Shown here: in pieces, positions 1 to 64,000 of the stretch | Position numbering within the stretch: position 1 is the first letter of the stretch | Layout of the letters: each line of letters opens with the position of its first letter | NCBI GenBank assembly: GCA_963743885.1 | Contig: CAVURJ010000001.1 | Coordinates: 438,321-502,320 of the forward strand | DNA from: Candidatus Moraniibacteriota bacterium | GTDB lineage: Bacteria > Patescibacteriota > Minisyncoccia > Moranbacterales > UBA1568 | DNA: 64,000 bases | Direction of reading: 5' to 3' | The notes under the pieces: generated by a model | Database searches by the model: none | Seen by the model: the letters and a program-made list of their open reading frames with translations, nothing else | Told to the model about the DNA's origin: nothing | Made by a program: the position numbers and the translations under genes

Positions 1-186
1 GCAGACAATAGGATTTGGATAGGCATGACTTATGAAATGCTCGTAGCTGGGTATGGAAAACCAAACAGTATCAATCCTTCAAATTACGGTTCGGGAACTC
101 AAACCCAGTATTGCTACACTGGCCACAACAGCCCGAACTGCTTCTATGATAATAATAATGATGGAATAATAGATGCTTACAATTAA
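1..186 (+). CDS. 3' end of an upstream gene (partial); C-terminal fragment ...RIWIGMTYEMLVAGYGKPNS...DAYN*
   Basis: Open frame 1 from window start to TAA at 184-186; low-GC island context. Confidence 0.35.
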   Translation, partial: ADNRIWIGMTYEMLVAGYGKPNSINPSNYGSGTQTQYCYTGHNSPNCFYDNNNDGIIDAYN

Positions 187-197
187 ACTCTAATCCT

Positions 198-557
198 ATG
201 AAAAAGTGCTCATTTTGTTCCGAGGAAATCCAAGACGAAGCTATCAAATGTCGTCATTGCAAAAGTAATCTAGTAGCGACCGAGACAGTTCAACAGAGCA
301 TTGCAAGTGGTGTCCCTCGCTGCCAGGCATGTGGAGGGGAAATGAAAAAATCAAAAGAGAGTAAGTCGTCTGCCTCAGGCTGTATAGTTCTTATTATCGG
401 CTTGATTTGTCTGGTATTTTTTCCTATTGGAACAATTATTGGAATTATTCTTATCTTAGTTGGGCTGTCTTACGCAACGAAGAAGCGTGGCCTGTGGGTC
501 TGTAAGGGCTGTGGAAGTCAGATTGAGAGGAAGATATCGTGGTTTGAGCTTGGATGA
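198..557 (+). CDS. small zinc-ribbon membrane protein (CxxC...CxxC N-terminus plus a TM helix)
   Basis: ORF track; motifs CSFC...CRHC and CQAC; hydrophobic segment IVLIIGLICLVFFPIGTIIGIILILVGL; same N-terminal architecture as the paralog block at 10.2-16.8 kb. Confidence 0.55.
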   Translation: MKKCSFCSEEIQDEAIKCRHCKSNLVATETVQQSIASGVPRCQACGGEMKKSKESKSSASGCIVLIIGLICLVFFPIGTIIGIILILVGLSYATKKRGLWVCKGCGSQIERKISWFELG

Positions 558-651
558 CAATAACTCGATGTTTTTTTGAGTTATGCACCCGCTTATTAAA
601 TCAGGGTTATTTGGAAAAGTCCGTAGAATCGACTAGTTTCACCCACACTTT

Positions 652-1302
652 ATGGAGCTCTCGGAAGAGCGTATCAAGGAGTTCCAGGAGATATTCAGGA
701 AGGAATATGGCAGAGAATTGACCTGGGAAGAGGCGACGGAATCCGCTAGGAATCTGCTAGGTCTCTACGAGGTCCTTTATGAGGTAGCTGAGAAGGAATT
801 TTTCCGTAAGGAGAGGCTTAAGAAGAGTCCGGGCGGCTTCTATCTGGAAGCCGAGCATACGTATACGTGCTGCGTCTGTGGGCAGGATATGCCAGGAGAG
901 CGGGTGTGGTATGACCAGTATGGTATCAAATGTCCTCCTTGCCAGGCGGCCGTGAAGAAGCGGCTGATACCGGCTGCGTCTTGTAAGAGCCGTGGCAGTC
1001 GGTATTCGATGTGGGAGTTCGATTACTATTTCGGCATCAAGGCTCCGACTATCAGGAAGTTCATCCGGCAGGGGAAGCTGAAATCCCGTATCGTTCCGGG
1101 GTTAGCTGGAGGGAAGCATTTCGAATTCCTGCTTATAAGGGATAATAAAGGGGTTCTTCCGAAAAAACCGAAGAGTTTTCTCGTATGGGAAGGGAAGTTG
1201 GCGCATGTCGAATATGCGCCAGTTTCGTTACCTGATTTCATGGAAGAAGTCCGTGGGAAGGGGGTTTCGGAAAGGCTGGAATTGGATGCCTCGAGTATTT
1301 GA
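652..1302 (+). CDS. hypothetical protein with a Cys4 zinc-finger-like motif (CCVCG...CPPC)
   Basis: 216-aa ORF; its stop overlaps the start region of the next gene (TTGA). Confidence 0.5.
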   Translation: MELSEERIKEFQEIFRKEYGRELTWEEATESARNLLGLYEVLYEVAEKEFFRKERLKKSPGGFYLEAEHTYTCCVCGQDMPGERVWYDQYGIKCPPCQAAVKKRLIPAASCKSRGSRYSMWEFDYYFGIKAPTIRKFIRQGKLKSRIVPGLAGGKHFEFLLIRDNKGVLPKKPKSFLVWEGKLAHVEYAPVSLPDFMEEVRGKGVSERLELDASSI

Positions 1303-1373
1303 TATGTAGCTTTACTTTAGGCATAAAGTGGCATAGTGTAGAGAAGGGCGATAAGAAAGCGCTATCTATTTTT

Positions 1374-4300
1374 ATGGAATCCAGAGACAATCTTTCAAAT
1401 TTCATCAAGTATTGTTTGGGGTATATCAACCTGACTCGTCGGCAGGGGCTTTCTGTTGGCCGGAAAGAGGCTGTTGTTGTCCCTGAAGAATATTTAAGTC
1501 TTGAACATCTTCTTGATGGTGATTTGGATGGGAATATGGGAGAGGTAATTTCTCTCGAAACATTTCATCAGTATGCACCGAAGGATGTCCCCGAAGAGAT
1601 GAGGGGCGCTTACAAACTGGAAAAACAGTTGGCTGAGAAGATAGAAAATATCTATAACAAACATCGTAATGACCAGTTCAGGAAACAGGTCCTTCTTCAG
1701 TTTGGGTTTTTCGAGGTAGAGTTGCCAGTTGAAGAGGGGGTTGCTCCGGCTGGAGATGATGAACAATCCGTTCAGTCGCAGCTCCCTCTTATGCCAGAGG
1801 AGCCAAAAATAAAAGAGCCGAAGCGTGAGAAATATCCGATATTCACTATCCCGGTAAGGATAGAAAAGGATGATGACGGGAAATATGTCCTGTATACAGT
1901 GGATACGGAGTTCCAAGTAAATACGGGGGGTCTTGAAGCTATTTTGGATGAATCCTCGTACTATCAGCTTCTGGAAGAAATCGGGAAATACGAGATGGGA
2001 GAGAGGCTTACGTTGCCGCTTAGCAATCTTGAGATTTTTCGTGAAATCTGGGAAAAAATCGAATCATATCTGAAGTTGGGGGATGCTGTTTTTGATGGAG
2101 ATTCATTCAAGCTGAATGAAATGAATTTGGTCCTCAGTGCGAAAGCAAACTTCTTTTTGTCGGAGGATTTGAGAAAGCTTTTTGAATTTTCGGAAGACGA
2201 GCTTAAGGGTACGGCGCTTGCGACATGGATTAACAATGATGGGCTTGCTAGTAGTGATGAATCTGATGAAGAGGAGAGTTCTTCCGGATTGTATTTCCCG
2301 TTTTCATATGACAAGTATCAATTGCGGATTCTTTCTTTATTGAAAAACAAGGCGTTCATAGTTGAGGGTCCGCCTGGCACCGGAAAGTCGCAGACCATCT
2401 CTAACTTGCTGTGCCATTTGGCGGCAAGTGGAAAAAAAGTTCTTTTCGTCAGCCAGAAAGCGCAGGCGTTAAAGGTTGTAAAGGATAAGCTCAAATCGTT
2501 GAATATCGATTATCTTTTTGGGTATGTTCCGAACCCCGCATCGAATCAATTGAGCGAAATTGACGAGTTTGATGGAATCGCACCGCAACTGCTGGCCATG
2601 AGCTCCCATGTGAGCAAGCTGCAGGACGGTTCGTATGATGGGCTGAGAAAGCGAGAGCCTATCAGTCTTGAGTCGGCCGCAGAGAAGGCAGTCAGATTAA
2701 CGAAAAATATCAATGAGTCGATTGGGGTTCAGAGAGAAGTTGTTAGGCTTAATGAAGAGCTGGTGTCTTTGAATGAGTACGAGATGTCGATAACTGACCT
2801 TGATGCTTTTAAGGAAAGTTTTGGGGACAGTAATTGGAAGCAGATTGTCGCCCTGAAGAAGCGCATCGAGACATTGGTTGAGGGATTGAAGAGGTACAGT
2901 GCCTCAGAATCCAAGAAAGATATGGACGGGGTGTTTGCTGATTTAGACTTTGATGATGCGAAATATTCGTCTGCAATACGGGCGATAAAGGAGGATGTCT
3001 CGCAGACTGCTTATGATAGGCATTCAAAAGTCGTTAGAACAATAAATACGACTGCAAGAAATTTGAGATTAAGAAAGGAACGAGCCGCTTTGCCGAGAGA
3101 AATTATCGATTATATTGACGAGAAATTAAAATCCGATATTTCACGTAGAGAGGCTGTCGATATATTGAGTCCCTTGTTGGATTATTGTGAGTTTTTTGAG
3201 GTGAAAAAGCTTTTGGAGGAGGATAGAGAGAAGCTTGAGGTGTCATTGAATAAGTGCGGCGTATCCAAAGAGGAATTCCAGATAATTAGTGACATGATAT
3301 CGGAAACATCTTCAGAGAAGCTTGAAGAAATAAAAGGGAAGATTGTAAGGGTTCAAGAGATTAAGTCTGAGTTAGAGAAGCTTCAGATTGAAGATTCTCA
3401 GGAGTATTCAAAACAGCTGACAGATCTTTTGGGGGCATCCGATAAGCGCGTAGCTATCTATATACAGAATATCTTAAATAAGAATATCTTTGATAAAAGC
3501 AAAAGCGTAGCTGTAATCCAGAAGATTAGAAGGTTAGCAAAAAGCCTGGGTAAGTCGAAAACTGCATTTAAGACATTTGACCGTTTGCGACGTGACCCGG
3601 ACAATTTTGACACGATACTCGACCTTATCCCGATATGGATAATGGAGCTTGATGATGCAAGCAGAATCATACCGCTTGAGGCGGGGATATTCGATTATGT
3701 GATTCTTGATGAAGCTTCACAGTGCAATGTTGCGTATACCCTTCCGGTGATGTTTAGAAGCAAGCAGGCGATATTTGTTGGTGATAGTGAGCAGATGCGT
3801 GATAGCACGATTATGTTCAAGGCGAACAAGTCGTTTGATGAACTTGCTCGTCGATATCGTATACCGGAAGAATTACAGATAAAAAGTACTGGCGAAACGG
3901 TTCAGTCGGTTCTTGATATTGCCTATCTAAGAGGATTTCAGAGCAGGACACTTACATATCACTACCGCTCTCCAAAGGAGCTGATTGGATTCAGCAACAA
4001 CTACTTTTACACTCCGAAAGGGAAGGAGCTGATATCTCTTAATAGTCATTACCTTACATACAAGGATACCAATAGAATCATGCTCGTTCATGAGGTTGAA
4101 GTGGACTGGGGTCAGGAGATATCTGATTCTTCAAATATAGCTGAGGCAAAGCGCATATTGGAGCTCTTTAGGGAATTACGAAGCGATGAGAGATATAAGG
4201 ATAAGTCTATCGGTATCCTGACGTTTTTCAATGCTCAAGCATCGTGCATACGTGACTTATTTGAAAGTGAAGGATTAAAGGAAGAAGATGATAATTACGT

Positions 4301-4940
4301 GGTAAGTATTATCGATGGAATCCAGGGTGATGAAAAAGATATCATCATATATTCTTTCGTCATAAAGAAGCCGGAGCAGAAGAGGATGTATCAGCCGTTA
4401 ACGGGTGAGGGTGGAGACGTTCAGCGTGATATTAATATGGGTCGTGTGAACGTTGCTTTTTCGAGAGCTCGTCTGCAGGTGCATTGCTTTACCAGTATTC
4501 CCGTCGATGAATTCCCGGAGAATATATGGATAAAGAAATTCTTGCAGTATGCAGGCGAGAACGGAGAAATTGATTTTTATTCGACTGATTTGAAGCCGTT
4601 TGATTCTTATTTTGAAGAGGAATTTTATTCTGTGATAAGGTCAGGGCTAGGGAAGGGATATATTATTCAAAATCAAGTCGGAAGCTGCGGTTTCAAGATT
4701 GACTTTGTTGCTACGAATACAAAAAATGGGAAGAGAATCGCAATTGAATGTGACGGCCCAACTCATTTTAAAGATGAGCTCGATGAGGAACTCGGTATTT
4801 ATGTTGAAAGCGATTATGAAAGACAAGCTGTATTGGAAGCATCAGGATGGAAATTCTATCGTTTGCGATATTCTGATTGGGTTGATGAGAAATTTGAAAA
4901 AGAGAACGTAGTGTCAGATATTAAAAAGCTTTTGATATAG
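1374..4940 (+). CDS. SF1B (Upf1/DNA2-like) helicase with a C-terminal DUF559/Vsr-type endonuclease-like domain; Hhe-like defence protein candidate (alternative TTG start at 1299)
   Basis: Walker A VEGPPGTGKSQT; motif II ILDEASQ; VGDSEQM; YHYRS; GILTFFNAQ; DGIQGDEKDIIIYS; VNVAFSRAR; C-terminal IAIECDGPTHF...WKFYRLRYSDW matches the DUF559/REase fold. Confidence 0.85.
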   Translation: MESRDNLSNFIKYCLGYINLTRRQGLSVGRKEAVVVPEEYLSLEHLLDGDLDGNMGEVISLETFHQYAPKDVPEEMRGAYKLEKQLAEKIENIYNKHRNDQFRKQVLLQFGFFEVELPVEEGVAPAGDDEQSVQSQLPLMPEEPKIKEPKREKYPIFTIPVRIEKDDDGKYVLYTVDTEFQVNTGGLEAILDESSYYQLLEEIGKYEMGERLTLPLSNLEIFREIWEKIESYLKLGDAVFDGDSFKLNEMNLVLSAKANFFLSEDLRKLFEFSEDELKGTALATWINNDGLASSDESDEEESSSGLYFPFSYDKYQLRILSLLKNKAFIVEGPPGTGKSQTISNLLCHLAASGKKVLFVSQKAQALKVVKDKLKSLNIDYLFGYVPNPASNQLSEIDEFDGIAPQLLAMSSHVSKLQDGSYDGLRKREPISLESAAEKAVRLTKNINESIGVQREVVRLNEELVSLNEYEMSITDLDAFKESFGDSNWKQIVALKKRIETLVEGLKRYSASESKKDMDGVFADLDFDDAKYSSAIRAIKEDVSQTAYDRHSKVVRTINTTARNLRLRKERAALPREIIDYIDEKLKSDISRREAVDILSPLLDYCEFFEVKKLLEEDREKLEVSLNKCGVSKEEFQIISDMISETSSEKLEEIKGKIVRVQEIKSELEKLQIEDSQEYSKQLTDLLGASDKRVAIYIQNILNKNIFDKSKSVAVIQKIRRLAKSLGKSKTAFKTFDRLRRDPDNFDTILDLIPIWIMELDDASRIIPLEAGIFDYVILDEASQCNVAYTLPVMFRSKQAIFVGDSEQMRDSTIMFKANKSFDELARRYRIPEELQIKSTGETVQSVLDIAYLRGFQSRTLTYHYRSPKELIGFSNNYFYTPKGKELISLNSHYLTYKDTNRIMLVHEVEVDWGQEISDSSNIAEAKRILELFRELRSDERYKDKSIGILTFFNAQASCIRDLFESEGLKEEDDNYVVSIIDGIQGDEKDIIIYSFVIKKPEQKRMYQPLTGEGGDVQRDINMGRVNVAFSRARLQVHCFTSIPVDEFPENIWIKKFLQYAGENGEIDFYSTDLKPFDSYFEEEFYSVIRSGLGKGYIIQNQVGSCGFKIDFVATNTKNGKRIAIECDGPTHFKDELDEELGIYVESDYERQAVLEASGWKFYRLRYSDWVDEKFEKENVVSDIKKLLI

Positions 4941-4945
4941 ATTCT

Positions 4946-5896
4946 ATGGATTCAGGACAGAAGACTGACTATAGTGGAGTTGTAAAAATAATCCTTGTGA
5001 TAGCGCTTTTCCCGTTTGTCGTTGTTTGGTATGTATGGACGAAGACTAATTGGACAAAGCAAAATAAATGGATTGTGACCGCCGCCGTAGCGGTTCTTTC
5101 TTTGCTTATCATAAATTCTTCTAATGGGAGTGCGACAACTCGACAAGCAGAGGCATGGCGGCAGGCAGAGAAGATTAAACAAGAACCAGTCCAGCAGAGA
5201 TTGGTTGAAAAGGAAGATGTTCGGCAGGAGCCAGAACAACAGGTTATTGCAGAGGTAGCCGAACAAGAAAATGTTCCAGAAGAAGTATTTAAGGTTACTC
5301 GTGTTGTTGATGGCGATACTATACAGCTTGAGAATGGACAGAAGGTGCGGTATATCGGCATCGATACTCCGGAGACTGTCGAACCGAGAAAGCCTGTGCA
5401 ATGTTTTGGAAAAGAGGCAAGCGACAAGAATAAGGAGCTTGTAGAGGGGCAGGAGGTGCGTCTGGTGAAGGACACCTCTGAAACCGATAAATATGACCGG
5501 CTGCTTCGATACGTGTATGTTGGGGATACGTTCGTGAACGACTATCTTGTCCGGAATGGTTATGCTCATTCTTCGAGCTATCCGCCGGATATAAAGAATC
5601 AAGACCAGCTCCGTCTTGCTGAGCAAGAAGCCAGGGAAAATAAGCGGGGATTGTGGGCTGATAATGCCTGTAAGGAAGATGTTGTTGAAGCCCCTATTGT
5701 TTCTGCAGTAGCGACTGGTGCTGCAGCGGCTTCTGTTGTTGAAAGTACGCCATCTTCTGGTGGGGTGGTTAAAAAGAGCACGACTAGTATCTGTCATGCG
5801 CCAGGAACGACTTATTATGCTAAAACAAAGAATTATACCCCTTATAATTCGATAGAGGAGTGCTTGAAGAGCGGGGGAAGATTGCCGAAGAGATAA
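4946..5896 (+). CDS. membrane-anchored thermonuclease (SNase/micrococcal-nuclease family) with a Cys/His-containing C-terminal tail
   Basis: N-terminal TM helix; SNase core VVDGDTIQL...RYIGIDTPE...RLLRYVYV...EARENKRGLW; 5-nt gap after the helicase gene. Confidence 0.85.
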   Translation: MDSGQKTDYSGVVKIILVIALFPFVVVWYVWTKTNWTKQNKWIVTAAVAVLSLLIINSSNGSATTRQAEAWRQAEKIKQEPVQQRLVEKEDVRQEPEQQVIAEVAEQENVPEEVFKVTRVVDGDTIQLENGQKVRYIGIDTPETVEPRKPVQCFGKEASDKNKELVEGQEVRLVKDTSETDKYDRLLRYVYVGDTFVNDYLVRNGYAHSSSYPPDIKNQDQLRLAEQEARENKRGLWADNACKEDVVEAPIVSAVATGAAAASVVESTPSSGGVVKKSTTSICHAPGTTYYAKTKNYTPYNSIEECLKSGGRLPKR

Positions 5897-5911
5897 GGGA
5901 AGGTATTTGTA

Positions 5912-6418
5912 ATGTTGGTGGCGTGGATTCATATGAAGACTAAAGGTTGGTATAAGAAAGTCTTGTTTGAAAATACAAGAGAAGTATTGAGCATTGGGAT
6001 GACTTATGTAATTACCGCTCTTGTTCTTTTACTCTGGAATTTTGCACTTGGTATAAAGTTTGAATGGCATGAAATATCACCATTCTCGGAGCCAAGTGTT
6101 TTTATTCGTATATTTTATAGCGCATTCACCTTTGTCACTCTAGGATGGTTGTTATATACGATTCATTTCTATAAAGTATTACATGATATTCTCGTAAAGA
6201 TTTTTGGCTTATGGAGTGTTTATTCTTTTATCAAGGCAATAGTCTGGGCGTTTTTGATGGCAGTTTCTTATTTTTATGTTGTCCCATGGCTGTTTGATGT
6301 TTTGAATGCTGGGACATCGGTTTTGTTTAATATTGCTAACCTAGTGCTGTATCTTATTCCTCCAGTCGGGATATCTATGATAGTCGGAACGATTTATCTT
6401 TTTTTGAAGAAAAGCTGA
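5912..6418 (+). CDS. polytopic membrane protein, unknown function
   Basis: 168-aa ORF with 4-5 hydrophobic helices; 15-nt gap after the nuclease gene. Confidence 0.55.
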   Translation: MLVAWIHMKTKGWYKKVLFENTREVLSIGMTYVITALVLLLWNFALGIKFEWHEISPFSEPSVFIRIFYSAFTFVTLGWLLYTIHFYKVLHDILVKIFGLWSVYSFIKAIVWAFLMAVSYFYVVPWLFDVLNAGTSVLFNIANLVLYLIPPVGISMIVGTIYLFLKKS

Positions 6419-6475
6419 AGGATTTATATCGGTGGACAACATCTCGTATCATGATAATTCATCCAGTATATTTTT

Positions 6476-8086
6476 ATGATAAATAAAATTCGTATTGTTA
6501 ATTTTCGTTCGATACAAAATTTAGAGATTCACCCGCACAATCTTTGCGTATTGATAGGTCCAAATAGCTCTGGAAAAACAAACGTGCTGAAGGCGTTAGA
6601 TATTTTGCTTGGAGAGACATATCCAACTGAGCGAGCTTTTAGCAAGGATGATTTTTATGGGAGAAATTCAAATTTGGAAATTCTAATACAAGTGTGGTTT
6701 AAAGAGCCGCTTGAAGCTTGTAAATTGACATCTGTAGCTACAAGGAGAAAGGAGCAGTGTTTGATATCGAGCTTGAGACTCACACATACTAAGAATGATA
6801 ACGAATTTTTTCAGACAAAATTTATTGCTATTGACGTTGATGGAAATGAGTACTGGGCGTCTGGAGATGTTAGAGAAAAAGTGAATTTCATATATATACC
6901 ATCCGAGAGGAATTTAGAGAAGCAAATGTCGGTCAGTCAATGGTCTTTGTTGGGGAGAATACTCCGTAAGATTGATGAGAATTTCAGAAAAAATAGCCTT
7001 GGAGACGGCCCTAGTGAGATGGAGGAGGATTTTAGAGAGTCCATGAGTGAGCCGAAGAGAATTCTTGAAGCGGAATTGCCGAATGGCATGTTGAGTTATG
7101 CGAAATTTAAGCAGGTATTTACGGGTATTTGTAAGGAAAATGCAAATGGGTTAGCGAATGATTTTGACCTTGATTTGGAAATTTATGACCCGCTGTTTTA
7201 TTATAAGACGATTCAGCTGCTTGGGAGAGAGGAGATGGGGACCTTTAACATCCATGAGCTTGGGTCGGGGGTGCAAAACCTGGTGTTATTATCGCTGTTT
7301 AGGACTTATGCAAAATTAATGAAGAACAAAGCTGTTCTGGCTATCGAAGAGCCGGAAATCTATTTATATCCACAGGCGCAGAGGCAGCTTTATTCGAACT
7401 TTATTGGCATGGCGTATCCAGAATCTGGTAGTCAGGATGGAACCCAAATAATTTATACGACTCACAATCCAAACTTTGTAGATGCCACTAGGGCGAATGA
7501 GGTTGAAATTCTTCAGAAAAGCGCTTCAAGAGGGACTTGTTTGCTTCCAAAGAGTGAGTATGTAACATCGGAGAGGTCTGAGCAGGATAGGTTTAAGACG
7601 TATGCTCATTTTAATACTGAGAGGAACGAGATATTCTTTGCAAAGAAAGTGCTTCTGGTTGAAGGGGACTCTGACAAGATTATGTGGTCGACTCTTCTTG
7701 GTGAAAAATGGGAAATCCTTATAAATAAAGAAGGTATATCTATTATTGAATGCGGAGGGAAAACCGGAGTTCTGTATTTTATTGGCGTGTGCAGATTTAT
7801 GGGGATAGATTATTTCGCTATATGGGACGCAGATAATGGAGATGATGAGGTTAATGATAGACACGGGCTTTTTAGTGCGACTATCAGTGAAGGAAGGGGA
7901 TTGGAAATTCCTGGTAACCTCGAACAATTTCTATCAAGTAAATTCGATGCAGTTAGTTACCCGCAATTTGTATTTTCACAAAGCAATAAGATTGAACATG
8001 CTTTTGAGTGGGCTAACTCAGTTAATATTTCGGATATCCCAGAAGAATTTCTTTCTATTAAAAATTTTTTCATGTTGGCGGACTGA
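6476..8086 (+). CDS. OLD-family ATP-dependent endonuclease (N-terminal ABC-type ATPase plus C-terminal TOPRIM)
   Basis: Walker A LIGPNSSGKTN; Walker B-like LAIEEPEIYLYPQAQ; TOPRIM signature LLVEGDSDKIMW...IIECGGKTGV. Confidence 0.85.
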   Translation: MINKIRIVNFRSIQNLEIHPHNLCVLIGPNSSGKTNVLKALDILLGETYPTERAFSKDDFYGRNSNLEILIQVWFKEPLEACKLTSVATRRKEQCLISSLRLTHTKNDNEFFQTKFIAIDVDGNEYWASGDVREKVNFIYIPSERNLEKQMSVSQWSLLGRILRKIDENFRKNSLGDGPSEMEEDFRESMSEPKRILEAELPNGMLSYAKFKQVFTGICKENANGLANDFDLDLEIYDPLFYYKTIQLLGREEMGTFNIHELGSGVQNLVLLSLFRTYAKLMKNKAVLAIEEPEIYLYPQAQRQLYSNFIGMAYPESGSQDGTQIIYTTHNPNFVDATRANEVEILQKSASRGTCLLPKSEYVTSERSEQDRFKTYAHFNTERNEIFFAKKVLLVEGDSDKIMWSTLLGEKWEILINKEGISIIECGGKTGVLYFIGVCRFMGIDYFAIWDADNGDDEVNDRHGLFSATISEGRGLEIPGNLEQFLSSKFDAVSYPQFVFSQSNKIEHAFEWANSVNISDIPEEFLSIKNFFMLAD

Positions 8087-8092
8087 CCCCTT

Positions 8093-8875
8093 ATGTTTAA
8101 GAGTCATATTGAATATGTAGATGTTGACTTATCTGTTTTTAATGATGCTGAGAATAAGAATTTTCGGTCCATGTTGAGTTTTTTTAAAGATGAGGTTTTC
8201 TTTTTTAAGAGGCTGAGTGCTTTGTTTGTAGCATCAAATAAGAAGGTTGGAGACGAATACATCGTTATTATTGAATTATTTCAGCTTTGTAATCATAATT
8301 TAGCTTTTTCTTTCCTTAATATCCTTCGAGGTCATTTTAAAGAACCATGTATCATAAGTAGAAACTCGATTGAGGCTGTGGCTCAGGCGACTATAATAAA
8401 GGAGAATCTTCGATTTAATAATGAAACGTGGTGTAGGGGTGAAAAGGGAAAAGAAAATATTAAGGCATTTAAGGAGTTATTTAAAAAAGATAAATTTAGG
8501 AATTGTAAAAACAAGGATGAATTGAAGGTTTTTTTCAGAATGTTTTCATCATTTGGTCACTCGAACATACTTAATGGGATACATCGCACAAAAAAAGAAG
8601 GAGATAAGTTACTATTTGGTTTTTTCGATGTAGAAGTTGATAATCTTGAAGCCTGGATGGTGAGGTATCTGAATTATATTATCGTGGTTTATAGTATAAT
8701 TTTGGAGGAATTTTCTGATATTTTTCGTGATTTCGGTATAGCCTCTCCCGATGACGTAAAGAAGCTAAGGGAGGAGCATAGGGTGTATATGGAGACCAGA
8801 CGAGGGCTACTGAGTCAATTTGGGAAATATGATTTTGTAGAAGAATATGAGGACGTAAATAAAAAAGAAGGCTAG
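8093..8875 (+). CDS. hypothetical cytoplasmic protein, no recognisable domain; co-operonic with the OLD nuclease
   Basis: 260-aa ORF starting 6 nt after the OLD stop; AT-rich codon usage as in the rest of the island. Confidence 0.55.
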   Translation: MFKSHIEYVDVDLSVFNDAENKNFRSMLSFFKDEVFFFKRLSALFVASNKKVGDEYIVIIELFQLCNHNLAFSFLNILRGHFKEPCIISRNSIEAVAQATIIKENLRFNNETWCRGEKGKENIKAFKELFKKDKFRNCKNKDELKVFFRMFSSFGHSNILNGIHRTKKEGDKLLFGFFDVEVDNLEAWMVRYLNYIIVVYSIILEEFSDIFRDFGIASPDDVKKLREEHRVYMETRRGLLSQFGKYDFVEEYEDVNKKEG

Positions 8876-8887
8876 TATAAGAGATGT

Positions 8888-9868
8888 ATGAAATATCAAG
8901 TACTTGCCGGAATTAATGGTCCGTTTTTGCCGGATTCTTATAAAGTTTCTGATATTTTTTTGTTTCGGAAACCGCCTTTTTCTCTTCAAGCAAAATTTTC
9001 TTCGGAAATTACAGATGAGCAACCCTTGGTAGATAGGGGTGTTAATCATCGAATTCGATTTAATGCGAAAAAGCCACGTTTTAGAAAATTTAGCTCCGAA
9101 CACTGCATTGAGATTATCTTGGAAAGCGAAAGCCCTCATTGGGCCATTGAATTTGCAAAATTAAGGATAGAACAGTTAGTTGAAGCATTGACTGTGGCTT
9201 CGTTTAATGTGGATAAGGTGCATCCACGTACTGGGCGTAGGTTACTGCATGGTATTAATGATATTTATCAATATCAGATAGAGGGAGTATTTGATGAGAA
9301 GGGTATCCCTGTTGATGGTGCCGATATAGAAGGGACAGCTATTAATTTTTTCCCCGAAAAATTTCCTACTGATTTCGAACAATTAGCGAATGATATTTTA
9401 AGGTGTAATGATACAACCTTGATAAAGGCGATGTTTTATCTAAAGAGAGCGAAAATGTTTTCATATGAGTATTATTCCGAATTGGAAGTGTTCCTCAATT
9501 CGATGAAATGTATAGAACTTCTTGTTAACAGGTTTTATCCTCATGGCTTGGAGAAAAAAGATCATAAGAAAGCTTCTTTCAAAGAAAAGCTGAATGGGTT
9601 TGATAGTAATCCAGGCGTTGCAAGTATACTTGGGATTGATAGTAATTATAATAGTTTGACACAAGACGGTTGGGACTGTAGGAACACCATGGACATGGCG
9701 CATGCTAGTGAATATTTTAAGTTAATTGCTCAGCCATTTCCAGAGGAGATAAATCGTGTAGCGTATTATTTCGTTTTGAAATACGTACAATATTTAAAGA
9801 AAAATCAACCAGATGATTTTTGGGAAATGAAAGACTTGGATGATGAATGGTGGGAAATGTTTAGGTAA
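8888..9868 (+). CDS. hypothetical protein, no recognisable domain; third gene of the OLD-linked trio
   Basis: 326-aa ORF 12 nt after the previous stop; AAGAGA 5 nt upstream of the ATG. Confidence 0.55.
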   Translation: MKYQVLAGINGPFLPDSYKVSDIFLFRKPPFSLQAKFSSEITDEQPLVDRGVNHRIRFNAKKPRFRKFSSEHCIEIILESESPHWAIEFAKLRIEQLVEALTVASFNVDKVHPRTGRRLLHGINDIYQYQIEGVFDEKGIPVDGADIEGTAINFFPEKFPTDFEQLANDILRCNDTTLIKAMFYLKRAKMFSYEYYSELEVFLNSMKCIELLVNRFYPHGLEKKDHKKASFKEKLNGFDSNPGVASILGIDSNYNSLTQDGWDCRNTMDMAHASEYFKLIAQPFPEEINRVAYYFVLKYVQYLKKNQPDDFWEMKDLDDEWWEMFR

Positions 9869-10094
9869 ATTTTTGCGAAAAACATCGTGATTTTTGTTAT
9901 CACCCTCGAATCACCTCCTTTCTAGGGAGATAATGGTGTACAAAATAAACATTGTCTTCGGATGATGTTTATCAAGAGTTGATACCTAGTATCAAATTCT
10001 TAACCAATATGGTCGTTCATTACGCTTTATCTGTAGGAGCTTCGGCAATGACAGACGTAGTAATGAAACATAGTAGCCATAGAGACCTCTGTCC

Positions 10095-10152
10095 AAGGAC
10101 TAACCGCAAAAGATTTATCTGCCGTAAGGTAGATTTCGATTCTATATTGTTT
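10095..10152. repeat. 58-bp direct repeat, copy 1 (AAGGACTAACCGCAAAAGATTTATCTGCCGtAAGGTAGATTTCGATTCTATATTGTTT)
   Basis: Identical except one T/C to 16819-16876; ORF-track entries 9952..10170 and 16667..16885 share the peptide NRKRFICRKVDFDSILF only because they translate this repeat. Confidence 0.85.
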
Positions 10153-10159
10153 GCAAAAT

Positions 10160-10183
10160 CCAGCCTGTAATGGGCTGGTTTTT
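10160..10183 (+). terminator. rho-independent terminator-like hairpin (CCAGCC-TGTAAT-GGGCTGG plus T5)
   Basis: Perfect 6-7 bp stem followed by TTTTT immediately after the first 58-bp direct-repeat copy. Confidence 0.5.
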
Positions 10184-10235
10184 GCTATGGAAAGGGTATA
10201 TAATCAGGCCAGATATTAATTCGATAGCGACTATT

Positions 10236-11012
10236 ATGAGGAACTGCGAGAAGTGCGGAGCTGCCAATGAGGCAGATGTTCGTTTTTGTGTTAATTGCGG
10301 GAATAGGCTTACGGACAATCCTGCTCCTATTGCACCGAGACCAGTTGCGCATATGGATATGCCTGCTCCGAAAGCGGTATCTCCGGCTCAGCACAAAGCA
10401 CCTGGGAACCAATATTGCGAGAAGTGTGGAGCTGCCAATGAGATGGACGTCCGTTTTTGCGTGAATTGCGGGAGCGCTATGGCATCGGTTGGAAATCCTA
10501 GTTTTTCGAATGGACAAGGGAGCATGAATAGGATGTATCAGTCGGCGCAGCCGATAGCGGATCGATATGTGTCCGATGAAGAGATGGTGCACCTTCGATC
10601 CGTACCGAACCCAGTGATGGTGATCTGGGAGAGTCTCCTGTTTCCGGAAAAAATGATCGCTATCGGGGCAATCCTGAATTGTCTGGTAGCCCTCTTCTGG
10701 GTGGCTGATGAGTACCTGTCCGTGTTTATGGCTATCCTCTACTTCGCTACCATGGCGGCCTCCCTGGTGCTGATCCATCTTTCAAGGGGGATCTCTCTGT
10801 TGAAGAAAGCCGAACTGTCTCGCTGGCAGGTTGCTATTGGCGCCTTCTGGCTATCTTGGCTGCTGAATATCGTCTTTAGGGGTACCGAGTATTATGGTGA
10901 TGTGTATGCTCTTTTCGTCTTCAATGCCATCACTTCCATCGCCATGTTTTCCGGGGCGATTATGTTGCAGGGGACGATACTGCAGCATATCTTCCAGCAG
11001 AAGAATAAATAA
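10236..11012 (+). CDS. double zinc-ribbon membrane protein (two CxxCG...CxxCG modules plus multiple TM helices)
   Basis: MRNCEKCGAANEADVRFCVNCG and CEKCGAANEMDVRFCVNCG; C-terminal half hydrophobic. Confidence 0.6.
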   Translation: MRNCEKCGAANEADVRFCVNCGNRLTDNPAPIAPRPVAHMDMPAPKAVSPAQHKAPGNQYCEKCGAANEMDVRFCVNCGSAMASVGNPSFSNGQGSMNRMYQSAQPIADRYVSDEEMVHLRSVPNPVMVIWESLLFPEKMIAIGAILNCLVALFWVADEYLSVFMAILYFATMAASLVLIHLSRGISLLKKAELSRWQVAIGAFWLSWLLNIVFRGTEYYGDVYALFVFNAITSIAMFSGAIMLQGTILQHIFQQKNK

Positions 11013-11022
11013 TTTTAAAACT

Positions 11023-12315
11023 ATGTTCTGCTCGAGCTGTGGTACGGAAAATTCAGGGGGAGCGAACTTCTGCAAGAATTGCGGAGTGCCTATTAGTGGC
11101 AACCAACTCGAAGATTTTCCCCTCATAAAGGAAAATCCGCTTTTTAAAAATAAGAAAAAAAGCGCAGGTCTTTTAGTTTTAGCCGTGTTTGTTTGTGGTG
11201 GCGCTTTGTTTAGTTATGACTATTATGATAAAAATCATTCTTATGTCAGATATACCGATTCTGCGACAGATAATACACCTTCTGCAAAAGCTACAATTCC
11301 AGCATCTGATGATAACTTCACAATAGACAAAAATGGCACGCTGACAAAATACATTGGATCTGACAGAAATGTTGTTATTCCTGATGGAGTGAAAAGTATT
11401 GGCAGCAATGCGTTTATCGGAATAGTAACGAATATCGGTAGTGATGGGAAGTTTACTGTTGGAGGTGACAACATTACCAGTGTTGTCATTCCAAATAGCG
11501 TCACAAGCATCGCAAGCGAAGCATTTTCCAATGGATGCAGAGAGATCAAGGAAATAGTCATTCCAAATAGCGTCACAAGTATCGGGGATGAGGCCTTCAG
11601 TCCTTGCAGATCGCTTGTCAGACTGACTTTGCCAAAAACTATTGCAAGTGTCGGGAATAAAGTTTTTGCAAATTCATTATTAAAAGAACCGGTAATTTTA
11701 AATAATGGCAAAAGACTTGTCTATGCTCCGCATTTTGATGAATCATATGTCATACCGGACGGAGTGGAGGATATTTCCGGAGCATTTGCAACTTATGTAG
11801 TTGGCGGTGGAAATCTTTCAAACATAACGATTCCGAATAGCGTCAAGACTATCGGCGATTCTGCTTTTAGTGGCTGTTATGGACTCACAGATATATCAAT
11901 ACCAAATTCAGTCAAGACTATCGGCGCTAGCGTTTTTTATGATACGCATATCACCAATTTGGTTTTTCCGGATAGTATCATTAGTTTGGGAAAAAATGTA
12001 TTGGGATGTGAAATCTCCGGCGGCGGCAGTGATATCACAGGCTTGACGATTCCAGGAAGCATCAAAAATATCGAAGAATCAACATTTAGCAATTGTTCGA
12101 ATCTCAAACGAGTAATCATATCTGACGGAGTGAAAAGTATCGGAGAGAGTGCTTTTTTTATGGGAGGCCTCACTAGTATTACAATTCCAAAAAGCGTAAC
12201 TGATATTCATTATAATGCGTTTGGAAAAAACAAAAAACTTGAAATAAGCGGTTATAAAAATTCCTATGCCGAAGAATTTGCTAAGACTTATGGGCATCCC
12301 TTTAGCGCTTTATAA
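11023..12315 (+). CDS. zinc-ribbon-anchored surface protein with BspA-type leucine-rich repeats
   Basis: N-terminus MFCSSCGTENSGGANFCKNCG then a TM helix; repeated IPNSVTSIG/IPNSVKTIG...AF..C..L units typical of BspA-like LRRs. Confidence 0.65.
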   Translation: MFCSSCGTENSGGANFCKNCGVPISGNQLEDFPLIKENPLFKNKKKSAGLLVLAVFVCGGALFSYDYYDKNHSYVRYTDSATDNTPSAKATIPASDDNFTIDKNGTLTKYIGSDRNVVIPDGVKSIGSNAFIGIVTNIGSDGKFTVGGDNITSVVIPNSVTSIASEAFSNGCREIKEIVIPNSVTSIGDEAFSPCRSLVRLTLPKTIASVGNKVFANSLLKEPVILNNGKRLVYAPHFDESYVIPDGVEDISGAFATYVVGGGNLSNITIPNSVKTIGDSAFSGCYGLTDISIPNSVKTIGASVFYDTHITNLVFPDSIISLGKNVLGCEISGGGSDITGLTIPGSIKNIEESTFSNCSNLKRVIISDGVKSIGESAFFMGGLTSITIPKSVTDIHYNAFGKNKKLEISGYKNSYAEEFAKTYGHPFSAL

Positions 12316-12343
12316 GTAAATTTTATAAATATTAATAAAAATT

Positions 12344-14848
12344 ATGTATTGTAAAAATTGTGGCGCTCAAAATTCAGATTCTGCGAAGTTTTGCAAGAGT
12401 TGCGGAGAAAATCTTTTTCAGGTTCGAAATAAAGTTCCTCAAGTAAAACAAAAAAAAATAGTTCCGCAAGAAGTAAAAAAATGGAATTGGGGCGCATTTA
12501 TTTTTGGATGGATATGGTGCGTAGGTCATAAGCAATGGTTGTTGGCTATTGCAAGTTTGTTTCTTACGGCAGTTATTTTTGTCGCGTCTTTTTTTATTGG
12601 CAATATAATTCGTTCTGTTGTTTTTTTTATTCCTGCTACTAAAGACAACTTGATTATTAGTGGCATATTTAGCTTTTTGATTCCGCTCCTTATATTTATT
12701 TCTGCCTTTATTGCTAAAGCTGTTTTTTGGGGAAAAAGAGGTAATGAGTGGGCTTGGATGAAAGGAAAATATGAAACTCCTCAGCAACTTTTTGCAAAAG
12801 AGAGGAAATGGAGAAATTGGGCGATTGGATTGCCTGTTTTCTCCATGCTATTTGTCGCGTTGACTACTGGTGGATTGCATTGGTTTGCTTTGTATCAAGA
12901 AAGTCATTATACACCTGTTGAGGCTTCTTTTGTTAAGATTTATGACGGCTTTGGAATTGGAGCGGATGGGGGTTCCCTTTGGGCGTGGGGAAATAACGAT
13001 AATGGAGAGCTTGGCGATGGCACAACAACAAACAGAAAGACGCCCAAGCAAATCATAACAAGTGGTGTAAAAGAAGTGGTAAAAACATGTAATTCTGGCT
13101 GTAGCGTCTTTGTAATAAAAACGGATGGTAGTCTTTGGGGTTGGGGGGATAATAGTGGTAGTTTGTTGGGTGATGGATCATCAGGTGATAAGAATAATTC
13201 ATTGATACCTAAGCAAATAATTTCAAGCGGGATAAAGCAAGTAGAGGTTTATTCAACTTATTATGGTTATCCTGGTGGGTGGGCATTTGTTGTGAAAACG
13301 GATGGCAGTCTTTGGGGTTGGGGGGATAATTCCAATGGAGAGCTTGGCGACGGAACCACAATAGCGCACATTTATACGCCTAAGCAAATAATAGCCGAGG
13401 ACGTATCAGTAGTTAAAATAAGTGGTGACAATACCTTTATTCTGAAAACAGACGGTTCTCTTTGGGGTTGGGGAAAAAATTATGGCTTGCTCGGCGATGG
13501 GAGTAAAAAAATAGTTTATACCCCTAAGAAAATAATTGATAGTGGAGTAAAAAAAATAGTTTCGGGTGATAAAGATATTTTTGTCATAAAAACAGACGGT
13601 TCTCTTTGGGGATGGGGAGAAAATAAATATGGCCAGCTTGGCAAAGTTTCAGATACTTCCAAGCCAACGCAAATAATTGCTAGTGGGGTAAAAGAGGCGG
13701 TTAGCAATTATGGCACTGTCTTTGTCATAAAAACAGACGGTTCGCTTTGGGGGTGGGGCTGCAACAGTTCGGGTCAACTTGGCGATGGAGCCAAGGTGGA
13801 CATCTCTACTCCAAAACAAATAATTGAAACCGGCGTGGCGGATATTGCATTAAATTATAGCAGTACCTTTGCTATAAAAACAGATAGCAGTCTCTGGGGG
13901 TGGGGAGGAAACGCCTATATTGGACTTGGTATTGGTGATGGAACTATGCAGGAAAGTTTCATACCGATACAAATAATTTCAAATGGGGTGATTGATATAA
14001 ATACAAGTAACGGATCTGTGTTTGCTCTGAAAAAAGATGGCTCTCTTTGGTCGTGGGGGTATAATGGTAGCGGATCATCTTGGTTGTACTGGCCTTGGGG
14101 AGGTGGTGGTCATCTTGGCGATGGAACAGCAATAAACAGAAATACTCCAAAGCAAATAACCACGGGTAGCGGTTTGAATCTCTCATTGGCGGCATCATTG
14201 GAACAATCGGCAGCAACACCCGTAAAAGAAATACCTGCGGATGATTTTGTTTGTGGAACGTCGCAAGTCAAGGACGCTGATGATAACGGATATAAGACCA
14301 TTAAAGTGGGGAGCCAATGCTGGATGGCATCTAATATGAAAGTCGGAAAGAAGATCAATGGCACGAAAGATCAGGCTAACAATGGAAAGATTGAAAGGTG
14401 GTGTTATGATGATAAAAGCGATAATTGTAAGAATGATGGCGGACTTTATTCTTGGGATGAAGCGATGCAATATTCCGCTCAGGCTCAGGGAATCTGTCCG
14501 ACCGGATGGCACATCCCTACTAATACCGATTGGTATGCACTGGAAAATTATTTGAAAGATCCCGGAAAGACCTGTGATGCTTCTCGAAGTAGCGCCGACT
14601 GTGCCGGTGCTGGAACAAAACTTATGAGTGACGGATCATCTAGAATGGATTTCCCCCTAGCTGGAGGCCGAGTTTATGTCAATGGATCGTTCTTTGGTCG
14701 GGGCACAGATGCATCTTTATGGTCTTCTACCGCCGAGGCCTCCACGTCGAATGCGTGGGGCAGATTCTTGGATTCTGGTAAATCCACGGTCAATAGTGGG
14801 ACGAGTATCAAGGCAAATGGCAATTCAGTACGATGCGTAAAAAACTAG
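12344..14848 (+). CDS. zinc-ribbon-anchored membrane protein with RCC1-like beta-propeller repeats and a C-terminal Fibrobacter-succinogenes-major-paralogous (Fib_succ_major) domain
   Basis: MYCKNCGAQNSDSAKFCKSCG; about 10 repeats of IKTDGSLWGWG.N..G.LGDG; C-terminal ...KVGSQCWMASNM...GGLYSWDEAM...CPTGWHIPT...NSVRCVKN. Confidence 0.7.
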   Translation: MYCKNCGAQNSDSAKFCKSCGENLFQVRNKVPQVKQKKIVPQEVKKWNWGAFIFGWIWCVGHKQWLLAIASLFLTAVIFVASFFIGNIIRSVVFFIPATKDNLIISGIFSFLIPLLIFISAFIAKAVFWGKRGNEWAWMKGKYETPQQLFAKERKWRNWAIGLPVFSMLFVALTTGGLHWFALYQESHYTPVEASFVKIYDGFGIGADGGSLWAWGNNDNGELGDGTTTNRKTPKQIITSGVKEVVKTCNSGCSVFVIKTDGSLWGWGDNSGSLLGDGSSGDKNNSLIPKQIISSGIKQVEVYSTYYGYPGGWAFVVKTDGSLWGWGDNSNGELGDGTTIAHIYTPKQIIAEDVSVVKISGDNTFILKTDGSLWGWGKNYGLLGDGSKKIVYTPKKIIDSGVKKIVSGDKDIFVIKTDGSLWGWGENKYGQLGKVSDTSKPTQIIASGVKEAVSNYGTVFVIKTDGSLWGWGCNSSGQLGDGAKVDISTPKQIIETGVADIALNYSSTFAIKTDSSLWGWGGNAYIGLGIGDGTMQESFIPIQIISNGVIDINTSNGSVFALKKDGSLWSWGYNGSGSSWLYWPWGGGGHLGDGTAINRNTPKQITTGSGLNLSLAASLEQSAATPVKEIPADDFVCGTSQVKDADDNGYKTIKVGSQCWMASNMKVGKKINGTKDQANNGKIERWCYDDKSDNCKNDGGLYSWDEAMQYSAQAQGICPTGWHIPTNTDWYALENYLKDPGKTCDASRSSADCAGAGTKLMSDGSSRMDFPLAGGRVYVNGSFFGRGTDASLWSSTAEASTSNAWGRFLDSGKSTVNSGTSIKANGNSVRCVKN

Positions 14849-14851
14849 CAT

Positions 14852-15040
14852 ATGTTTTGTAAGAATTGCGGCATAGAAAACATGGAGGTAGCTAGGTTTT
14901 GCAAGAATTGTGGGACCGTTTTGAATGACATTGGATCAACCAAATGTGTAGCAAAGCCATCGGATCAAACCTTGGGATGGAGTGGATGGATAGGCCTGAT
15001 CCTTTTTCTCGCAGTATTTATATTGCGGTTTATTATGTAA
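14852..15040 (+). CDS. small zinc-ribbon membrane protein
   Basis: MFCKNCGIENMEVARFCKNCG plus a C-terminal TM helix; 62 aa. Confidence 0.5.
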   Translation: MFCKNCGIENMEVARFCKNCGTVLNDIGSTKCVAKPSDQTLGWSGWIGLILFLAVFILRFIM

Positions 15041-15106
15041 TCGGTGATGACTTTGTCTATATTGGTTCGAAAATCAAGGTTGATGAATAAATTTAATTAG
15101 AAGCCT

Positions 15107-15850
15107 ATGCTCTGTCAAAATTGCGGAAGCGAAAACTCAAACGAAGCAAAGTTCTGCAAGAATTGCGGCAAGGTTTTGACGGGAAAAAAAAGCCTGTCGG
15201 ATAGAGCTTCTGAATTCATCAAAACTCCCACGGGGAAATTTACGGTAGGGATATTGGTTGTCTTTGTAGTTGGCGGAGTAGTTGCAAGAGGGTTATCCAA
15301 GAGCAAACAGATCGAAACTTCGGCAATTAGCGCCTCTGCCCAGCAAGAGCAACAAATTACGGATCCTCTGAGTGAAATTGTCGCTAACCCTTCTGATGAT
15401 AATGCACTGGCTGAACAAAAAAATAATAAAACAAAAAAATCTAAAAGTGATTCAAAAAATCCCGATATATACATAGATCCTGGCACGGGGGAGAAGGTAG
15501 TTACAATACCTGGGAAAACACCGGAGAACACTAATGGGCACAATATAACGATGCTTGGATTCGCTCATTTAGTGAATGATTATGGCATGACATTCGAACA
15601 AGTGAAGAAACTCCAATCGGAGTTTGAGGACTATTCTTCAAAAAAAGATGCTTCATTCCATGAACTTAGCCTAACTTTAAAAGAAATAAGAACAACTGTA
15701 GATTCATCCAATGGTACTGCAGAGTTGAGTATACCAATAGTACTTGATCGTAAAGAAAAAGAAATTGCAAAAGTTTCTTATTTTGGTATAGATAATCCAA
15801 CGCTTACTATTTATAATTCTGACGATGTTCAGGTGTATAGTTCTAAATAA
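15107..15850 (+). CDS. zinc-ribbon-anchored membrane protein
   Basis: MLCQNCGSENSNEAKFCKNCG plus TM; the 5' about 75 nt are near-identical to the gene at 15895. Confidence 0.6.
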   Translation: MLCQNCGSENSNEAKFCKNCGKVLTGKKSLSDRASEFIKTPTGKFTVGILVVFVVGGVVARGLSKSKQIETSAISASAQQEQQITDPLSEIVANPSDDNALAEQKNNKTKKSKSDSKNPDIYIDPGTGEKVVTIPGKTPENTNGHNITMLGFAHLVNDYGMTFEQVKKLQSEFEDYSSKKDASFHELSLTLKEIRTTVDSSNGTAELSIPIVLDRKEKEIAKVSYFGIDNPTLTIYNSDDVQVYSSK

Positions 15851-15894
15851 TTTAAGATGCTATTAGTAAGTTGGTGGTGTTTAATCTGAGGCCT

Positions 15895-16827
15895 ATGCTC
15901 TGTCAAAATTGCGGAAGCGAAAACTCGAATGAGGCCAAGTTCTGCAAGAATTGCGGAAATCAATTTGGTAATGAGCAATTAAAAAATATCACACAGAAAA
16001 CAAGCGTGTTTTTTAAGAACGATAAAAAAATCGTTATTTGGATATTGGTTATTGTTGGCTTGTTTTTGGCTGCTGGAATCAGTTGGGGTATGTTCTTAAC
16101 ATCTCGTTCTAATTCAAATAATTCAATTGTCACAAATTTATTTGATTCACAAAAAGATACAAACACTGAAACCTTTTTTGAAAAAGCCTCTGAACTAACA
16201 AATTTGTTTAGTACCTGCGCAACAATGACATCAGGTCAAAGCTGTACTTTTGGTGGTCTCACTTATGGTGCAGTCAAGGCGGAAGACGGGAGAATATGGT
16301 TGGACAGAAATCTTGGTGCAACACGAGTGGCCAAAAAATCTGAAGATAAAGAGGCGTATGGTTGGTATTTTCAATGGGGGCGTGCTGCTGATGGTCATCA
16401 GATTCCAACAAGCGGAGCCACGGATAAGCTTAGCACAACCGATACCCCGAATCACGACAAGTTTATTGAGAGTGGCTATCCTTATAATTGGCGCAGTACG
16501 GAGAATGATAATCTTTGGCAAGAAGTAGGTGGGATTAATAATCCATGCCCTGGAGGATGGCGGGTACCAACAGCAAGCGAATGTAAAAAATTATTTTCCT
16601 CTGCTAATATTACCAACTCTTCAACAGCCTTCAGCTCATCATTGAAATTACCTTGGGCTGGATTCCGTGTATTTGCTGATATGTTTTATTATAGTTTTGG
16701 CGGATTCTGGTCTAGTAATTTTTCTGGTGACCAGGCTTACGTTGCGGGCTTTGATTTATCCAAGGCAGCTTATGATAGCCGCCAATGGCCCGTCAGAGGG
16801 TGGCCAGTTCGTTGTATTAAGGACTAA
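15895..16827 (+). CDS. zinc-ribbon-anchored membrane protein with a Fib_succ_major ectodomain
   Basis: MLCQNCGSENSNEAKFCKNCG plus TM; C-terminal ...GRIWLDRNLGA...PCPGGWRVPT...WPVRCIKD. Confidence 0.65.
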   Translation: MLCQNCGSENSNEAKFCKNCGNQFGNEQLKNITQKTSVFFKNDKKIVIWILVIVGLFLAAGISWGMFLTSRSNSNNSIVTNLFDSQKDTNTETFFEKASELTNLFSTCATMTSGQSCTFGGLTYGAVKAEDGRIWLDRNLGATRVAKKSEDKEAYGWYFQWGRAADGHQIPTSGATDKLSTTDTPNHDKFIESGYPYNWRSTENDNLWQEVGGINNPCPGGWRVPTASECKKLFSSANITNSSTAFSSSLKLPWAGFRVFADMFYYSFGGFWSSNFSGDQAYVAGFDLSKAAYDSRQWPVRGWPVRCIKD

Positions 16828-16876
16828 CCGCAAAAGATTTATCTGCCGCAAGGTAGATTTCGATTCTATATTGTTT
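16819..16876. repeat. 58-bp direct repeat, copy 2; overlaps the last codons of gene 15895..16827 and marks the low-GC/high-GC boundary
   Basis: 57/58 identity with 10095-10152; followed by nested palindromes at 16882-16925 and a perfect 18-bp palindrome at 16970-16987. Confidence 0.85.
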
Positions 16877-16938
16877 ACCCAGTGAAATTACTCATTTGAT
16901 GAGTACTCGTGTAACGAGATTTCACAGGGTTCAGAAAG

Positions 16939-16960
16939 CACTCCGAATGGAGTGTTTTTT
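16939..16960 (+). terminator. terminator-like hairpin CACTCC-GAAT-GGAGTG plus T6
   Basis: Stem-loop followed by TTTTTT just past the island boundary. Confidence 0.45.
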
Positions 16961-17058
16961 GTTTGACCACGTCGTTCGCGAACGACGATGGTTGACTTCC
17001 GGGCTATTTCCCGCTAGACTCTGGGCGCGAGATTCGTTCGTTCCAAAAGGAGGCAACA

Positions 17059-17478
17059 ATGAGCGATAAGGTGAAGTTTTCCGATCTTCCGTTTCCTGGC
17101 ATACCGAAAGGCGATCCGTGCCATTTCCGGCTCGAGGTCACGGGCAAGGATGGACAGCGGCTCGTCCATGATTTCCTCATCAATCCGGCGGATGGCTGCG
17201 TTTGGGGTGAGGCCAAGGAACTCGGTCGTGGGCTCCAGGGGCTTCTCAAGGGCATCAAGTGGGGAGATGATCCCAAAACGGTCTTTAATCGGGATGTCAT
17301 TTATGCGCTGACTTCGATGGAGAAAGCCCTTAGCCGCGACTCCAGCATGGTGGTCAGGGATCGGGCTCGGGGGTTGGGCGCGACGTTCACTTCCATCAAG
17401 GTGTCTGGTTCCCGCGATTGTGGGCGGCTCATGAAGGCGCTCAAGGGCGTCTCGAAGGAGCTTTTGCGCCGCAAGTGA
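17059..17478 (+). CDS. hypothetical protein
   Basis: AAAGGAGG 6 nt upstream of the ATG; 139 aa. Confidence 0.55.
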   Translation: MSDKVKFSDLPFPGIPKGDPCHFRLEVTGKDGQRLVHDFLINPADGCVWGEAKELGRGLQGLLKGIKWGDDPKTVFNRDVIYALTSMEKALSRDSSMVVRDRARGLGATFTSIKVSGSRDCGRLMKALKGVSKELLRRK

Positions 17479-17548
17479 AGAGACGATGAACATCGACAAG
17501 TCGGTCCGTTTCCTGAATGGGGAGCGGACCTTTTTCTTTCCAAAGAAA

Positions 17549-17600
17549 AAGCCGCCCGGTTCCTAGTGGAAGGGGCGGCGTGCTCCGCGTTGCGGAGGCT
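17549..17600 (-). terminator. bipartite two-hairpin terminator module (copy 1) serving the minus-strand gene 17604..18047
   Basis: GCCGCCCGGTTCCTAGTGGAAGGGGCGGC plus CTCCGCGTTGCGGAG; on the minus strand followed by T-run; near-identical copy at 18166-18217. Confidence 0.55.
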
Positions 17601-17603
17601 TGA

Positions 17604-18047
17604 CTACTTGGAGGCGTCGTACCGGTTGATTGGCACGTCCTGGCCGGTATCGGAGCTGAAGAGGATGATCGGACCGCTGAATGTGGCCGTCGAGGCGTAG
17701 TCACCGTTGTGGTTAGTGATCTTGTCGTCACTCCATCCGAACGTGAGGTTCGAGGCCTCATTCTTCATCTCGACCCACGGGTTGAGTTTGGTGCGGCGCG
17801 TGCCATCGGTACTGGTTTCTTCTGAACACAGATGTCCTTGCTTGGAGCATCGCTCCCAGAAGTCGAGCTTCACGCCTCCAATCTGCTGTTCGTAGAGCTT
17901 CAGCTGTTCCGCTCGTTCTGTTTTGCGGTGTTCGCGGAGCATCTTGCCGACGTCGATGCCGTTGGAGAACATGATGATGGTCACAAGACTGATACCGATG
18001 ATGAACACCGAAAGGATGACCCAAGCGGTTTGTTTGAATGCATGCAT
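17604..18047 (-). CDS. membrane-anchored hypothetical protein
   Basis: GGAGG 6 nt upstream of the ATG on the minus strand; N-terminal TM helix. Confidence 0.6.
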   Translation of the reverse strand: MHAFKQTAWVILSVFIIGISLVTIIMFSNGIDVGKMLREHRKTERAEQLKLYEQQIGGVKLDFWERCSKQGHLCSEETSTDGTRRTKLNPWVEMKNEASNLTFGWSDDKITNHNGDYASTATFSGPIILFSSDTGQDVPINRYDASK

Positions 18048-18165
18048 GGCGAACCTCCAAATGGAAAAGGACTGCGGATAAAAACCTATTTACAACCATA
18101 ACCGTACATTATACACCTTTTTTAGTGTTCTGTCAATCATGAAAAAGAGCTTAGGAAAAAGAAAA

Positions 18166-18217
18166 GCCGCCCGGTTCCTAGTGGATGGGCGGCGTGCTCC
18201 GTGTTGCGGAGTCAGAC
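18166..18217 (-). terminator. bipartite two-hairpin terminator module (copy 2) after gene 18250..18517
   Basis: Same hairpin sequence as 17549-17600 with 2 substitutions. Confidence 0.55.
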
Positions 18218-18249
18218 GCGATGGAGTCTGTCGGTGGACGTCATTCAGA

Positions 18250-18517
18250 TCATGAAAGATCGGTATCTTGAGGGGCGGGGCAGTTTGCGAGCTCTTGGCA
18301 CCGGGACGACGACCTGTGGAATCCTCGGATCCAGAGCTGTTCTCGCGAGTTCCCGCTCGTACCGTTTGAGTGCGACATAGTTCGCGGATGACTCGATGAT
18401 ATCGAGGCCGGCGGCTGTAGCGACGATGAAGATCGCGATGATGGTGAGACCGATCGGGGCGAACAGCTTTCCGGAGGATTTCCAGAGGATCCGTATGATG
18501 ACGTGGGGGCGTAACAT
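18250..18517 (-). CDS. small membrane protein, hypothetical
   Basis: AGGGAGGG 8 nt upstream of the ATG (minus strand); overlapping longer ORFs in other frames lack RBS. Confidence 0.5.
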
Positions 18518-18667
18518 GGTATGATCCCTCCCTTTGAAAAGGACTGCAGCAAGCTTTCTGCTTTTGTATACTCCCTTGCTGGCCGGCTGTCAAATGCGCT
18601 CCAGATTGACTGATGGCCATATTCCTGCGATACTCTATGGAAGTTCTTTTCTATAAGGAGTGGCGCC

Positions 18668-19243
18668 ATGGTACGCATGATTGCAGCAGCAGGGCTGTTT
18701 ATGTTCGTCGGTCTGCTCGGGTATCTGCTGAAGAGAAGGTTCGATCAGCCGTTTGAGATTGAACGCAAGTTCCTGGTCAAGGATTTTTCGTTCACGATGA
18801 TTCCGGACGATGCGATGTCGGATGTGAGGGTGGCGGATATCTTTCAGGACTATCTTGTTTCGAAACCTGGTGTGACGCGCCGGGTACGCCAGTCGACGAC
18901 TGATGGCGAGACGACCTATACGTACACTGAGAAGCGGCCGACCTGGAGGAGGGGAACCTGCTACGAGAAGGAGCGGGAGATCTCTGAAACGGAATACCGC
19001 GCGCTGCTCGTCGAACGTGATCCGACCACGCGGACAATCCACAAGATGCGGTATACGTTCTGGTATCGCGGGCACTGGCTGGAGCTCGATGTCTTCGCAA
19101 GCCTGTCGGACTATCCGGATCTCGTGATGCTCGAAGCCGAGCTCAAGAACATCGATGAGCCGCTCGAGCTACCGCCGTGGCTCCATCTTGAAGAAGTCAC
19201 TGACGATCCGCGCTACAAGAATCGCGCGCTCGCCGCGCTGTAA
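18668..19243 (+). CDS. CYTH-domain protein (triphosphate tunnel metalloenzyme / CyaB-ThTPase family) with an N-terminal TM helix
   Basis: Signature EIERKFLV near the N-terminus of the soluble domain; 191 aa. Confidence 0.65.
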   Translation: MVRMIAAAGLFMFVGLLGYLLKRRFDQPFEIERKFLVKDFSFTMIPDDAMSDVRVADIFQDYLVSKPGVTRRVRQSTTDGETTYTYTEKRPTWRRGTCYEKEREISETEYRALLVERDPTTRTIHKMRYTFWYRGHWLELDVFASLSDYPDLVMLEAELKNIDEPLELPPWLHLEEVTDDPRYKNRALAAL

Positions 19244-19361
19244 AAACGACGCCGGTATCATGGAAACATGGGCCGGCTTTTTCTTTTTTTGAAAAATAGG
19301 CAAATAAAAACCGCCCTTCGATGAACTCGGGGCGGCCGACACACTGATGATTCGATGATTC

Positions 19362-19604
19362 TCAGGTATCGTAGTTGATGGAACGGCCCAGTTCTTCCTC
19401 GCGATCGTAATACCAGATAGCGCGTTGGATAGATGAGCCGTCGCTTGGCCTTGTCTGCTGTCCGCCCCCGTCAGAAACGACGGGTAGGGTTCCGCCGGAT
19501 GTTTCCGTGGCGGGTTCGCTTGGTGGCGGGGAATTCCCTCGAGCTGTTGCCAGTACGAGGAGTACCCCCGCGATGGCGGCAGTGACAGTGGGCGCGTGTT
19601 TCAA
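19362..19604 (-). CDS. small secreted/lipoprotein-like protein (TTG start)
   Basis: AAGGAGG, 6-nt spacer, TTG on the minus strand; signal-peptide-like KHAPTVTAAIAGVLLVLATARG; the longer 119-aa ORF lacks RBS. Confidence 0.4.
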   Translation of the reverse strand: MKHAPTVTAAIAGVLLVLATARGNSPPPSEPATETSGGTLPVVSDGGGQQTRPSDGSSIQRAIWYYDREEELGRSINYDT

Positions 19605-19757
19605 ATGAAGCCTCCTTTCTTGCTGGTTGTGAAAAAGCCCATTTGAAAACCATTCTATTATACACCTTTTCATATGTTTTGTCAATCGTCGATATATGGC
19701 TTTCTTGAGGTGAAAAATCACATCTTGAAGTGATGGTCGGCGCCAATCCGGCCGGAT

Positions 19758-20996
19758 ATGAGGTATAATAATCGTATGGCATTCTTCCGAAACATCTTTC
19801 GGGCGGTTTCTTTGCTGCTCCTCATATTTGCTGCATACGTCGTGACGTATGTGTTTTTCCGTGACCAGGGGGTGCGGATGCCGGCGGGTGGTGTTGCTGA
19901 TTCCTTCATCCGCCAGGTGACTGAGACAGCGAGGGAGGCAGTGAAGCTTCCGGCTCCCGAAGGCGCCAAGGAGCAGCCGTTCTCATGGAAGTATCGCGGC
20001 AGGGAATATCGGATTGGCCAGACGCTCTATGAGTCGTACTATCGATACTATGCGTCGCTGCCGGTCGGCGTGCCGGATGATGGTAGTTCCGAGCTCACGC
20101 TTCGCAGAGCGGGCAACGCGATGTTCATGACTCCGGCCGAAGGTGATGATGCGGTGAGGCGTCTTGCGGAAGCGCTCCGCACGCTCGGGAAGGAGCAGCA
20201 GCTCTCTGATGATCGGATTGCCGAGCTTGCTCTCGCGTTCGTGCAGTCCATTCCTTATGATCAGGGCAAGCTTGATCGGCGGACAGCGGGGCGGGATGGC
20301 ACGACGGAAAAAATATTCTATCCGTATGAGACGCTCTATTTGAAGACGGGAGTCTGCCAGGATAAGAGCTACCTTGCATACATGCTCCTCCGTGAGCTCG
20401 GCTATGGTGTCTCTATTTTCCTGTTTCCGGATCCGAAGGACAATCATATGGCGGTTGGCATCAAGTGTCCGGCAGCGTACGCCAACTACGGGTCGGGCTA
20501 CTGCTTCGCTGAGACAACGAGCACGGGCAACAAGATTGGTATGATACCTGACCTCATTCCGGGGAGTCGCGTTGCGACAGCGGATATCGAGATCGCAGCG
20601 GCGGAGAGTGGACAGGGCGATGGGTACCAGCCGCTTGGGCACGTCGAGATCATGAATGAATCAGCGGGCCGGGAGTATGCGGGCATCGTCGAGACGATCG
20701 CGACGCAGAAAGAGATCGAGCGGCTGAAGAATGCTATCGCTGCCGACAAGCGGACACTCAAGTCGGAGAAGGCGGCGATCGATGCGGCACAGGCCGAGCT
20801 CGACAAAATGATGAAGAAGCTTAATAAGCTCATGGATGCGGGGGAGTATGAAGAGTATAATGATCTTGTGAAGAAGTACAACAAGGCGCTCGATGTCCTG
20901 AAGAAGGATATCAAGGTATACAACGCGAAGATCGCTTCGAGCAATGCGACTATCGAGAAGTACAACCGGCTCATCCGAAGCTTCTACCAGCAGTAG
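19758..20996 (+). CDS. transglutaminase-like cysteine-protease-domain protein with an N-terminal TM helix and a C-terminal coiled coil
   Basis: Core GVCQDKSYLAYMLLRELGY (catalytic Cys) followed by NHMAVGI (His) and Asp; C-terminal heptad-rich K/E segment. Confidence 0.6.
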   Translation: MRYNNRMAFFRNIFRAVSLLLLIFAAYVVTYVFFRDQGVRMPAGGVADSFIRQVTETAREAVKLPAPEGAKEQPFSWKYRGREYRIGQTLYESYYRYYASLPVGVPDDGSSELTLRRAGNAMFMTPAEGDDAVRRLAEALRTLGKEQQLSDDRIAELALAFVQSIPYDQGKLDRRTAGRDGTTEKIFYPYETLYLKTGVCQDKSYLAYMLLRELGYGVSIFLFPDPKDNHMAVGIKCPAAYANYGSGYCFAETTSTGNKIGMIPDLIPGSRVATADIEIAAAESGQGDGYQPLGHVEIMNESAGREYAGIVETIATQKEIERLKNAIAADKRTLKSEKAAIDAAQAELDKMMKKLNKLMDAGEYEEYNDLVKKYNKALDVLKKDIKVYNAKIASSNATIEKYNRLIRSFYQQ

Positions 20997-21072
20997 GTGA
21001 TGCGTCTGATGCGCGCGTCGGGTCGTATCCGTAAGTAGTGGGATTTTTTGGATAGGCATTGAGAAAAAAGAT

Positions 21073-21669
21073 ATGGATATGAAGAAGGCGGTCCTGATAC
21101 AATCGGTGGTCCTTGGAGTGGCGCTCGCGCTACCGGTCTCTGCGGCGATGCCGCAGCAGACGGTCGCTGATTGTGTCGAACGGACAGGCAGGACGGAAGC
21201 GGACTGTGCCGAGATGATAGCGAGGTCCAAGGATAGTAGGCCGCCGGAGGGCGGTCCAGCAGAGCAAGGAGGGGATGGTAATAACGTGCAGGTGGACGAG
21301 GATATTGAACGTGCGGAAACCGTCTCGGAACGCTCTACGAAGATGCGGACCGATCGCGAGCGCCGCTATGCGCGGATGCAGGAGCGTATCGGGAAGATCA
21401 TCACGTATCTTGATGAGCAGGGTGCTGATACGGCTGTTGTGAAGGGATATCTTGATGTATTCAAGACGAAGGTTGCCGATATCTTGACTGCGTATGATGC
21501 GTACATAGCCACGCTCAAGACGTATGAGAGTGATGGGAGTGTTGCCAACAAGGCGGCTATCGCCGTATCGAAGGATAGCTTGCGAACGCGTATCATAGAC
21601 GCAAGCGAATATTACCGGTCGACGATCGTGACGATGCTCCGAGCGCTTATTGATGCTTTACCTGAATAA
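21073..21669 (+). CDS. secreted hypothetical protein (signal peptide)
   Basis: MDMKKAVLIQSVVLGVALALPVSAA; 198 aa. Confidence 0.55.
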   Translation: MDMKKAVLIQSVVLGVALALPVSAAMPQQTVADCVERTGRTEADCAEMIARSKDSRPPEGGPAEQGGDGNNVQVDEDIERAETVSERSTKMRTDRERRYARMQERIGKIITYLDEQGADTAVVKGYLDVFKTKVADILTAYDAYIATLKTYESDGSVANKAAIAVSKDSLRTRIIDASEYYRSTIVTMLRALIDALPE

Positions 21670-21679
21670 CTCGCAGATT

Positions 21680-21946
21680 ATGTCGAAAAAGAGCATTTTA
21701 TTTACCGTCGGAGCGGTATTGTGTGTCATGGCGGCCATCGCTTCGGTCGGCTGGGTTGTGGCGACGGAAATCAGCAAGAATAGGCAGGCGGTGCCGGCAG
21801 AGATGAAGCGCCCGGTCCGCACGGGACAGGAGATGGTCCGCAGGCCCGACCAGGAGATCGTCGTCAAGGATAAAACGAGCGCCAAGCAGATGCTCGATGT
21901 CCTCAATCAGGACGTGAGCAGCCTCGAGCGCGACGGAGTGGAGTAG
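21680..21946 (+). CDS. small membrane protein, hypothetical
   Basis: MSKKSILFTVGAVLCVMAAIASVGWVVA TM anchor; followed by a terminator at 21965-21988. Confidence 0.4.
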   Translation: MSKKSILFTVGAVLCVMAAIASVGWVVATEISKNRQAVPAEMKRPVRTGQEMVRRPDQEIVVKDKTSAKQMLDVLNQDVSSLERDGVE

Positions 21947-22037
21947 TCTTCTTTACTAAAGGGAGCGCCTCTCAATGAGGCGCTTTTTCGTTTTTGGAGT
22001 ATACTGCGAGGGGCATAACTATTGGCCGATATGATGT

Positions 22038-22466
22038 ATGGATAAGTACGAACTCGTGACCAAACTGAAGGAACAGCACCAAGCCCTCCTTCATGATCTT
22101 GATGGTATAGCTCGTCTGGCGGCTGCGCCAGTCGAAGGCACTGATAGGGAGATATGCTCTGGTCTCGAACAGTTCAAGACGGACCTTCTTTCTCATCTGA
22201 AACTGGAGGACGGAGTCTTTTATCCTGATTACCTCGACAAGGTGGCCTGGCGCGGGATAGATGTGAGTGGCGTCGAGGAATTCATCCGGCAGATGGGCGT
22301 CATCGCCAAAGCGGTCACAGCGTTTTTGGAGAAATATGCTGCGCCAGAGTCTGTCAGCGCCTCGTACGCGAGTTTCGGCAAGGAGCTCAAGGAAGTAGCT
22401 GGTACGCTTGCTGACCGCATTGAGACAGAAGAAGAGGGGGTATACGATGTCTATCTCTCCATGTAG
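22038..22466 (+). CDS. hypothetical protein, possibly a hemerythrin-like metal-binding fold
   Basis: His/Glu spacing (EQHQALLHDL...LSHLKLEDGVFYPDY); weak assignment. Confidence 0.45.
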   Translation: MDKYELVTKLKEQHQALLHDLDGIARLAAAPVEGTDREICSGLEQFKTDLLSHLKLEDGVFYPDYLDKVAWRGIDVSGVEEFIRQMGVIAKAVTAFLEKYAAPESVSASYASFGKELKEVAGTLADRIETEEEGVYDVYLSM

Positions 22467-22537
22467 CTGGGTAGATTTTCTGCTCCCGGTCCCGACTGGG
22501 AGCTTTTTTGTTTGACAGGATTTCCTGGGGTGTTGTA

Positions 22538-22560
22538 TACTTCATTATGTAAATGAAGTA
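22538..22560. promoter_or_regulatory. candidate LexA operator: perfect 9-bp inverted repeat TACTTCATT-N5-AATGAAGTA, 13 nt upstream of lexA
   Basis: Perfect dyad seen directly; its position in the lexA promoter region suggests autoregulation. Confidence 0.5.
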
Positions 22561-22572
22561 AACTAAAACAGT

Positions 22573-23223
22573 ATGCAGATACTGACACCAAAGCAGAAGA
22601 TCGTCCTGCAGGCGATCAAGGAATTCTTCTCGGAGAACGGCACGATGCCGACGGTCCGGGAGATTCAGACCATGTCGGAGCGGCTAGGACTCAAGTTGAA
22701 GAGTCTCCGGAGCTTCTTCATCTATCTCAATGAGCTTGAGGAGAAGGGGTACATTGAGCGGACGAGCGAGGATCGCGGTATCAAGCTCAAGGGTATAACG
22801 CGCGAATCCTTCATCGACGTACCGGTCTTCGGTATGGCCAATGCCGGCGCGGCGACGATGTTCGCGGACCAGTATATCGAAGGGTATCTCAAGGTGTCCA
22901 AGCGCATCGTGCGCACCGCATCGAGCGTTTTCGCGATCCAGGTCTCGGGGACGTCCATGAACAAGGCGAAGGTTGGCGGCAAGACAATCCAGAATGGTGA
23001 TTTCATTCTCGTCGATTCTTCCTGGAAGCACTATGATAATGGTGACCGCGTGCTCGTCGTCATCGACGGCTTAGCGACGGTCAAGACGTACCGTACAGTG
23101 GATGGCAAGAATATCGCGCTCATCCCGGAGTCGACCGACAAGAAGCACAAGCCGATCTTCCTGACCGAGGACGACGATTTCGTCATCAACGGCAAGGTGA
23201 TCGATGTGCTCAAAATGAAGTAA
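22573..23223 (+). CDS. lexA: LexA repressor (S24 peptidase)
   Basis: N-terminal winged-helix (TMPTVREIQ...LEEKGYIER); C-terminal S24 with the Ser-Lys dyad (VSGTSM ... K); 216 aa. Confidence 0.9.
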   Translation: MQILTPKQKIVLQAIKEFFSENGTMPTVREIQTMSERLGLKLKSLRSFFIYLNELEEKGYIERTSEDRGIKLKGITRESFIDVPVFGMANAGAATMFADQYIEGYLKVSKRIVRTASSVFAIQVSGTSMNKAKVGGKTIQNGDFILVDSSWKHYDNGDRVLVVIDGLATVKTYRTVDGKNIALIPESTDKKHKPIFLTEDDDFVINGKVIDVLKMK

Positions 23224-23292
23224 ATAATTGAGCATTTCCGGCTTTTAAGGAAAAGCGCTATACTGGCGATATAATATCGTAAGCTTTTTCTT

Positions 23293-24057
23293 ATGCAGGA
23301 GGATATGTTGAGGTATGCGAAGACCGGAGCGTTCGTCTTGGTCGCTTTCGCCGCAGTCATCTATTCGTACCAGTACGCCCGTTTTGTCGGGAACGCTTAT
23401 CCAGGCAAGACCTTCTCAGTCGAAGGCGTCGGAGAGATCGATAGCGTGCCGGATGTCGCATCCTTTTCTGTGAGCGTCATCACTGAGGGCGGACGGAATG
23501 TCGCCGATGCTCAGAGGATGAATACCGAGAAGATGAATCGCATCAATGCCTATGTCAAAGAGCAGGGCATCGAGGCCAAGGATCTCAAGACATCGCAGTA
23601 CAACGTCTCGCCGCGTTATGATTATCCTCCTTGCAAAGACGGTGTCTGCCCGCGGCCAGCTATTTCTGGCTACTCCATATCACAGTCACTTGATGTGAAG
23701 GTGCGCGAGACGGAGAAGCTTGGTGACCTTCTCTCCGGTGTAGTGGAGAACGGCGGTAACAGCGTCTCGGATATCCGTTTCGTGGTGGATGATGAGGATG
23801 CAGCCAAGGCTGAGGCGCGGGATGAAGCGATAGACAAGGCTAAGAAGAAGGCGAAGGCGATGGCCAAGGCTGGTGGTTTCCGCATCGGCAAGGTCGTGTC
23901 GATCTACGAGAGCTCCTCATCCCCGATGCCGATGGATGCCTATGGTCGTGGTGGTATGGAGATGAGCGACATGAAGGCGATGGCGGCGCCGACTATCGAG
24001 CCTGGCACGCAGACGTCGCAGGTCCAGGTATCGGTGACGTATGAGATCCTCGACTAA
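23293..24057 (+). CDS. SIMPL/DUF541-domain protein (26-kDa periplasmic immunogenic protein family); possible TTG start at 23308 with AGGAGG upstream
   Basis: FSVSVITEGGRNVADAQ...YNVSPRYDY...VSVTYEI pattern of the SIMPL family; signal-anchor. Confidence 0.75.
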   Translation: MQEDMLRYAKTGAFVLVAFAAVIYSYQYARFVGNAYPGKTFSVEGVGEIDSVPDVASFSVSVITEGGRNVADAQRMNTEKMNRINAYVKEQGIEAKDLKTSQYNVSPRYDYPPCKDGVCPRPAISGYSISQSLDVKVRETEKLGDLLSGVVENGGNSVSDIRFVVDDEDAAKAEARDEAIDKAKKKAKAMAKAGGFRIGKVVSIYESSSSPMPMDAYGRGGMEMSDMKAMAAPTIEPGTQTSQVQVSVTYEILD

Positions 24058-24244
24058 GTAACTATCTCAAATCTCACCGCTCAAAAAAAATTAGAAACAC
24101 GCTTGCCGGCTGAAATTCGCTTATTTTGGCTGCAAAATCCGAATGCTTCGTCAGGTTACCTTCTAGGTAGCCTTTCCAAACCCTTCGAATTTTTCGCTCA
24201 AAATAAGCGAATTTACAGCTCGACATGAGATTTGAGATAGTTAC
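24058..24244. repeat. 187-bp element with nested perfect inverted repeats (outer 19 bp 24058-24076/24226-24244; inner 16 bp 24113-24128/24199-24214)
   Basis: Reverse-complement arms verified by eye; lies between the SIMPL gene and the ECF sigma gene. Confidence 0.8.
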
Positions 24245-24381
24245 TAGTATGACGCTTTTGGAACGGGCCGGATTTCCGGCTCGTTTTTCTTTTGCGCCGG
24301 AAGAGACGGGCCGCGCGTAGTGATAGGGAGCGGCACGGAGGCTGCTTTTTGATGTTACAATAGGAGGAGAGAATTTTCTGA

Positions 24382-24963
24382 TTGACGGATGGTATGGATG
24401 ACAAGGCTCTCATAGAGGCGCATCTCGCAGGGGATGAACAGGCGTTCGAACAGCTACTGGGCAAGTATCTGTCGCCGGTTTACAATTTCGTCTTCCAGAT
24501 GGCCCGCGATCGTGAGGTGGCGGATGATATCGTCCAAGAGACCTTCATCAAGGCCTGGAAAAATCTCTCCGGCTTTGATCGGGAGAGGAGCTTCAAGACG
24601 TGGCTTTTTACGATCGCCAAGCATACTGCTTTTGATTACTTCAAAAAGAAGAAAGCGTTGCCGTTTTCGGCGTTTGATGATGGCGAGGGCGGGAGCGTCT
24701 TCGAGGAAGTGGGGGGCGATCAGGTATTGCCTGATGAGATCTTGGGGCGCGAGGAGGCCGTAGCTGACCTTGATCGAGCGCTGGCAAAACTCCCCGATGG
24801 GTCGCGCAATATCCTTCTTTTGGCGTATCGGGAAGATCTTTCACTTCAGGAGATCGCTGAGGTTCTCGGAGAGCCGTATAATACCGTGAAAAGCCGCCAT
24901 AACAGGGCTATCCGCAAGCTTCGGCAGGTGATGTCGGAAGATGCGCCAGGAACCGTCCAGTAG
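24382..24963 (+). CDS. RNA polymerase ECF-type sigma-70 factor
   Basis: Region 2 (VYNFVFQMARDREVADDIVQETFIKAW) and region 4 (LSLQEIAEVLGEPYNTVKSRHNRAIRKLR); TTG or ATG start ambiguous. Confidence 0.85.
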   Translation: MTDGMDDKALIEAHLAGDEQAFEQLLGKYLSPVYNFVFQMARDREVADDIVQETFIKAWKNLSGFDRERSFKTWLFTIAKHTAFDYFKKKKALPFSAFDDGEGGSVFEEVGGDQVLPDEILGREEAVADLDRALAKLPDGSRNILLLAYREDLSLQEIAEVLGEPYNTVKSRHNRAIRKLRQVMSEDAPGTVQ

Positions 24964-25124
24964 TCGTATAATGAGCAAAGGCTATGCCCGGTAGTAGAAC
25001 TTCGAAAAGTTCCATCGGGCAACAAGAAAAGATTTGTACATATTTTCCCACGGTCGTAGAGAAATGTGTACACTATAAAAAAGAAGCATAATCAAGCCAA
25101 TCATTCGAAGTTTCACTACTGGGT

Positions 25125-25562
25125 ATGAATACTCTCAATACCATCTTCAAGCACATCGCTCCTTCCGTCCTGCCGGCCCCCGGCCTTGCGGAGCGGATTC
25201 TTGCTGCTATCGCTTCCGAGCTTGATCGGCGTGTGCGGCGTGAACGCCGGGCGGCCTATGCTGGCATGGCACTTTCGGCGGCGGTCGCATCGGCTGCTGG
25301 GGCGGGATACGGCGGGGAGCTTGCCCAGTCGGATTTTTGGAGCATCGTTTCGCTCGCTTTTTCGGATGCGAGTGCGTTGGCCGGATACTGGGACAGTTTC
25401 CTGTATTCGCTCATCGAGACGTTTCCGGCGGCGGCTGTCGCTGCTTTCGTCCTGCCGGTCTTCGTCTTCCTCATCTCACTCGGCATGTACTCGCGGTTCC
25501 GTCAGGATGCTGATCGGCAGAGCCGGTATCCCGGTGTGGGGCATCATGCTTCCGCCGCCTGA
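25125..25562 (+). CDS. putative membrane anti-sigma factor / hypothetical membrane protein
   Basis: Downstream of the ECF sigma; Ala-rich with a C-terminal TM; function inferred from position only. Confidence 0.4.
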   Translation: MNTLNTIFKHIAPSVLPAPGLAERILAAIASELDRRVRRERRAAYAGMALSAAVASAAGAGYGGELAQSDFWSIVSLAFSDASALAGYWDSFLYSLIETFPAAAVAAFVLPVFVFLISLGMYSRFRQDADRQSRYPGVGHHASAA

Positions 25563-25613
25563 TTTCTTATCCTATATCATTTATCCCTCATCTCTTAACT
25601 CTTCTTCAAAAAT

Positions 25614-26117
25614 ATGGATATCAAGAATCTCTCCCAATCGAAAGCCTTCCGTGTCGCGGTCATTGTGACGGGCGTCCTTTTGGTTGCGCTTCTCAGTTTT
25701 TCAGCTGGTGTGAACGTCGGTTTGCGCAAGGCCAAGTTTTCCTATGCGTTCGGTGAACAGTATGAGCGCAATTTCGGCGGTGGACCACTTGCTATCGGCA
25801 AGGGGCCGATGATGGGTGGCTCTGGCAAGATGATGCCGCTTGCCGGCATTGATGACAAGGAGTTTCGCAATGGGCATGGATTGATCGGCGAGATCATTTC
25901 GATGACCGAGAGCTCGCTCATCGTTGAGGACATCTTCGGTAACGAAAACACCGTTTCGCTCGGCAAGGAGACGATCGTCAAAGACGGCCGCAAGGACGTG
26001 ACGGTCTCTGCGCTCAAGACAGGCGATCGGATAGCTGTAATCGGTAAGCCCGATGAGCAGGCTGGTGCGGTCGAGGCACGCTTCATCCGTATCCTGCCGG
26101 TACCGGCAGGCGAGTAA
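25614..26117 (+). CDS. membrane-anchored hypothetical protein
   Basis: N-terminal TM then a soluble domain; 167 aa. Confidence 0.5.
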   Translation: MDIKNLSQSKAFRVAVIVTGVLLVALLSFSAGVNVGLRKAKFSYAFGEQYERNFGGGPLAIGKGPMMGGSGKMMPLAGIDDKEFRNGHGLIGEIISMTESSLIVEDIFGNENTVSLGKETIVKDGRKDVTVSALKTGDRIAVIGKPDEQAGAVEARFIRILPVPAGE

Positions 26118-26137
26118 TCCGATCTATCCCTTAGTAT

Positions 26138-27241
26138 ATGAGTATCATCAGGAGCATTGTCGCGGCTATGCGCGCGCATTGGAAGCTGTCGATTGTTATT
26201 GTGACCGTCTTGATTGGCGGATATTATTACATGTCTTCCTCTTCGTCGCAGCAGGCGGCGCCGACGACCGTGACCAAAGCTGAGGCGGTGAAGCGCGGCG
26301 ATCTTCGCGTAAGCGTGTCCGGCAGCGGTCAGGTGGAGGCGGCTTCCCAGGTCGACTTGACGCCGGTCATCGCCGGCGATGGTATCGATGTCATGCGCGT
26401 GCTCGTCAAAAACAACCAAGAAGTGAAGAAGGGGCAAGTCATCGCAGTGCTTGATACTGAGGATGCCGTGCGTGCTATCGAGAGCGCTGAGCTCGATCTG
26501 CGCGATGTGAAGACGAGGCAGCAACAGACAGCGAGTCAGTACAAGGGCGATACCAAGAGCGATATGCTGAACCGCCGGTTGCAGGAAATCGCCTTGAAGC
26601 AGAGCCAGAACAATCTCGACAAAGCCAAGGAAAAGCTCCAAGACTATTCCATCAAGGCGCCCTTTGATGGTGTCGTGACCGGCCTCTCTGTCGAGGCTGG
26701 AGACTCGGTTTCTCGCTCGACTATCATCGCGTCTGTCATTACGCGTGATATGCAGGTGACGGTCTCGCTCAATGAGGTGGATGCTGCCAGAGTAGCAGAG
26801 GGCAATAACGTCACGCTTTCCTTTGACGCGCTACCCGAGCTTGCTCTCTCTGGAAAAATATCCCGTATCGATACAATCGGCACGACCACGCAGAACGTCG
26901 TTTCCTATGACGCGGAGATCGAGCTTGATAAGCAAGACGTGTCGCTCCGTCCTGGTATGAGCGCGAGCGCCGAGATCGCTGTTGCCGAAAGGCAGGCAGT
27001 GCTCCTCGTGCCGAATGCTGCTTTGGTGACGGCTGACGGCAAGACGACCGTGAAGATGACACAAGGGACAAGAGCGGTTGTGACAGGGTTGACTGATGAT
27101 GTGTACACGGAGATCGTGAGCGGCCTATCGGAAGGCGACAAGGTACTCATTGAGACTACTGCCACTGCTACCAAGTCCGGCAGCTCGAGCGTCTTCAGTT
27201 CACTCTTCCGCACGCCTGGTTCCGGGAGTAGAAATAGGTAG
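26138..27241 (+). CDS. efflux transporter periplasmic adaptor (membrane fusion protein, HlyD/MacA family)
   Basis: N-terminal TM; biotinyl/lipoyl-like hairpin (IAGDGIDVMRVLVKNNQEVKKGQVIAVLD); coiled-coil and beta-barrel segments. Confidence 0.85.
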   Translation: MSIIRSIVAAMRAHWKLSIVIVTVLIGGYYYMSSSSSQQAAPTTVTKAEAVKRGDLRVSVSGSGQVEAASQVDLTPVIAGDGIDVMRVLVKNNQEVKKGQVIAVLDTEDAVRAIESAELDLRDVKTRQQQTASQYKGDTKSDMLNRRLQEIALKQSQNNLDKAKEKLQDYSIKAPFDGVVTGLSVEAGDSVSRSTIIASVITRDMQVTVSLNEVDAARVAEGNNVTLSFDALPELALSGKISRIDTIGTTTQNVVSYDAEIELDKQDVSLRPGMSASAEIAVAERQAVLLVPNAALVTADGKTTVKMTQGTRAVVTGLTDDVYTEIVSGLSEGDKVLIETTATATKSGSSSVFSSLFRTPGSGSRNR

Positions 27242-27251
27242 AACTACTCGT

Positions 27252-27935
27252 ATGATCCGATGCAGGGATATTAGGAAGACCTACTACAATGAGGGCAACG
27301 CGACCGAGGTGCTCAAGGGTGTCTCATTCGATATCCAAGATGGCGAGTTCGTCTCAATCATGGGGCCGTCCGGTTCCGGCAAATCGACGCTCATGCATAT
27401 CCTGGGCGCGCTCGATAGTCCGACGGGCGGGCAGTATCTGCTTGATGGCAAGGATATGTCGAGTCTTTCAGATGATGAGCTCGCGCGTATCCGCCGCGAT
27501 AAGATCGGGTTCGTGTTTCAGGCGTTCAATCTGTTGCCGAGGACGAGCGTGATCCGCAATGTTATGTTGCCGCTTATCTATCAGGAAGTGCCGATCGCAG
27601 AGCGGGAGAAGCGCGTCGAGGATGCGCTCCGGGCGGTCGGGCTTGATGAGGAGCGCTGGCAGCATCATTCCAATCAGCTTTCTGGCGGACAGATGCAGCG
27701 TGTGGCGATTGCTCGAGCGCTCGTCAATCAGCCGTCGCTCATCCTCGCAGACGAGCCGACCGGCAATCTTGATACCAAGACTGGCGAGCTCGTACTCCAG
27801 ACGTTCGAGCGGCTCAATCGTGAGCATGGGCATACGATCATCCTCATCACGCATGAGCCGGAAGTCGCTGCACATGCCGATCGCACGCTCATGATCCGTG
27901 ATGGGTTGCTTGTCTCGGATACCCGAAACAAATAG
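27252..27935 (+). CDS. ABC transporter ATP-binding protein (MacB/LolD type)
   Basis: Walker A GPSGSGKST; signature LSGGQMQRVAIARAL; Walker B ILADEPTGNLD; H-loop ITHE. Confidence 0.9.
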   Translation: MIRCRDIRKTYYNEGNATEVLKGVSFDIQDGEFVSIMGPSGSGKSTLMHILGALDSPTGGQYLLDGKDMSSLSDDELARIRRDKIGFVFQAFNLLPRTSVIRNVMLPLIYQEVPIAEREKRVEDALRAVGLDEERWQHHSNQLSGGQMQRVAIARALVNQPSLILADEPTGNLDTKTGELVLQTFERLNREHGHTIILITHEPEVAAHADRTLMIRDGLLVSDTRNK

Positions 27936-27959
27936 ACTTAAGCTGTTTTGCTCATACGT

Positions 27960-29186
27960 ATGTTTGCATCCGATCTCGTTCAAGAAATCTATACGTCCGT
28001 GACGGTCAATAAGTCTCGGTCTGGTTTGACGGTGCTTGGCATCGTGATCGGTATCGCGTCAGTCATCATCATGGTGGCGATCGGTCGCGGTGCACAGAGT
28101 ACGATCGAGGCGAGTATCCAGTCGATAGGGTCGAATTTGCTTATGGTCCGTCCAGGAGCTGAACATGCGCCTGGTTCTCCCGTCGTTGGTTCACAGGGCT
28201 CGGCGCAGTCTCTGGTACTTGATGATGTCGATGCACTCAAGAAGGGAGTGCCCGCTATAGAACTGGTGGCACCGGAGGCTTCTTCACGGAGTAAGCAGGT
28301 AACAGCCGAAGGGCAGAATACCAACACGGGTATCACTGGTGTGACGGCTGAGTATGCAAAGGTACGAAGCATCGGCGTCGCTTCCGGATCGTTCATCACA
28401 GCATCGCACGTGAAGAGTCTGGCCAAGGTCGCTGTCATCGGCCCCGACGTCAAGACGGCGCTCTATGGCGAAGGAGCTGCTGATCCGATTGGTAAGAAGA
28501 TCCGTATTGCTGGAACTGATTTCACGGTCATCGGTGTGACGGCTGCCAAGGGTGGGTCAGGTTTCGGCAGTGCTGACGATGTCATCTACGTACCGCTCTC
28601 GACGGCACAGCAGTTCTTCACGGGCAGCGAATCCCTTTCCATGATCAATATCAACGTGAAGAGCGGTGAGGATATGAATGCGGCATCGGCCGCAGCTAAG
28701 ACGGTGCTTCTTGCGAGTCATGGGATCACGGATGCCACGCAGGCTGACTTTTCTATCATGAACCAGGCGGACATCGTCTCGACGGCTTCGTCGGTGACAG
28801 GGACCTTCACGGCGCTTCTGGCGGCGGTCGCTGGCATCTCGCTCGTCGTGGGCGGTATCGGCATCATGAATATGATGCTCACGACTGTCACAGAGCGGAC
28901 GCGCGAGATAGGACTGCGCAAGGCGATCGGCGCTGAAGGGTGGGATATCCGCAAGCAATTCCTTTTCGAGGCTATCACACTCACATTCTTCGGCGGGGCG
29001 ATCGGCATCCTGCTCGGCTGGACTGTGGCGCTCGTTGCCAATTCGTATGGTGTGACTGCGTCCGTTTCTACGAGCTCTGTCCTCTTGGCCTTCGCGGTTT
29101 CAACGGCGATCGGCATCGTCTTCGGGTACTATCCGGCCAGCCGTGCGGCGCGTCTCAGCCCGATTGAAGCGCTCCGGTACGAGTGA
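27960..29186 (+). CDS. ABC transporter permease (MacB-like periplasmic domain plus FtsX 4-TM domain)
   Basis: Typical MacB_PCD/FtsX layout: N-terminal TM, large periplasmic domain, three C-terminal TMs; ORF frame extends to a TTG at 27948. Confidence 0.85.
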   Translation: MFASDLVQEIYTSVTVNKSRSGLTVLGIVIGIASVIIMVAIGRGAQSTIEASIQSIGSNLLMVRPGAEHAPGSPVVGSQGSAQSLVLDDVDALKKGVPAIELVAPEASSRSKQVTAEGQNTNTGITGVTAEYAKVRSIGVASGSFITASHVKSLAKVAVIGPDVKTALYGEGAADPIGKKIRIAGTDFTVIGVTAAKGGSGFGSADDVIYVPLSTAQQFFTGSESLSMININVKSGEDMNAASAAAKTVLLASHGITDATQADFSIMNQADIVSTASSVTGTFTALLAAVAGISLVVGGIGIMNMMLTTVTERTREIGLRKAIGAEGWDIRKQFLFEAITLTFFGGAIGILLGWTVALVANSYGVTASVSTSSVLLAFAVSTAIGIVFGYYPASRAARLSPIEALRYE

Positions 29187-29272
29187 GAGAGGAAGAGGTA
29201 AAAGATAGGAAACATATTGAAGAAAGAAAAGACCCGGCAGGATTTCCTGTCGGGCTTTGTTGCACGGTTCGT

Positions 29273-29662
29273 TCAGAGTGCGAAGTAGCGGATCTGGTAA
29301 GCGTCCTTTTTGGGTACTCGCTCGAGAGAGTAGAAGAGCTTGTGGCTTTTGCTCCGGTAGATGGGCACGCCGAGAATATCGGAGATGAACCTCTCGGCAT
29401 CGTGGACACTTTCAGCCAGCCGTTGGCCGAGGAGCAGATTGACGAGATTCATGTGGCTGCGGTGACGCACGAGGCGAAGCCTGGAGTGGAAGGGCCCCTC
29501 GAAGATACGCCGGAAACGCTCACCAGTTTCGATGGCGTCAGGATGAAGCTGACGATAGCTGGGTTGCCTCAGACGGCGGATGTCAAAATCAAAATCTTCT
29601 GGCAGAAGCGTCGTTGTGGCGTGCTCGTCGGGACGTTTGAAAGGGAGCACTTTTGCTGGCAT
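29273..29662 (-). CDS. hypothetical protein (129 aa)
   Basis: AGGAG 8 nt upstream of the ATG on the minus strand; convergent with the permease gene with a shared hairpin at 29233-29262; the longer ORF-track version lacks RBS. Confidence 0.45.
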   Translation of the reverse strand: MPAKVLPFKRPDEHATTTLLPEDFDFDIRRLRQPSYRQLHPDAIETGERFRRIFEGPFHSRLRLVRHRSHMNLVNLLLGQRLAESVHDAERFISDILGVPIYRSKSHKLFYSLERVPKKDAYQIRYFAL

Positions 29663-29785
29663 GATGTGAACTCCTGTTGTGAAAGATCGATAGCGTATTA
29701 TGTCATCGAAATAGGTAACTGTCAAACGGTTTCTTTGACGGAAGGAGGGAATCGTGGCAGGCTGATACATGAAAGGCATACCTCT

Positions 29786-30323
29786 ATGGCTCATCTTGTT
29801 ACGCCGGAAGTGAAATTTCCGATAGACCCGTACATCCCAGACGGTCTGCCGTTCGGCAAGCGTGCCGAGCACAATGGCGTCTTTTGGGGCGTGCATCTGG
29901 GCGAGGATTGTGTCGTACCTGCTGGGACGGATGTTCGGGCGATTGGTCGTGGTAAGGTCGTCTATTCAGCGCTCCATGAAGGGACGGCGGAAAAGGGCAA
30001 TTGGGGGCATATCATGATCATTCGGCATAAGCAGCCGAAGACGAAGCTCGTCTTCTATTCGCTCTACGCGCATCTGGGAAAATGCTTCAGAGAATATTGG
30101 CGATCGGGTAGAGGTGGGGGAGCCGATCGGCTTCGTGGGTGAGGGGGATACCCCGGAGAACGGCTTCTGGCCAGCCCATCTCCATTTCGCTATTTATGCC
30201 GGCCCATGGAAGAATGAGGTGCTTCCTGGCTACTGGAAAGAAGGGGAGAAGCGGACGCGTCCCGAGTGGTGGCGGGTACCGAACGAATTCATCCGCGGGT
30301 ATGGTACATTGACGGGAGAGTGA
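29786..30323 (+). pseudogene. M23 family metallopeptidase (LytM domain) disrupted by an apparent +1 frameshift near the A-run at 30079-30083
   Basis: Frame A: GVHLGEDCVVPAGTDV...NWGHIMIIRH...YSLYAHLGK; frame B continues ...ENIGDRVEVGEPIGFVGEGDTPENGFWPAHLHFAIY; deleting 1 nt restores a canonical M23 domain. Confidence 0.6.
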
Positions 30324-30386
30324 TTCCTGGCGTATACTGCACCGCTGGTCCTTTTACAACCTTTTCCGTCCGAAGGAGGGCGAACC

Positions 30387-31079
30387 ATGAAGACAAGTAT
30401 CTTCCCGCCCACTCGTGGCGGGCATTTTTCCTGGTGCACCAGAGTTGATGAGCATCATGGATGTTTCAGCTGCAAATCCCAAGCGTATTTGTTCGCATTC
30501 GGGTTCAGTCTGCTGCTTTTCGTATTCGAGCTGTATGGTGGCCTTGTGACCGGGAGTCTTGGTCTCCTTTCTGACGCATTCCATGTGCTTTTCGATGCAC
30601 TTGGTTATCTGATCGGTCTTGCTGCTGTGCGGCACGGCATGATGGTTGCCGCCGACCATGCGCGCTTCCATGATGTGCAGTCCCGCTACGAAGCGCTCAT
30701 GGGACTCTTCTTGTCCATCGTCGCTTTCTTCATCTTCGAAGAGGCGTATGAGCGGTTCATGATCGGTGTGCCGCCGGAAATCATCGAAATCAGTCTCTTG
30801 TTCTGGGTCGCTTTTGCTGGTCTTATGGGCAATTTGGCTGTACTCCAGATGTTTCGATTGTTCAGCGCTCAGGACAAGATATTGCGCGCCAATATCTGGC
30901 ACACGTTCGGTGATGCGGTATCGTCAGTCTTCGTAGTCTTGAATGCAGCGATTTTCGCGTTTACCACTGATCCGTTCTGGCATTATCTTGATATCGTAGC
31001 CTCAGTCCTCATTGCTTCATTGCTTTTGTGGCAAGCTGTCGGGCTTCTGTCCGGTACTGGTCATACGCACGAGCATTGA
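30387..31079 (+). CDS. cation diffusion facilitator (CDF) family transporter, short form lacking the C-terminal cytoplasmic domain
   Basis: AAGGAGGG RBS; TM2 motif SLGLLSDAFHVLFDALGY and HD in TM5 typical of CDF; His-rich C-terminus GTGHTHEH. Confidence 0.7.
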   Translation: MKTSIFPPTRGGHFSWCTRVDEHHGCFSCKSQAYLFAFGFSLLLFVFELYGGLVTGSLGLLSDAFHVLFDALGYLIGLAAVRHGMMVAADHARFHDVQSRYEALMGLFLSIVAFFIFEEAYERFMIGVPPEIIEISLLFWVAFAGLMGNLAVLQMFRLFSAQDKILRANIWHTFGDAVSSVFVVLNAAIFAFTTDPFWHYLDIVASVLIASLLLWQAVGLLSGTGHTHEH

Positions 31080-31084
31080 AAAGA

Positions 31085-31124
31085 GCCCTTCCGGGAAACT
31101 CTCCGGAAGGGCTTCTTCTTTTTG
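31085..31124 (+). terminator. rho-independent terminator (10-bp stem GCCCTTCCGG/CCGGAAGGGC plus T-rich tail)
   Basis: Perfect 10-bp stem directly after the CDF gene stop. Confidence 0.7.
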
Positions 31125-31169
31125 TGGAATTGACCATTACGCGCCTTTCCGGTATAACTGAAAGGTGCT

Positions 31170-31243
31170 GCGCTCGTAGCTCAGTGGATTAGAGCATCTG
31201 GCTTCGAACCAGAGGGTCGGGGGTTCGATCCCCTCCGAGCGCA
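31170..31243 (+). tRNA. tRNA-Arg (anticodon TCG)
   Basis: Manual fold: acceptor GCGCTCG/CGAGCGC; D-arm TAGCTCAGTGGATTAGAGCA; anticodon loop CTTCGAA; T-arm GGGGGTTCGATCCCCTC; discriminator A; no encoded CCA. Confidence 0.85.
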
Positions 31244-31281
31244 CAATCGACGAAGGAGATTTGCCTCGGAGCAAGCCAACT
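31231..31281. repeat. 51-bp direct repeat copy 1 (tRNA-Arg 3' 13 nt plus 38 nt of trailer)
   Basis: Identical to 31410-31460; contains the hairpin GCCAACTGCTTGGC motif at its end. Confidence 0.8.
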
Positions 31282-31409
31282 GCTTGGCTTGCGCAGGGGA
31301 TCGAAAGCCGGAACGCTGCACGAGTTTCCGCCAGAGGCGGAAGGCGAGTGCCGTGAGGCGGGGTCGCGAAATTTTTCCGTCAGGAAAAATATTCGTGACC
31401 GATCCGCAT

Positions 31410-31460
31410 CCCTCCGAGCGCACAATCGACGAAGGAGATTTGCCTCGGAGCAAGCCAACT
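31410..31460. repeat. 51-bp direct repeat copy 2 (displaced tRNA-Arg 3' end plus trailer), followed by a 20-nt palindrome insertion
   Basis: Exact copy of 31231-31281; a third partial copy (CCGAGCGCACAAT) lies at 31532-31544. Confidence 0.8.
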
Positions 31461-31480
31461 CCTGCCTGCCGGTAGGCAGG
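31461..31480. repeat. 20-nt palindrome CCTGCCTGCCGGTAGGCAGG (member of a dispersed palindrome family)
   Basis: Related copies at 39802-39818, 50096-50115 (perfect palindrome) and 56181-56200 (reverse orientation). Confidence 0.7.
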
Positions 31481-31755
31481 GCTTGGCTTACGTATCTGAT
31501 TCCCTCTCACCTCGATTCGAGTCGAAGCGGGCCGAGCGCACAATTGACGAGTTTCTCATTTTTTGGTATCCTATGCGCATTGCTTAGTGAAAGCAATTTT
31601 TGTTGCATATCGCATACAAAATCGAGAGTGGATACCTGCCCGAACGTACCGTTCGGTACGGGCGGGGCTCAGTTGGTAGATCCGCCAGCTGGCGGACTCT
31701 CAAGCCAATGGTCGGCGACCGTTGGGGATAGAGTCTTCGGTTAAAGGATTCAGAT

Positions 31756-31831
31756 GGGTGTATAGCTCAGTTGGTAGAGCAGTGGCCTCTTAAGCCAACG
31801 GTCGCAGGTTCGAATCCTGCTACACCCACCA
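31756..31831 (+). tRNA. tRNA-Lys (anticodon CTT), CCA encoded
   Basis: GGGTGTA acceptor; D-arm TAGCTCAGTTGGTAGAGCA; anticodon loop CTCTTAA; T-arm GCAGGTTCGAATCCTGC; TACACCC-A-CCA. Confidence 0.85.
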
Positions 31832-31847
31832 GGAAGAGATTCGGTTT

Positions 31848-31919
31848 GCCCCGATAGCTTAATGGATAAAGCAGGACTCTTCTAAGGTCTTGATGGGGGT
31901 TCGATTCCCTCTCGGGGCA
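31848..31919 (+). tRNA. tRNA-Arg (anticodon TCT)
   Basis: GCCCCGA/TCGGGGC acceptor; anticodon loop CTTCTAA; T-arm GGGGGTTCGATTCCCTC. Confidence 0.8.
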
Positions 31920-32121
31920 CAAAAAGAGTACCTCGCAGTGGATACCCGCCCGACACGCTTGACGCGAGTCATGCGGGCGGGGAGCGGAGCCTTCTAAGCT
32001 ATTGGTCGTTGGTTCCCCGCCAGAATGACTCTGTCGGGCTGGGATTCCAACCCGGAGCACAAATAGCCCGATGAGAACCGATAGGGTTTTCCTTTTAGGG
32101 CACAGTCTTAGAACCTGCTGG

Positions 32122-32196
32122 GGTGGCCATCGTTCAATGGTAGGACAATGGTTTGTGGTACCATGAATCAGGGTTCGATTCCCTGTGGTCACCCCA
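32122..32196 (+). tRNA. tRNA-His (anticodon GTG) with encoded G-1 and CCA
   Basis: G-1 pairing with C73; acceptor GTGGCCA/TGGTCAC; anticodon stem-loop ATGGT-TTGTGGT-ACCAT; T-arm CAGGGTTCGATTCCCTG. Confidence 0.85.
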
Positions 32197-32329
32197 GCGG
32201 GTTTTATGTTGCCTTATATTTTAATGATAGGTCTGCCAGTTGGCGGATTGTAGTTACCCCTGTGGGGGTTTTATTTTGCTTAAAAAAACTCCCGGAAACC
32301 GCGTGGGTTCCGGGATGGCGCCGAGAAGG

Positions 32330-32449
32330 TCAGATGTTGGGTTTGTTGGTGCAGCCTTGCACTGGAATGCCGTTGCTACAGCCGTCGCCGTCGGGGATGA
32401 AGGACTTCTTGCCGCTCTGGTTGCTGATCCAGCTTGGGTCATGTTTCAT
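32330..32449 (-). CDS. small Cys-containing peptide (39 aa) MKHDPSWISNQSGKKSFIPDGDGCSNGIPVQGCTNKPNI
   Basis: AAGGAG 6 nt upstream of the ATG on the minus strand; terminator-like hairpin at about 32290-32330 downstream; immediately downstream of the VanW gene. Confidence 0.4.
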   Translation of the reverse strand: MKHDPSWISNQSGKKSFIPDGDGCSNGIPVQGCTNKPNI

Positions 32450-32525
32450 GACGCTCTCCTTTTGCTTGGTTGCGGGTGGAACTACTTCCAGTATGTGCTG
32501 GATAATAGACGATGTCAATCCTGGC

Positions 32526-33815
32526 TTACGGATGGATTGCTTTGTAGGCTTTCCATTCTCTTGCGGACCAATCCTTTGGTTTTTCTGTGAGGATTGTTTC
32601 CTCTCCTGGGTGCGGGAAGAGGCTTGGGGATTTGTAGTTGCTCCAGAAGCTGTCCTTGATGATGGCTTCTCCGGAAGCGTCTGTGACGAGCTGGCTGAAG
32701 ACGGTCTTCATACTGCCGTCTGGGTTGCTCTCGAGGATGTGCGGCCCGTCGACGGTCGTAGTGCGTCCGTCCTTGGTGCCGTAGAAATTGAAGGTGAGCT
32801 CGGTGCCATCGACGACGGGCTGCATGAGGATATAGCCTGGGGTGTTGTTCACAAAGCGCAGGTCGGGCTTGGGGATATAGATAGTCGCATCCATGCCGTA
32901 GGGATAGTAGTAACGGACGGGGTAGGCATGGTTGCGGCGTTCGGCGATCTTGAGGCCGCTGTAAACGGCGGCGCGGAAGACGGTGCTTGAGACCTGGCAG
33001 ATACCACCGCCGAACTCAGGCTGTGTCTTGTTGTCCTTGATGACAAGCTCAGGAAGGTAGCCATGCTCGCCGTCCACTTCACCTAAGACTTCGACGAAGG
33101 AAAAGGTCTTGCCAGGGGCGATGAGGGCGCCGTCGAACTGCTTGAGCGCGTGTTTGATATTGTAGATGCGGTTCTTTGGTGAGCCGCGGAAGTTGGATCG
33201 GCCGCTGCCGACGAGCTCCTTGAGACCCAGGCGTTCGAGGTCGGTGCTCGCGACCGTCGCCGGTACAGTCTCCGTAGGCAGAGCGATCTCCGCTACCGTG
33301 CTGTCTCCGGATTCGATGCTCCGCGCCAGGACTTCGACGCTTTCTTCTTGTGAGAGTTTGAGTCCGACAATCTCCTGTTTCGCGACGGTGATGGCGCCGT
33401 TTTCATCGGCCGAAAAGACGGCGTTTTCCGGGTCGCGGGCGATGCGATCGGCGAGAGCGGAGACGAAGGTTTTGATCGCCTCGCGGTCAGTCGTGCTTTC
33501 GAGACCGATCACGACGTGCGAGCGAACGGATCGGGAGACAGAGAAATCGCAGTAGCTCGGAATGGTCGGACAGTAGTCCGAGTTTTCTATCTCCGAACGG
33601 CGGTTGGTATCGATGGAGAGCGTGGTCTCGAGACGGAGCCAGGAGATGATCGTCTCGCGAGGGATGGTCTCGGTGTAGTCCGAGGCGCGGAGCGTGACGG
33701 AGGAGGGGATGCGACTGGCTGCGTCGGCATGCGCCGGCAGGACAGCGAAAAGTGCCAGCGCGAGAATCGCTGGGCGCATGAGGAGAATCGTTTGTCTGAT
33801 GGATACGTTGGACAT
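32526..33815 (-). CDS. VanW-family protein with an N-terminal signal peptide
   Basis: VanW motif GGGICQVSSTVFRAAVYSG and downstream Y..G.DAT; start chosen at MSNVSIRQTILLMRPAILALALFAVLPAHA; the longer upstream ORF portion is Arg-rich junk. Confidence 0.75.
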   Translation of the reverse strand: MSNVSIRQTILLMRPAILALALFAVLPAHADAASRIPSSVTLRASDYTETIPRETIISWLRLETTLSIDTNRRSEIENSDYCPTIPSYCDFSVSRSVRSHVVIGLESTTDREAIKTFVSALADRIARDPENAVFSADENGAITVAKQEIVGLKLSQEESVEVLARSIESGDSTVAEIALPTETVPATVASTDLERLGLKELVGSGRSNFRGSPKNRIYNIKHALKQFDGALIAPGKTFSFVEVLGEVDGEHGYLPELVIKDNKTQPEFGGGICQVSSTVFRAAVYSGLKIAERRNHAYPVRYYYPYGMDATIYIPKPDLRFVNNTPGYILMQPVVDGTELTFNFYGTKDGRTTTVDGPHILESNPDGSMKTVFSQLVTDASGEAIIKDSFWSNYKSPSLFPHPGEETILTEKPKDWSAREWKAYKAIHP

Positions 33816-33892
33816 ACTACTGAAGGGGAAAGAAAACCGGCTCCGCAAAACGGAACCGGCATCGAGTATTCCGTCGATCCGGATACGGAGGC

Positions 33893-34429
33893 TTAGAAGC
33901 CGCGCACCTGGATCTTCTTGGTTTTGGTCGTATCGGCCTTCGGAAGGCGAATCGTGAGGATACCGTTCTTGAGGGAAGCGTCGACTTTCTCTGGGACGAC
34001 GTCGACCGGCAGGAGGACGGAGCGGGAGAAACCTCCCCAATAGCACTCCTGGTAGTAGTAGTTGCCGTTCTCGACGACCTCTTCGTTCTTGCGCTCGCCC
34101 TTGATGGTGACCATGTCGTTGTTGATCGAGACATCCAGGTCCTCAGGCTTCACGCCGGCGATGGTCGACTTGATGACGATATCGTTCTCGGTTTGATAGA
34201 CATCAATCGTCAGCTGGCCCTCGGCGCCGTCGCTTTCGCTCTGGAAAGCAGCCGGAGCAGCCCAGGAATCCTGCGTGTGCTGGGGGAAGGCGGGTTCGTT
34301 CATAGGGATGTTTGTTTCTTCTTCGTTATTGTAGATCGGCACGGTCGCTGCTGGCTGGAAATCATCGCTTTCGATGCTTTTGGCGCCGGTGAGACGTTCG
34401 AAGAAGGAATGCTTCTGTTTTGTCACCAT
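33893..34429 (-). CDS. Hsp20/alpha-crystallin family small heat-shock protein
   Basis: ACD core LTIDVYQTENDIVIKSTIAGVKPEDLDVSINNDMVTIKGER...GFSRSVLLP...ASLKNGILTIRLPK. Confidence 0.85.
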   Translation of the reverse strand: MVTKQKHSFFERLTGAKSIESDDFQPAATVPIYNNEEETNIPMNEPAFPQHTQDSWAAPAAFQSESDGAEGQLTIDVYQTENDIVIKSTIAGVKPEDLDVSINNDMVTIKGERKNEEVVENGNYYYQECYWGGFSRSVLLPVDVVPEKVDASLKNGILTIRLPKADTTKTKKIQVRGF

Positions 34430-34513
34430 AGGTTCTGGTTGGTTAGGTTATGTCTCTAGTATAACGGGTATCGTCCAGGGGGGCAATACCTGTTTCGTGC
34501 ACAATAGAGGCTT

Positions 34514-35071
34514 CTAGTAAGCCGGGAAAACGAGGTAAGCGGTGATATTGTAGGCGATATGGACGCCAGCTGCCAGAATGAAGGCGAGCCATGGTCGGAA
34601 GCGGCTGTCCGGGATGAGCGCCGAGGCGGCGAGGAGGAGGCTGGTAATGGTGTGAATAGCGACGATTCCAGTGATCGGAGCAGCCTCGAGCCCGATGGTA
34701 TGCCAGGCTGACCAGGCTTCCGGCAGGGAGAAGCCGAGACCGAAGAAGAGGCCGAGGAGGAGTGCTCCTTTGAGGGCGGGGGCGTTTTCGCGGAGGCGGA
34801 GGACACGGTAGCGGATGAGGAAGAGATATTTCGAGGCTTCCTCGATGAGTGCGCCGAGGAGGAGCGTGGTGAGGATCGTGATCGAGAGACCGCTCTCGGA
34901 AACAGGGAGCGGCGTGACGGAGGAGTTTTCGGAAAAGGTGAACAAGCTGAAGACGAGGAGCTCAGCGATGAGAGCGAAGGCAGCTGCGAGGGCACCGAAA
35001 ACCATTATCATAGAGGATGGGTTATGGGGGGAGAGCGTGGATAGATGCCACGTTTCTTTTAATTCTTCCAC
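34514..35071 (-). CDS. polytopic membrane protein, possibly a CPBP-family intramembrane protease-like protein
   Basis: Six hydrophobic helices; EExxK and HxxxN-like motifs (GALIEEASKY; AGVHIAYN); GTG start abuts the RBS, so the start is uncertain. Confidence 0.45.
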   Translation of the reverse strand: MEELKETWHLSTLSPHNPSSMIMVFGALAAAFALIAELLVFSLFTFSENSSVTPLPVSESGLSITILTTLLLGALIEEASKYLFLIRYRVLRLRENAPALKGALLLGLFFGLGFSLPEAWSAWHTIGLEAAPITGIVAIHTITSLLLAASALIPDSRFRPWLAFILAAGVHIAYNITAYLVFPAY

Positions 35072-35170
35072 CCCTCCTTTCTAAGGAGGGGGTAGGGGGA
35101 GGTTAGTGCAAAGATATTTATTAACAAACCCCTCCTTAATCCTCCCCTTGGAAAGGAGAGGAGGATTATG

Positions 35171-37804
35171 CTACGAGAGCGAGGTGAGATGAGCTTCGAT
35201 ATCAGCGAGCTCTTTTTCAGCAGCGGCGAGCTTTTCGCGTTCAGCTGCTACGACTTCCGGCTTGGCGCGCTCAACGAAGTTTGCATTGCCGAGCTTGGTC
35301 TGAAGTGATGTGATATACTTTTCCTTTTCGGCCTTCTCCTTCTCGAAGCGTTCGCGCTCTTTGGTGGTATCGACGACACCATCGAGATGGAGGAAGACCC
35401 GGAGGAGTCCATATTGAACAAGGACGGAGTTTTCTGGGGCGATACGAGAGGAGTGTTCTTGTAGTTTGCTTATGCGTGCCAGACGTTTGAAGGTTTCTTC
35501 GTTCTTCCCTTCTGTGAGCGCCTTGTATGATCCTCCGTAGGCACTTACGACCATCTTCGTTGCCGGCTCGATGTGGTAGGTGGCGCGGATATTACGGATC
35601 TCGCTGATGAGGCCTTTCACGAGCTCGAAGCGGTTTTCGTTAGCGATTTCTTGATGTGTCTCCGGGAAGGCGGGCCACTTCGCGACCATGAGGAATTCAC
35701 TTCCGTCGAAATGGAAGGTCTGATGGATCGCTTCGGTGACGAAAGGCATGAAGGGGTGCCAGAGCTTGAGGATGATGTCGAAAGCGTACCGCAGGAGCGC
35801 GTCGTTCTTCTCGACCTTGTGGATCTCCACGTACCAGTCGGCGAAATCACCCCAGGTGAATTCGCGGAGTTCTTCGGCAGCGAGCGAGAGCTCGTAGCGA
35901 TCGAGATGGCCGGTAACGCTCTTAGTGACCGTTTCTAGCTTCGCAAGAATCCATCGATCCGCACCCGTCTTCGCTTCTGGTGTTCCCTGTTCGTTGTTCG
36001 TTGTTCCCTGGCTTCCGATATATCGGCCAAGATTCCACAGCTTGTTGGTGAAATTGCGCATCGCGATGATCTTCTCATCGGAGAGCTTCATATCGTTGCC
36101 AGGGGTACTGCCTGAGACGAGTGCCATGCGGAGCGCGTCGGCGCCGTGCTCTTCGGAGACGGTGAGCGGATCGATCACATTACCAAGTGATTTGGACATC
36201 TTGCGACCCTGTTCGTCGCGGACGAGGCCGTGGAGATAGACAGTATCGAAGGGATGTGTGCCGATCAGATATTCTGTCATGAGGATCATGCGGGCCACCC
36301 AGAAGAACAAGATGTCATAGCCGGTCTCAAGGAGCGAGGTCGGATGGAATGCTTTGAGGTCCTTCGCATCAATGTTGGGCCAGCCCAAAGTCGAGAATGT
36401 CCAGAGTCCGGAGGAGAACCAGGTATCGAGCGTGTCGGGATCCTGTGTCCAGTCGTCGCCCTCTGGCGCTTCGATGCCGCAGTAGGTTTCTTCGCCGCGA
36501 TACCATACCGGGATCTGATGACCGAACCAGATCTGGCGCGAGATGCACCAGTCGCGGAGATTGTCGATCCAGTGGAAGTAGGTCTTTCCAAAGCGCTCCG
36601 GCAGGATGGCGACGCGTTTCGATGTCACAGCCTCCTGCATGAGAGTCTTCAGTGTTACGGTGCGACCATCGCGTTCGAATTCCTTGTTCACGCCGACGAA
36701 CCATTGTCGCTTGATCTGTGGCTCGATGACACCCTCGCCGCGGCTGTTGATAGCGATATTGTGGACGTAGCCTTCCTCGATCTTCACGACGAGGCCCTTC
36801 GTTTGTAGCCTCTCGATCATTTTGACACGTGCTTCGGCGATCGGCAGACCGACGAATTCGCCTGCGATCGGCAGGAGCCTGCCGCTTTCGTCGATGATCT
36901 GCTCCCGGTCGAGGCCGTGGCGTTCAGCGATATCAAAGTCGGTGTGGTCGTGCCACGGAGTGATGGTCATGACGCCAGTGCCGAATTCGCGGTCGATGAC
37001 GGCATCCTTCACGATAGTCGCGGTCACGGGACCATTGATCCATTCGAGCTCGATCTGTTGGCCATCCGCGTATTCGGCGTAGCGTTCGTCATCCGGATGC
37101 ATGACGATGTATTTGTCTCCGAATTTGGTCTCGGGACGGGCGGTCGAGATGACGAACGGGCCGTACTGGAGGTAGTAGAAGGGGATCTTCTCTTCTTTCC
37201 ATTCGATTTCGTCGTCGGAGACGGTCGTTTGGAGATTTGGATCCCAATTGACGATGCGGTCGCCGCGATAGATGAGTCCGTCATCATACATCCGCTTGAA
37301 GGCGGTGCGGACGGCGAGATTGCGCTTGTCATCGAGCGTGTAGGCTTCGCGCGACCAGTCGAGGGACGAGCCCATCTTCTTGGTCTGGCGTACGATAGTG
37401 TCATGGCTGTCCTGTGCAAACGCTTCGACGCGCGCGAGGAATGCTTCGCGGCCGAGATCATGGCGGGTCTTGCCCTCTTCCTTCGTGAGGATCTTCTCGA
37501 CTTTGCTCTGCGTCGCGATGGCGGCGTGGTCGGTACCTGGGAGCCAGAGCGTGCGTTCGCCCTTCATGCGGTGGTAGCGGACGACCGCATCCTCGATGGC
37601 GAGCATAGCGGCGTGGCCGGCATGGAGCGTACCAGTAACATTCGGTGGGGGAAGGACGATCGAGAAGTGCGGCGCCTTCTCATCAGCGATACCTTTTTCG
37701 ATGCAGGTGTCAGGATTGAAGAGTCCGCTCTTCTCCCAGTCGGAGTAGAGCCGGTCTTCCCATTCCTGGGCGTTGTAGGCTTTCGGTATTTCCTGGTCGT
37801 TCAT
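35171..37804 (-). CDS. valS: valine--tRNA ligase
   Basis: HIGH (PNVTGTLHAGHA) and KMSKS (KMSKSLGN) motifs; editing-domain insertions; C-terminal coiled coil; 877 aa. Confidence 0.95.
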   Translation of the reverse strand: MNDQEIPKAYNAQEWEDRLYSDWEKSGLFNPDTCIEKGIADEKAPHFSIVLPPPNVTGTLHAGHAAMLAIEDAVVRYHRMKGERTLWLPGTDHAAIATQSKVEKILTKEEGKTRHDLGREAFLARVEAFAQDSHDTIVRQTKKMGSSLDWSREAYTLDDKRNLAVRTAFKRMYDDGLIYRGDRIVNWDPNLQTTVSDDEIEWKEEKIPFYYLQYGPFVISTARPETKFGDKYIVMHPDDERYAEYADGQQIELEWINGPVTATIVKDAVIDREFGTGVMTITPWHDHTDFDIAERHGLDREQIIDESGRLLPIAGEFVGLPIAEARVKMIERLQTKGLVVKIEEGYVHNIAINSRGEGVIEPQIKRQWFVGVNKEFERDGRTVTLKTLMQEAVTSKRVAILPERFGKTYFHWIDNLRDWCISRQIWFGHQIPVWYRGEETYCGIEAPEGDDWTQDPDTLDTWFSSGLWTFSTLGWPNIDAKDLKAFHPTSLLETGYDILFFWVARMILMTEYLIGTHPFDTVYLHGLVRDEQGRKMSKSLGNVIDPLTVSEEHGADALRMALVSGSTPGNDMKLSDEKIIAMRNFTNKLWNLGRYIGSQGTTNNEQGTPEAKTGADRWILAKLETVTKSVTGHLDRYELSLAAEELREFTWGDFADWYVEIHKVEKNDALLRYAFDIILKLWHPFMPFVTEAIHQTFHFDGSEFLMVAKWPAFPETHQEIANENRFELVKGLISEIRNIRATYHIEPATKMVVSAYGGSYKALTEGKNEETFKRLARISKLQEHSSRIAPENSVLVQYGLLRVFLHLDGVVDTTKERERFEKEKAEKEKYITSLQTKLGNANFVERAKPEVVAAEREKLAAAEKELADIEAHLTSLS

Positions 37805-38130
37805 ACCCGGTAGTGAAACTTCAATTATTTCTTAATAGGATTTTTATAAGGCGGACTTCAAATAGAGGAAAGCGTGTGCTGTATCGTTGTATCGTGAATG
37901 CTTGATTGAAGTTCTACTACCGGGCATATTCGTATTCCGGTACGCATTATATTGCTCAGGGTATCATGGAAAAGGCTTGTTTTCAAGCCGTGCCGCTTAT
38001 GAGCGTGGGGACAGCGGGGCATGTCGAGACCCGGTATGGACAAGCGTGGCGCGCGCGTGGTATCGTCCAGTGTTGGGATTTTTCCAGCCGCTTTGTTCCT
38101 AGCGAAAAGGGAAGGTTCTTTTGGGAGAGA

Positions 38131-38532
38131 ATGATGTCTGGAGAATATACTGGCCGTATCAGATTCGTTGCTGCGCCGAAAGGACAGGCGCCGCTGTGGG
38201 TGCGGGAAGCCTGGATCGGAGTAACCGTTCCGTGTTCGCCGTTTACCGATACCCCTCCGAGCGGAAGTCTTCGCGGAGTGGAAAATGGTGCGGCAGTCGC
38301 CAGTTACGAGTGCGCGCTCGTCCCGCAGAAGGAAGCGATCGATGCGCTCGAGCAGCACAATGCGGAAGCGGCGAAGTGGTGGCGGCAGAATGGTTTCGGC
38401 TCGGAGTTCGCTCCGGTGTTCGCCTTCAATGCCGAGTCGTTCGAGGTCATCGACGGTGTCCAGAAGGCAGTAATGATTGTCCATGACGATATGGAGACCG
38501 GCCATTGGGAGCCGCATGATTCCGGGCGTTAG
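38131..38532 (+). CDS. hypothetical protein; upstream in-frame starts possible back to 37906
   Basis: GGGAGAG adjacent to the ATGATG at 38131; opposite-strand ORF 37858..38517 is an alternative, so coding is uncertain. Confidence 0.35.
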   Translation: MMSGEYTGRIRFVAAPKGQAPLWVREAWIGVTVPCSPFTDTPPSGSLRGVENGAAVASYECALVPQKEAIDALEQHNAEAAKWWRQNGFGSEFAPVFAFNAESFEVIDGVQKAVMIVHDDMETGHWEPHDSGR

Positions 38533-38566
38533 CCAGGACCATCCAAGGCATCCGAAGAAGTAACCA

Positions 38567-38602
38567 GAACCGCGTAGAGCAATGCTCGGCGGTTCTTTTT
38601 TT
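38567..38602 (+). terminator. rho-independent terminator (GAACCGC-N15-GCGGTTC plus T7)
   Basis: 7-bp perfect stem plus TTTTTTT. Confidence 0.6.
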
Positions 38603-38664
38603 AGGAAAAGAAAAAACCGCTGGGCGATACCATGCGGTCGGGTCGGTGGGGTGGAAACGGCGTG

Positions 38665-38940
38665 TCACGGGCGGATGATGACGACCTCGTAGTCGTAAGC
38701 GCATACCAGCCGGTCACCGTCGCGGCGGAGCACGCTTTTTCGGTCGAGCGAGATGATGCCGATTTGGCCATCCTTGGCGGACGGGTCGATCATGACCTGG
38801 TAGAGAGCGTCTCCGGAAACCGCTTCCTCGAAAGAGGTTTCAGCGAAGTGGAATACCTTGCCATCGCCCGCCTTGAGCGAACTCAGGGCGACGGGTTGCG
38901 GTTTGTTCTTCTTGTTTCGAACAGTTACTTTCTGAGGCAT
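38665..38940 (-). CDS. hypothetical protein (91 aa)
   Basis: AGGAGG 8 nt upstream of the ATG on the minus strand. Confidence 0.55.
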   Translation of the reverse strand: MPQKVTVRNKKNKPQPVALSSLKAGDGKVFHFAETSFEEAVSGDALYQVMIDPSAKDGQIGIISLDRKSVLRRDGDRLVCAYDYEVVIIRP

Positions 38941-39040
38941 TTGTACATCCTCCTGTAGTGGAATGAACTTGCGAATGAGCCGATTCGCTCATCGGGAGAG
39001 AATAGCTGTTTTAGGCCACTCTGTCAATGCTCGGGGATAC

Positions 39041-40234
39041 TTACTTCAGTGGAAGATTGGCGTTTGGGTCGAGAGTGAGGTGCGTTTTCATGAGCGCTTC
39101 GCGTTCGGTATCGTTCATGCGATCGTAGCGGTAGGCGGCGGCGACGCCGATCATAGCGGCGTTGTCGAGCGAGTAGATGAATTCGGGTGTGAGGAACTGC
39201 GTGTCGGGGAAATCCCGGGTGATCATCGTCTGCAACCGTTCGCGCAGGCGCATGTTGGCCGAGACACCGCCGGCGATGACGAAGGTCTGGGCGCCATAGA
39301 GTGCGAGCGCTTTCCTCGTCTTTGCAACGAGCACATCGACGACCGCTTCCTGGAACTCGTGGCAGACCATATCGATGAAAGCGTCATCTTTTTTCTCTTC
39401 CTCGTGCTTCTTCAGGAAATACAATACGGAAGTCTTGAGTCCGGAAAATGAGAAGTCATAATTTTCCGCATCGATCATCGGACGGGGGAAAGTGATGATA
39501 GGAGATAAGGGATGAGTGATAAGTGATGAAGAAGTGCGAAACGTGTCGGCTCGTCGTGCGACGATGGGACCGCCTGGGTAATCCAGTCCGAGCATCTTGG
39601 CGACTTTGTCGAAGGCTTCGCCGGCCGCATCGTCCTGCGTCTCGCCGAGGAGTTCGTACTGGAAATGGTCCTGCATGAGCATGAGCTGTGTGTGTCCACC
39701 GGAAACAACGAGTGCAAGAAGCGGAAACGCTTCTCTTGATTTATGATTTATGATTGATGATTTATGAATGGTTTCGGAATTTGGGATTTGATCATTGCCC
39801 GCCTGCCGGCGAGGCAGGGAATTTATTTGGCTATTTGGGTTTTGAGTTTTGGAATTTACGCTAACGAAGTTAGCGTAAATGTGTCCTTCGAGATGGTTGA
39901 TCCCAATCAAAGGCTTCTTCCAGGCGAGAGCGAGCGTCCGTGCGGCCGAGACGCCGATGATGAGCGCCGGCATGAGGCCTGGGCCTTCAGTGACAGCGAT
40001 CAGGTCGATATCGTCAGGTGTCATCTCCGCGCGCTCGAGCGTCTCCTCAATGACGGGGACGATGTTCTTGATATGTTCGCGCGAAGCGAGGTCAGGTACG
40101 ACGCCTCCCCATTTCGCATGGAGCGAGGCTTGGGAAGAGACGACGTTCGCGATCACGGACGCAGCACCATCCGTCCACTTGATTACAGCGGCCGCGGTTT
40201 CGTCACAAGATGTCTCGATAGAGAGGATGTTCAT
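39041..40234 (-). CDS. tsaD: tRNA N6-adenosine threonylcarbamoyltransferase TsaD (Kae1/YgjD family) carrying an in-frame insertion of about 35 aa
   Basis: MNILSIETSCDETAAAV...GINHLEGH...VVSGGHTQL...DDAAGEAFDK...GGVSAN; insertion between HLEGHIYANF and FPLLALVVSGGHT compared with E. coli TsaD (recalled from memory). Confidence 0.9.
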   Translation of the reverse strand: MNILSIETSCDETAAAVIKWTDGAASVIANVVSSQASLHAKWGGVVPDLASREHIKNIVPVIEETLERAEMTPDDIDLIAVTEGPGLMPALIIGVSAARTLALAWKKPLIGINHLEGHIYANFVSVNSKTQNPNSQINSLPRRQAGNDQIPNSETIHKSSIINHKSREAFPLLALVVSGGHTQLMLMQDHFQYELLGETQDDAAGEAFDKVAKMLGLDYPGGPIVARRADTFRTSSSLITHPLSPIITFPRPMIDAENYDFSFSGLKTSVLYFLKKHEEEKKDDAFIDMVCHEFQEAVVDVLVAKTRKALALYGAQTFVIAGGVSANMRLRERLQTMITRDFPDTQFLTPEFIYSLDNAAMIGVAAAYRYDRMNDTEREALMKTHLTLDPNANLPLK

Positions 40235-40314
40235 GCTAGTACTCTACCGACCAGAGCGGGAAATGGCAAGAAACACCCCGTGGAGAGGTGTTTCCTAGAG
40301 GGACCGCGGTGGCC

Positions 40315-40563
40315 TTAGCGGAGAAGCTTGACGATCCAGATGAGGACGACAGCGCCGACCAAGGCGACGATAAAGCTTCCGATGTTAAAGCCAGTGACGC
40401 TGCCACCGATGCCGAGGAGACTGAAAATCCAGCTGCCGAGTGCGGCGCCGATGATGCCGACGACGATGTTGAGGAAGATGCCTTGTTGGCCATCAGTCCC
40501 CATGATCATCGAGGCGACCCAGCCGACGATGCCTCCAAAAACGATGTAGATGAGAAGACTCAT
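40315..40563 (-). CDS. GlsB/YeaQ/YmgE-family stress-response membrane protein
   Basis: 82 aa; Gly-rich two-TM pattern IVGWVASMIMG...GIIGAALGSWIF typical of the family. Confidence 0.75.
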   Translation of the reverse strand: MSLLIYIVFGGIVGWVASMIMGTDGQQGIFLNIVVGIIGAALGSWIFSLLGIGGSVTGFNIGSFIVALVGAVVLIWIVKLLR

Positions 40564-40581
40564 AAGAGTGTGTGTTACGAA

Positions 40582-41013
40582 TTACTGATCTTGACGATCA
40601 AGTTTTGCTGCAGCCTCCGGAGTGGAGACTGTTTTCCCCATCATGAGCAGCTTGATGATGCCCCAGGCGACGACGTAGTAGACGAACAGAGCGAGGATCG
40701 TGGTCCATTCGAAGACGCTGCCTTGTGCCCGAGACGTCTGGAACACGGCGACGAACGGCGCGACTAGCGGCGCAGTCACCATGTAGATGAAATCGGTAAA
40801 ACCGGCACCAGTGTTGGCGCCGAGAAGTTTCAAGACGAGACGGAAAGCGAGCAAGACTTCGACGAGACCGAGGATATACCAGACGATCTGCGTGCCACGA
40901 TAGAGAGGCTGTGTGCTACCGGATGATTGAGCATCCATAGAGTTAAAATTAATAATTACAGGCGTTGTTCCGAAGAACGAGGTAGAACCATACGCGTATG
41001 TAATTATTACCAA
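40582..41013 (-). CDS. YggT-family membrane protein (start uncertain: TTG at 41013 or ATG at 40938)
   Basis: YggT-like segment GFTDFIYMVTAPLVAPF and two TM helices. Confidence 0.55.
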   Translation of the reverse strand: MVIITYAYGSTSFFGTTPVIINFNSMDAQSSGSTQPLYRGTQIVWYILGLVEVLLAFRLVLKLLGANTGAGFTDFIYMVTAPLVAPFVAVFQTSRAQGSVFEWTTILALFVYYVVAWGIIKLLMMGKTVSTPEAAAKLDRQDQ

Positions 41014-41557
41014 ACGTAGCGAGCGAAATGAGAGTTTGCTTTCATTTCCGAGCGCAGTGCTGGTAAAATCGGGCCAATACCTCGCGGTTTACCGCTGAGG
41101 GATTGAGTCCAGGGCTGGCCCTGGGTTTAATGCCCGTTATCAATTTTCACTCTTCCTATCGTTGCTATCTTTACTTTCAGTATACTCTCTTTGGCTTGGA
41201 ATAGCGAATGAACTATATTCGCTGATTAGAGGGGAAAATGGTGAGAAAAAATAGAAAGGGGAGTCACCGGATGTTGTCCGATAACTCCCCACCGTACTGC
41301 ACAGACCACAATCGCACACAGCGCTTTTTCCACGGATATTTTTTGGAATCGGCAGTTTTCAATCGTAGGGGATCCTATTTCAAGGGCGGCTCCACACTGC
41401 CCGGAAGCAGGTTTCATAGCCTCGGACCTATCCAGTGCACCTGCGATCTAGTGTTTGACCAGCCACGGAGAGTCGAACTCCGCGTGTTGCCCACAACTGT
41501 TGTTTTGGTCTGCAGGGGAGATGTTAGGATAGAAGTCATTCCTTGTCAATCAGCTAC

Positions 41558-41585
41558 TTGCTTTTCGGCGGATTCCTGCTATAAT
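41558..41585 (+). promoter_or_regulatory. sigma-70-type promoter (TTGCTT-N16-TATAAT) about 100 nt upstream of tRNA-Glu
   Basis: Perfect -10 TATAAT and 4/6 -35 with 16-nt spacing. Confidence 0.5.
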
Positions 41586-41683
41586 GCCTCCGCAGATGAC
41601 TTCTGCTTTTTTCTTTGTTTCAGCTCCATATCTTCACTTGGTTTTTGTGATTTGGAGATTGTAACTTGCGCGTCGCGCGCCAT

Positions 41684-41755
41684 GGCCCCATCGTCTATCG
41701 GTTAGGACAGCGGCTTTTCAAGCCGTTAAGAGGGGTTCGACTCCCCTTGGGGCTA
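41684..41755 (+). tRNA. tRNA-Glu (anticodon TTC)
   Basis: Acceptor GGCCCCA/TGGGGCT (G1-U72 wobble); anticodon stem-loop GCGGC-TTTTCAA-GCCGT; T-arm AGGGGTTCGACTCCCCT. Confidence 0.8.
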
Positions 41756-41972
41756 CATGTACCAACAAAAAGCACTCTCGTTCAGAGGGTGTTTTTTTGT
41801 TGGTATTTCTATCCAAGGGGAGTCGAACGGGCAGGAGTGAGCCCTTTCGCGAAGGCGAAACTGGCGAGTGTCGACGGATGCGCGCGAGCAAGCATTCGGC
41901 GCTGCCCAGGGCAACGAAGTCGTCAGCAGACGACGAGGCGGAACTCCCCTTGGCCGAAGTCCAATCTTGATG

Positions 41973-42524
41973 TTATCTGATATCGGAAAGGCAGTTACTA
42001 AACTTTTCTGCATTAAAAGTATAGAATCCGATTGTTAAAATTTCTTTGTCGGTATCAATTGTATGAATATAAAGTCTGTCGTGCAGTAAGAGTGGATAAT
42101 CAGAATTGTTAAGTGTGATCATGAAAAGACTACCATGATATTTTTTTAGATAAGCGGAAATATAACAATCTACCCGACTGACTTGCTTGAGTTGTTTGTT
42201 TGAATATATATTTGATATTTCGATAGCACCTTCAAGGATGTTGCTATCGATTGGCATCGTAAATCCAGAAAGCGCATCAAGAAAATTTGTTTTCGTTTCT
42301 ATTTGAGATTTTGTCTGACATCCTCTCAAGAATTCAAACTTTATAAATTCATTGATTATTGGAACGCAATTGAAATCTTGAAGCAAAGAAAAGAGCCCAT
42401 CAAAATGTTGAGTATCAACGTATTGATGAGCTTTTGCTATAAAGCAAGTATCAAGCAGAACATGTTTGCGATCGATCGCTTCTCCTAATTGTTCCCTGGT
42501 CATCATAACAGGAATGATGTTCAT
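41973..42524 (-). CDS. PIN-domain protein (VapC-like toxin nuclease candidate)
   Basis: Four acidic positions in PIN order: VLLDTCFIA ... INEFIKFE ... RVDCYISAY ... ITLNNSDYP; sits in an AT-rich islet (about 41990-42700) next to tRNA-Glu. Confidence 0.6.
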   Translation of the reverse strand: MNIIPVMMTREQLGEAIDRKHVLLDTCFIAKAHQYVDTQHFDGLFSLLQDFNCVPIINEFIKFEFLRGCQTKSQIETKTNFLDALSGFTMPIDSNILEGAIEISNIYSNKQLKQVSRVDCYISAYLKKYHGSLFMITLNNSDYPLLLHDRLYIHTIDTDKEILTIGFYTFNAEKFSNCLSDIR

Positions 42525-42687
42525 TACGACCTATTGCTTCGGCATCAGCAACGTTAATGGCTCTTGCCAATGTTCGTAAGTGATCAAGATCCCATGTATA
42601 AGACGAGGCCTTACTTTTTGTCGGGGCCTGTTTTTTCTGTGGCTGATGAGAGTTTTCCATAAACCTTTCTTTCTTCAAGAATAGCAC
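42451..42687 (-). CDS. small upstream ORF, possible cognate antitoxin (overlaps the PIN gene start by about 70 nt in another frame)
   Basis: 78-aa ORF; no recognisable fold; the overlap geometry is unusual, so it may be spurious or the toxin start may be further downstream. Confidence 0.25.
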   Translation of the reverse strand: MLFLKKERFMENSHQPQKKQAPTKSKASSYTWDLDHLRTLARAINVADAEAIGRNEHHSCYDDQGTIRRSDRSQTCSA

Positions 42688-42821
42688 AAATTATTCCTCC
42701 ATTCCACTTTTCTCCGCTACCGTGCCGTACGTGAGCGCGCTCCGCCGGATGATGTAGCTTGACTTTCCCATTACCAGAGCGTAAGCTGGGATTTCCTTTT
42801 TCCTTACCAACGAGGTGCGAG

Positions 42822-43187
42822 ATGAAAGAAAGCGAAGGAGTGCCGGTCTTTTCGATTCCTCTAGCTCTTTGGCTAGGGTGTTGTCCGGATGGGAGCCATT
42901 ACCGTCCTGTCGAAAATGGGGACTTGCGGGTAGGGCAGAGGATCCTGAAGGTGGAGATACCGCTCAATACGAACGTTTCGGGATCGATGGGGAATCACCC
43001 GGATGTCCTGACCGTCGCCAAGGTGGCCGAGTATGACCAGGAAGTGGTCTGTAGGGGCACCGATGGCGAGGAGACTTTTCCGATCGCCCGGATGATTGCT
43101 GGGAACATCGTATTCTTCGAACATCCGCTTTGGGGGTCGAAGTGGCGGAGAGGTATCGTCGGGACCGCCTTCATCGTCGAGCGCTGA
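42822..43187 (+). CDS. hypothetical protein
   Basis: GAGGTG 5 nt upstream of the ATG; no similarity recognised. Confidence 0.35.
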   Translation: MKESEGVPVFSIPLALWLGCCPDGSHYRPVENGDLRVGQRILKVEIPLNTNVSGSMGNHPDVLTVAKVAEYDQEVVCRGTDGEETFPIARMIAGNIVFFEHPLWGSKWRRGIVGTAFIVER

Positions 43188-43203
43188 TCAACGCATCGTC
43201 CAG

Positions 43204-43356
43204 CAGGGTTTCGGAATCATCCGGACCCTGTTTTTTTGTCCAAAAGAAGCCATTTTTTGACTCTGGACAAAAGCATGAAAAAGTGCTATACTGCACGGTC
43301 AAGTGAGATTGTACTCGCTGACAAGTTCCCCGAAGCCAACCTACAGGAGGTTTGTC
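43204..43356 (+). promoter_or_regulatory. regulatory cassette copy 1: terminator hairpin, then IR operator TTGTCCA-N21-TGGACAA overlapping the -35, then promoter TGGACA-N17-TATACT (43264-43292), then leader hairpin and AGGAGG
   Basis: Near-identical cassettes at 45151-45301 and 45785-45911. Confidence 0.65.
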
Positions 43357-43641
43357 ATGAAAACGTTTCAGTCTCAGCCGTCTTTGGTCCGGATCATCTT
43401 TGGTGTCCTCTTCGCTATCATCGGTATCTGCGCCATCATGACGAGCATTAGTCTGGAAGCGACGGCTCTCCTCATCTGGGAGATCCTGGAACCGACGACT
43501 ATTTACAATGCTCGCCAGCTGGCAGAGGACAAGGCATTCGCGACAAGCTATGCCATCGCAGGCGGCTTTCTGTTTCTGATCAGCCTCTTTGCTGGTTACA
43601 TCGCTTACCGCCTGCTCAAGACCAACAAAAAGAGCGGGTAG
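43357..43641 (+). CDS. small two-TM membrane protein
   Basis: CAGGAGG, 7-nt spacer, ATG; 94 aa. Confidence 0.55.
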   Translation: MKTFQSQPSLVRIIFGVLFAIIGICAIMTSISLEATALLIWEILEPTTIYNARQLAEDKAFATSYAIAGGFLFLISLFAGYIAYRLLKTNKKSG

Positions 43642-43868
43642 CGCCAGAGCAGCCGCGTCTGTTCGTCGGGCCTCATCGTAACCACGGTGGGGCTTTTTTG
43701 TTTTTTATGGTGTATAATAAAAAGGTAATTTGTAGCCTTTATAGTATGGATACTAGTCAGCCTCAAGCGGATAAAATCAAAGCAGAGGTAGATGAAATCT
43801 TAGTGGAACTCGATCAAGAGTTGAAAGAGTTGGATGAAAAAGAAGGGAATAATTAACCATATATTGTT

Positions 43869-44441
43869 ATGGGATTCGAATCATTTCCACAACCAACGCC
43901 GAAAAGCGAGCAAGAGAAGAAACGTGGAGGGCTTTCCGATGAAGAGCGCGACAAGATTTTTATAGATGTTCGGGCAAGCGAAGAAAGAAGAGCGCGATCA
44001 GGCAAGCCTCTCTCATCTGAACGAGCAGATTTGTTCAGCCGTTTTTCGGAAAAGCTGAGAGGAAAAGCGGCTGCATACGCTGCGGCTTTCGCATTGGCTG
44101 GGGCGGGAGTGGCCTATGGTATTTCCCAGTACGAAAGTGGGGATACGGAAAAGGTTGATGGCGGACAAACAGCAGAGCAGGTAGTCAAGGATCTGCAGCA
44201 GCAAGACGCTCAATCGGGCTTGGAGAGTGAAGCTCCGGAACAGAAATGGCGCCGACATTTCGGAGCTATGAGCGATAGTCAACCAGAAGAGGTAAGACTA
44301 TATCACTTGGAACAAGCGAAAGCAGCCGCCAATGACATGGTTGCGATTGAAAAGGCCGATGGAGATAATGCTCTTTTGGCTATTAGGTCTTATGAGCGAA
44401 TGCATGATCTTGAGAGGAAGATGAAAGGCGTTACAGAGTAG
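43869..44441 (+). CDS. hypothetical protein (lower-GC islet)
   Basis: 190-aa ORF; charged, Ala-rich central hydrophobic segment. Confidence 0.5.
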   Translation: MGFESFPQPTPKSEQEKKRGGLSDEERDKIFIDVRASEERRARSGKPLSSERADLFSRFSEKLRGKAAAYAAAFALAGAGVAYGISQYESGDTEKVDGGQTAEQVVKDLQQQDAQSGLESEAPEQKWRRHFGAMSDSQPEEVRLYHLEQAKAAANDMVAIEKADGDNALLAIRSYERMHDLERKMKGVTE

Positions 44442-44458
44442 CATTTTTACTTTTTTCT

Positions 44459-45094
44459 ATGAGCTTTGAAACACCTTCAATATCGGTTCAGGACAATAAG
44501 GGGAAAGAAAAGAAAAAGCAATTGAGTGGCGCTGTGGCCGGGGCTCTGCTTTCTGTGGGAATGATGGCTGGTCAGGCTGTTGAAGCGCAGGCAGCTCCAG
44601 ATCAGGAAAGACATGAGCAAATGGAGCAGGTTGCCTCTGGCGTGCTCTCACACAGTAATGAAGCATTTATTGTGGCTTTGAAAAAGGGAAGTTCTCTGCT
44701 TCAAACGGAGTTCCAAAAGGGAATGCAGGATAGAGGAAGCTATTCTTGCGATGATGTCACCATCCAGGTAGGAGGCGAGGCGTTCACTTGCCAAAGCATG
44801 AAGCTATCGAGCAGTTGCGGTGTCCCTTATGGCGAAGTCAAGATAGAAAAAGGGGAGAGGATGATTATTCTCTCTTTCTATAAGCCCGGGCCATGCAAAA
44901 ACGGAGCGATACCGGAGGATATCGAAGGGAAAAAGGCGTTTCATTACTACATGGATTCGAAGTATGAAGAAGTCCGTGGGCCAATCGCTTGGAGTTGGGA
45001 TGTGAATGGCGTTAAGAAGCTTGCTGGAGCGGAAGGAGTTTTTCCTCTCGACGGTGTCCAATTGAAGGGGGTACTGGAGAAATATGGAAAATAA
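44459..45094 (+). CDS. hypothetical secreted/membrane-anchored protein
   Basis: 211 aa; N-terminal hydrophobic LSGAVAGALLSVGMMAGQAVEAQA. Confidence 0.5.
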   Translation: MSFETPSISVQDNKGKEKKKQLSGAVAGALLSVGMMAGQAVEAQAAPDQERHEQMEQVASGVLSHSNEAFIVALKKGSSLLQTEFQKGMQDRGSYSCDDVTIQVGGEAFTCQSMKLSSSCGVPYGEVKIEKGERMIILSFYKPGPCKNGAIPEDIEGKKAFHYYMDSKYEEVRGPIAWSWDVNGVKKLAGAEGVFPLDGVQLKGVLEKYGK

Positions 45095-45150
45095 CCGGCG
45101 TGAACTTTAAAGTAAGTCTCTGGTCTGATCCATATTTGATTGCGCTGGAG

Positions 45151-45301
45151 CAGGGTTTCGGAATCATCCGGACCCTGTTTTTTTATCTTGAAGAAGCCAT
45201 CTTTCGACCCTGGACAAAACAGGAAAAGTATGCTATACTGTACGGTCAGGTGAGATTGTACTCGCTGACAAGTTTTGAAGTCAACCTACAGGAGGTTCAC
45301 C
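45151..45301 (+). promoter_or_regulatory. regulatory cassette copy 2 (terminator hairpin, IR operator, promoter TGGACA-N17-TATACT at 45211-45239, leader hairpin, AGGAGG)
   Basis: About 90% identical to copy 1 over about 150 nt. Confidence 0.65.
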
Positions 45302-45688
45302 ATGAAGTCCTTTTTCATCGCAGTTGCCATGTTGTTTGCCGCCTCCGTCGTGAATGCCGAACCTGCAAAGCCGGCCTATTGTTCCGGTAGCGCGTCGATC
45401 CTCAAGTCGGTGATCGACAAGGCTGGCGATTACAACATCGATGACGGCACGCATCAGCGCGAATACATCGCTCTTTGCGAGAAGGCGACGGCCAAGTTGC
45501 CGGTTGCCCAGCAGAAGGCTGTGTACGATGCAGTCACCAGCAAGAAGGTGCGGTTCCAGAATCCGTTCAAGGACGAGATCATGAAGTATCTCGACGTGTT
45601 TACCACGCTGCACAACGCTTGCCTTCCGTGTGGCGGCGGTTATCCGTGCTATGCGCCGGTGACCATCATCGAGAAGGTGAAACCCTGA
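45302..45688 (+). CDS. small secreted Cys-containing protein (128 aa)
   Basis: Signal peptide MKSFFIAVAMLFAASVVNA; followed by a conserved 3' module and terminator at 45692-45747. Confidence 0.55.
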   Translation: MKSFFIAVAMLFAASVVNAEPAKPAYCSGSASILKSVIDKAGDYNIDDGTHQREYIALCEKATAKLPVAQQKAVYDAVTSKKVRFQNPFKDEIMKYLDVFTTLHNACLPCGGGYPCYAPVTIIEKVKP

Positions 45689-45784
45689 TTTCGCCAAGGC
45701 CGCTCCAACATGAGCTATTACGACCTGCCTAACAAGAGGTCGTTTTTCTTTTTTTCAAAACTATACCTCTAGCACGTTATCGAG

Positions 45785-45911
45785 CAGGGCTTCGGAAGTT
45801 TCCGGACCCTGTTTTTTTGTCCAAAAGACGCCATCTTTCGACCCTGGACAAAACGTCAGAAATATGCTATCATATAGGGTCCAATTCGGACGTTCTCAAC
45901 AGGAGAATCTC
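45785..45911 (+). promoter_or_regulatory. regulatory cassette copy 3 (terminator hairpin, IR operator, promoter TGGACA-N17-TATCAT at 45845-45873, AGGAGA)
   Basis: Same architecture; the leader differs from copies 1 and 2. Confidence 0.6.
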
Positions 45912-46112
45912 GTGGTAACACGTGTCAGGAAGGTTTCTGGTTCTTCGCGGCAACTCGCGGAATCGCCCTCCGAAGGTACCTACCGAGGTTTCGGAACGGT
46001 TCCCGGCGAGACCATCGATCAATTCCATGATCGGATGTTCGACATCAATCCGCTCGAGGCGATGATGTACGAACTCGAAGTGGGACTTGAACAATCCCTG
46101 CGCACCAACTAA
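45912..46112 (+). CDS. small hypothetical protein (66 aa, GTG start)
   Basis: AGGAGA, 5-nt spacer, GTG; followed by the same conserved 3' module/terminator (46115-46170) as gene 45302..45688. Confidence 0.45.
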   Translation: MVTRVRKVSGSSRQLAESPSEGTYRGFGTVPGETIDQFHDRMFDINPLEAMMYELEVGLEQSLRTN

Positions 46113-46182
46113 ACGCCAAGGCTGCTCCAACAGGAGCTACAACGACCCGCCTAACAAGAGGTCGTTTTTCTTTTGCGAATTT

Positions 46183-47433
46183 TTATACTTCCAGCGTATT
46201 GGTCTCCGCTACCTTCCCATACTCGAACGCACTCGGGCGGATGGTACGGGTTTGGGTAGCGTAGTCGACATGGACGAGACCGAAGCGGAGCCAGAATCCA
46301 TGGGCGAGTTCGAGATTGTCAAGGAGTGACCAGTAGAAGTAACCACGCACGTCGACCCCGGCCTCTATGGCGCGGTGGAGGGCGGTGAGTGCTTCGGGGA
46401 TGAAACGCTGTCGCATCTCATCGGACGCGTCCGCGATGCCGTTTTCTGTGATGTAGATCGGTTTGCCGTAGCGGGTGAGCTCGACTAGGGCATGATAAAG
46501 CGACTCGGGATGATACTCCCAGCCGAAGTCGGTCTGTTCTTTGTTCGGATTTTTGTTGAAGCCGTTGTCGATGACATTTCTATTGTAGTGATTGAGGCCG
46601 ATGAAGTCCTGGTGGTCCTTGATGCGGTTGATGAAGAATGAATTCCAGCCCCAGTCGGCGAGCGCCTTGAGAAGATGATTGATGAAGGTTGGTCGGGCCA
46701 TTTCGAAGTAGATCTGATGTTTGGCGATGCCGACCTGCGCTCCTGGGAAACGCTGTTTGATGGCTGTGTAGGCGAGACGATGGGCAGCGGCGAGACGGAA
46801 GAGCGAGAGGAGAAAGAGCCGCGGGCATTTCTCCTGTGGCGGCCAGGCACCCTTGAGGTAGGCATATCCAGCATGAATATCTGGTTCATTGAGCGTAACC
46901 CAGAAGGTGACTTCGAATCCGAATTCCTCAGCCATTTTTTTTGCGTATCGTGCAAAGTATTCTGGGAATTTTTTTGATGTGATACCTCCTTCTTTTGCGA
47001 GCCATTGTGGGATATAGAAGTGAAGTAGCGTGACGAATGGTTCCATACCGTGTTCACGGAGTGCATGGATCACTTCGCGATAATGCTCTATTTCTTTCTC
47101 ATCCCATTTGCCTTCTTCTGGTTCTATCCGAGACCACTCGATGGAGAAACGATGGGCGTTGTGATGAAGTTTTTTTGCAATGTCAAAATCCTCACGGAAG
47201 CGGTTATAGTGATCGCATGCAATGCCGGCGATGTAGTTTTTCGGATTGGTAGCCTCTTGCTCGAATTTTTTCCAATTTGGGTTCCACCAAAAAATATTCT
47301 TGGAGTTTTTTGCGCGCGCATCTGCCGTCCGGGGTTCCCACTCACCCCAGTCGTTTTTTGTATTGCCTTCGACTTGGTGAGATGAGGTGCCAGCGCCCCA
47401 GTAGAAGTTTTTCGGAAAGTTGAGCTGGGACAT
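46183..47433 (-). CDS. GH1-family beta-glucosidase
   Basis: N-terminal FPKNFYWGAGTSSHQVEG; catalytic acid/base TLNEP and nucleophile YITENG motifs; about 416 aa. Confidence 0.9.
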   Translation of the reverse strand: MSQLNFPKNFYWGAGTSSHQVEGNTKNDWGEWEPRTADARAKNSKNIFWWNPNWKKFEQEATNPKNYIAGIACDHYNRFREDFDIAKKLHHNAHRFSIEWSRIEPEEGKWDEKEIEHYREVIHALREHGMEPFVTLLHFYIPQWLAKEGGITSKKFPEYFARYAKKMAEEFGFEVTFWVTLNEPDIHAGYAYLKGAWPPQEKCPRLFLLSLFRLAAAHRLAYTAIKQRFPGAQVGIAKHQIYFEMARPTFINHLLKALADWGWNSFFINRIKDHQDFIGLNHYNRNVIDNGFNKNPNKEQTDFGWEYHPESLYHALVELTRYGKPIYITENGIADASDEMRQRFIPEALTALHRAIEAGVDVRGYFYWSLLDNLELAHGFWLRFGLVHVDYATQTRTIRPSAFEYGKVAETNTLEV

Positions 47434-47591
47434 AGAGCGGGGGAGATAAGTGATAAGAGATGAGTGATGTAAGAAAAAGCAGGATACGAATCCTGACTGG
47501 ATTGTAGCGCACTCCAAACAAAAAGAAAAAAGCCTTGCGCGGATATTGCCGCAAGGCTTTCTTAGGGGTCCTGGGATCAGGACGGGGGTAG

Positions 47592-48050
47592 CTAAGAGAG
47601 ACTGATTTCCTTCAGCTTCTGTCGAATGGCCTCGGCGAGCTTGCTGTCGTCGATGCCGCCGCCCTTGGCTGGATAGTGCTTCTTGAGGTAATCCCACATG
47701 TCGTTGCCGTCGTGGATTTGCAGTGGGTCCTCGTCGCTCGCGAGCAGATGGAGCATGAATGGCAGCATGCCGGCATGGATACCGGCGGAAGCCGTGAGGT
47801 GCATCGCGAGTACTGATAGCCACATATGGTCACGAATCGAGCTGACCACCAGGGATTCGAAGTTCGGTGGCACCTTCTTCAGCCGTTGGTGACTGGCGCA
47901 GCGGCCCCTCTTGTAGTAGGCACATCCGGTGGTGCAAGGAAGGATACACGGCAAGCAAAGATCAGACTTGTGTATCGGAGGAACTGGGTCGTGATTGTTC
48001 TGCTGGAGTAGGCAGTGTTCTATTGCGGATGCAAAAACGGAAGTTATCAT
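47592..48050 (-). CDS. Cys-rich hypothetical protein
   Basis: GAGGAGAGG 4 nt upstream of the ATG on the minus strand; cluster CLPCILPCTTGCAYYKRGRC. Confidence 0.5.
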   Translation of the reverse strand: MITSVFASAIEHCLLQQNNHDPVPPIHKSDLCLPCILPCTTGCAYYKRGRCASHQRLKKVPPNFESLVVSSIRDHMWLSVLAMHLTASAGIHAGMLPFMLHLLASDEDPLQIHDGNDMWDYLKKHYPAKGGGIDDSKLAEAIRQKLKEISLS

Positions 48051-48384
48051 GAAACCTCTCCTCGAAGTTGAGAAAATCGATCTGTTGTTAAGCCTGTCGA
48101 GGGGTATTTCCACATGACCGTATATTATGCATTAAAAAATATGTACTGTCAATGATATTTGATAAGAAAATTGACTTTTTCCCTTAAATAGGGTATTTTT
48201 GCAGTGGTATACTAGAAAAAAATACAGGATACAAAGCCCGAAACCTGGATCCCGGGTCCCTCCAAAGGCGGGCAGGCAATCCCAGGATGATATCGGAGGT
48301 GTTGGTTTGTGTTTTGAAAATTGAGTTTTGAGTTTTGCTTGGTTTTTGTGATTTGTAAGTTGTGTTTTCTCTGTCTGCAGAGCT

Positions 48385-50082
48385 ATGGATCCAAACTTTC
48401 ACTTTCCTGACCCGAAAACCACCGTTCCGAGTGAGCGCCGCGTGCAGCGCTTCTTCGAGCTTATCCCGGGAACCATGACGTGGACGACGCTCCTTGGCAT
48501 GCTCGTCCTCTCGTACTTCCTGCCGGTGTGGGCGGCGATCTTCGTTGTTGTCTTTGATATCTACTGGATTCACAAGGCACTCTATATCTCGCTCTTTTCC
48601 GTGGCGGGCAATTATGACGTGAACGAAGGCAAGCGCATCGACTGGTGGGACCGTTGCCAAAATATCGCGCACCCGGAGGCGTACAGCGAGATCCTCAAGA
48701 CTCGCATCAAGAGCATCTATGATGGCATGCGGGAGATGCCGATCTTCGCGCTTCGCAATCGTCGCACGGCGATGCGGGAGATCAAACGCTTGAAGAAGAT
48801 CCGCCGCGAGACCCGCGTGCTCATCCCGATAGAGGACAAGATCATGGACTGGCGCGAGGTGGTCCATGTCGTGCTTCTGCCGACAGCAGGGGAGCCGGCC
48901 GATGTCATCGAGCCTGCCATCCAGTCGCTCGCGGAGAGCAATTTCCCGAAGGAGCAGATGATCATCCTCCTTGCGACCGAGGAGCGCGAGGATCCGGAGA
49001 CGCGCCTGCCGAAGGTGGAGTATCTCAAGAAGAAGTTTGACGGCGTGTTCCGTGATTTCCTTGTGACGACGCATATCGTCGAGGCGGGAGAGATGAAGTG
49101 CAAGGCGTCCAATGCCGGTTTCGCGGCACGCGAGCTCATGAAGTACCTCGATGAGCGCGGTATCGACTACAAGCGTGTGCTCTTCTCGAACTTCGACTGT
49201 GACAGCGTAGCGCACAAGGAATACTTCGCGGCGCTCACCTATGAATACATCATCGATCCGAAGCGTCTGCAGCGTGCGTATCAGCCGCTCCCGATGTACC
49301 ACAACAATCTCTGGGATACCAACGCCTTCGTGCGTCTCGTGGTGACCGGCTCGTCCTTCTGGCACCTGTACCAGTCGACGCGCAAGGAGATGGTGACCTT
49401 CTCGTCGCACTCGGAGCCTTTTGATACCTTGGTCAAAGTCGGCTTCTGGCCGGTGAACATGATCAGTGAGGACTCGGTCATCTATTGGAAGTGCCTCGCG
49501 TACTATCATGGTGACTACCGCGTGCAGCCGATCCATCTGCCGATCTCGCTCGATGCGGTGCTCGCGGAGACATACTGGAAGACGCTCAAGAACCAGTACA
49601 AGCAGAAGCGCCGCTGGGCCTATGGCATCGAGAACTTCCCGGTGACGATGCGCGCCATCTGGCCGGACAAGGGGATCAAGTTCTTCACGAAGGCTCGTAT
49701 CACCTTCGAGATGCTTGAGGGCCACTACTCATGGGCGACGACGTCCTTCATCCTGACGTTCCTCGGCTGGCTGCCGCTCGTTTTGGGTGGGTCGGCATTC
49801 CGCCAGAGCGTGCTTGCGCACAACTTGCCGTTCATCACGGAGACGCTCATGACGGTCGGCATGATGGGTCTCTTGGTCTCTATCCCGATGTCGCTCCTGT
49901 CGCTGCCGCCGCGGCCCAAGCGCTACCATTGGTCACGGCATTTCCTGATGCTCTTCCAGTGGATCCTCATCCCGCTCGTCGGATTTCTCTCGGCATTCCC
50001 GGCCATCGATTCACAGACGCGCATTCTCCTCGGTAAATACTTCGGTGAGTTCTGGGTGACGGAAAAAATGCGGAAGAATTAG
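48385..50082 (+). CDS. processive family-2 glycosyltransferase (cellulose/hyaluronan-synthase-like), multi-TM
   Basis: GT-A core with DCD (SNFDCDS) and Q(Q/R)xRW motif QYKQKRRWAYG; N- and C-terminal TM bundles. Confidence 0.85.
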   Translation: MDPNFHFPDPKTTVPSERRVQRFFELIPGTMTWTTLLGMLVLSYFLPVWAAIFVVVFDIYWIHKALYISLFSVAGNYDVNEGKRIDWWDRCQNIAHPEAYSEILKTRIKSIYDGMREMPIFALRNRRTAMREIKRLKKIRRETRVLIPIEDKIMDWREVVHVVLLPTAGEPADVIEPAIQSLAESNFPKEQMIILLATEEREDPETRLPKVEYLKKKFDGVFRDFLVTTHIVEAGEMKCKASNAGFAARELMKYLDERGIDYKRVLFSNFDCDSVAHKEYFAALTYEYIIDPKRLQRAYQPLPMYHNNLWDTNAFVRLVVTGSSFWHLYQSTRKEMVTFSSHSEPFDTLVKVGFWPVNMISEDSVIYWKCLAYYHGDYRVQPIHLPISLDAVLAETYWKTLKNQYKQKRRWAYGIENFPVTMRAIWPDKGIKFFTKARITFEMLEGHYSWATTSFILTFLGWLPLVLGGSAFRQSVLAHNLPFITETLMTVGMMGLLVSIPMSLLSLPPRPKRYHWSRHFLMLFQWILIPLVGFLSAFPAIDSQTRILLGKYFGEFWVTEKMRKN

Positions 50083-50095
50083 ATTTACGATTTTT

Positions 50096-50115
50096 CCTGC
50101 CTGCCGGCAGGCAGG
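50096..50115. repeat. perfect 20-nt palindrome CCTGCCTGCCGGCAGGCAGG
   Basis: Self-complementary; same family as 31461-31480. Confidence 0.75.
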
Positions 50116-50292
50116 GATTTTAGAATAGAATGCAAGAAGGAAAGATAAGAGAAGAAGATTTTTGATTCAATACAAGAAAAGCCCCGTCCTTCGGTTGAAG
50201 GGCGGGGTTTCGTTTCGTGCGGTTCACACGTCGTGGAGATGCGAGAGGAGCGGTGGAGTAGCCACGGGCTCGAGGCTATCGCGCAGGATCTC

Positions 50293-50676
50293 CTAAATCG
50301 GCCGTTGGAGCGGAGAGATGTAGAAACGGCGAGGATCCAGTTTGCCGAATAGACCTGGGGTCGCGGCTTCTGGAATGACGTCCTTGTCTTCGAGGTCGGT
50401 AATGCCGGCGACGAACTTCTCGACGAAGCTGAAGAGAGAGCGGTTGATGCCATCGGGCTGTTTCACGAAGAATGAGATCATCCCGTTGTCGTTTTTGACC
50501 CGGAGGTCAGTCGCGCGGATCTCGAAGCAGGCCGTAGACCGGCCTCGCCAGATCATTCCCGTGATGAAGGTCGTAGAGTAGAGGATGCCCGGTTGTCTTG
50601 GGAGGAATACGAGGCCGGGGTTGATGAACTTGCGCTTTTCATCGAAGTACAGCTTGAAACCGTTGTGTTCGGCCAT
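50293..50676 (-). CDS. hypothetical protein (127 aa)
   Basis: AAGGAG 6 nt upstream of the ATG on the minus strand. Confidence 0.55.
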   Translation of the reverse strand: MAEHNGFKLYFDEKRKFINPGLVFLPRQPGILYSTTFITGMIWRGRSTACFEIRATDLRVKNDNGMISFFVKQPDGINRSLFSFVEKFVAGITDLEDKDVIPEAATPGLFGKLDPRRFYISPLQRPI

Positions 50677-50767
50677 GATGAGCTCCTTGGGTTGTTGGAT
50701 GAACTGGATTATTTGTATCAGAAATGGCTTATTTATGCAACTATCCTGTATTTACCACCTTTTGACC

Positions 50768-50798
50768 CTTTACAAAACCGATAAAAGGGTGTATAATG
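50768..50798 (+). promoter_or_regulatory. strong sigma-70 promoter TTTACA-N17-TGtATAAT (extended -10)
   Basis: Consensus -10 with upstream TG and 17-nt spacer; drives gene 50859..51230. Confidence 0.55.
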
Positions 50799-50858
50799 TA
50801 TTGTTTAGTTCTTTAAGTGTGAAGTTTTGTCCAACGTTTTTTCTCGAGGGAGAGAAAG

Positions 50859-51230
50859 ATGGAAATGCTGCAAATCGAAGTGGTCCGCGTCCTGGGTAAC
50901 GGTCGTCAGATCGTGCGTCAACAAGTGATTGACGTGCCGGCTAAGAAGTACCAGTCTGACGCGTTGTATCCGCCGTATCCGATCGTTCGGCGCCAGCGTT
51001 CTGCTCAGTCGTTGCATCGTTTGAACGAAAAGTCGTTGTGCGGCAACTCCGGCTATGTTCTTCATACGACTGTCGCATCGAAGCGCATCCAGCCGATGAG
51101 TCCGGAGTACTACGACAGGCAGCAGCATACCCTCTCCAGGCAGTATCAGAAGTCTGATGCACAGCGGGGGAAGGAGCAGCGCAAGCGGGTCCATAAGCCG
51201 GACTACCGGCACGTGGATGTCTACCACTGA
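50859..51230 (+). CDS. hypothetical basic protein (123 aa)
   Basis: GAGGGAGAG RBS; R/K/Q/Y-rich sequence. Confidence 0.5.
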   Translation: MEMLQIEVVRVLGNGRQIVRQQVIDVPAKKYQSDALYPPYPIVRRQRSAQSLHRLNEKSLCGNSGYVLHTTVASKRIQPMSPEYYDRQQHTLSRQYQKSDAQRGKEQRKRVHKPDYRHVDVYH

Positions 51231-51324
51231 TCGGTAGGCAAGCGGCAAAGAAGGGGTTTGTCTGGAATACAGATGAACCCCTTTAAAATTCCCTAAATCC
51301 TCCCATATTATTTTTTTCTTTACG

Positions 51325-51362
51325 TATCACTATAATTGTGCGGTCGTCATAAAATAGTGATA
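51325..51362. repeat. 38-bp direct repeat copy 1 with internal 9-bp inverted repeat (TATCACTAT-N20-ATAGTGATA)
   Basis: Identical copy at 52054-52091; the two copies flank the PaaX-like gene. Confidence 0.8.
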
Positions 51363-51438
51363 TACTGAAAACGTAAAAATAACGTAAAAATAGAGAAAAT
51401 AAAAAATATAACGGTGCTAATGATATATACAACGATGT

Positions 51439-52032
51439 ATGAACAAGAAAAAAACAGCATCTCAGAAAACGGCAAGACTGGAAAAGATCAATCTTCAGGG
51501 TATTGTTCTTGGGGCGGTGGGATTAGCTGGTGTGATGGCAATCGCACTTGCTGCGCCGAACGCTCTTCAGGCAATCAAGGTATTTCGTAATTTCGGCGAT
51601 GCGAAGGTGAGAACCCGGTATCGATATTCGGTAAATACGACAATTAGACGTCTTCAGAAGAAGGGACTGATTGCTGTTGAACAGCATGGTGGAAAACCAT
51701 GCTACCGTCTGACAGAGCGGGGAGCTCTCGAGCTTGTCCGATATAAGATGAAAGAGAAGACGATTACGCGGCGACGTTGGGATGGAAAGTGGCGTGTTGT
51801 TATTTTTGATGTAAAAGAAGACCAGCGTACTATTCGAAACCGGATCCGGACGATGCTTTTTGAATTCGGTTTTGTCCGCCTACAGGATAGTGTCTGGGTG
51901 TCGCCGTATGAATGTGAAGAAGTGATCCAGCTTTTGAAAGCGAAATGTCGGATCGGTAAGGATGTGCTCTATATCACCGCTGAGAAAATCGAACAGGACG
52001 GTTTTTTGCGGAAGCACTTTGATCTGAAATAG
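51439..52032 (+). CDS. PaaX-like transcriptional regulator (Cas2-like fold C-terminal domain) with an N-terminal TM segment
   Basis: WDGKWRVVIFDVKEDQRTIRNRIRTMLFEFGFVRLQDSVWVSPYE matches the PaaX_C pattern (W.g.W..v.fdv......R......L...G...lq.SVwvsP). Confidence 0.6.
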   Translation: MNKKKTASQKTARLEKINLQGIVLGAVGLAGVMAIALAAPNALQAIKVFRNFGDAKVRTRYRYSVNTTIRRLQKKGLIAVEQHGGKPCYRLTERGALELVRYKMKEKTITRRRWDGKWRVVIFDVKEDQRTIRNRIRTMLFEFGFVRLQDSVWVSPYECEEVIQLLKAKCRIGKDVLYITAEKIEQDGFLRKHFDLK

Positions 52033-52053
52033 CATTTTTTTTGTTTTATTGCA

Positions 52054-52091
52054 TATCACTATAATTGTGCGGTCGTCATAAAATAGTGATA
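52054..52091. repeat. 38-bp direct repeat copy 2 (TATCACTATAATTGTGCGGTCGTCATAAAATAGTGATA)
   Basis: Exact copy of 51325-51362. Confidence 0.8.
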
Positions 52092-52190
52092 CGTTGGTAA
52101 TAAAAAATTAGGGAGATTGAGAAGGATAAAAGGACAAGAAGGGGAAAATAAGGAGAAAAAATACGGACAGAGAATATAGGGAGAAGGTGG

Positions 52191-54278
52191 TTACTCCAAG
52201 TGGATTTTTTCTTCGAATTTCTGGAGAGCATCGCGGAGGAGCGGATGCTCTTCGAGCCGTGGATCAGATTTCAGGATGGCCGCAGCTTCATTCCGTGCGA
52301 TAGTGATGAGCTTCATGTTGGTGAGGTTCTCCATGGCGATGTCGGGGAGGCCGGACTGGCGTGTGCCGAAGAAGGCACCGGGTCCGCGGAAGGCGAGATC
52401 AGCTTCTGCGATATCGAAGCCGCTTGTTGTCTTTGTCAGGACTCGCAGTCTTTCGTTGCTAGCAGCGTTTTTGCCTGGCAAGAGAAAGCAATAGGACTGG
52501 TGTTCGCCTCGGCCGACGCGGCCGCGGAACTGGTGAAGCTGCGAGAGGCCGAAGCGCTCGGCTTCCTCGATCATGATGATAGTGGCGTTCGGCACGTCGA
52601 TACCGACCTCGACGACTGCGGTCGCGACGAGAATATCGTATTTCTTCTCATGGAAGTCGCGCATGACGGCTTCTTTTTCTTTTGCCTTGAGTTTGCCGTG
52701 GAGGAGTCCGATGGAGAGGTGCGGGAAGACATCCTTCGCGAGACGTTCCTGTTCGGCGACGGCGGCCTTCACGTCCTTCATGGCCTCGGATTCTTCGACG
52801 AGGGGCAGGATGACGAAGGCCTGGCGACCTTTCTGAGCCTCGCTTCGCATGAACTCATAGACCTGTTCGCGTTTTTTGTCCGTATCGGCGAGCCGGGTGA
52901 TGATCGGTTTCCGGTCTCGCGGCATCTCGTCGAGGATCGAGACGTCGAGATTGCCGAAGAGTGCGAGCGTGAAGGTGCGCGGGATAGGGGTAGCAGTCAT
53001 GGTCAGGAAATGACTCACATTTTGAGGTGTCGCATCGTGGACGGTCAGTACCGTGTCTTGGAGCTTCGCACGCTGGGCGACGCCGAAGCGGTGCTGCTCG
53101 TCGACGATGATGAGTGCGAGATCGCGGAAGGCGACGTCATCTTGGAGGAGGGCATGCGTACCGACGACGATGTCGGGGATGCCGGCGCCGATCGCTTTGA
53201 GGAGCGTGGGGCGGGTGACGGTGTCTCCATCCAAGATGCGATAGCTGCCCGTGAGGAGTGCGACGCTGTGTCCGGTATCGGCGAAGAGTCGTGAGAGGCT
53301 CTCGAAGTGCTGCCGGGCGAGGACTTCGGTCGGGGCGAGGAGCGCGGTCTGTGCTCCTTCTTCGGCTGTGACGAAAGCCGCGATCGCGGCGACGGCGGTC
53401 TTGCCACTTCCCACGTCACCATTCAAGAGTCGGTTCATCGGGTGGGTCGCGGAGAGGTCGGAGAGGATCTCACTCGCGGCTTTTTCTTGCGCTCCGGTGA
53501 GCGTGAAGGGGAGTGAGGCTTTGAAGCGTGCGAGCGCGGCGTCGTCGAAAGGGAGCGATTTCGCTTGCGCGGTCTCGAAGAGCGATCTGACTTGGAGCGT
53601 TTTCATCTGCACGAGGAGCATCTCGTCGAAGGCGAAGCGTTTCTGGGCGATGAGGCTATGCTCTGTGTCTTTGGGGAAGTGGACGTAGAAGAGAGCTGTT
53701 TTGAGCGAGGGGAGATGAAGCCGCTCGAGGATCTCCGCGGGGACGGGGTCATGGAAATCAGCGATCTGGGGGAAAAGCTCGGTGATCTGCCAGCGGAAGA
53801 ATTTGGACGTGAGGCCGGCGGTTTCGGGATAGACCGGGACGAGACGGCCGGTGTGGGTCGCATCGCGGGCGGAGCGTTCGACGGCCGGGTTTTGCATGAG
53901 GAAGCCGTCGCGGTCGCGCGAGACCTTGCCGCTCATGCGGACTACCATGCCGTCTTTCAGCATCTGCGATACGAAGCGCTGGTTGAACCAGAGAGCGCGT
54001 ATCCGGCTGCCATCTGTATCCTCGATGACGGCTTCGGTCAGGAACATTCGCTTCTTGAAAGTGCGGCCAGCTTCGATGGAGACGACCGTGCCGAGGATGG
54101 TGCAGCGTTCATCGGGGACGAGTTCGACGATTGGGCGGATGGCGGAGTAGTCTTCGTAGCGGTGCGGGAAGTGATGAAAGAGATCGCGCACGGTGAAAAT
54201 ATCCAGACGTGCGAGCTTCGCAAGCGTCGGTTGCTTGATGGAGGTGATTTGGGAAAGCGGGGTGTCAAAGGGGAGCAT
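52191..54278 (-). CDS. recG: ATP-dependent DNA helicase RecG
   Basis: N-terminal helix-hairpin-helix (LARLDIFTVRDLFHHFPHRYED); wedge domain; helicase motifs GDVGSGKT, DEQHRFGV, TATPIPRT; start chosen at MLPFDTPL; the ORF-track N-terminal extension is rejected. Confidence 0.9.
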   Translation of the reverse strand: MLPFDTPLSQITSIKQPTLAKLARLDIFTVRDLFHHFPHRYEDYSAIRPIVELVPDERCTILGTVVSIEAGRTFKKRMFLTEAVIEDTDGSRIRALWFNQRFVSQMLKDGMVVRMSGKVSRDRDGFLMQNPAVERSARDATHTGRLVPVYPETAGLTSKFFRWQITELFPQIADFHDPVPAEILERLHLPSLKTALFYVHFPKDTEHSLIAQKRFAFDEMLLVQMKTLQVRSLFETAQAKSLPFDDAALARFKASLPFTLTGAQEKAASEILSDLSATHPMNRLLNGDVGSGKTAVAAIAAFVTAEEGAQTALLAPTEVLARQHFESLSRLFADTGHSVALLTGSYRILDGDTVTRPTLLKAIGAGIPDIVVGTHALLQDDVAFRDLALIIVDEQHRFGVAQRAKLQDTVLTVHDATPQNVSHFLTMTATPIPRTFTLALFGNLDVSILDEMPRDRKPIITRLADTDKKREQVYEFMRSEAQKGRQAFVILPLVEESEAMKDVKAAVAEQERLAKDVFPHLSIGLLHGKLKAKEKEAVMRDFHEKKYDILVATAVVEVGIDVPNATIIMIEEAERFGLSQLHQFRGRVGRGEHQSYCFLLPGKNAASNERLRVLTKTTSGFDIAEADLAFRGPGAFFGTRQSGLPDIAMENLTNMKLITIARNEAAAILKSDPRLEEHPLLRDALQKFEEKIHLE

Positions 54279-54361
54279 GACTTCATTATATACTAGTGGC
54301 TTTTTTGTGCTAAAAAACAAGCCCCTCACACGCAGCGTATGCGGGAGGGGCGAGAGGGGGG

Positions 54362-54877
54362 TTAGCGGCTGCGCACTTTGCGCGGGAGCGAATCCCGAGT
54401 GTACCGCATGGTAGTCGATTGCAGCGGAGCTCGTTGCCAATCTTCGGGAAGGCTGGCGAGTGTTTCCATCCGCACGTGGGTGATATTGATGCCGACGCCG
54501 GTAGCGATCGCTCGCAGTTTACTCACGATGGTGAGGAGATCCTCGCCAGATAGGCGCTTGTGCTTTTTGCCAATCTGGCCGATCAGTATTGTCGGAGAGC
54601 CGCCGCCGAGGAAGGCATAGCCGAAGGAGTACTTGCTGAGATCATTGAAGAGCATGGCGCCGATGAAGTTGCTGCGTTCTTTCGGCGCGAGAGCTTTCTC
54701 GGTCCGGATTGCGAAGAATGCCGGGCCGTCATTGTTGACGTGGATGAAGCTTACCGCAGTATGTGGCTGCTGATAGCTGACTGGATCCTGGCGTTCCCCC
54801 CCAGTCTCCTGATGGCAGGAAACGGAGCGATGCGGGACAAGTCCGGACAGGATTCCTCTTTGGCCATCAATAATCAT
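54362..54877 (-). CDS. hypothetical protein (171 aa)
   Basis: AAGGAAG 7 nt upstream of the ATG on the minus strand; terminator-like hairpin between it and recG; the ORF-track 5' extension overlaps the aminotransferase gene and is rejected. Confidence 0.5.
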   Translation of the reverse strand: MIIDGQRGILSGLVPHRSVSCHQETGGERQDPVSYQQPHTAVSFIHVNNDGPAFFAIRTEKALAPKERSNFIGAMLFNDLSKYSFGYAFLGGGSPTILIGQIGKKHKRLSGEDLLTIVSKLRAIATGVGINITHVRMETLASLPEDWQRAPLQSTTMRYTRDSLPRKVRSR

Positions 54878-55012
54878 AAATCTGCTTCCTTTCTTCGGTT
54901 GTCGATGAACTACCGACGGAGAATACCCCAAATATATGATTTTGTCAATGCCTCGCTTCCGGGGCGGATTTTCCGTATAATGCCTATATCGTAATATCCT
55001 GAGCCCTCCATC

Positions 55013-55858
55013 ATGTCCGAATCCAAGAATCTCATCTGTTATTTCGACGGCCGGTTCCTGCCGCTGTCTGAGATTGTGCTCAGCCCGTATGATCTTGGCT
55101 TTCTGCGTGGGTATGCCGTCTTTGATGTGATGCCTATGGAGAATGGCAAACCATTTCTTTGGGAGAGGCATTTTGATCGGCTCGTCCGTTCGGCAGCGCC
55201 GCTCGGTCTCTCGGTACCAGTGGATAAGGAGGTTTATCGGAACATTCTCGATGAGCTCGTCGCGCGCAATCCAGGAGAGCGTCTTTCGTTCCGGACCGTG
55301 CTGTCTGGTGGCAAGAGCATGGATAGTTTCGTGCCACAATCAGGAGCGGAGACGTTCCTCGTGCTCGCCGAGCCGGCGCATACATATCCGAAAGAGATGT
55401 TTGAAGATGGTGTGAAAGCGATCACGCTCGAGTATGAGCGTCCGCTGCCACAGGTAAAGCTGGCGAACCATGCTATCGCTATCAGTGATCTGCCGCGCCG
55501 CCGCGAAGCCGGGGCTTTTGAAGCGATCTATGTGAATAGCGGAGAGATATCGGAAGCATCGCAGAGCAATGTCTTCATTGTGAAGGACGGGAAGCTTTCG
55601 ACGACATGGGAGAATGTGCTCCATGGCATCACGCAGGGGCTGGTGCTCGAGCTCGCCGAAGCTGCGGGCATCGTGGCAGAGAAGCGACGAGTCATGCTTG
55701 TTGAGCTACTTTCGGCTGATGAGGTGTTCATGACAGGATCGAGCAAGCGTATCGTGCCGGTGGTGCGGATCGACGAGACAGTGATCGGTGCGGGTACTCC
55801 CGGACCGGTCACGCGGCAGCTCTTGCAGGCGTTTGATGATTTCGCGAAGGCGTACTGA
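55013..55858 (+). CDS. class IV aminotransferase (branched-chain amino-acid or D-amino-acid aminotransferase)
   Basis: Fold-type IV signature ...EASQSNVFIVKDGKLSTTWENVLHGITQ...VFMTGSSKRIVPV. Confidence 0.85.
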   Translation: MSESKNLICYFDGRFLPLSEIVLSPYDLGFLRGYAVFDVMPMENGKPFLWERHFDRLVRSAAPLGLSVPVDKEVYRNILDELVARNPGERLSFRTVLSGGKSMDSFVPQSGAETFLVLAEPAHTYPKEMFEDGVKAITLEYERPLPQVKLANHAIAISDLPRRREAGAFEAIYVNSGEISEASQSNVFIVKDGKLSTTWENVLHGITQGLVLELAEAAGIVAEKRRVMLVELLSADEVFMTGSSKRIVPVVRIDETVIGAGTPGPVTRQLLQAFDDFAKAY

Positions 55859-55933
55859 CGAAATATCCTGGAAGCTTCTTCTGTTTGCCAAGAAGGAGGG
55901 CTTTGAGTACTATGAGAAGGCTGTGCGGATAAT

Positions 55934-56005
55934 GCGCTCGTCGTATAACGGATAAGACATCTCCCTCCGAAGGAGAAAACGCAGGTTCGACTCCTGCCGA
56001 GCGCA
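55934..56005 (+). tRNA. tRNA-Arg (anticodon CCG)
   Basis: Acceptor GCGCTCG/CGAGCGC; anticodon stem-loop TCTCC-CTCCGAA-GGAGA; T-arm GCAGGTTCGACTCCTGC; D-stem has one mismatch. Confidence 0.75.
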
Positions 56006-56180
56006 CAAAGTAAGTGAGGAGCATGCCAACTGCTTGGCATGCGCCAGGAGGAGAAAGTCGGAGCCCTGTCCGCGATAGCGGACGGCGAGACGGGGTCGAG
56101 AGGCTGTGAAAGCAGAACTCGTGACCGATTCCTGCCGAGCACACATGAACGAAGTGAATGGGCCGAGGAGCGAGTAAACT

Positions 56181-56200
56181 CTTGCCTACCGGCAGGCAGG
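56181..56200. repeat. 20-nt palindrome CTTGCCTACCGGCAGGCAGG (reverse-orientation member of the family) embedded in a longer dyad CGAGTAAA...TTTACTCG
   Basis: 19/20 match to the reverse complement of 31461-31480. Confidence 0.7.
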
Positions 56201-56322
56201 GCTTTACTCGCGCCAAGGAGGAGAACGCCGGAGTGATATTTCGTCAGAAGACGAAATCGCGAGGCGCTGCTCAGACAAGCCTTTGTGTCGACAAAAGCTT
56301 AGTCGAGGGAGACTCCTGCTCG

Positions 56323-56352
56323 CCTCGATTCGAGTCGAAGCGGGCCGAGCGC
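56323..56352. repeat. 30-nt element CCTCGATTCGAGTCGAAGCGGGCCGAGCGC, identical to 31510-31539, ending in the Arg-tRNA acceptor 3' sequence
   Basis: Exact 30/30 match between the trailers of tRNA-Arg(TCG) and tRNA-Arg(CCG). Confidence 0.8.
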
Positions 56353-56412
56353 GCAAAGTAAGCGAAGAAAAAAAGACTTCCCCGCATAGGGAAGTCTTTT
56401 TTGTAAACGATG

Positions 56413-56485
56413 TGCGCCCGGCAAGAATCGGACTTACGACCTTCTGGACCGCAACCAGACGCTCTATCCACTGAGCTACGGGCGC
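56413..56485 (-). tRNA. tRNA-Arg (anticodon GCG as read from the sequence)
   Basis: Reverse complement folds: acceptor GCGCCCG/CGGGCGC; D-arm TAGCTCAGTGGATAGAGCG; anticodon stem-loop TCTGG-TTGCGGT-CCAGA; T-arm GTAAGTCCGATTCTTGC. Confidence 0.75.
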
Positions 56486-56583
56486 ATTTAACAAAAAACT
56501 CACGACTTACGATTTACGACAAACAACGGTAAAACAGGTATTTTTCTGGTGTTGTGAGTCGTTCGTCGTTCGTCGTCAGTCAA

Positions 56584-57144
56584 TTAAATATGCAGCAATT
56601 TCTCCAATGTGTCAACTAGGCCTGGCTCGTGGATATCTTCCGGTATGGCTCGCGCGAGCAATTGCCGGAGCGATTCAGTATCGACAGTCATGATAGGAAT
56701 GTGGGCATATGGAACGAGCTTTCCGGTCGTTTTGATGCTAAGCAGTCCCTCGAAGGGCGGTTCGGTATAGATATGAAATGATTCGATGGTCCCAAGTTCG
56801 TAGAAGCTGTTTCCGGCGGCGATACCCTTAGTAGTGATGTGGAAGTCAAGTATCTGTTGACTGCGGTGCATGAGAAGATATCCGACGACGCCGATGAGTA
56901 TGAAAACAATCGCCATGAGTGGGCTATTGGTATAGAGAGCATAGCTGATGATGGCGATCAAGAGTACCGTGACGATAATTTTCGCGCGAGGTCCGAGTTC
57001 GAGCGGCTCGTGCTCTGGGGCTTGCCAGGAAAGGATGGCGTCGCCGTACTGTTTTGGGAGAGACGACGCAGCGGCGCGTACTGAAAAACTTGGTTCTTTT
57101 GGAACCTGTTTAGGGTGGTTGAGGGAAGGGTGGTGGACGGACAT
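56584..57144 (-). CDS. membrane hypothetical protein
   Basis: 186 aa with two central TM helices. Confidence 0.5.
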   Translation of the reverse strand: MSVHHPSLNHPKQVPKEPSFSVRAAASSLPKQYGDAILSWQAPEHEPLELGPRAKIIVTVLLIAIISYALYTNSPLMAIVFILIGVVGYLLMHRSQQILDFHITTKGIAAGNSFYELGTIESFHIYTEPPFEGLLSIKTTGKLVPYAHIPIMTVDTESLRQLLARAIPEDIHEPGLVDTLEKLLHI

Positions 57145-57274
57145 GGTTTTTTATCAAATTCTTTTGTTATGATAGCACGATGTTTGATTCTGCGATACAA
57201 GGTATGTATTGATGCAAATTTGGAATACTGATACAGTGTTTCCGTGAGCCTCTCTCGTTTATGAAGAGGTTTTA

Positions 57275-57334
57275 GGAAGCGTGGCCCCTTAGCCCAGGAC
57301 CAGTCTGCCTTGGGCGGGGAGTGGTTGAAAGCAA
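57275..57334 (+). repeat. pseudo 5' copy of tRNA-Ser(TGA): GGAAGCGTGGCC, a 31-nt palindromic insert, then GGAGTGGTTGAAAGCAA
   Basis: The first 12 nt are identical to the real tRNA 5' end at 57401; the insert is related to the one in the tRNA-Ser(GCT) pseudo-copy at 58568-58596. Confidence 0.6.
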
Positions 57335-57400
57335 TGGTTTTGCCGTCGCCCTTGGCGGGGTCCCGCTCAAGCGGGAAAAACTGTGCTATCTTGTTAAAGT

Positions 57401-57490
57401 GGAAGCGTGGCCGAGTGGTTGAAGGCAACAGTCTTGAAAACTGTCATACCCGAAAGGGTATCGTGAGTTCGAATCTCACCGCTTCCGCCA
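57401..57490 (+). tRNA. tRNA-Ser (anticodon TGA), long variable arm, CCA encoded
   Basis: GGAAGCG acceptor; anticodon loop CTTGAAA; variable arm CATACCCGAAAGGGTATC; T-arm GTGAGTTCGAATCTCAC; CGCTTCC-G-CCA. Confidence 0.85.
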
Positions 57491-57706
57491 GAAAAATAAT
57501 CCAGCCTTGTTGGTGTTTGGGACAAATGTCGAGAGTCTCTTGTTTGATGATGAGGGAGTGTTGTTTGGTTAATCCTGCATTAGTTACCCCTCTCCCTTGG
57601 CAATTTTGTGATTTTGTGGTATCATACTTTGTTCTCGTTGGGAGTTCTTTAGTGGCCAGCTGGAGCATGGTATCCGTTTGTTTGAGGTCTGTTCATAGGA
57701 GGAAAG

Positions 57707-57907
57707 GTGATGACTGTACGGGAAACCAGTCCAGGGACGTTCTATTGCGGCATATGCAGCAGGATCGTTTCTCCGCAGCACGACTGTCGCCCTGGAACCA
57801 CGCATAAGGGGTTTGATCATGGAAGTTCAGGGGTAGACAAATGCAGGAATTGCGGGGCCGTTGTTGGTCTCGGTTGCCAGCGTTGCCGCTATTGCGGGAA
57901 TACATGA
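57707..57907 (+). CDS. small Cys-rich (double CxxC) protein, 66 aa
   Basis: AGGAGG 7 nt upstream of the ATG; motifs CGICS...HDC and CRNCG...CQRCRYCG. Confidence 0.5.
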   Translation: MMTVRETSPGTFYCGICSRIVSPQHDCRPGTTHKGFDHGSSGVDKCRNCGAVVGLGCQRCRYCGNT

Positions 57908-58137
57908 GGCTATGCAATGCATTGGCCAAAGATGAGTGCGGAATCGTACTCATCTTTTTTTGTGTCCGCATAAAAAGATTTGCTTTTTTGGCTGTTTTGT
58001 GCTAGTTTGGAATCGTTGTAAGTTTTTCTCTCTGGAGTTTCGCTGACCGCGGAAGGAGTTGCCAAGCTCGGACCAGTCAAGCAGTGCCAGGTAAGGAGAA
58101 GGTCACCTTACACGGTAAATCAAGTTAGCAGTTCGAT

Positions 58138-58446
58138 ATGGCAACAAAGCTGTACGTCGGAGGCGTCGCTTACGCGTCGACCGAAGACACACTCCGCGAT
58201 GCGTTCGCGCAGGCCGGTAGCGTCGTTTCTGCCAAGATCATCATCGACAAGATGACAGGCCGCTCACGCGGTTTCGCCTTCGTCGAGATGACCACAGAGG
58301 AAGATGCCCAGAAGGCAATCGACATGTGGAATGGCAAGGAACTCGACGGCCGCACGCTGACCGTCAATGAAGCTCGCCCGCTCGAGGATCGTCCTCCGCG
58401 CCAGGGTGGCTACAACAACGGTGGTCAGGGTGGCAATCGTTGGTAG
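58138..58446 (+). CDS. RRM-domain RNA-binding protein with a Gly-rich tail
   Basis: RNP-2 KLYVGG and RNP-1 RGFAFVEM; C-terminal RQGGYNNGGQGGNRW; terminator at 58461-58489. Confidence 0.85.
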   Translation: MATKLYVGGVAYASTEDTLRDAFAQAGSVVSAKIIIDKMTGRSRGFAFVEMTTEEDAQKAIDMWNGKELDGRTLTVNEARPLEDRPPRQGGYNNGGQGGNRW

Positions 58447-58555
58447 TATTTGGCAAAAAAGCAGTCCCGCAAGGGACTGCTTTTGTTTTGGTGAGGATGG
58501 ATCGGATTCCTTGATTTCGATAAAAAAAGCTGATAGCATGAAGCGTATGCATATT

Positions 58556-58609
58556 GGAAAGGTGGCCCCAGCCCAAGGCTGGTCCGTCTTGGGCGGAGAG
58601 TGGCTGAAG
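58556..58609 (+). repeat. pseudo 5' copy of tRNA-Ser(GCT): GGAAAGGTGGCC, a 29-nt palindromic insert, then AGAGTGGCTGAAG
   Basis: The first 12 nt are identical to the real tRNA at 58882; overlaps the start region of the GIY-YIG gene. Confidence 0.6.
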
Positions 58610-58617
58610 TACGGCTT

Positions 58618-58878
58618 ATGTATTACGTCTACATACTCTGGAGCGAGAGAAATGGGCGATTGTATAAAGGCGTGACAAATGACCTCAAAAGAAGATTGAA
58701 GGAGCATAATGGTGGATCAGTGCCATTTACAAAAAGCCTTATTCCGTGGAAACTGATATATTATGAGGTGTTTTCTGAAAAAGAAGATGCAACAAGGGAG
58801 GAGAAGTTTTTGAAGAGCGGAAAAGGACGAGAGCGAATTCAATGGTTATTGAGAGGTGTTTTGGAAAAATTTGGATAG
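58618..58878 (+). CDS. GIY-YIG nuclease superfamily protein (YhbQ/UPF0213-like); in-frame GTG at 58600 also possible
   Basis: GIY-YIG core MYYVYILWSERNGRLYKGVTNDLKRRLKEHN; stop 3 nt upstream of tRNA-Ser(GCT). Confidence 0.75.
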   Translation: MYYVYILWSERNGRLYKGVTNDLKRRLKEHNGGSVPFTKSLIPWKLIYYEVFSEKEDATREEKFLKSGKGRERIQWLLRGVLEKFG

Positions 58879-58881
58879 TTT

Positions 58882-58972
58882 GGAAAGGTGGCCGAGCGGC
58901 TGAAGGCGGCGGATTGCTAATCCGTTATAGGGGGTTAAACCCCTATCGAGGGTTCGAATCCCTCCCTTTCCG
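58882..58972 (+). tRNA. tRNA-Ser (anticodon GCT), long variable arm
   Basis: Acceptor GGAAAGG/CCTTTCC; anticodon loop TTGCTAA; variable arm TATAGGGGGTTAAACCCCTATCG; T-arm GAGGGTTCGAATCCCTC; discriminator G. Confidence 0.85.
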
Positions 58973-59295
58973 CAGTGAACGGAGTGAACGAAGAAAAGGA
59001 GGAAGCCAACTGCTTGGCTTCCGAGAGGGATGAGAAAGACGGAGCGATGTTTCGCGAGCACGCGAAACCGCGAGTCGGGGTCGCGGAAATGTACGAGCGT
59101 CGGCGAGTACATTATCTGTGACCGAATCCTTTTTTGAACCGAAAGAATACAGGACCCCTGATGGGGTCCTGTATTCTTTTTGGTATGGGAATGGAAGGGA
59201 AGGATTCGAACGGGCAGGAACGATTCGCCAGCTGGCGGAGAAACTGGCGAGCGTCGATGGATGCGGGCGATCCTTCAAAAAAAGTAAGCGGGTAT

Positions 59296-60018
59296 TCAGC
59301 GAGCGATCACGATGCCGAAGACGGAGCGGGCGCCGGCCTTCCTGAGGACCTTGGCGCATTCTTCGAGTGTGGCGCCGGTCGTTGCGACATCGTCGATGAG
59401 CCAGACATTCTTATTCAGGATGTCTTTTTTCTTGCCTTGAGCGATGATGAAGGCGTCTTTCAGGTTGCGGAGACGTTTGGCGCGGGAGTCGGTCTTCATC
59501 TGCGGCCGGGTGTGGCGCTGTCTCAGGAGTAGATCTTCCGGTATCGGGATATCGAGTCCGGGTGCGAGGCAGTCGGCGAGATGGTGAGCGATGATGGTGG
59601 ATTGGTTGAAACCACGGAAGCGCAGGCGGCGGGGATGGAGCGGGATGGGGATGATGAGATCTGGTAGGAGGAGGCCGTTCCTATCGATGGCGTCGGCGAG
59701 GATATCGGTGAGCGGGAGAGCTGCGTCAGGCAGGAAGCGGTATTTGCACGTATGGATAGCGCGGGAGACGGCCGGGACGCGGTAGTAGGTCGCGGCGAAG
59801 AGTCCGGAGAGCGCGTGTTTTTCCGAACATGGGAGGCAGGTTTCTCCTGAAGGCGTGATGCGTTTCTGGCAGCTCGGGCAGCGCTGCTCGAGACGGAGCG
59901 GTATGCGTCTGCGGCAATTGTTGCAGATCCATGTGCCGGATGCTCCGCAGCCGAAGCAGAGGATAGGGAAGCAGAGATCGGCGATACGCTGGATGAGAGT
60001 GTGGAATCCGATAGACAT
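59296..60018 (-). CDS. comFC: ComF-family protein (ComFC phosphoribosyltransferase-like competence protein)
   Basis: N-terminal double CxxC zinc finger (CFGCG...CNNCRRR...CPSCQKR); C-terminal PRTase motif VWLIDDVATTGATL. Confidence 0.85.
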   Translation of the reverse strand: MSIGFHTLIQRIADLCFPILCFGCGASGTWICNNCRRRIPLRLEQRCPSCQKRITPSGETCLPCSEKHALSGLFAATYYRVPAVSRAIHTCKYRFLPDAALPLTDILADAIDRNGLLLPDLIIPIPLHPRRLRFRGFNQSTIIAHHLADCLAPGLDIPIPEDLLLRQRHTRPQMKTDSRAKRLRNLKDAFIIAQGKKKDILNKNVWLIDDVATTGATLEECAKVLRKAGARSVFGIVIAR

Positions 60019-60115
60019 AGTGTCTTTCTTCGTACGGAGGACTTTGAATTTCTCCGTACGCTATGATATAGTAGAGCATATCAGGAGGGTAACATCGGAC
60101 ACAAATACACAGGCC

Positions 60116-61198
60116 ATGTTCGGATTCAAGAAACCGCATTTTCTCGGCATCGATTTCGGGACGTCTTCTATCAAGGCGGTCGAACTTTCGGTTGTCGATG
60201 GTAAGCTCGTGCTTTCAAATTATGCTATTACCGACCTTGCCGTATTGGAACAGGGGAAGCTTTCTGCTCCCGGGAGATCGTTTGATGAGGAGGTGCTGCT
60301 GTATCTGCGGGCGTTGCTTGCTAAAATGAAACCAGAGAGTAAGCGTGGATATGTCGCTATGCCCGCTTTTATCGGTCTTATTTCGCTTATCGAGTTTCCA
60401 GAAATGGAAGAGAATGAGCTACAAGAGGCTATCAAGTATGAGGCGCACAAGTATATTCCGTCGCCGCTCGATGAAGTAGCGGTCAGTTGGGAAGTTATCG
60501 GCAAGCATCTGGATGAGAAGGATGGGAAGCAGAAGATGGAAGTGCTTCTCGTAGCGGCGCTCAACAAGGAAGTCAGTCGTTACGAACGTTATATCGAATC
60601 AGCCAGACTTGATCTTGCCTTTCTCGAGCTCGAGACATTCTCTCTTGTTAGGGCACTGGTCGGCAAGCAGAACGGTCTTCGTATACTCATCGATATCGGA
60701 GCGCGCGCGACCAACCTCATCCTTATCAAGGATGGCGTTGTCCGGGCAAGCCGCAATCTCGATGTTGGCGGGCGTGATGTGACGCGCACGATCATGGAAA
60801 GCCTGGATATAACGCAGGAGCGTGCTGAAGCTCTCAAGAAGAGTGGAAAGGATTTTCTTAATAATCCGGAATCGGCCCTCATGTTTCCGTCGCTCGATAT
60901 GATTTCCGGCGAGGCTATGCGCATGATATCCGCTCATAAGGCTAGGCACCCGGACGATCATTTGGAGGAAATCGTTCTTTCAGGCGGCACTTCTAAGATG
61001 GTCGGCTTGAAGGAGCGTTATGCACAATCGATTGGTGTTCCGGTATCGATTGGTAATCCATGGGAACATATCGAGTATCCGCCAGAGCTTGCTCCGGCGA
61101 TCGGGCGTCTCGGAGGCGAGTTTTCGGTAGCTCTCGGTCTTGCGCTCTCAGGTGCTGACGGAGTTTTGAAGGAACCTGGGAGATATGGAAACACGTAA
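60116..61198 (+). CDS. pilM: type IV pilus assembly protein PilM (actin-like ATPase fold)
   Basis: MFGFKKPHFLGIDFGTSSIKAVEL...; 360 aa; the ORF-track N-terminal extension is rejected. Confidence 0.85.
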   Translation: MFGFKKPHFLGIDFGTSSIKAVELSVVDGKLVLSNYAITDLAVLEQGKLSAPGRSFDEEVLLYLRALLAKMKPESKRGYVAMPAFIGLISLIEFPEMEENELQEAIKYEAHKYIPSPLDEVAVSWEVIGKHLDEKDGKQKMEVLLVAALNKEVSRYERYIESARLDLAFLELETFSLVRALVGKQNGLRILIDIGARATNLILIKDGVVRASRNLDVGGRDVTRTIMESLDITQERAEALKKSGKDFLNNPESALMFPSLDMISGEAMRMISAHKARHPDDHLEEIVLSGGTSKMVGLKERYAQSIGVPVSIGNPWEHIEYPPELAPAIGRLGGEFSVALGLALSGADGVLKEPGRYGNT

Positions 61199-61218
61199 GT
61201 CATATAAATAATAAAGCA

Positions 61219-61788
61219 ATGGACGGAATAAATCTTTTTCAGGCCGCGCACGAGCGCAAGGGCGCTGGTGCTCCGAAATCTTTTCTTGATAAGGGGTTCG
61301 TGATAGCTGCTACTATATTTTTTTCAGTGGCAGCCGTCTGGGGAGGGCTTTTGCTGTATACCAACTCGGTTGATGGGAAAATAAATGCTATCAGTGCTTC
61401 CGTGCAGACGGGGCTTGGATCGATATCAGGGAAAAGCGCTGACCGTGTCGGTGATTTTTCCGACCGCCTTTCTTTGATGGAAGCAGCGGCAGTGAATGCG
61501 GTTGAGCCGGGGGATGTGTTGGATCAGCTTGGGCGTATGACTGTTCAGGGGGTTGTGTTGACAGATTATGAATACGACGTAGAACATAAGGCGATACGCC
61601 TCGAGGGAGAGACGGATAATTTTCGGTATATAGGGCAACAGATGTTTTCTATGAAGCTCTCTGGATCGTTCTCTAGTATCATCGTCAGCTCTATTGAGAA
61701 GAAGGAGACCGGACTGATCCAATTCGTGCTGAAGGCCGATATCGTTGCTGCGGCCAAGAGTTCAGTTGTTGGCAGTGTTTCGAAATAG
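61219..61788 (+). CDS. pilN: type IV pilus assembly protein PilN-like (bitopic)
   Basis: Single N-terminal TM (VIAATIFFSVAAVWGGLLLY) then a periplasmic domain; position between pilM and pilO. Confidence 0.65.
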   Translation: MDGINLFQAAHERKGAGAPKSFLDKGFVIAATIFFSVAAVWGGLLLYTNSVDGKINAISASVQTGLGSISGKSADRVGDFSDRLSLMEAAAVNAVEPGDVLDQLGRMTVQGVVLTDYEYDVEHKAIRLEGETDNFRYIGQQMFSMKLSGSFSSIIVSSIEKKETGLIQFVLKADIVAAAKSSVVGSVSK

Positions 61789-61806
61789 TTAAATTACATC
61801 TTCATT

Positions 61807-62583
61807 ATGCATCTGAAAGTCTTTATTTTTCCAGCCATGGTGATCGCGGTTTTGGTCATGTCCATCGGCTTCATACGACCAGCTGTAGCCACTTTGAACG
61901 AGAAGAAAATCCAGCTTGCCATGAAGGAGGCCGAGCTCGGAAATCTGGATATGATCGTGGCTAATGTCACCGCATTGAACGGTTTCCTGGATAGTCGGCC
62001 GAAAACAGAGGCATTCGTGCATCAGTATCTTCCGGATGAGCTTGACCAGGAACGTGCCGTTGATACGTTCAATTTTCTCGCGTCCCGATCCGGACTTTCT
62101 ATTACGGATATGGATTTCAAAGATGTAAGCAACGTGATGCCTGTCGTGGCACCAGCTGAGGAACCGCTGGATGCCGGGGCGGTGGTGTCAGTGTTTTCTC
62201 GTCCGGTTGTCAGAAAATACACGGCGACGGTGACGGTGCGCGGATCATATGAGAGCATCCGGGCTTTTTTCGATCGAGTCGCCCACTCTGATAGGCTTAA
62301 GGAGGTTTCTTTGCTGGAAATTAAGCGTGATGAAGATCAATCCGAAGAGGGAGTCGGTGGAGATACCGACGTGGATGAGAGCACACAGGCATTGCTCGGA
62401 ACATTCTCTGCGGAGTTCAGTTATTTTCCACAGAGGCCGGTCGTGTCCGGTGTTTCGACCCCGGCATTCCAGAAATCGATGTTTGATACGACAGTCGCTG
62501 ACAATGCTGCAAGCATTGTGTCGGATCCTATACCGCAGCTTGACGTATCGTTGGCTGGGCGCGCCAATCCTTTTCAGCGGTGA
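61807..62583 (+). CDS. pilO: type IV pilus assembly protein PilO-like
   Basis: N-terminal TM, coiled-coil segment (NEKKIQLAMKEAELGNLDMIVANV), periplasmic domain; synteny. Confidence 0.6.
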   Translation: MHLKVFIFPAMVIAVLVMSIGFIRPAVATLNEKKIQLAMKEAELGNLDMIVANVTALNGFLDSRPKTEAFVHQYLPDELDQERAVDTFNFLASRSGLSITDMDFKDVSNVMPVVAPAEEPLDAGAVVSVFSRPVVRKYTATVTVRGSYESIRAFFDRVAHSDRLKEVSLLEIKRDEDQSEEGVGGDTDVDESTQALLGTFSAEFSYFPQRPVVSGVSTPAFQKSMFDTTVADNAASIVSDPIPQLDVSLAGRANPFQR

Positions 62584-62605
62584 AAGATAACGAAGAATAT
62601 ACGAT

Positions 62606-64000
62606 ATGTCAGAGGAGATGACCAGATCCAAAAAGGCATCGTTACCTACCTTGCGCGGGTCTTCATCTGCGGCGGCGCATGCCAAGGAGCTCGGCGTGCC
62701 GCTGCTTGAGAGTATGCCGAGGGATATTGACAAGCTGGTTGTTGATATTATCCCGGAGGAAGTGGCGAGAAGGTACGCCATGGTGGCTTTCCGTAAGGAT
62801 GAAAGCTCATTGCATGTCGCCATGGTCGACCCTCAGGATTTTGAGGCGCTCAATATGCTCCGTTTTCTGGCTGAGAAGGAGCATCTTGGCATCGAGGTTT
62901 ATATGGCTTCTCGCGAGATATTCGACGAGATAGCCAAGCTGTATACCGGAACAGATGCTGCCTTAAAAGAAGCGATTTTGTCACTGAAGAAGGATGATGA
63001 TATCGTCGAAGTCAAGGATGTTGCGGGTGGCTCGAAGGAGAGTGTTGCCACGGAACTTTTTCAGGACGCTCCAATCGCTAAATTCGTCGAAGTTATCGTG
63101 AAGCATGCTATAGAGAATCGGGCGAGCGATATTCACATCGAACCGATTGATGGAGGGTATAGGGTCCGGTTTCGCGTCGATGGACTACTCCGCGCCCAGC
63201 TGGTTTTTCCGAGTGAGGTCGGACGAGCGGTCATCTCGCGCATCAAGATCCTTTCCAATCTTAAAATAGACGAGAAACGCAAGCCGCAAGATGGACGGTT
63301 CCATTTTGATGGTGACCGCATCTCTGTTGACCTTCGCGTTTCGAGCTTGCCGGTTATCGATGGGGAGAAGATAGTGATCCGCGTATTGGATAAGGGATCG
63401 AATGTGAGTGATCTGGAGAAATTGGGGCTGTGGGGACGTAATCGGAATATTCTGGAAACCAGGATTCGCGAACCGTTCGGCATCATCCTCATTACTGGTC
63501 CGACTGGGTCAGGAAAATCGACGACGCTGTACGCTTTTCTTCAGATTCTGAATCAGGAGGAGCGCAACATCATTACGCTTGAGGATCCGGTGGAATATTT
63601 CGTCGAAGGGATCAATCAGAGCCAGATCCGTCCGGAAATCGGCTATACGTTCGCAAACGGCCTCCGATCGATCCTGCGTCAGGATCCGAATGTCATCATG
63701 GTTGGTGAAATCCGCGATGATGAGACGGCTGAACTCGCTATCCATGCAGCGCTTACCGGACACCTCGTGCTTTCGACGCTTCATACCAATGATGCGGCCG
63801 GTTCGATTCCAAGACTGGTCGATATGAATATCGAGCCGTTCCTGCTCGCTTCATCGCTGCAGGCCGTAGCGGCTCAGCGTCTGGTGCGACGCATCTGCGA
63901 TCATTGCAAGGAAGTGTTCCCACTGACGAAGCTGCAGGAAGAGCGTTTAGCAGGGATTTTTCAGGAAATAGCGCCGGAAGAAGTGAGGGCGTATAAGCTT
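62606..64000 (+). CDS. pilB: type IV pilus assembly ATPase PilB/GspE family (3' end beyond window)
   Basis: GspE N-terminal domain; Walker A GPTGSGKST; Asp box and His box (LTGHLVLSTLHTNDA); tetracysteine motif CDHCK; open to the window end. Confidence 0.85.
   Translation, partial: MSEEMTRSKKASLPTLRGSSSAAAHAKELGVPLLESMPRDIDKLVVDIIPEEVARRYAMVAFRKDESSLHVAMVDPQDFEALNMLRFLAEKEHLGIEVYMASREIFDEIAKLYTGTDAALKEAILSLKKDDDIVEVKDVAGGSKESVATELFQDAPIAKFVEVIVKHAIENRASDIHIEPIDGGYRVRFRVDGLLRAQLVFPSEVGRAVISRIKILSNLKIDEKRKPQDGRFHFDGDRISVDLRVSSLPVIDGEKIVIRVLDKGSNVSDLEKLGLWGRNRNILETRIREPFGIILITGPTGSGKSTTLYAFLQILNQEERNIITLEDPVEYFVEGINQSQIRPEIGYTFANGLRSILRQDPNVIMVGEIRDDETAELAIHAALTGHLVLSTLHTNDAAGSIPRLVDMNIEPFLLASSLQAVAAQRLVRRICDHCKEVFPLTKLQEERLAGIFQEIAPEEVRAYKL

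Follow-up and report, generated by a model that had tools for sequence, protein, structure and literature searches.

A putative selfish GIY-YIG cassette with a double-hairpin module at serine tRNA genes of a CPR bacterium

Serine tRNA genes and their interrupted upstream copies

The window, i.e., the whole 64,000-nt stretch of Candidatus Moraniibacteriota DNA analysed here, carries two intact serine tRNA genes: tRNA-Ser(TGA) at 57401..57490 (locus A; ARAGORN; Rfam tRNA 61.8 bits) and tRNA-Ser(GCT) at 58882..58973 (locus B; ARAGORN; Rfam tRNA 59.5 bits). All features described below lie, as these genes do, on the + strand. Each gene is preceded by an interrupted copy of its own 5' part, hereafter referred to as pseudo-copies A and B; as the earlier note had described, both start with the first 12 nt of their own tRNA (12/12 at either locus), and where the two tRNAs differ, each pseudo-copy agrees with its own.

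At locus B, segment a of the pseudo-copy (GGAAAGGTGGCC, 58556..58567, nt 1-12 of tRNA-Ser(GCT)) is followed by a 30-nt insert, termed module M (58568..58597), consisting of CCAGCC-CAA-GGCTGG and then TCCGTC-TTG-GGCGGA, the second hairpin containing a single G-T mismatch. The tRNA sequence resumes in segment b (GAGTGGCTGAAG, 58598..58609), which matches tRNA nt 13-24 at 11 of 12 positions, the single mismatch being a T in the pseudo-copy and a C in tRNA-Ser(GCT). A gene for an 86-aa GIY-YIG nuclease of UPF0213/Slx1 type (Pfam PF01541, E=3e-17) occupies 58618..58878, stop codon included, and ends 3 nt before tRNA-Ser(GCT), as previously reported; this intact tRNA would represent the regenerated copy.

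Locus A is devoid of an ORF. Segment a (GGAAGCGTGGCC, 57275..57286, nt 1-12 of tRNA-Ser(TGA)) is followed by a degenerate, 32-nt module M (57287..57318) in which, judged by a 55-copy consensus, the first hairpin is broken and the second weakened. Segment b (57319..57342) matches tRNA nt 13-36 at 20 of 24 positions and leads into a second insert (57343..57375), which reads as a decayed GC-rich hairpin between the second and third anticodon bases; a last segment (57376..57389) matches tRNA nt 37-50 at 11 of 14 positions. The site of this second insert, CTTG|AAAAC, holds an intact M in other loci (L054, L055, L074, L075 and L011). The pseudo-copy structure previously recognized at locus A stands, but its extent was underestimated, since it runs on to tRNA nt 50 and includes a second insert.

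The insert motif common to both loci occurs only these two times in the 64 kb, with none expected from shuffled sequences. Rfam searches (E<=1) gave no match at pseudo-copies A and B or at the downstream X element, and a known RNA family was rejected for all of them. A self-splicing tRNA intron was also discarded, as Rfam (E<=1) returned no intron match, a complete tRNA lies behind the ORF and the fragment is not accompanied by a 3' exon.

The RRM-protein gene upstream of locus B ends in a terminator (58457..58484), so that locus B requires its own promoter. A promoter-like sequence (TTGATT-17 nt-TAGCAT, 58511..58539) lies 16 nt 5' of pseudo-copy B, and another candidate (TTGATG-17 nt-TACAGT, 57209..57237) precedes pseudo-copy A. 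A consensus promoter scan flagged neither, both being under its threshold; they are proposed from their position and from conservation with L001, a syntenic relative (76-85% nucleotide identity) where TTGATA-17-TACAGT stands at the position equivalent to that of locus A, immediately 5' of an uninterrupted tRNA-Ser(TGA). Extended -10 boxes are found 10-25 nt 5' of the pseudo-copy in many loci related to locus B. L001 possesses both tRNA-Ser genes and neither element, which supplies the comparison of empty and occupied sites that the earlier note had called for; an exact search of metagenomes with the RRM-gene terminator, intended to find more empty or occupied locus-B alleles, gave no match.

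The GIY-YIG protein and its occurrence at CPR tRNA genes

The locus-B protein belongs to the GIY-YIG superfamily (PF01541, 63 bits vs. a cut-off of 22.6), and possesses all the residues invariant in 32 family members (Y5, Y16, G18, R26, H30 and E61/E62), the catalytic ones among them. Its exact sequence, with either an ATG or a GTG start, has no database record; 877 homologues were retrieved, the best being 87% identical. Profile comparisons with the PDB matched 1zg2 (1.4e-10), 1ywl (3.5e-7) and, more distantly, SLX1 (7wme and 6seh, ~0.008). As a single-domain protein in the range of ~80-110 aa, with BH0048, EF2693 and Slx1 as nearest relatives, it falls among the stand-alone UPF0213/YhbQ-like proteins. 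The earlier description of a classic homing endonuclease does not fit a bare 86-aa catalytic domain (PF01541 only) of the UPF0213 (YhbQ-like)/Slx1 clade, devoid of the C-terminal DNA-binding domain of such enzymes; the TIGR01453 model scored 16.5 bits, below its cut-off of 56. Slx1 is known to cut branched or hairpin DNA in a structure-specific manner. For the GIY-YIG protein itself, we infer both the nuclease activity and the substrate considered below. A defence system was rejected, PADLOC having given no hit.

The arrangement was followed in 80 CPR (Patescibacteria) genomes or loci holding a relative of this protein. A tRNA gene on the same strand starts between -10 and +121 nt from the stop codon (mostly 5-30 nt) in 74 of the 80 loci, the partners being tRNA-Ser (64), Tyr (5), Asp (2), Cys (1), Gly (1) and Thr (1), and nearly all of these 74 have a 5' tRNA fragment with an insert upstream. 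The order fragment, insert, GIY-YIG gene and intact tRNA was recorded at Ser(GCT/TGA/GGA/CGA), Tyr, Cys, Asp, Thr, Glu and Trp genes. A contiguous M followed by a tRNA is present in 66 loci; the fragment upstream of M agrees perfectly with the 5' end of that tRNA in 44 of these and with at most two mismatches in 57; after M, the tRNA sequence resumes in nearly all of them. Segment a follows the local tRNA specifically and segment b is often generic, reading GAGTGG where the tRNA has GAGCGG, this window included, which fits a resident left arm with an imported remainder. Fragments of tRNA 3' ends were searched with the tail of each locus's own tRNA, a generic T-arm search being too noisy. In two loci (L074 and L019), an additional M adjoins the 3' half of a tRNA further downstream, which a simple cassette model does not predict.

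Related loci also differ in number and completeness of copies. ORF-less copies similar to locus A are present in L011, L079, L044 and L005, in keeping with the proposal that locus A is a degenerate copy which has lost its ORF, and in L025 and L081 the intact copies are preceded by stacked relics and decayed pieces of the ORF. A 323-nt unit forms an exact tandem duplicate in L076 and is single in its sister L077; together with L001, this pair exhibits the presence/absence at a conserved target that is characteristic of homing endonuclease genes. Proteins 81-87% identical reside at three tRNA-Ser isoacceptors, i.e., Ser(GCT), Ser(CGA) and Ser(GGA).

As tRNA genes are classic integration sites, with partial tRNA duplicates as flanks, these loci could be taken for remnants of an integrase-type island or phage integrated in tRNA genes. 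We regard this as highly improbable: neither the window region nor the related loci contain an integrase, the duplicated tRNA end is the 5' and not the 3' one, and the unit is only ~320 nt long. A phage origin was examined separately and rejected, since the M pattern appeared in 24 viral contigs accompanied by neither a GIY-YIG gene nor a tRNA, and nearly all of these were plain terminator hairpins; a true M lies at one distinct viral-contig locus only (contigs L103 and L105), and the cassette in none.

Structure and distribution of module M

Module M spans 30 bp and is made of two adjacent 6-bp hairpins, which are 99.8% paired in 55 distinct copies. Double-sided changes amount to 108 in these copies, vs. 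39 +/- 4.6 in shuffles, and the fold reaches -11.9 kcal/mol (z = -4.3). G-U pairs are almost absent from the hairpins, so that the same structure is available on both strands, as expected for DNA. The earlier note was right in finding a related insert of about 30 nt in both pseudo-copies, but not in taking it for a single palindrome: the long hairpin it proposed shows no covariation across M copies, its central pair is unpaired in 33 of the 55, and it was abandoned.

The site of M in the tRNA was recorded in the 66 loci, with insertions after nt 12 (22 loci), 13 (18), 8 (7) and 14 (3), and inside the anticodon (5), among others; further sites lie after nt 20-21 and 27, and M has also been found nested inside M. 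A strict M is located no more than 80 nt upstream of about 70 of the 80 GIY-YIG genes, most of the remaining genes having a degenerate or split M, and the background density of M in the same 80 loci is ~1 per 40 kb. No pseudo-copy lacking a hairpin module was seen. Divergent GIY-YIG subfamilies, found at tRNA-Glu, tRNA-Trp and tRNA-Ser(CGA), have other GC-rich double hairpins at the equivalent place.

M is also dispersed independently in CPR genomes, mostly distant from GIY-YIG genes or tRNAs. In a sample of metagenome contigs selected for M (112 copies), 62 copies fall in stop-free stretches of at least 200 codons, and 70 copies have no GIY-YIG gene nearby, vs. 8 that do. In other CPR contigs, outside this window, M lies in frame as 10 codons, often in housekeeping proteins. 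The flanks of dispersed copies prefer T-Y|R-A, a preference not common to the tRNA sites, which counts against the cassette, and they show no target-site duplication. The idea that M inserts into the loops of existing hairpins, which the sites in the D-loop, in the anticodon loop and within M itself had prompted, was not supported by the dispersed copies (flank complementarity 2.55 vs. 2.38 +/- 0.10 in shuffles; three stems of at least 6, vs. 2.2 expected).

This independent dispersal, together with the differing flanks, the several positions of M in the fragment and its nesting, would suit an M that is a general miniature palindrome moved by other means, collecting in functionless tRNA fragments that arose by local duplication beside a GIY-YIG gene with which it has no connection. 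We consider such a coincidence unlikely, in view of the strict M close to most GIY-YIG genes against its sparse background, the constant company of a hairpin module in the pseudo-copies, and the own, different double hairpins of divergent subfamilies. Besides, GIY-YIG is the commonest protein family near M (10 loci), and the other recurrent families are M-carrying host genes; no other enzyme family recurs there.

Similarly low is the probability we assign to a housekeeping role, in which the UPF0213-type enzyme would act on tRNA or pre-tRNA, in an operon with class II tRNAs, and the fragment with its hairpins would be a substrate-mimic leader regulating or processing the nuclease's own mRNA. 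It is a YhbQ-like identity, as now found for the protein, that the earlier note had named as part of what would speak against a mobile element. M lies 5-30 nt 5' of the ATG, its 3' arm plus GAG resembling a ribosome-binding site; the tRNA partners are mostly Ser and Tyr; ORFs are intact in nearly all loci; and the family is conserved at 60-87% identity across CPR classes, which is high for a selfish nuclease and counts against the cassette. The same can be said of a nuclease without a DNA-binding domain in a clade linked to tRNA methyltransferases: in prokaryotes, methyltransferases of the TrmH-like and COG4123 families occur as fusion partners of Slx1-like proteins or linked to them, and mobility is not known for the UPF0213/YhbQ clade in other bacteria (PMC1564403). 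Against a housekeeping role, the element is missing from syntenic L001, Cys, Asp, Thr, Glu and Trp tRNAs also serve as partners, and the fragment reproduces the idiosyncratic acceptor strand of whichever tRNA comes next. Furthermore, the ORF-less and stacked relics and the exact tandem duplication resemble insertion and decay, and the near-exclusive Watson-Crick pairing, together with the presence of M inside protein genes, points to a DNA-level element.

A probable selfish cassette and its relation to known systems

The most probable explanation, as judged from sequence comparison, is that both loci derive from a selfish cassette living in CPR tRNA genes, of which locus B holds an intact copy and locus A a decaying relic without the ORF. 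The cassette would comprise, in this order, M, a few nt of tRNA, a minimal Slx1/UPF0213-type GIY-YIG gene and a fresh tRNA 5' part, and would sit in the 5' part of a tRNA, here after nt 12, so that the resident promoter and tRNA nt 1-12 would now head the nuclease mRNA. The complete tRNA would be re-formed right behind the stop codon and presumably released from the shared transcript by RNase P. Spread would most likely proceed by break-stimulated, homing-like recombination, with homology supplied on the left by the displaced 5' fragment and on the right by the highly conserved tRNA, which would allow entry into the same or a similar tRNA gene of any genome; M is the part most plausibly recognized by the nuclease, through shape and not sequence. 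The mobile element regenerating the tRNA 5' end that was proposed earlier gains from recurrence, L001, the relics, the tandem copy and the related proteins at different isoacceptors, its tRNA-gene cleavage and homing being presumptive. Some observations weigh against the cassette: the regenerated tRNA retains the presumed target, the model giving no explanation for self-immunity, and RecA-type recombination would have to work with a left arm of 12 nt, which is very short.

A more specific version, to which we give only a modest chance, is homing guided by DNA shape, where an M-bearing allele paired with its M-less homologue after DNA uptake would extrude M as a two-hairpin branch. At tRNA genes, a strand with fragment a, M and fragment b would pair with an intact tRNA gene; in general, the Slx1-like nuclease would bind the branch and nick the opposite, M-less strand, and repair would copy M into the recipient, at tRNA genes together with the nuclease gene. 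Shape-guided homing would explain why M is always flanked on either side by retained tRNA sequence, how an 86-aa protein without a DNA-binding domain could serve many unrelated sites, why M spreads into housekeeping genes, and why the hairpin pair differs from one nuclease subfamily to the next.

Literature searches turned up no report of the 30-bp element or of GIY-YIG genes associated with tRNA genes in CPR bacteria. If the cassette interpretation is true, a widespread selfish element colonizes essential, single-copy CPR tRNA genes without killing them, rebuilding the tRNA 5' end as a mirror image of the integrase-type islands at the 3' end. It would provide the first biological role for a large GIY-YIG clade of "unknown function" (UPF0213, bacterial Slx1-like), and tie a UPF0213-type protein to a 30-bp element adding 10 codons to PNPase, DnaJ, DnaK, ClpB-type ATPases and tRNA synthetases. 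Annotation would be affected by pseudo-tRNA fragments, false N-terminal extensions and odd 10-aa inserts. The cassette would also bear on the tolerance of selfish DNA in very small genomes, and may point to a compact nuclease recognizing DNA shape.

Several known systems share part of these features. Phages contain free-standing GIY-YIG homing genes, such as T4 Seg and Mob, with SegB in the T4 tRNA cluster (PMC2790892, PMC2988022, PMC13096335). Like the cassette, these are intronless genes beside or within a conserved gene, vary in presence between relatives, and presumably spread via break repair co-converting flanking DNA; unlike it, they have a DNA-binding domain, reside in phages and do not duplicate part of the target, whereas the cassette lies in a bacterial chromosome, encodes a bare 86-aa domain and combines a double-hairpin module with a duplicated tRNA 5' end. 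In Allomyces mitochondria, a mobile endonuclease ORF at atp6, reportedly described by Paquin, Laforest and Lang along with double-hairpin elements, is said to carry along a copy of one end of the gene it targets, the resident end staying behind as a pseudo-fragment. That mitochondrial genome reportedly also has dispersed GC-rich elements of two hairpins, which are not known to be linked with the enzyme; differences from the cassette would be the fungal organelle, the protein gene and the duplication of a 3' end. Islands and prophages targeting tRNA genes also insert into a tRNA, regenerate it intact and leave a partial copy over, but they rely on an integrase of the tyrosine or serine type, restore the 3' end and extend over kilobases. 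CPR rRNA genes contain GIY-YIG-encoding insertions which are neither group I nor group II introns, are reported to be sparse and are not believed to spread by homing (PMC11270868); the bacterial group and the GIY-YIG genes in stable-RNA genes are shared with the cassette, but no tRNA association, duplication or hairpin module was described for them.

M has counterparts of its own. REP/REPIN sequences and RAYT are, like M and the GIY-YIG gene, short dispersed palindromic doublets with one always beside the enzyme gene, and the loci studied here show both the dispersed palindromes and the repeat at the enzyme gene; RAYT is an HUH/Y1 transposase, which the GIY-YIG protein is not, and REPs are intergenic, whereas M is 30 bp long and often in frame in genes, and the GIY-YIG gene lies in a tRNA gene. 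Rickettsia RPEs are, like M, palindromic selfish DNA in frame in housekeeping proteins, but measure ~100-150 bp, against the 10 codons of M, and are not accompanied by a nuclease gene. In-frame palindromes absent from homologues, as in RPEs, were found for M in CPR contigs other than this window: PNPase has one clean 9-aa M insertion relative to solved structures, and the M content of DnaJ and DnaK differs between contigs, with three M copies in one DnaJ gene and M in two of four DnaK genes.

Pseudo-copies at the two tRNA-Ser genes

The pseudo-copies of tRNA 5' ends that an earlier note had placed ahead of both tRNA-Ser genes, with a GIY-YIG gene at the second, were confirmed by coordinates and alignment. 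At locus B, upstream of tRNA-Ser(GCT) (58882-58973; Rfam, 59.5 bits), nt 1-12 of this tRNA (GGAAAGGTGGCC, 58556-58567) are followed by a 30-nt insert (58568-58597), a second segment (GAGTGGCTGAAG, 58598-58609) agreeing with tRNA nt 13-24 in 11/12 positions, and an ORF for an 86-aa GIY-YIG protein (58618-58878; PF01541, E=3e-17), which stops 3 nt before the tRNA. Locus A, upstream of tRNA-Ser(TGA) (57401-57490; Rfam, 61.8 bits), has no ORF; it starts with GGAAGCGTGGCC (57275-57286; tRNA nt 1-12, 12/12), directly followed by a degenerate, 32-nt form of the insert and by tRNA nt 13-36 (20/24). This copy is longer than had been proposed, since it also contains a second, decayed, GC-rich hairpin inside the anticodon (57343-57375) and continues with tRNA nt 37-50 (11/14). 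Both fragments agree with their own downstream tRNA at the positions separating the two tRNA-Ser, and the insert motif common to both loci does not occur again in the 64 kb (0 expected). We will refer to the insert as M, a module of two hairpins; copy B deviates from full pairing by a single G-T mismatch and the first hairpin of copy A is gone, which is consistent with locus A being the older. Shortly upstream of both tRNA-Ser genes lie tRNA-Arg(CCG) and tRNA-Arg(GCG) (55934-56006 and 56412-56485), and the Arg(GCG)/Ser neighbourhood was found again in many related loci.

The comparison of empty and occupied loci envisaged in the earlier note was provided by L001, a contig with conserved synteny to the window (76-85% nucleotide identity), in which both tRNA-Ser genes are present with no fragment, M or GIY-YIG gene at them. 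Its tRNA-Ser(TGA) directly follows a promoter-like TTGATA-17-TACAGT, the same site as ahead of pseudo-copy A in the window, and its tRNA-Ser(GCT) segment is inverted. A segment made up of an RRM-protein gene, its leader and its terminator (58017-58489) is 99% identical to L001, against 76-85% in the remaining shared synteny, which suggests a recent exchange ending ~65 nt ahead of locus B.

Degenerate and stacked forms were also found. Copies without ORF, resembling locus A, occur in four related loci (L011, L079, L044, L005), L079 carrying two stacked ones with M ahead of tRNA-Arg(CCG); in L025 and L081, intact copies have remnants of decayed GIY-YIG genes on their upstream side. The 323-nt unit of fragment, M, leader and ORF is present twice in L076, the two being identical, and once in its sister L077; in both contigs the GIY-YIG stop codon falls inside the tRNA. 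In a rough tree, the GIY-YIG protein of the window clusters with those of L003-L006, which are located at Ser(CGA) and Ser(GGA), and other clades, too, contain more than one tRNA type.

An element of ~100 nt (GGGATGAGAAAGACGG...GAGTCGGGGTCG...GTGACCGAATCC; 59027-59129) lies ~55 nt after tRNA-Ser(GCT), with further copies in L001 (~7370-7517, minus strand), a contig that has no GIY-YIG gene, and in the related locus L018 (3549-3658), where the tRNA 3' end is repeated after it. It had no match in Rfam, and resembles a pseudo-fragment of a tRNA 3' part with a T-loop insert, mirroring the pseudo-copies on the 5' side. In 11 related loci, the tRNA 3' tail is repeated downstream of the intact tRNA-Ser (~130-250 nt in most).

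The GIY-YIG cassette in Patescibacteria

With E<=1e-3 as threshold, 877 homologues of the GIY-YIG protein of the window were found; the best (80-87% identical) are labelled Moranbacteria, and the close ones all belong to CPR/Patescibacteria. One genome per species was scanned, yielding 80 loci, in 74 of which a same-strand tRNA starts at -10 to +121 nt after the GIY-YIG stop, usually at 5-30 nt. These tRNAs are Ser(GCT) (26), Ser(TGA) (17), Ser(GGA) (11), Ser(CGA) (10), Tyr (5), Asp (2), Cys, Gly and Thr (1 each). As for the other six loci, the contig ends <=65 nt past the stop in four, and a second GIY-YIG copy stands between ORF and tRNA in two (L076 and L082). Nearly all ORFs are preceded by a 5' fragment of the same tRNA, the insert and a few more tRNA nucleotides, the ATG following 5-30 nt past this resumed stretch. 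In 44 of the 66 loci with contiguous insert and downstream tRNA, the fragment ahead of the insert is identical to the tRNA 5' end, and 57 show no more than 2 mismatches; insertion occurs after tRNA nt 12 (22 loci), 13 (18), 8 (7) or 14 (3), after nt 20-21 or 27, or inside the anticodon. The layout also appears beside more divergent GIY-YIG genes, at tRNA-Glu (L071, ~4070-4200), another tRNA-Ser(CGA) (L082, ~3265-3400) and tRNA-Trp (L065, minus strand, ~850-980).

The protein did not turn out to be of the classic homing endonuclease type that had been put forward: it is a bare catalytic domain, closest among solved structures to the UPF0213 proteins BH0048 (1.4e-10) and EF2693 and then, weakly, to Slx1, and its score against the model of group I intron endonucleases is far below the cut-off. 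The predicted catalytic residues are invariant in the family, and a defence-system search gave no match. A survey of the superfamily in 2006 placed such proteins in the Slx1 cluster, reported that they can be fused or linked to a TrmH-like tRNA methyltransferase and to COG4123, and raised a role in RNA metabolism (PMC1564403); these methyltransferase links and the RNA-metabolism suggestion are the best support for the rival explanation, a housekeeping function.

In principle, the cassette (M, a short tRNA stretch, the GIY-YIG gene and a fresh tRNA 5' part) is comparable to free-standing homing endonuclease genes and to elements supplying a new end for the gene they target. As to outcome, it is similar to tRNA-targeting islands, unlike which it uses the opposite tRNA end and has no integrase; like REP/RAYT, it is tied to a dispersed palindrome, and M alone recalls the Rickettsia palindromic elements. 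An I-TevI-type enzyme, an intron, an integrase island and a RAYT were all rejected, as the cassette fails their defining tests. No description of the cassette was found in searches of the published literature, the closest report being on CPR rRNA genes with GIY-YIG genes in insertions other than introns (PMC11270868), and there is a fair chance that its mechanism is something new.

The double hairpin and a probable route of spread

M is exactly 30 nt long and consists of two adjacent hairpins of the form YCNGCC-NNN-GGCNGR (stem 6 bp, loop 3 nt); its halves are inverted copies of one another, and it reads near-identically from either strand. Over 55 distinct copies, pairing in the two hairpins reaches 99.8%, with double-sided changes in 108 cells (39 +/- 4.6 in shuffles; 0/500 shuffles reach 108) and G-U pairs in 3/660 cells; the predicted fold of the consensus is a pair of hairpins, with an energy of -11.9 kcal/mol (z = -4.3). 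The one long palindrome seen in the earlier note is ruled out, as covariation is absent from the long hairpin and found instead in the two 6-bp hairpins. Since pairing is Watson-Crick only and strand-symmetric, a structure acting at the DNA level is suggested. Divergent GIY-YIG subfamilies each carry GC-rich double hairpins of other sequence at the same position (e.g., TCCTCC-NNN-GGAGGA), which argues that protein and hairpins form one unit.

The resident promoter-like site and the first tRNA nucleotides lie upstream of M. Because the preceding gene ends in a strong terminator (58457-58484), there is no space for a separate promoter ahead of the ORF and its stop lies within 3 nt of the tRNA, a single transcript would run through fragment, M, ORF and tRNA, from which RNase P would presumably free the tRNA. 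Ahead of M, the fragment matches the local tRNA specifically, and the stretch after M is often generic, which agrees with imported DNA (M, the short tRNA stretch, the ORF and the new tRNA 5' part) having been joined to a resident left arm. Break-stimulated recombination, with fragment and tRNA as homology arms, probably spreads the cassette; it would yield exactly the layout seen, and also tandem units upon repeated invasion of an occupied gene. Its weak points are that the presumed target is retained in the regenerated tRNA, that the left arm is short, and that two related loci (L074:3366-3466 and L019:4100-4232) contain a second M downstream of the regenerated tRNA, with only 7-8 nt of tRNA before it and the full 3' part of tRNA-Ser after it. 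There, it looks as if an insertion with M at both ends had split a resident tRNA; with M joined to the tRNA 3' half, both loci suggest that M-bounded or mirror-image events also occur.

M dispersed on its own

A metagenome scan with the M pattern gave at least 120 stretches. Among the matches listed, copies away from contig ends are mostly not near a GIY-YIG gene or tRNA (70 vs 8 near), and 62/112 copies lie within stop-free stretches of >=200 codons, usually read in the frame SAQGG(P/S)ASG(W/G), 10 codons (e.g., in contigs L212, L155, L199 and L139). The genes carrying M among these matches include those of PNPase, a ClpB-type ATPase, RpoB, RecG, BipA, MurA, MiaB and tRNA synthetases. The residues it encodes form a clean 9-residue insertion in a loop when PNPase is compared with solved PNPases, and in BipA they occupy a short variable loop that exceeds its counterpart in the solved protein by ~3 residues. 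One DnaJ gene holds three copies, and M is found in 2/4 DnaK genes, at different places. Because of these differences in DnaJ and DnaK and the clean insertion in PNPase, M alone is, as read from sequence comparison, a mobile mini-insertion. Its flanks among the matches listed have T at -2 in 87/109 and A at +2 in 83/109, with neither a target duplication nor an excess of flank complementarity found among them. GIY-YIG is the most recurrent family among ORFs <2 kb from M (10 loci among the matches listed), the other recurrent families being host genes that carry M. All but one of the viral matches to the pattern were rejected as plain terminator hairpins; a single true double-hairpin M was observed in a high-GC viral contig (GC 0.69), at L103:3346 and L105:8294, far from the CPR context.
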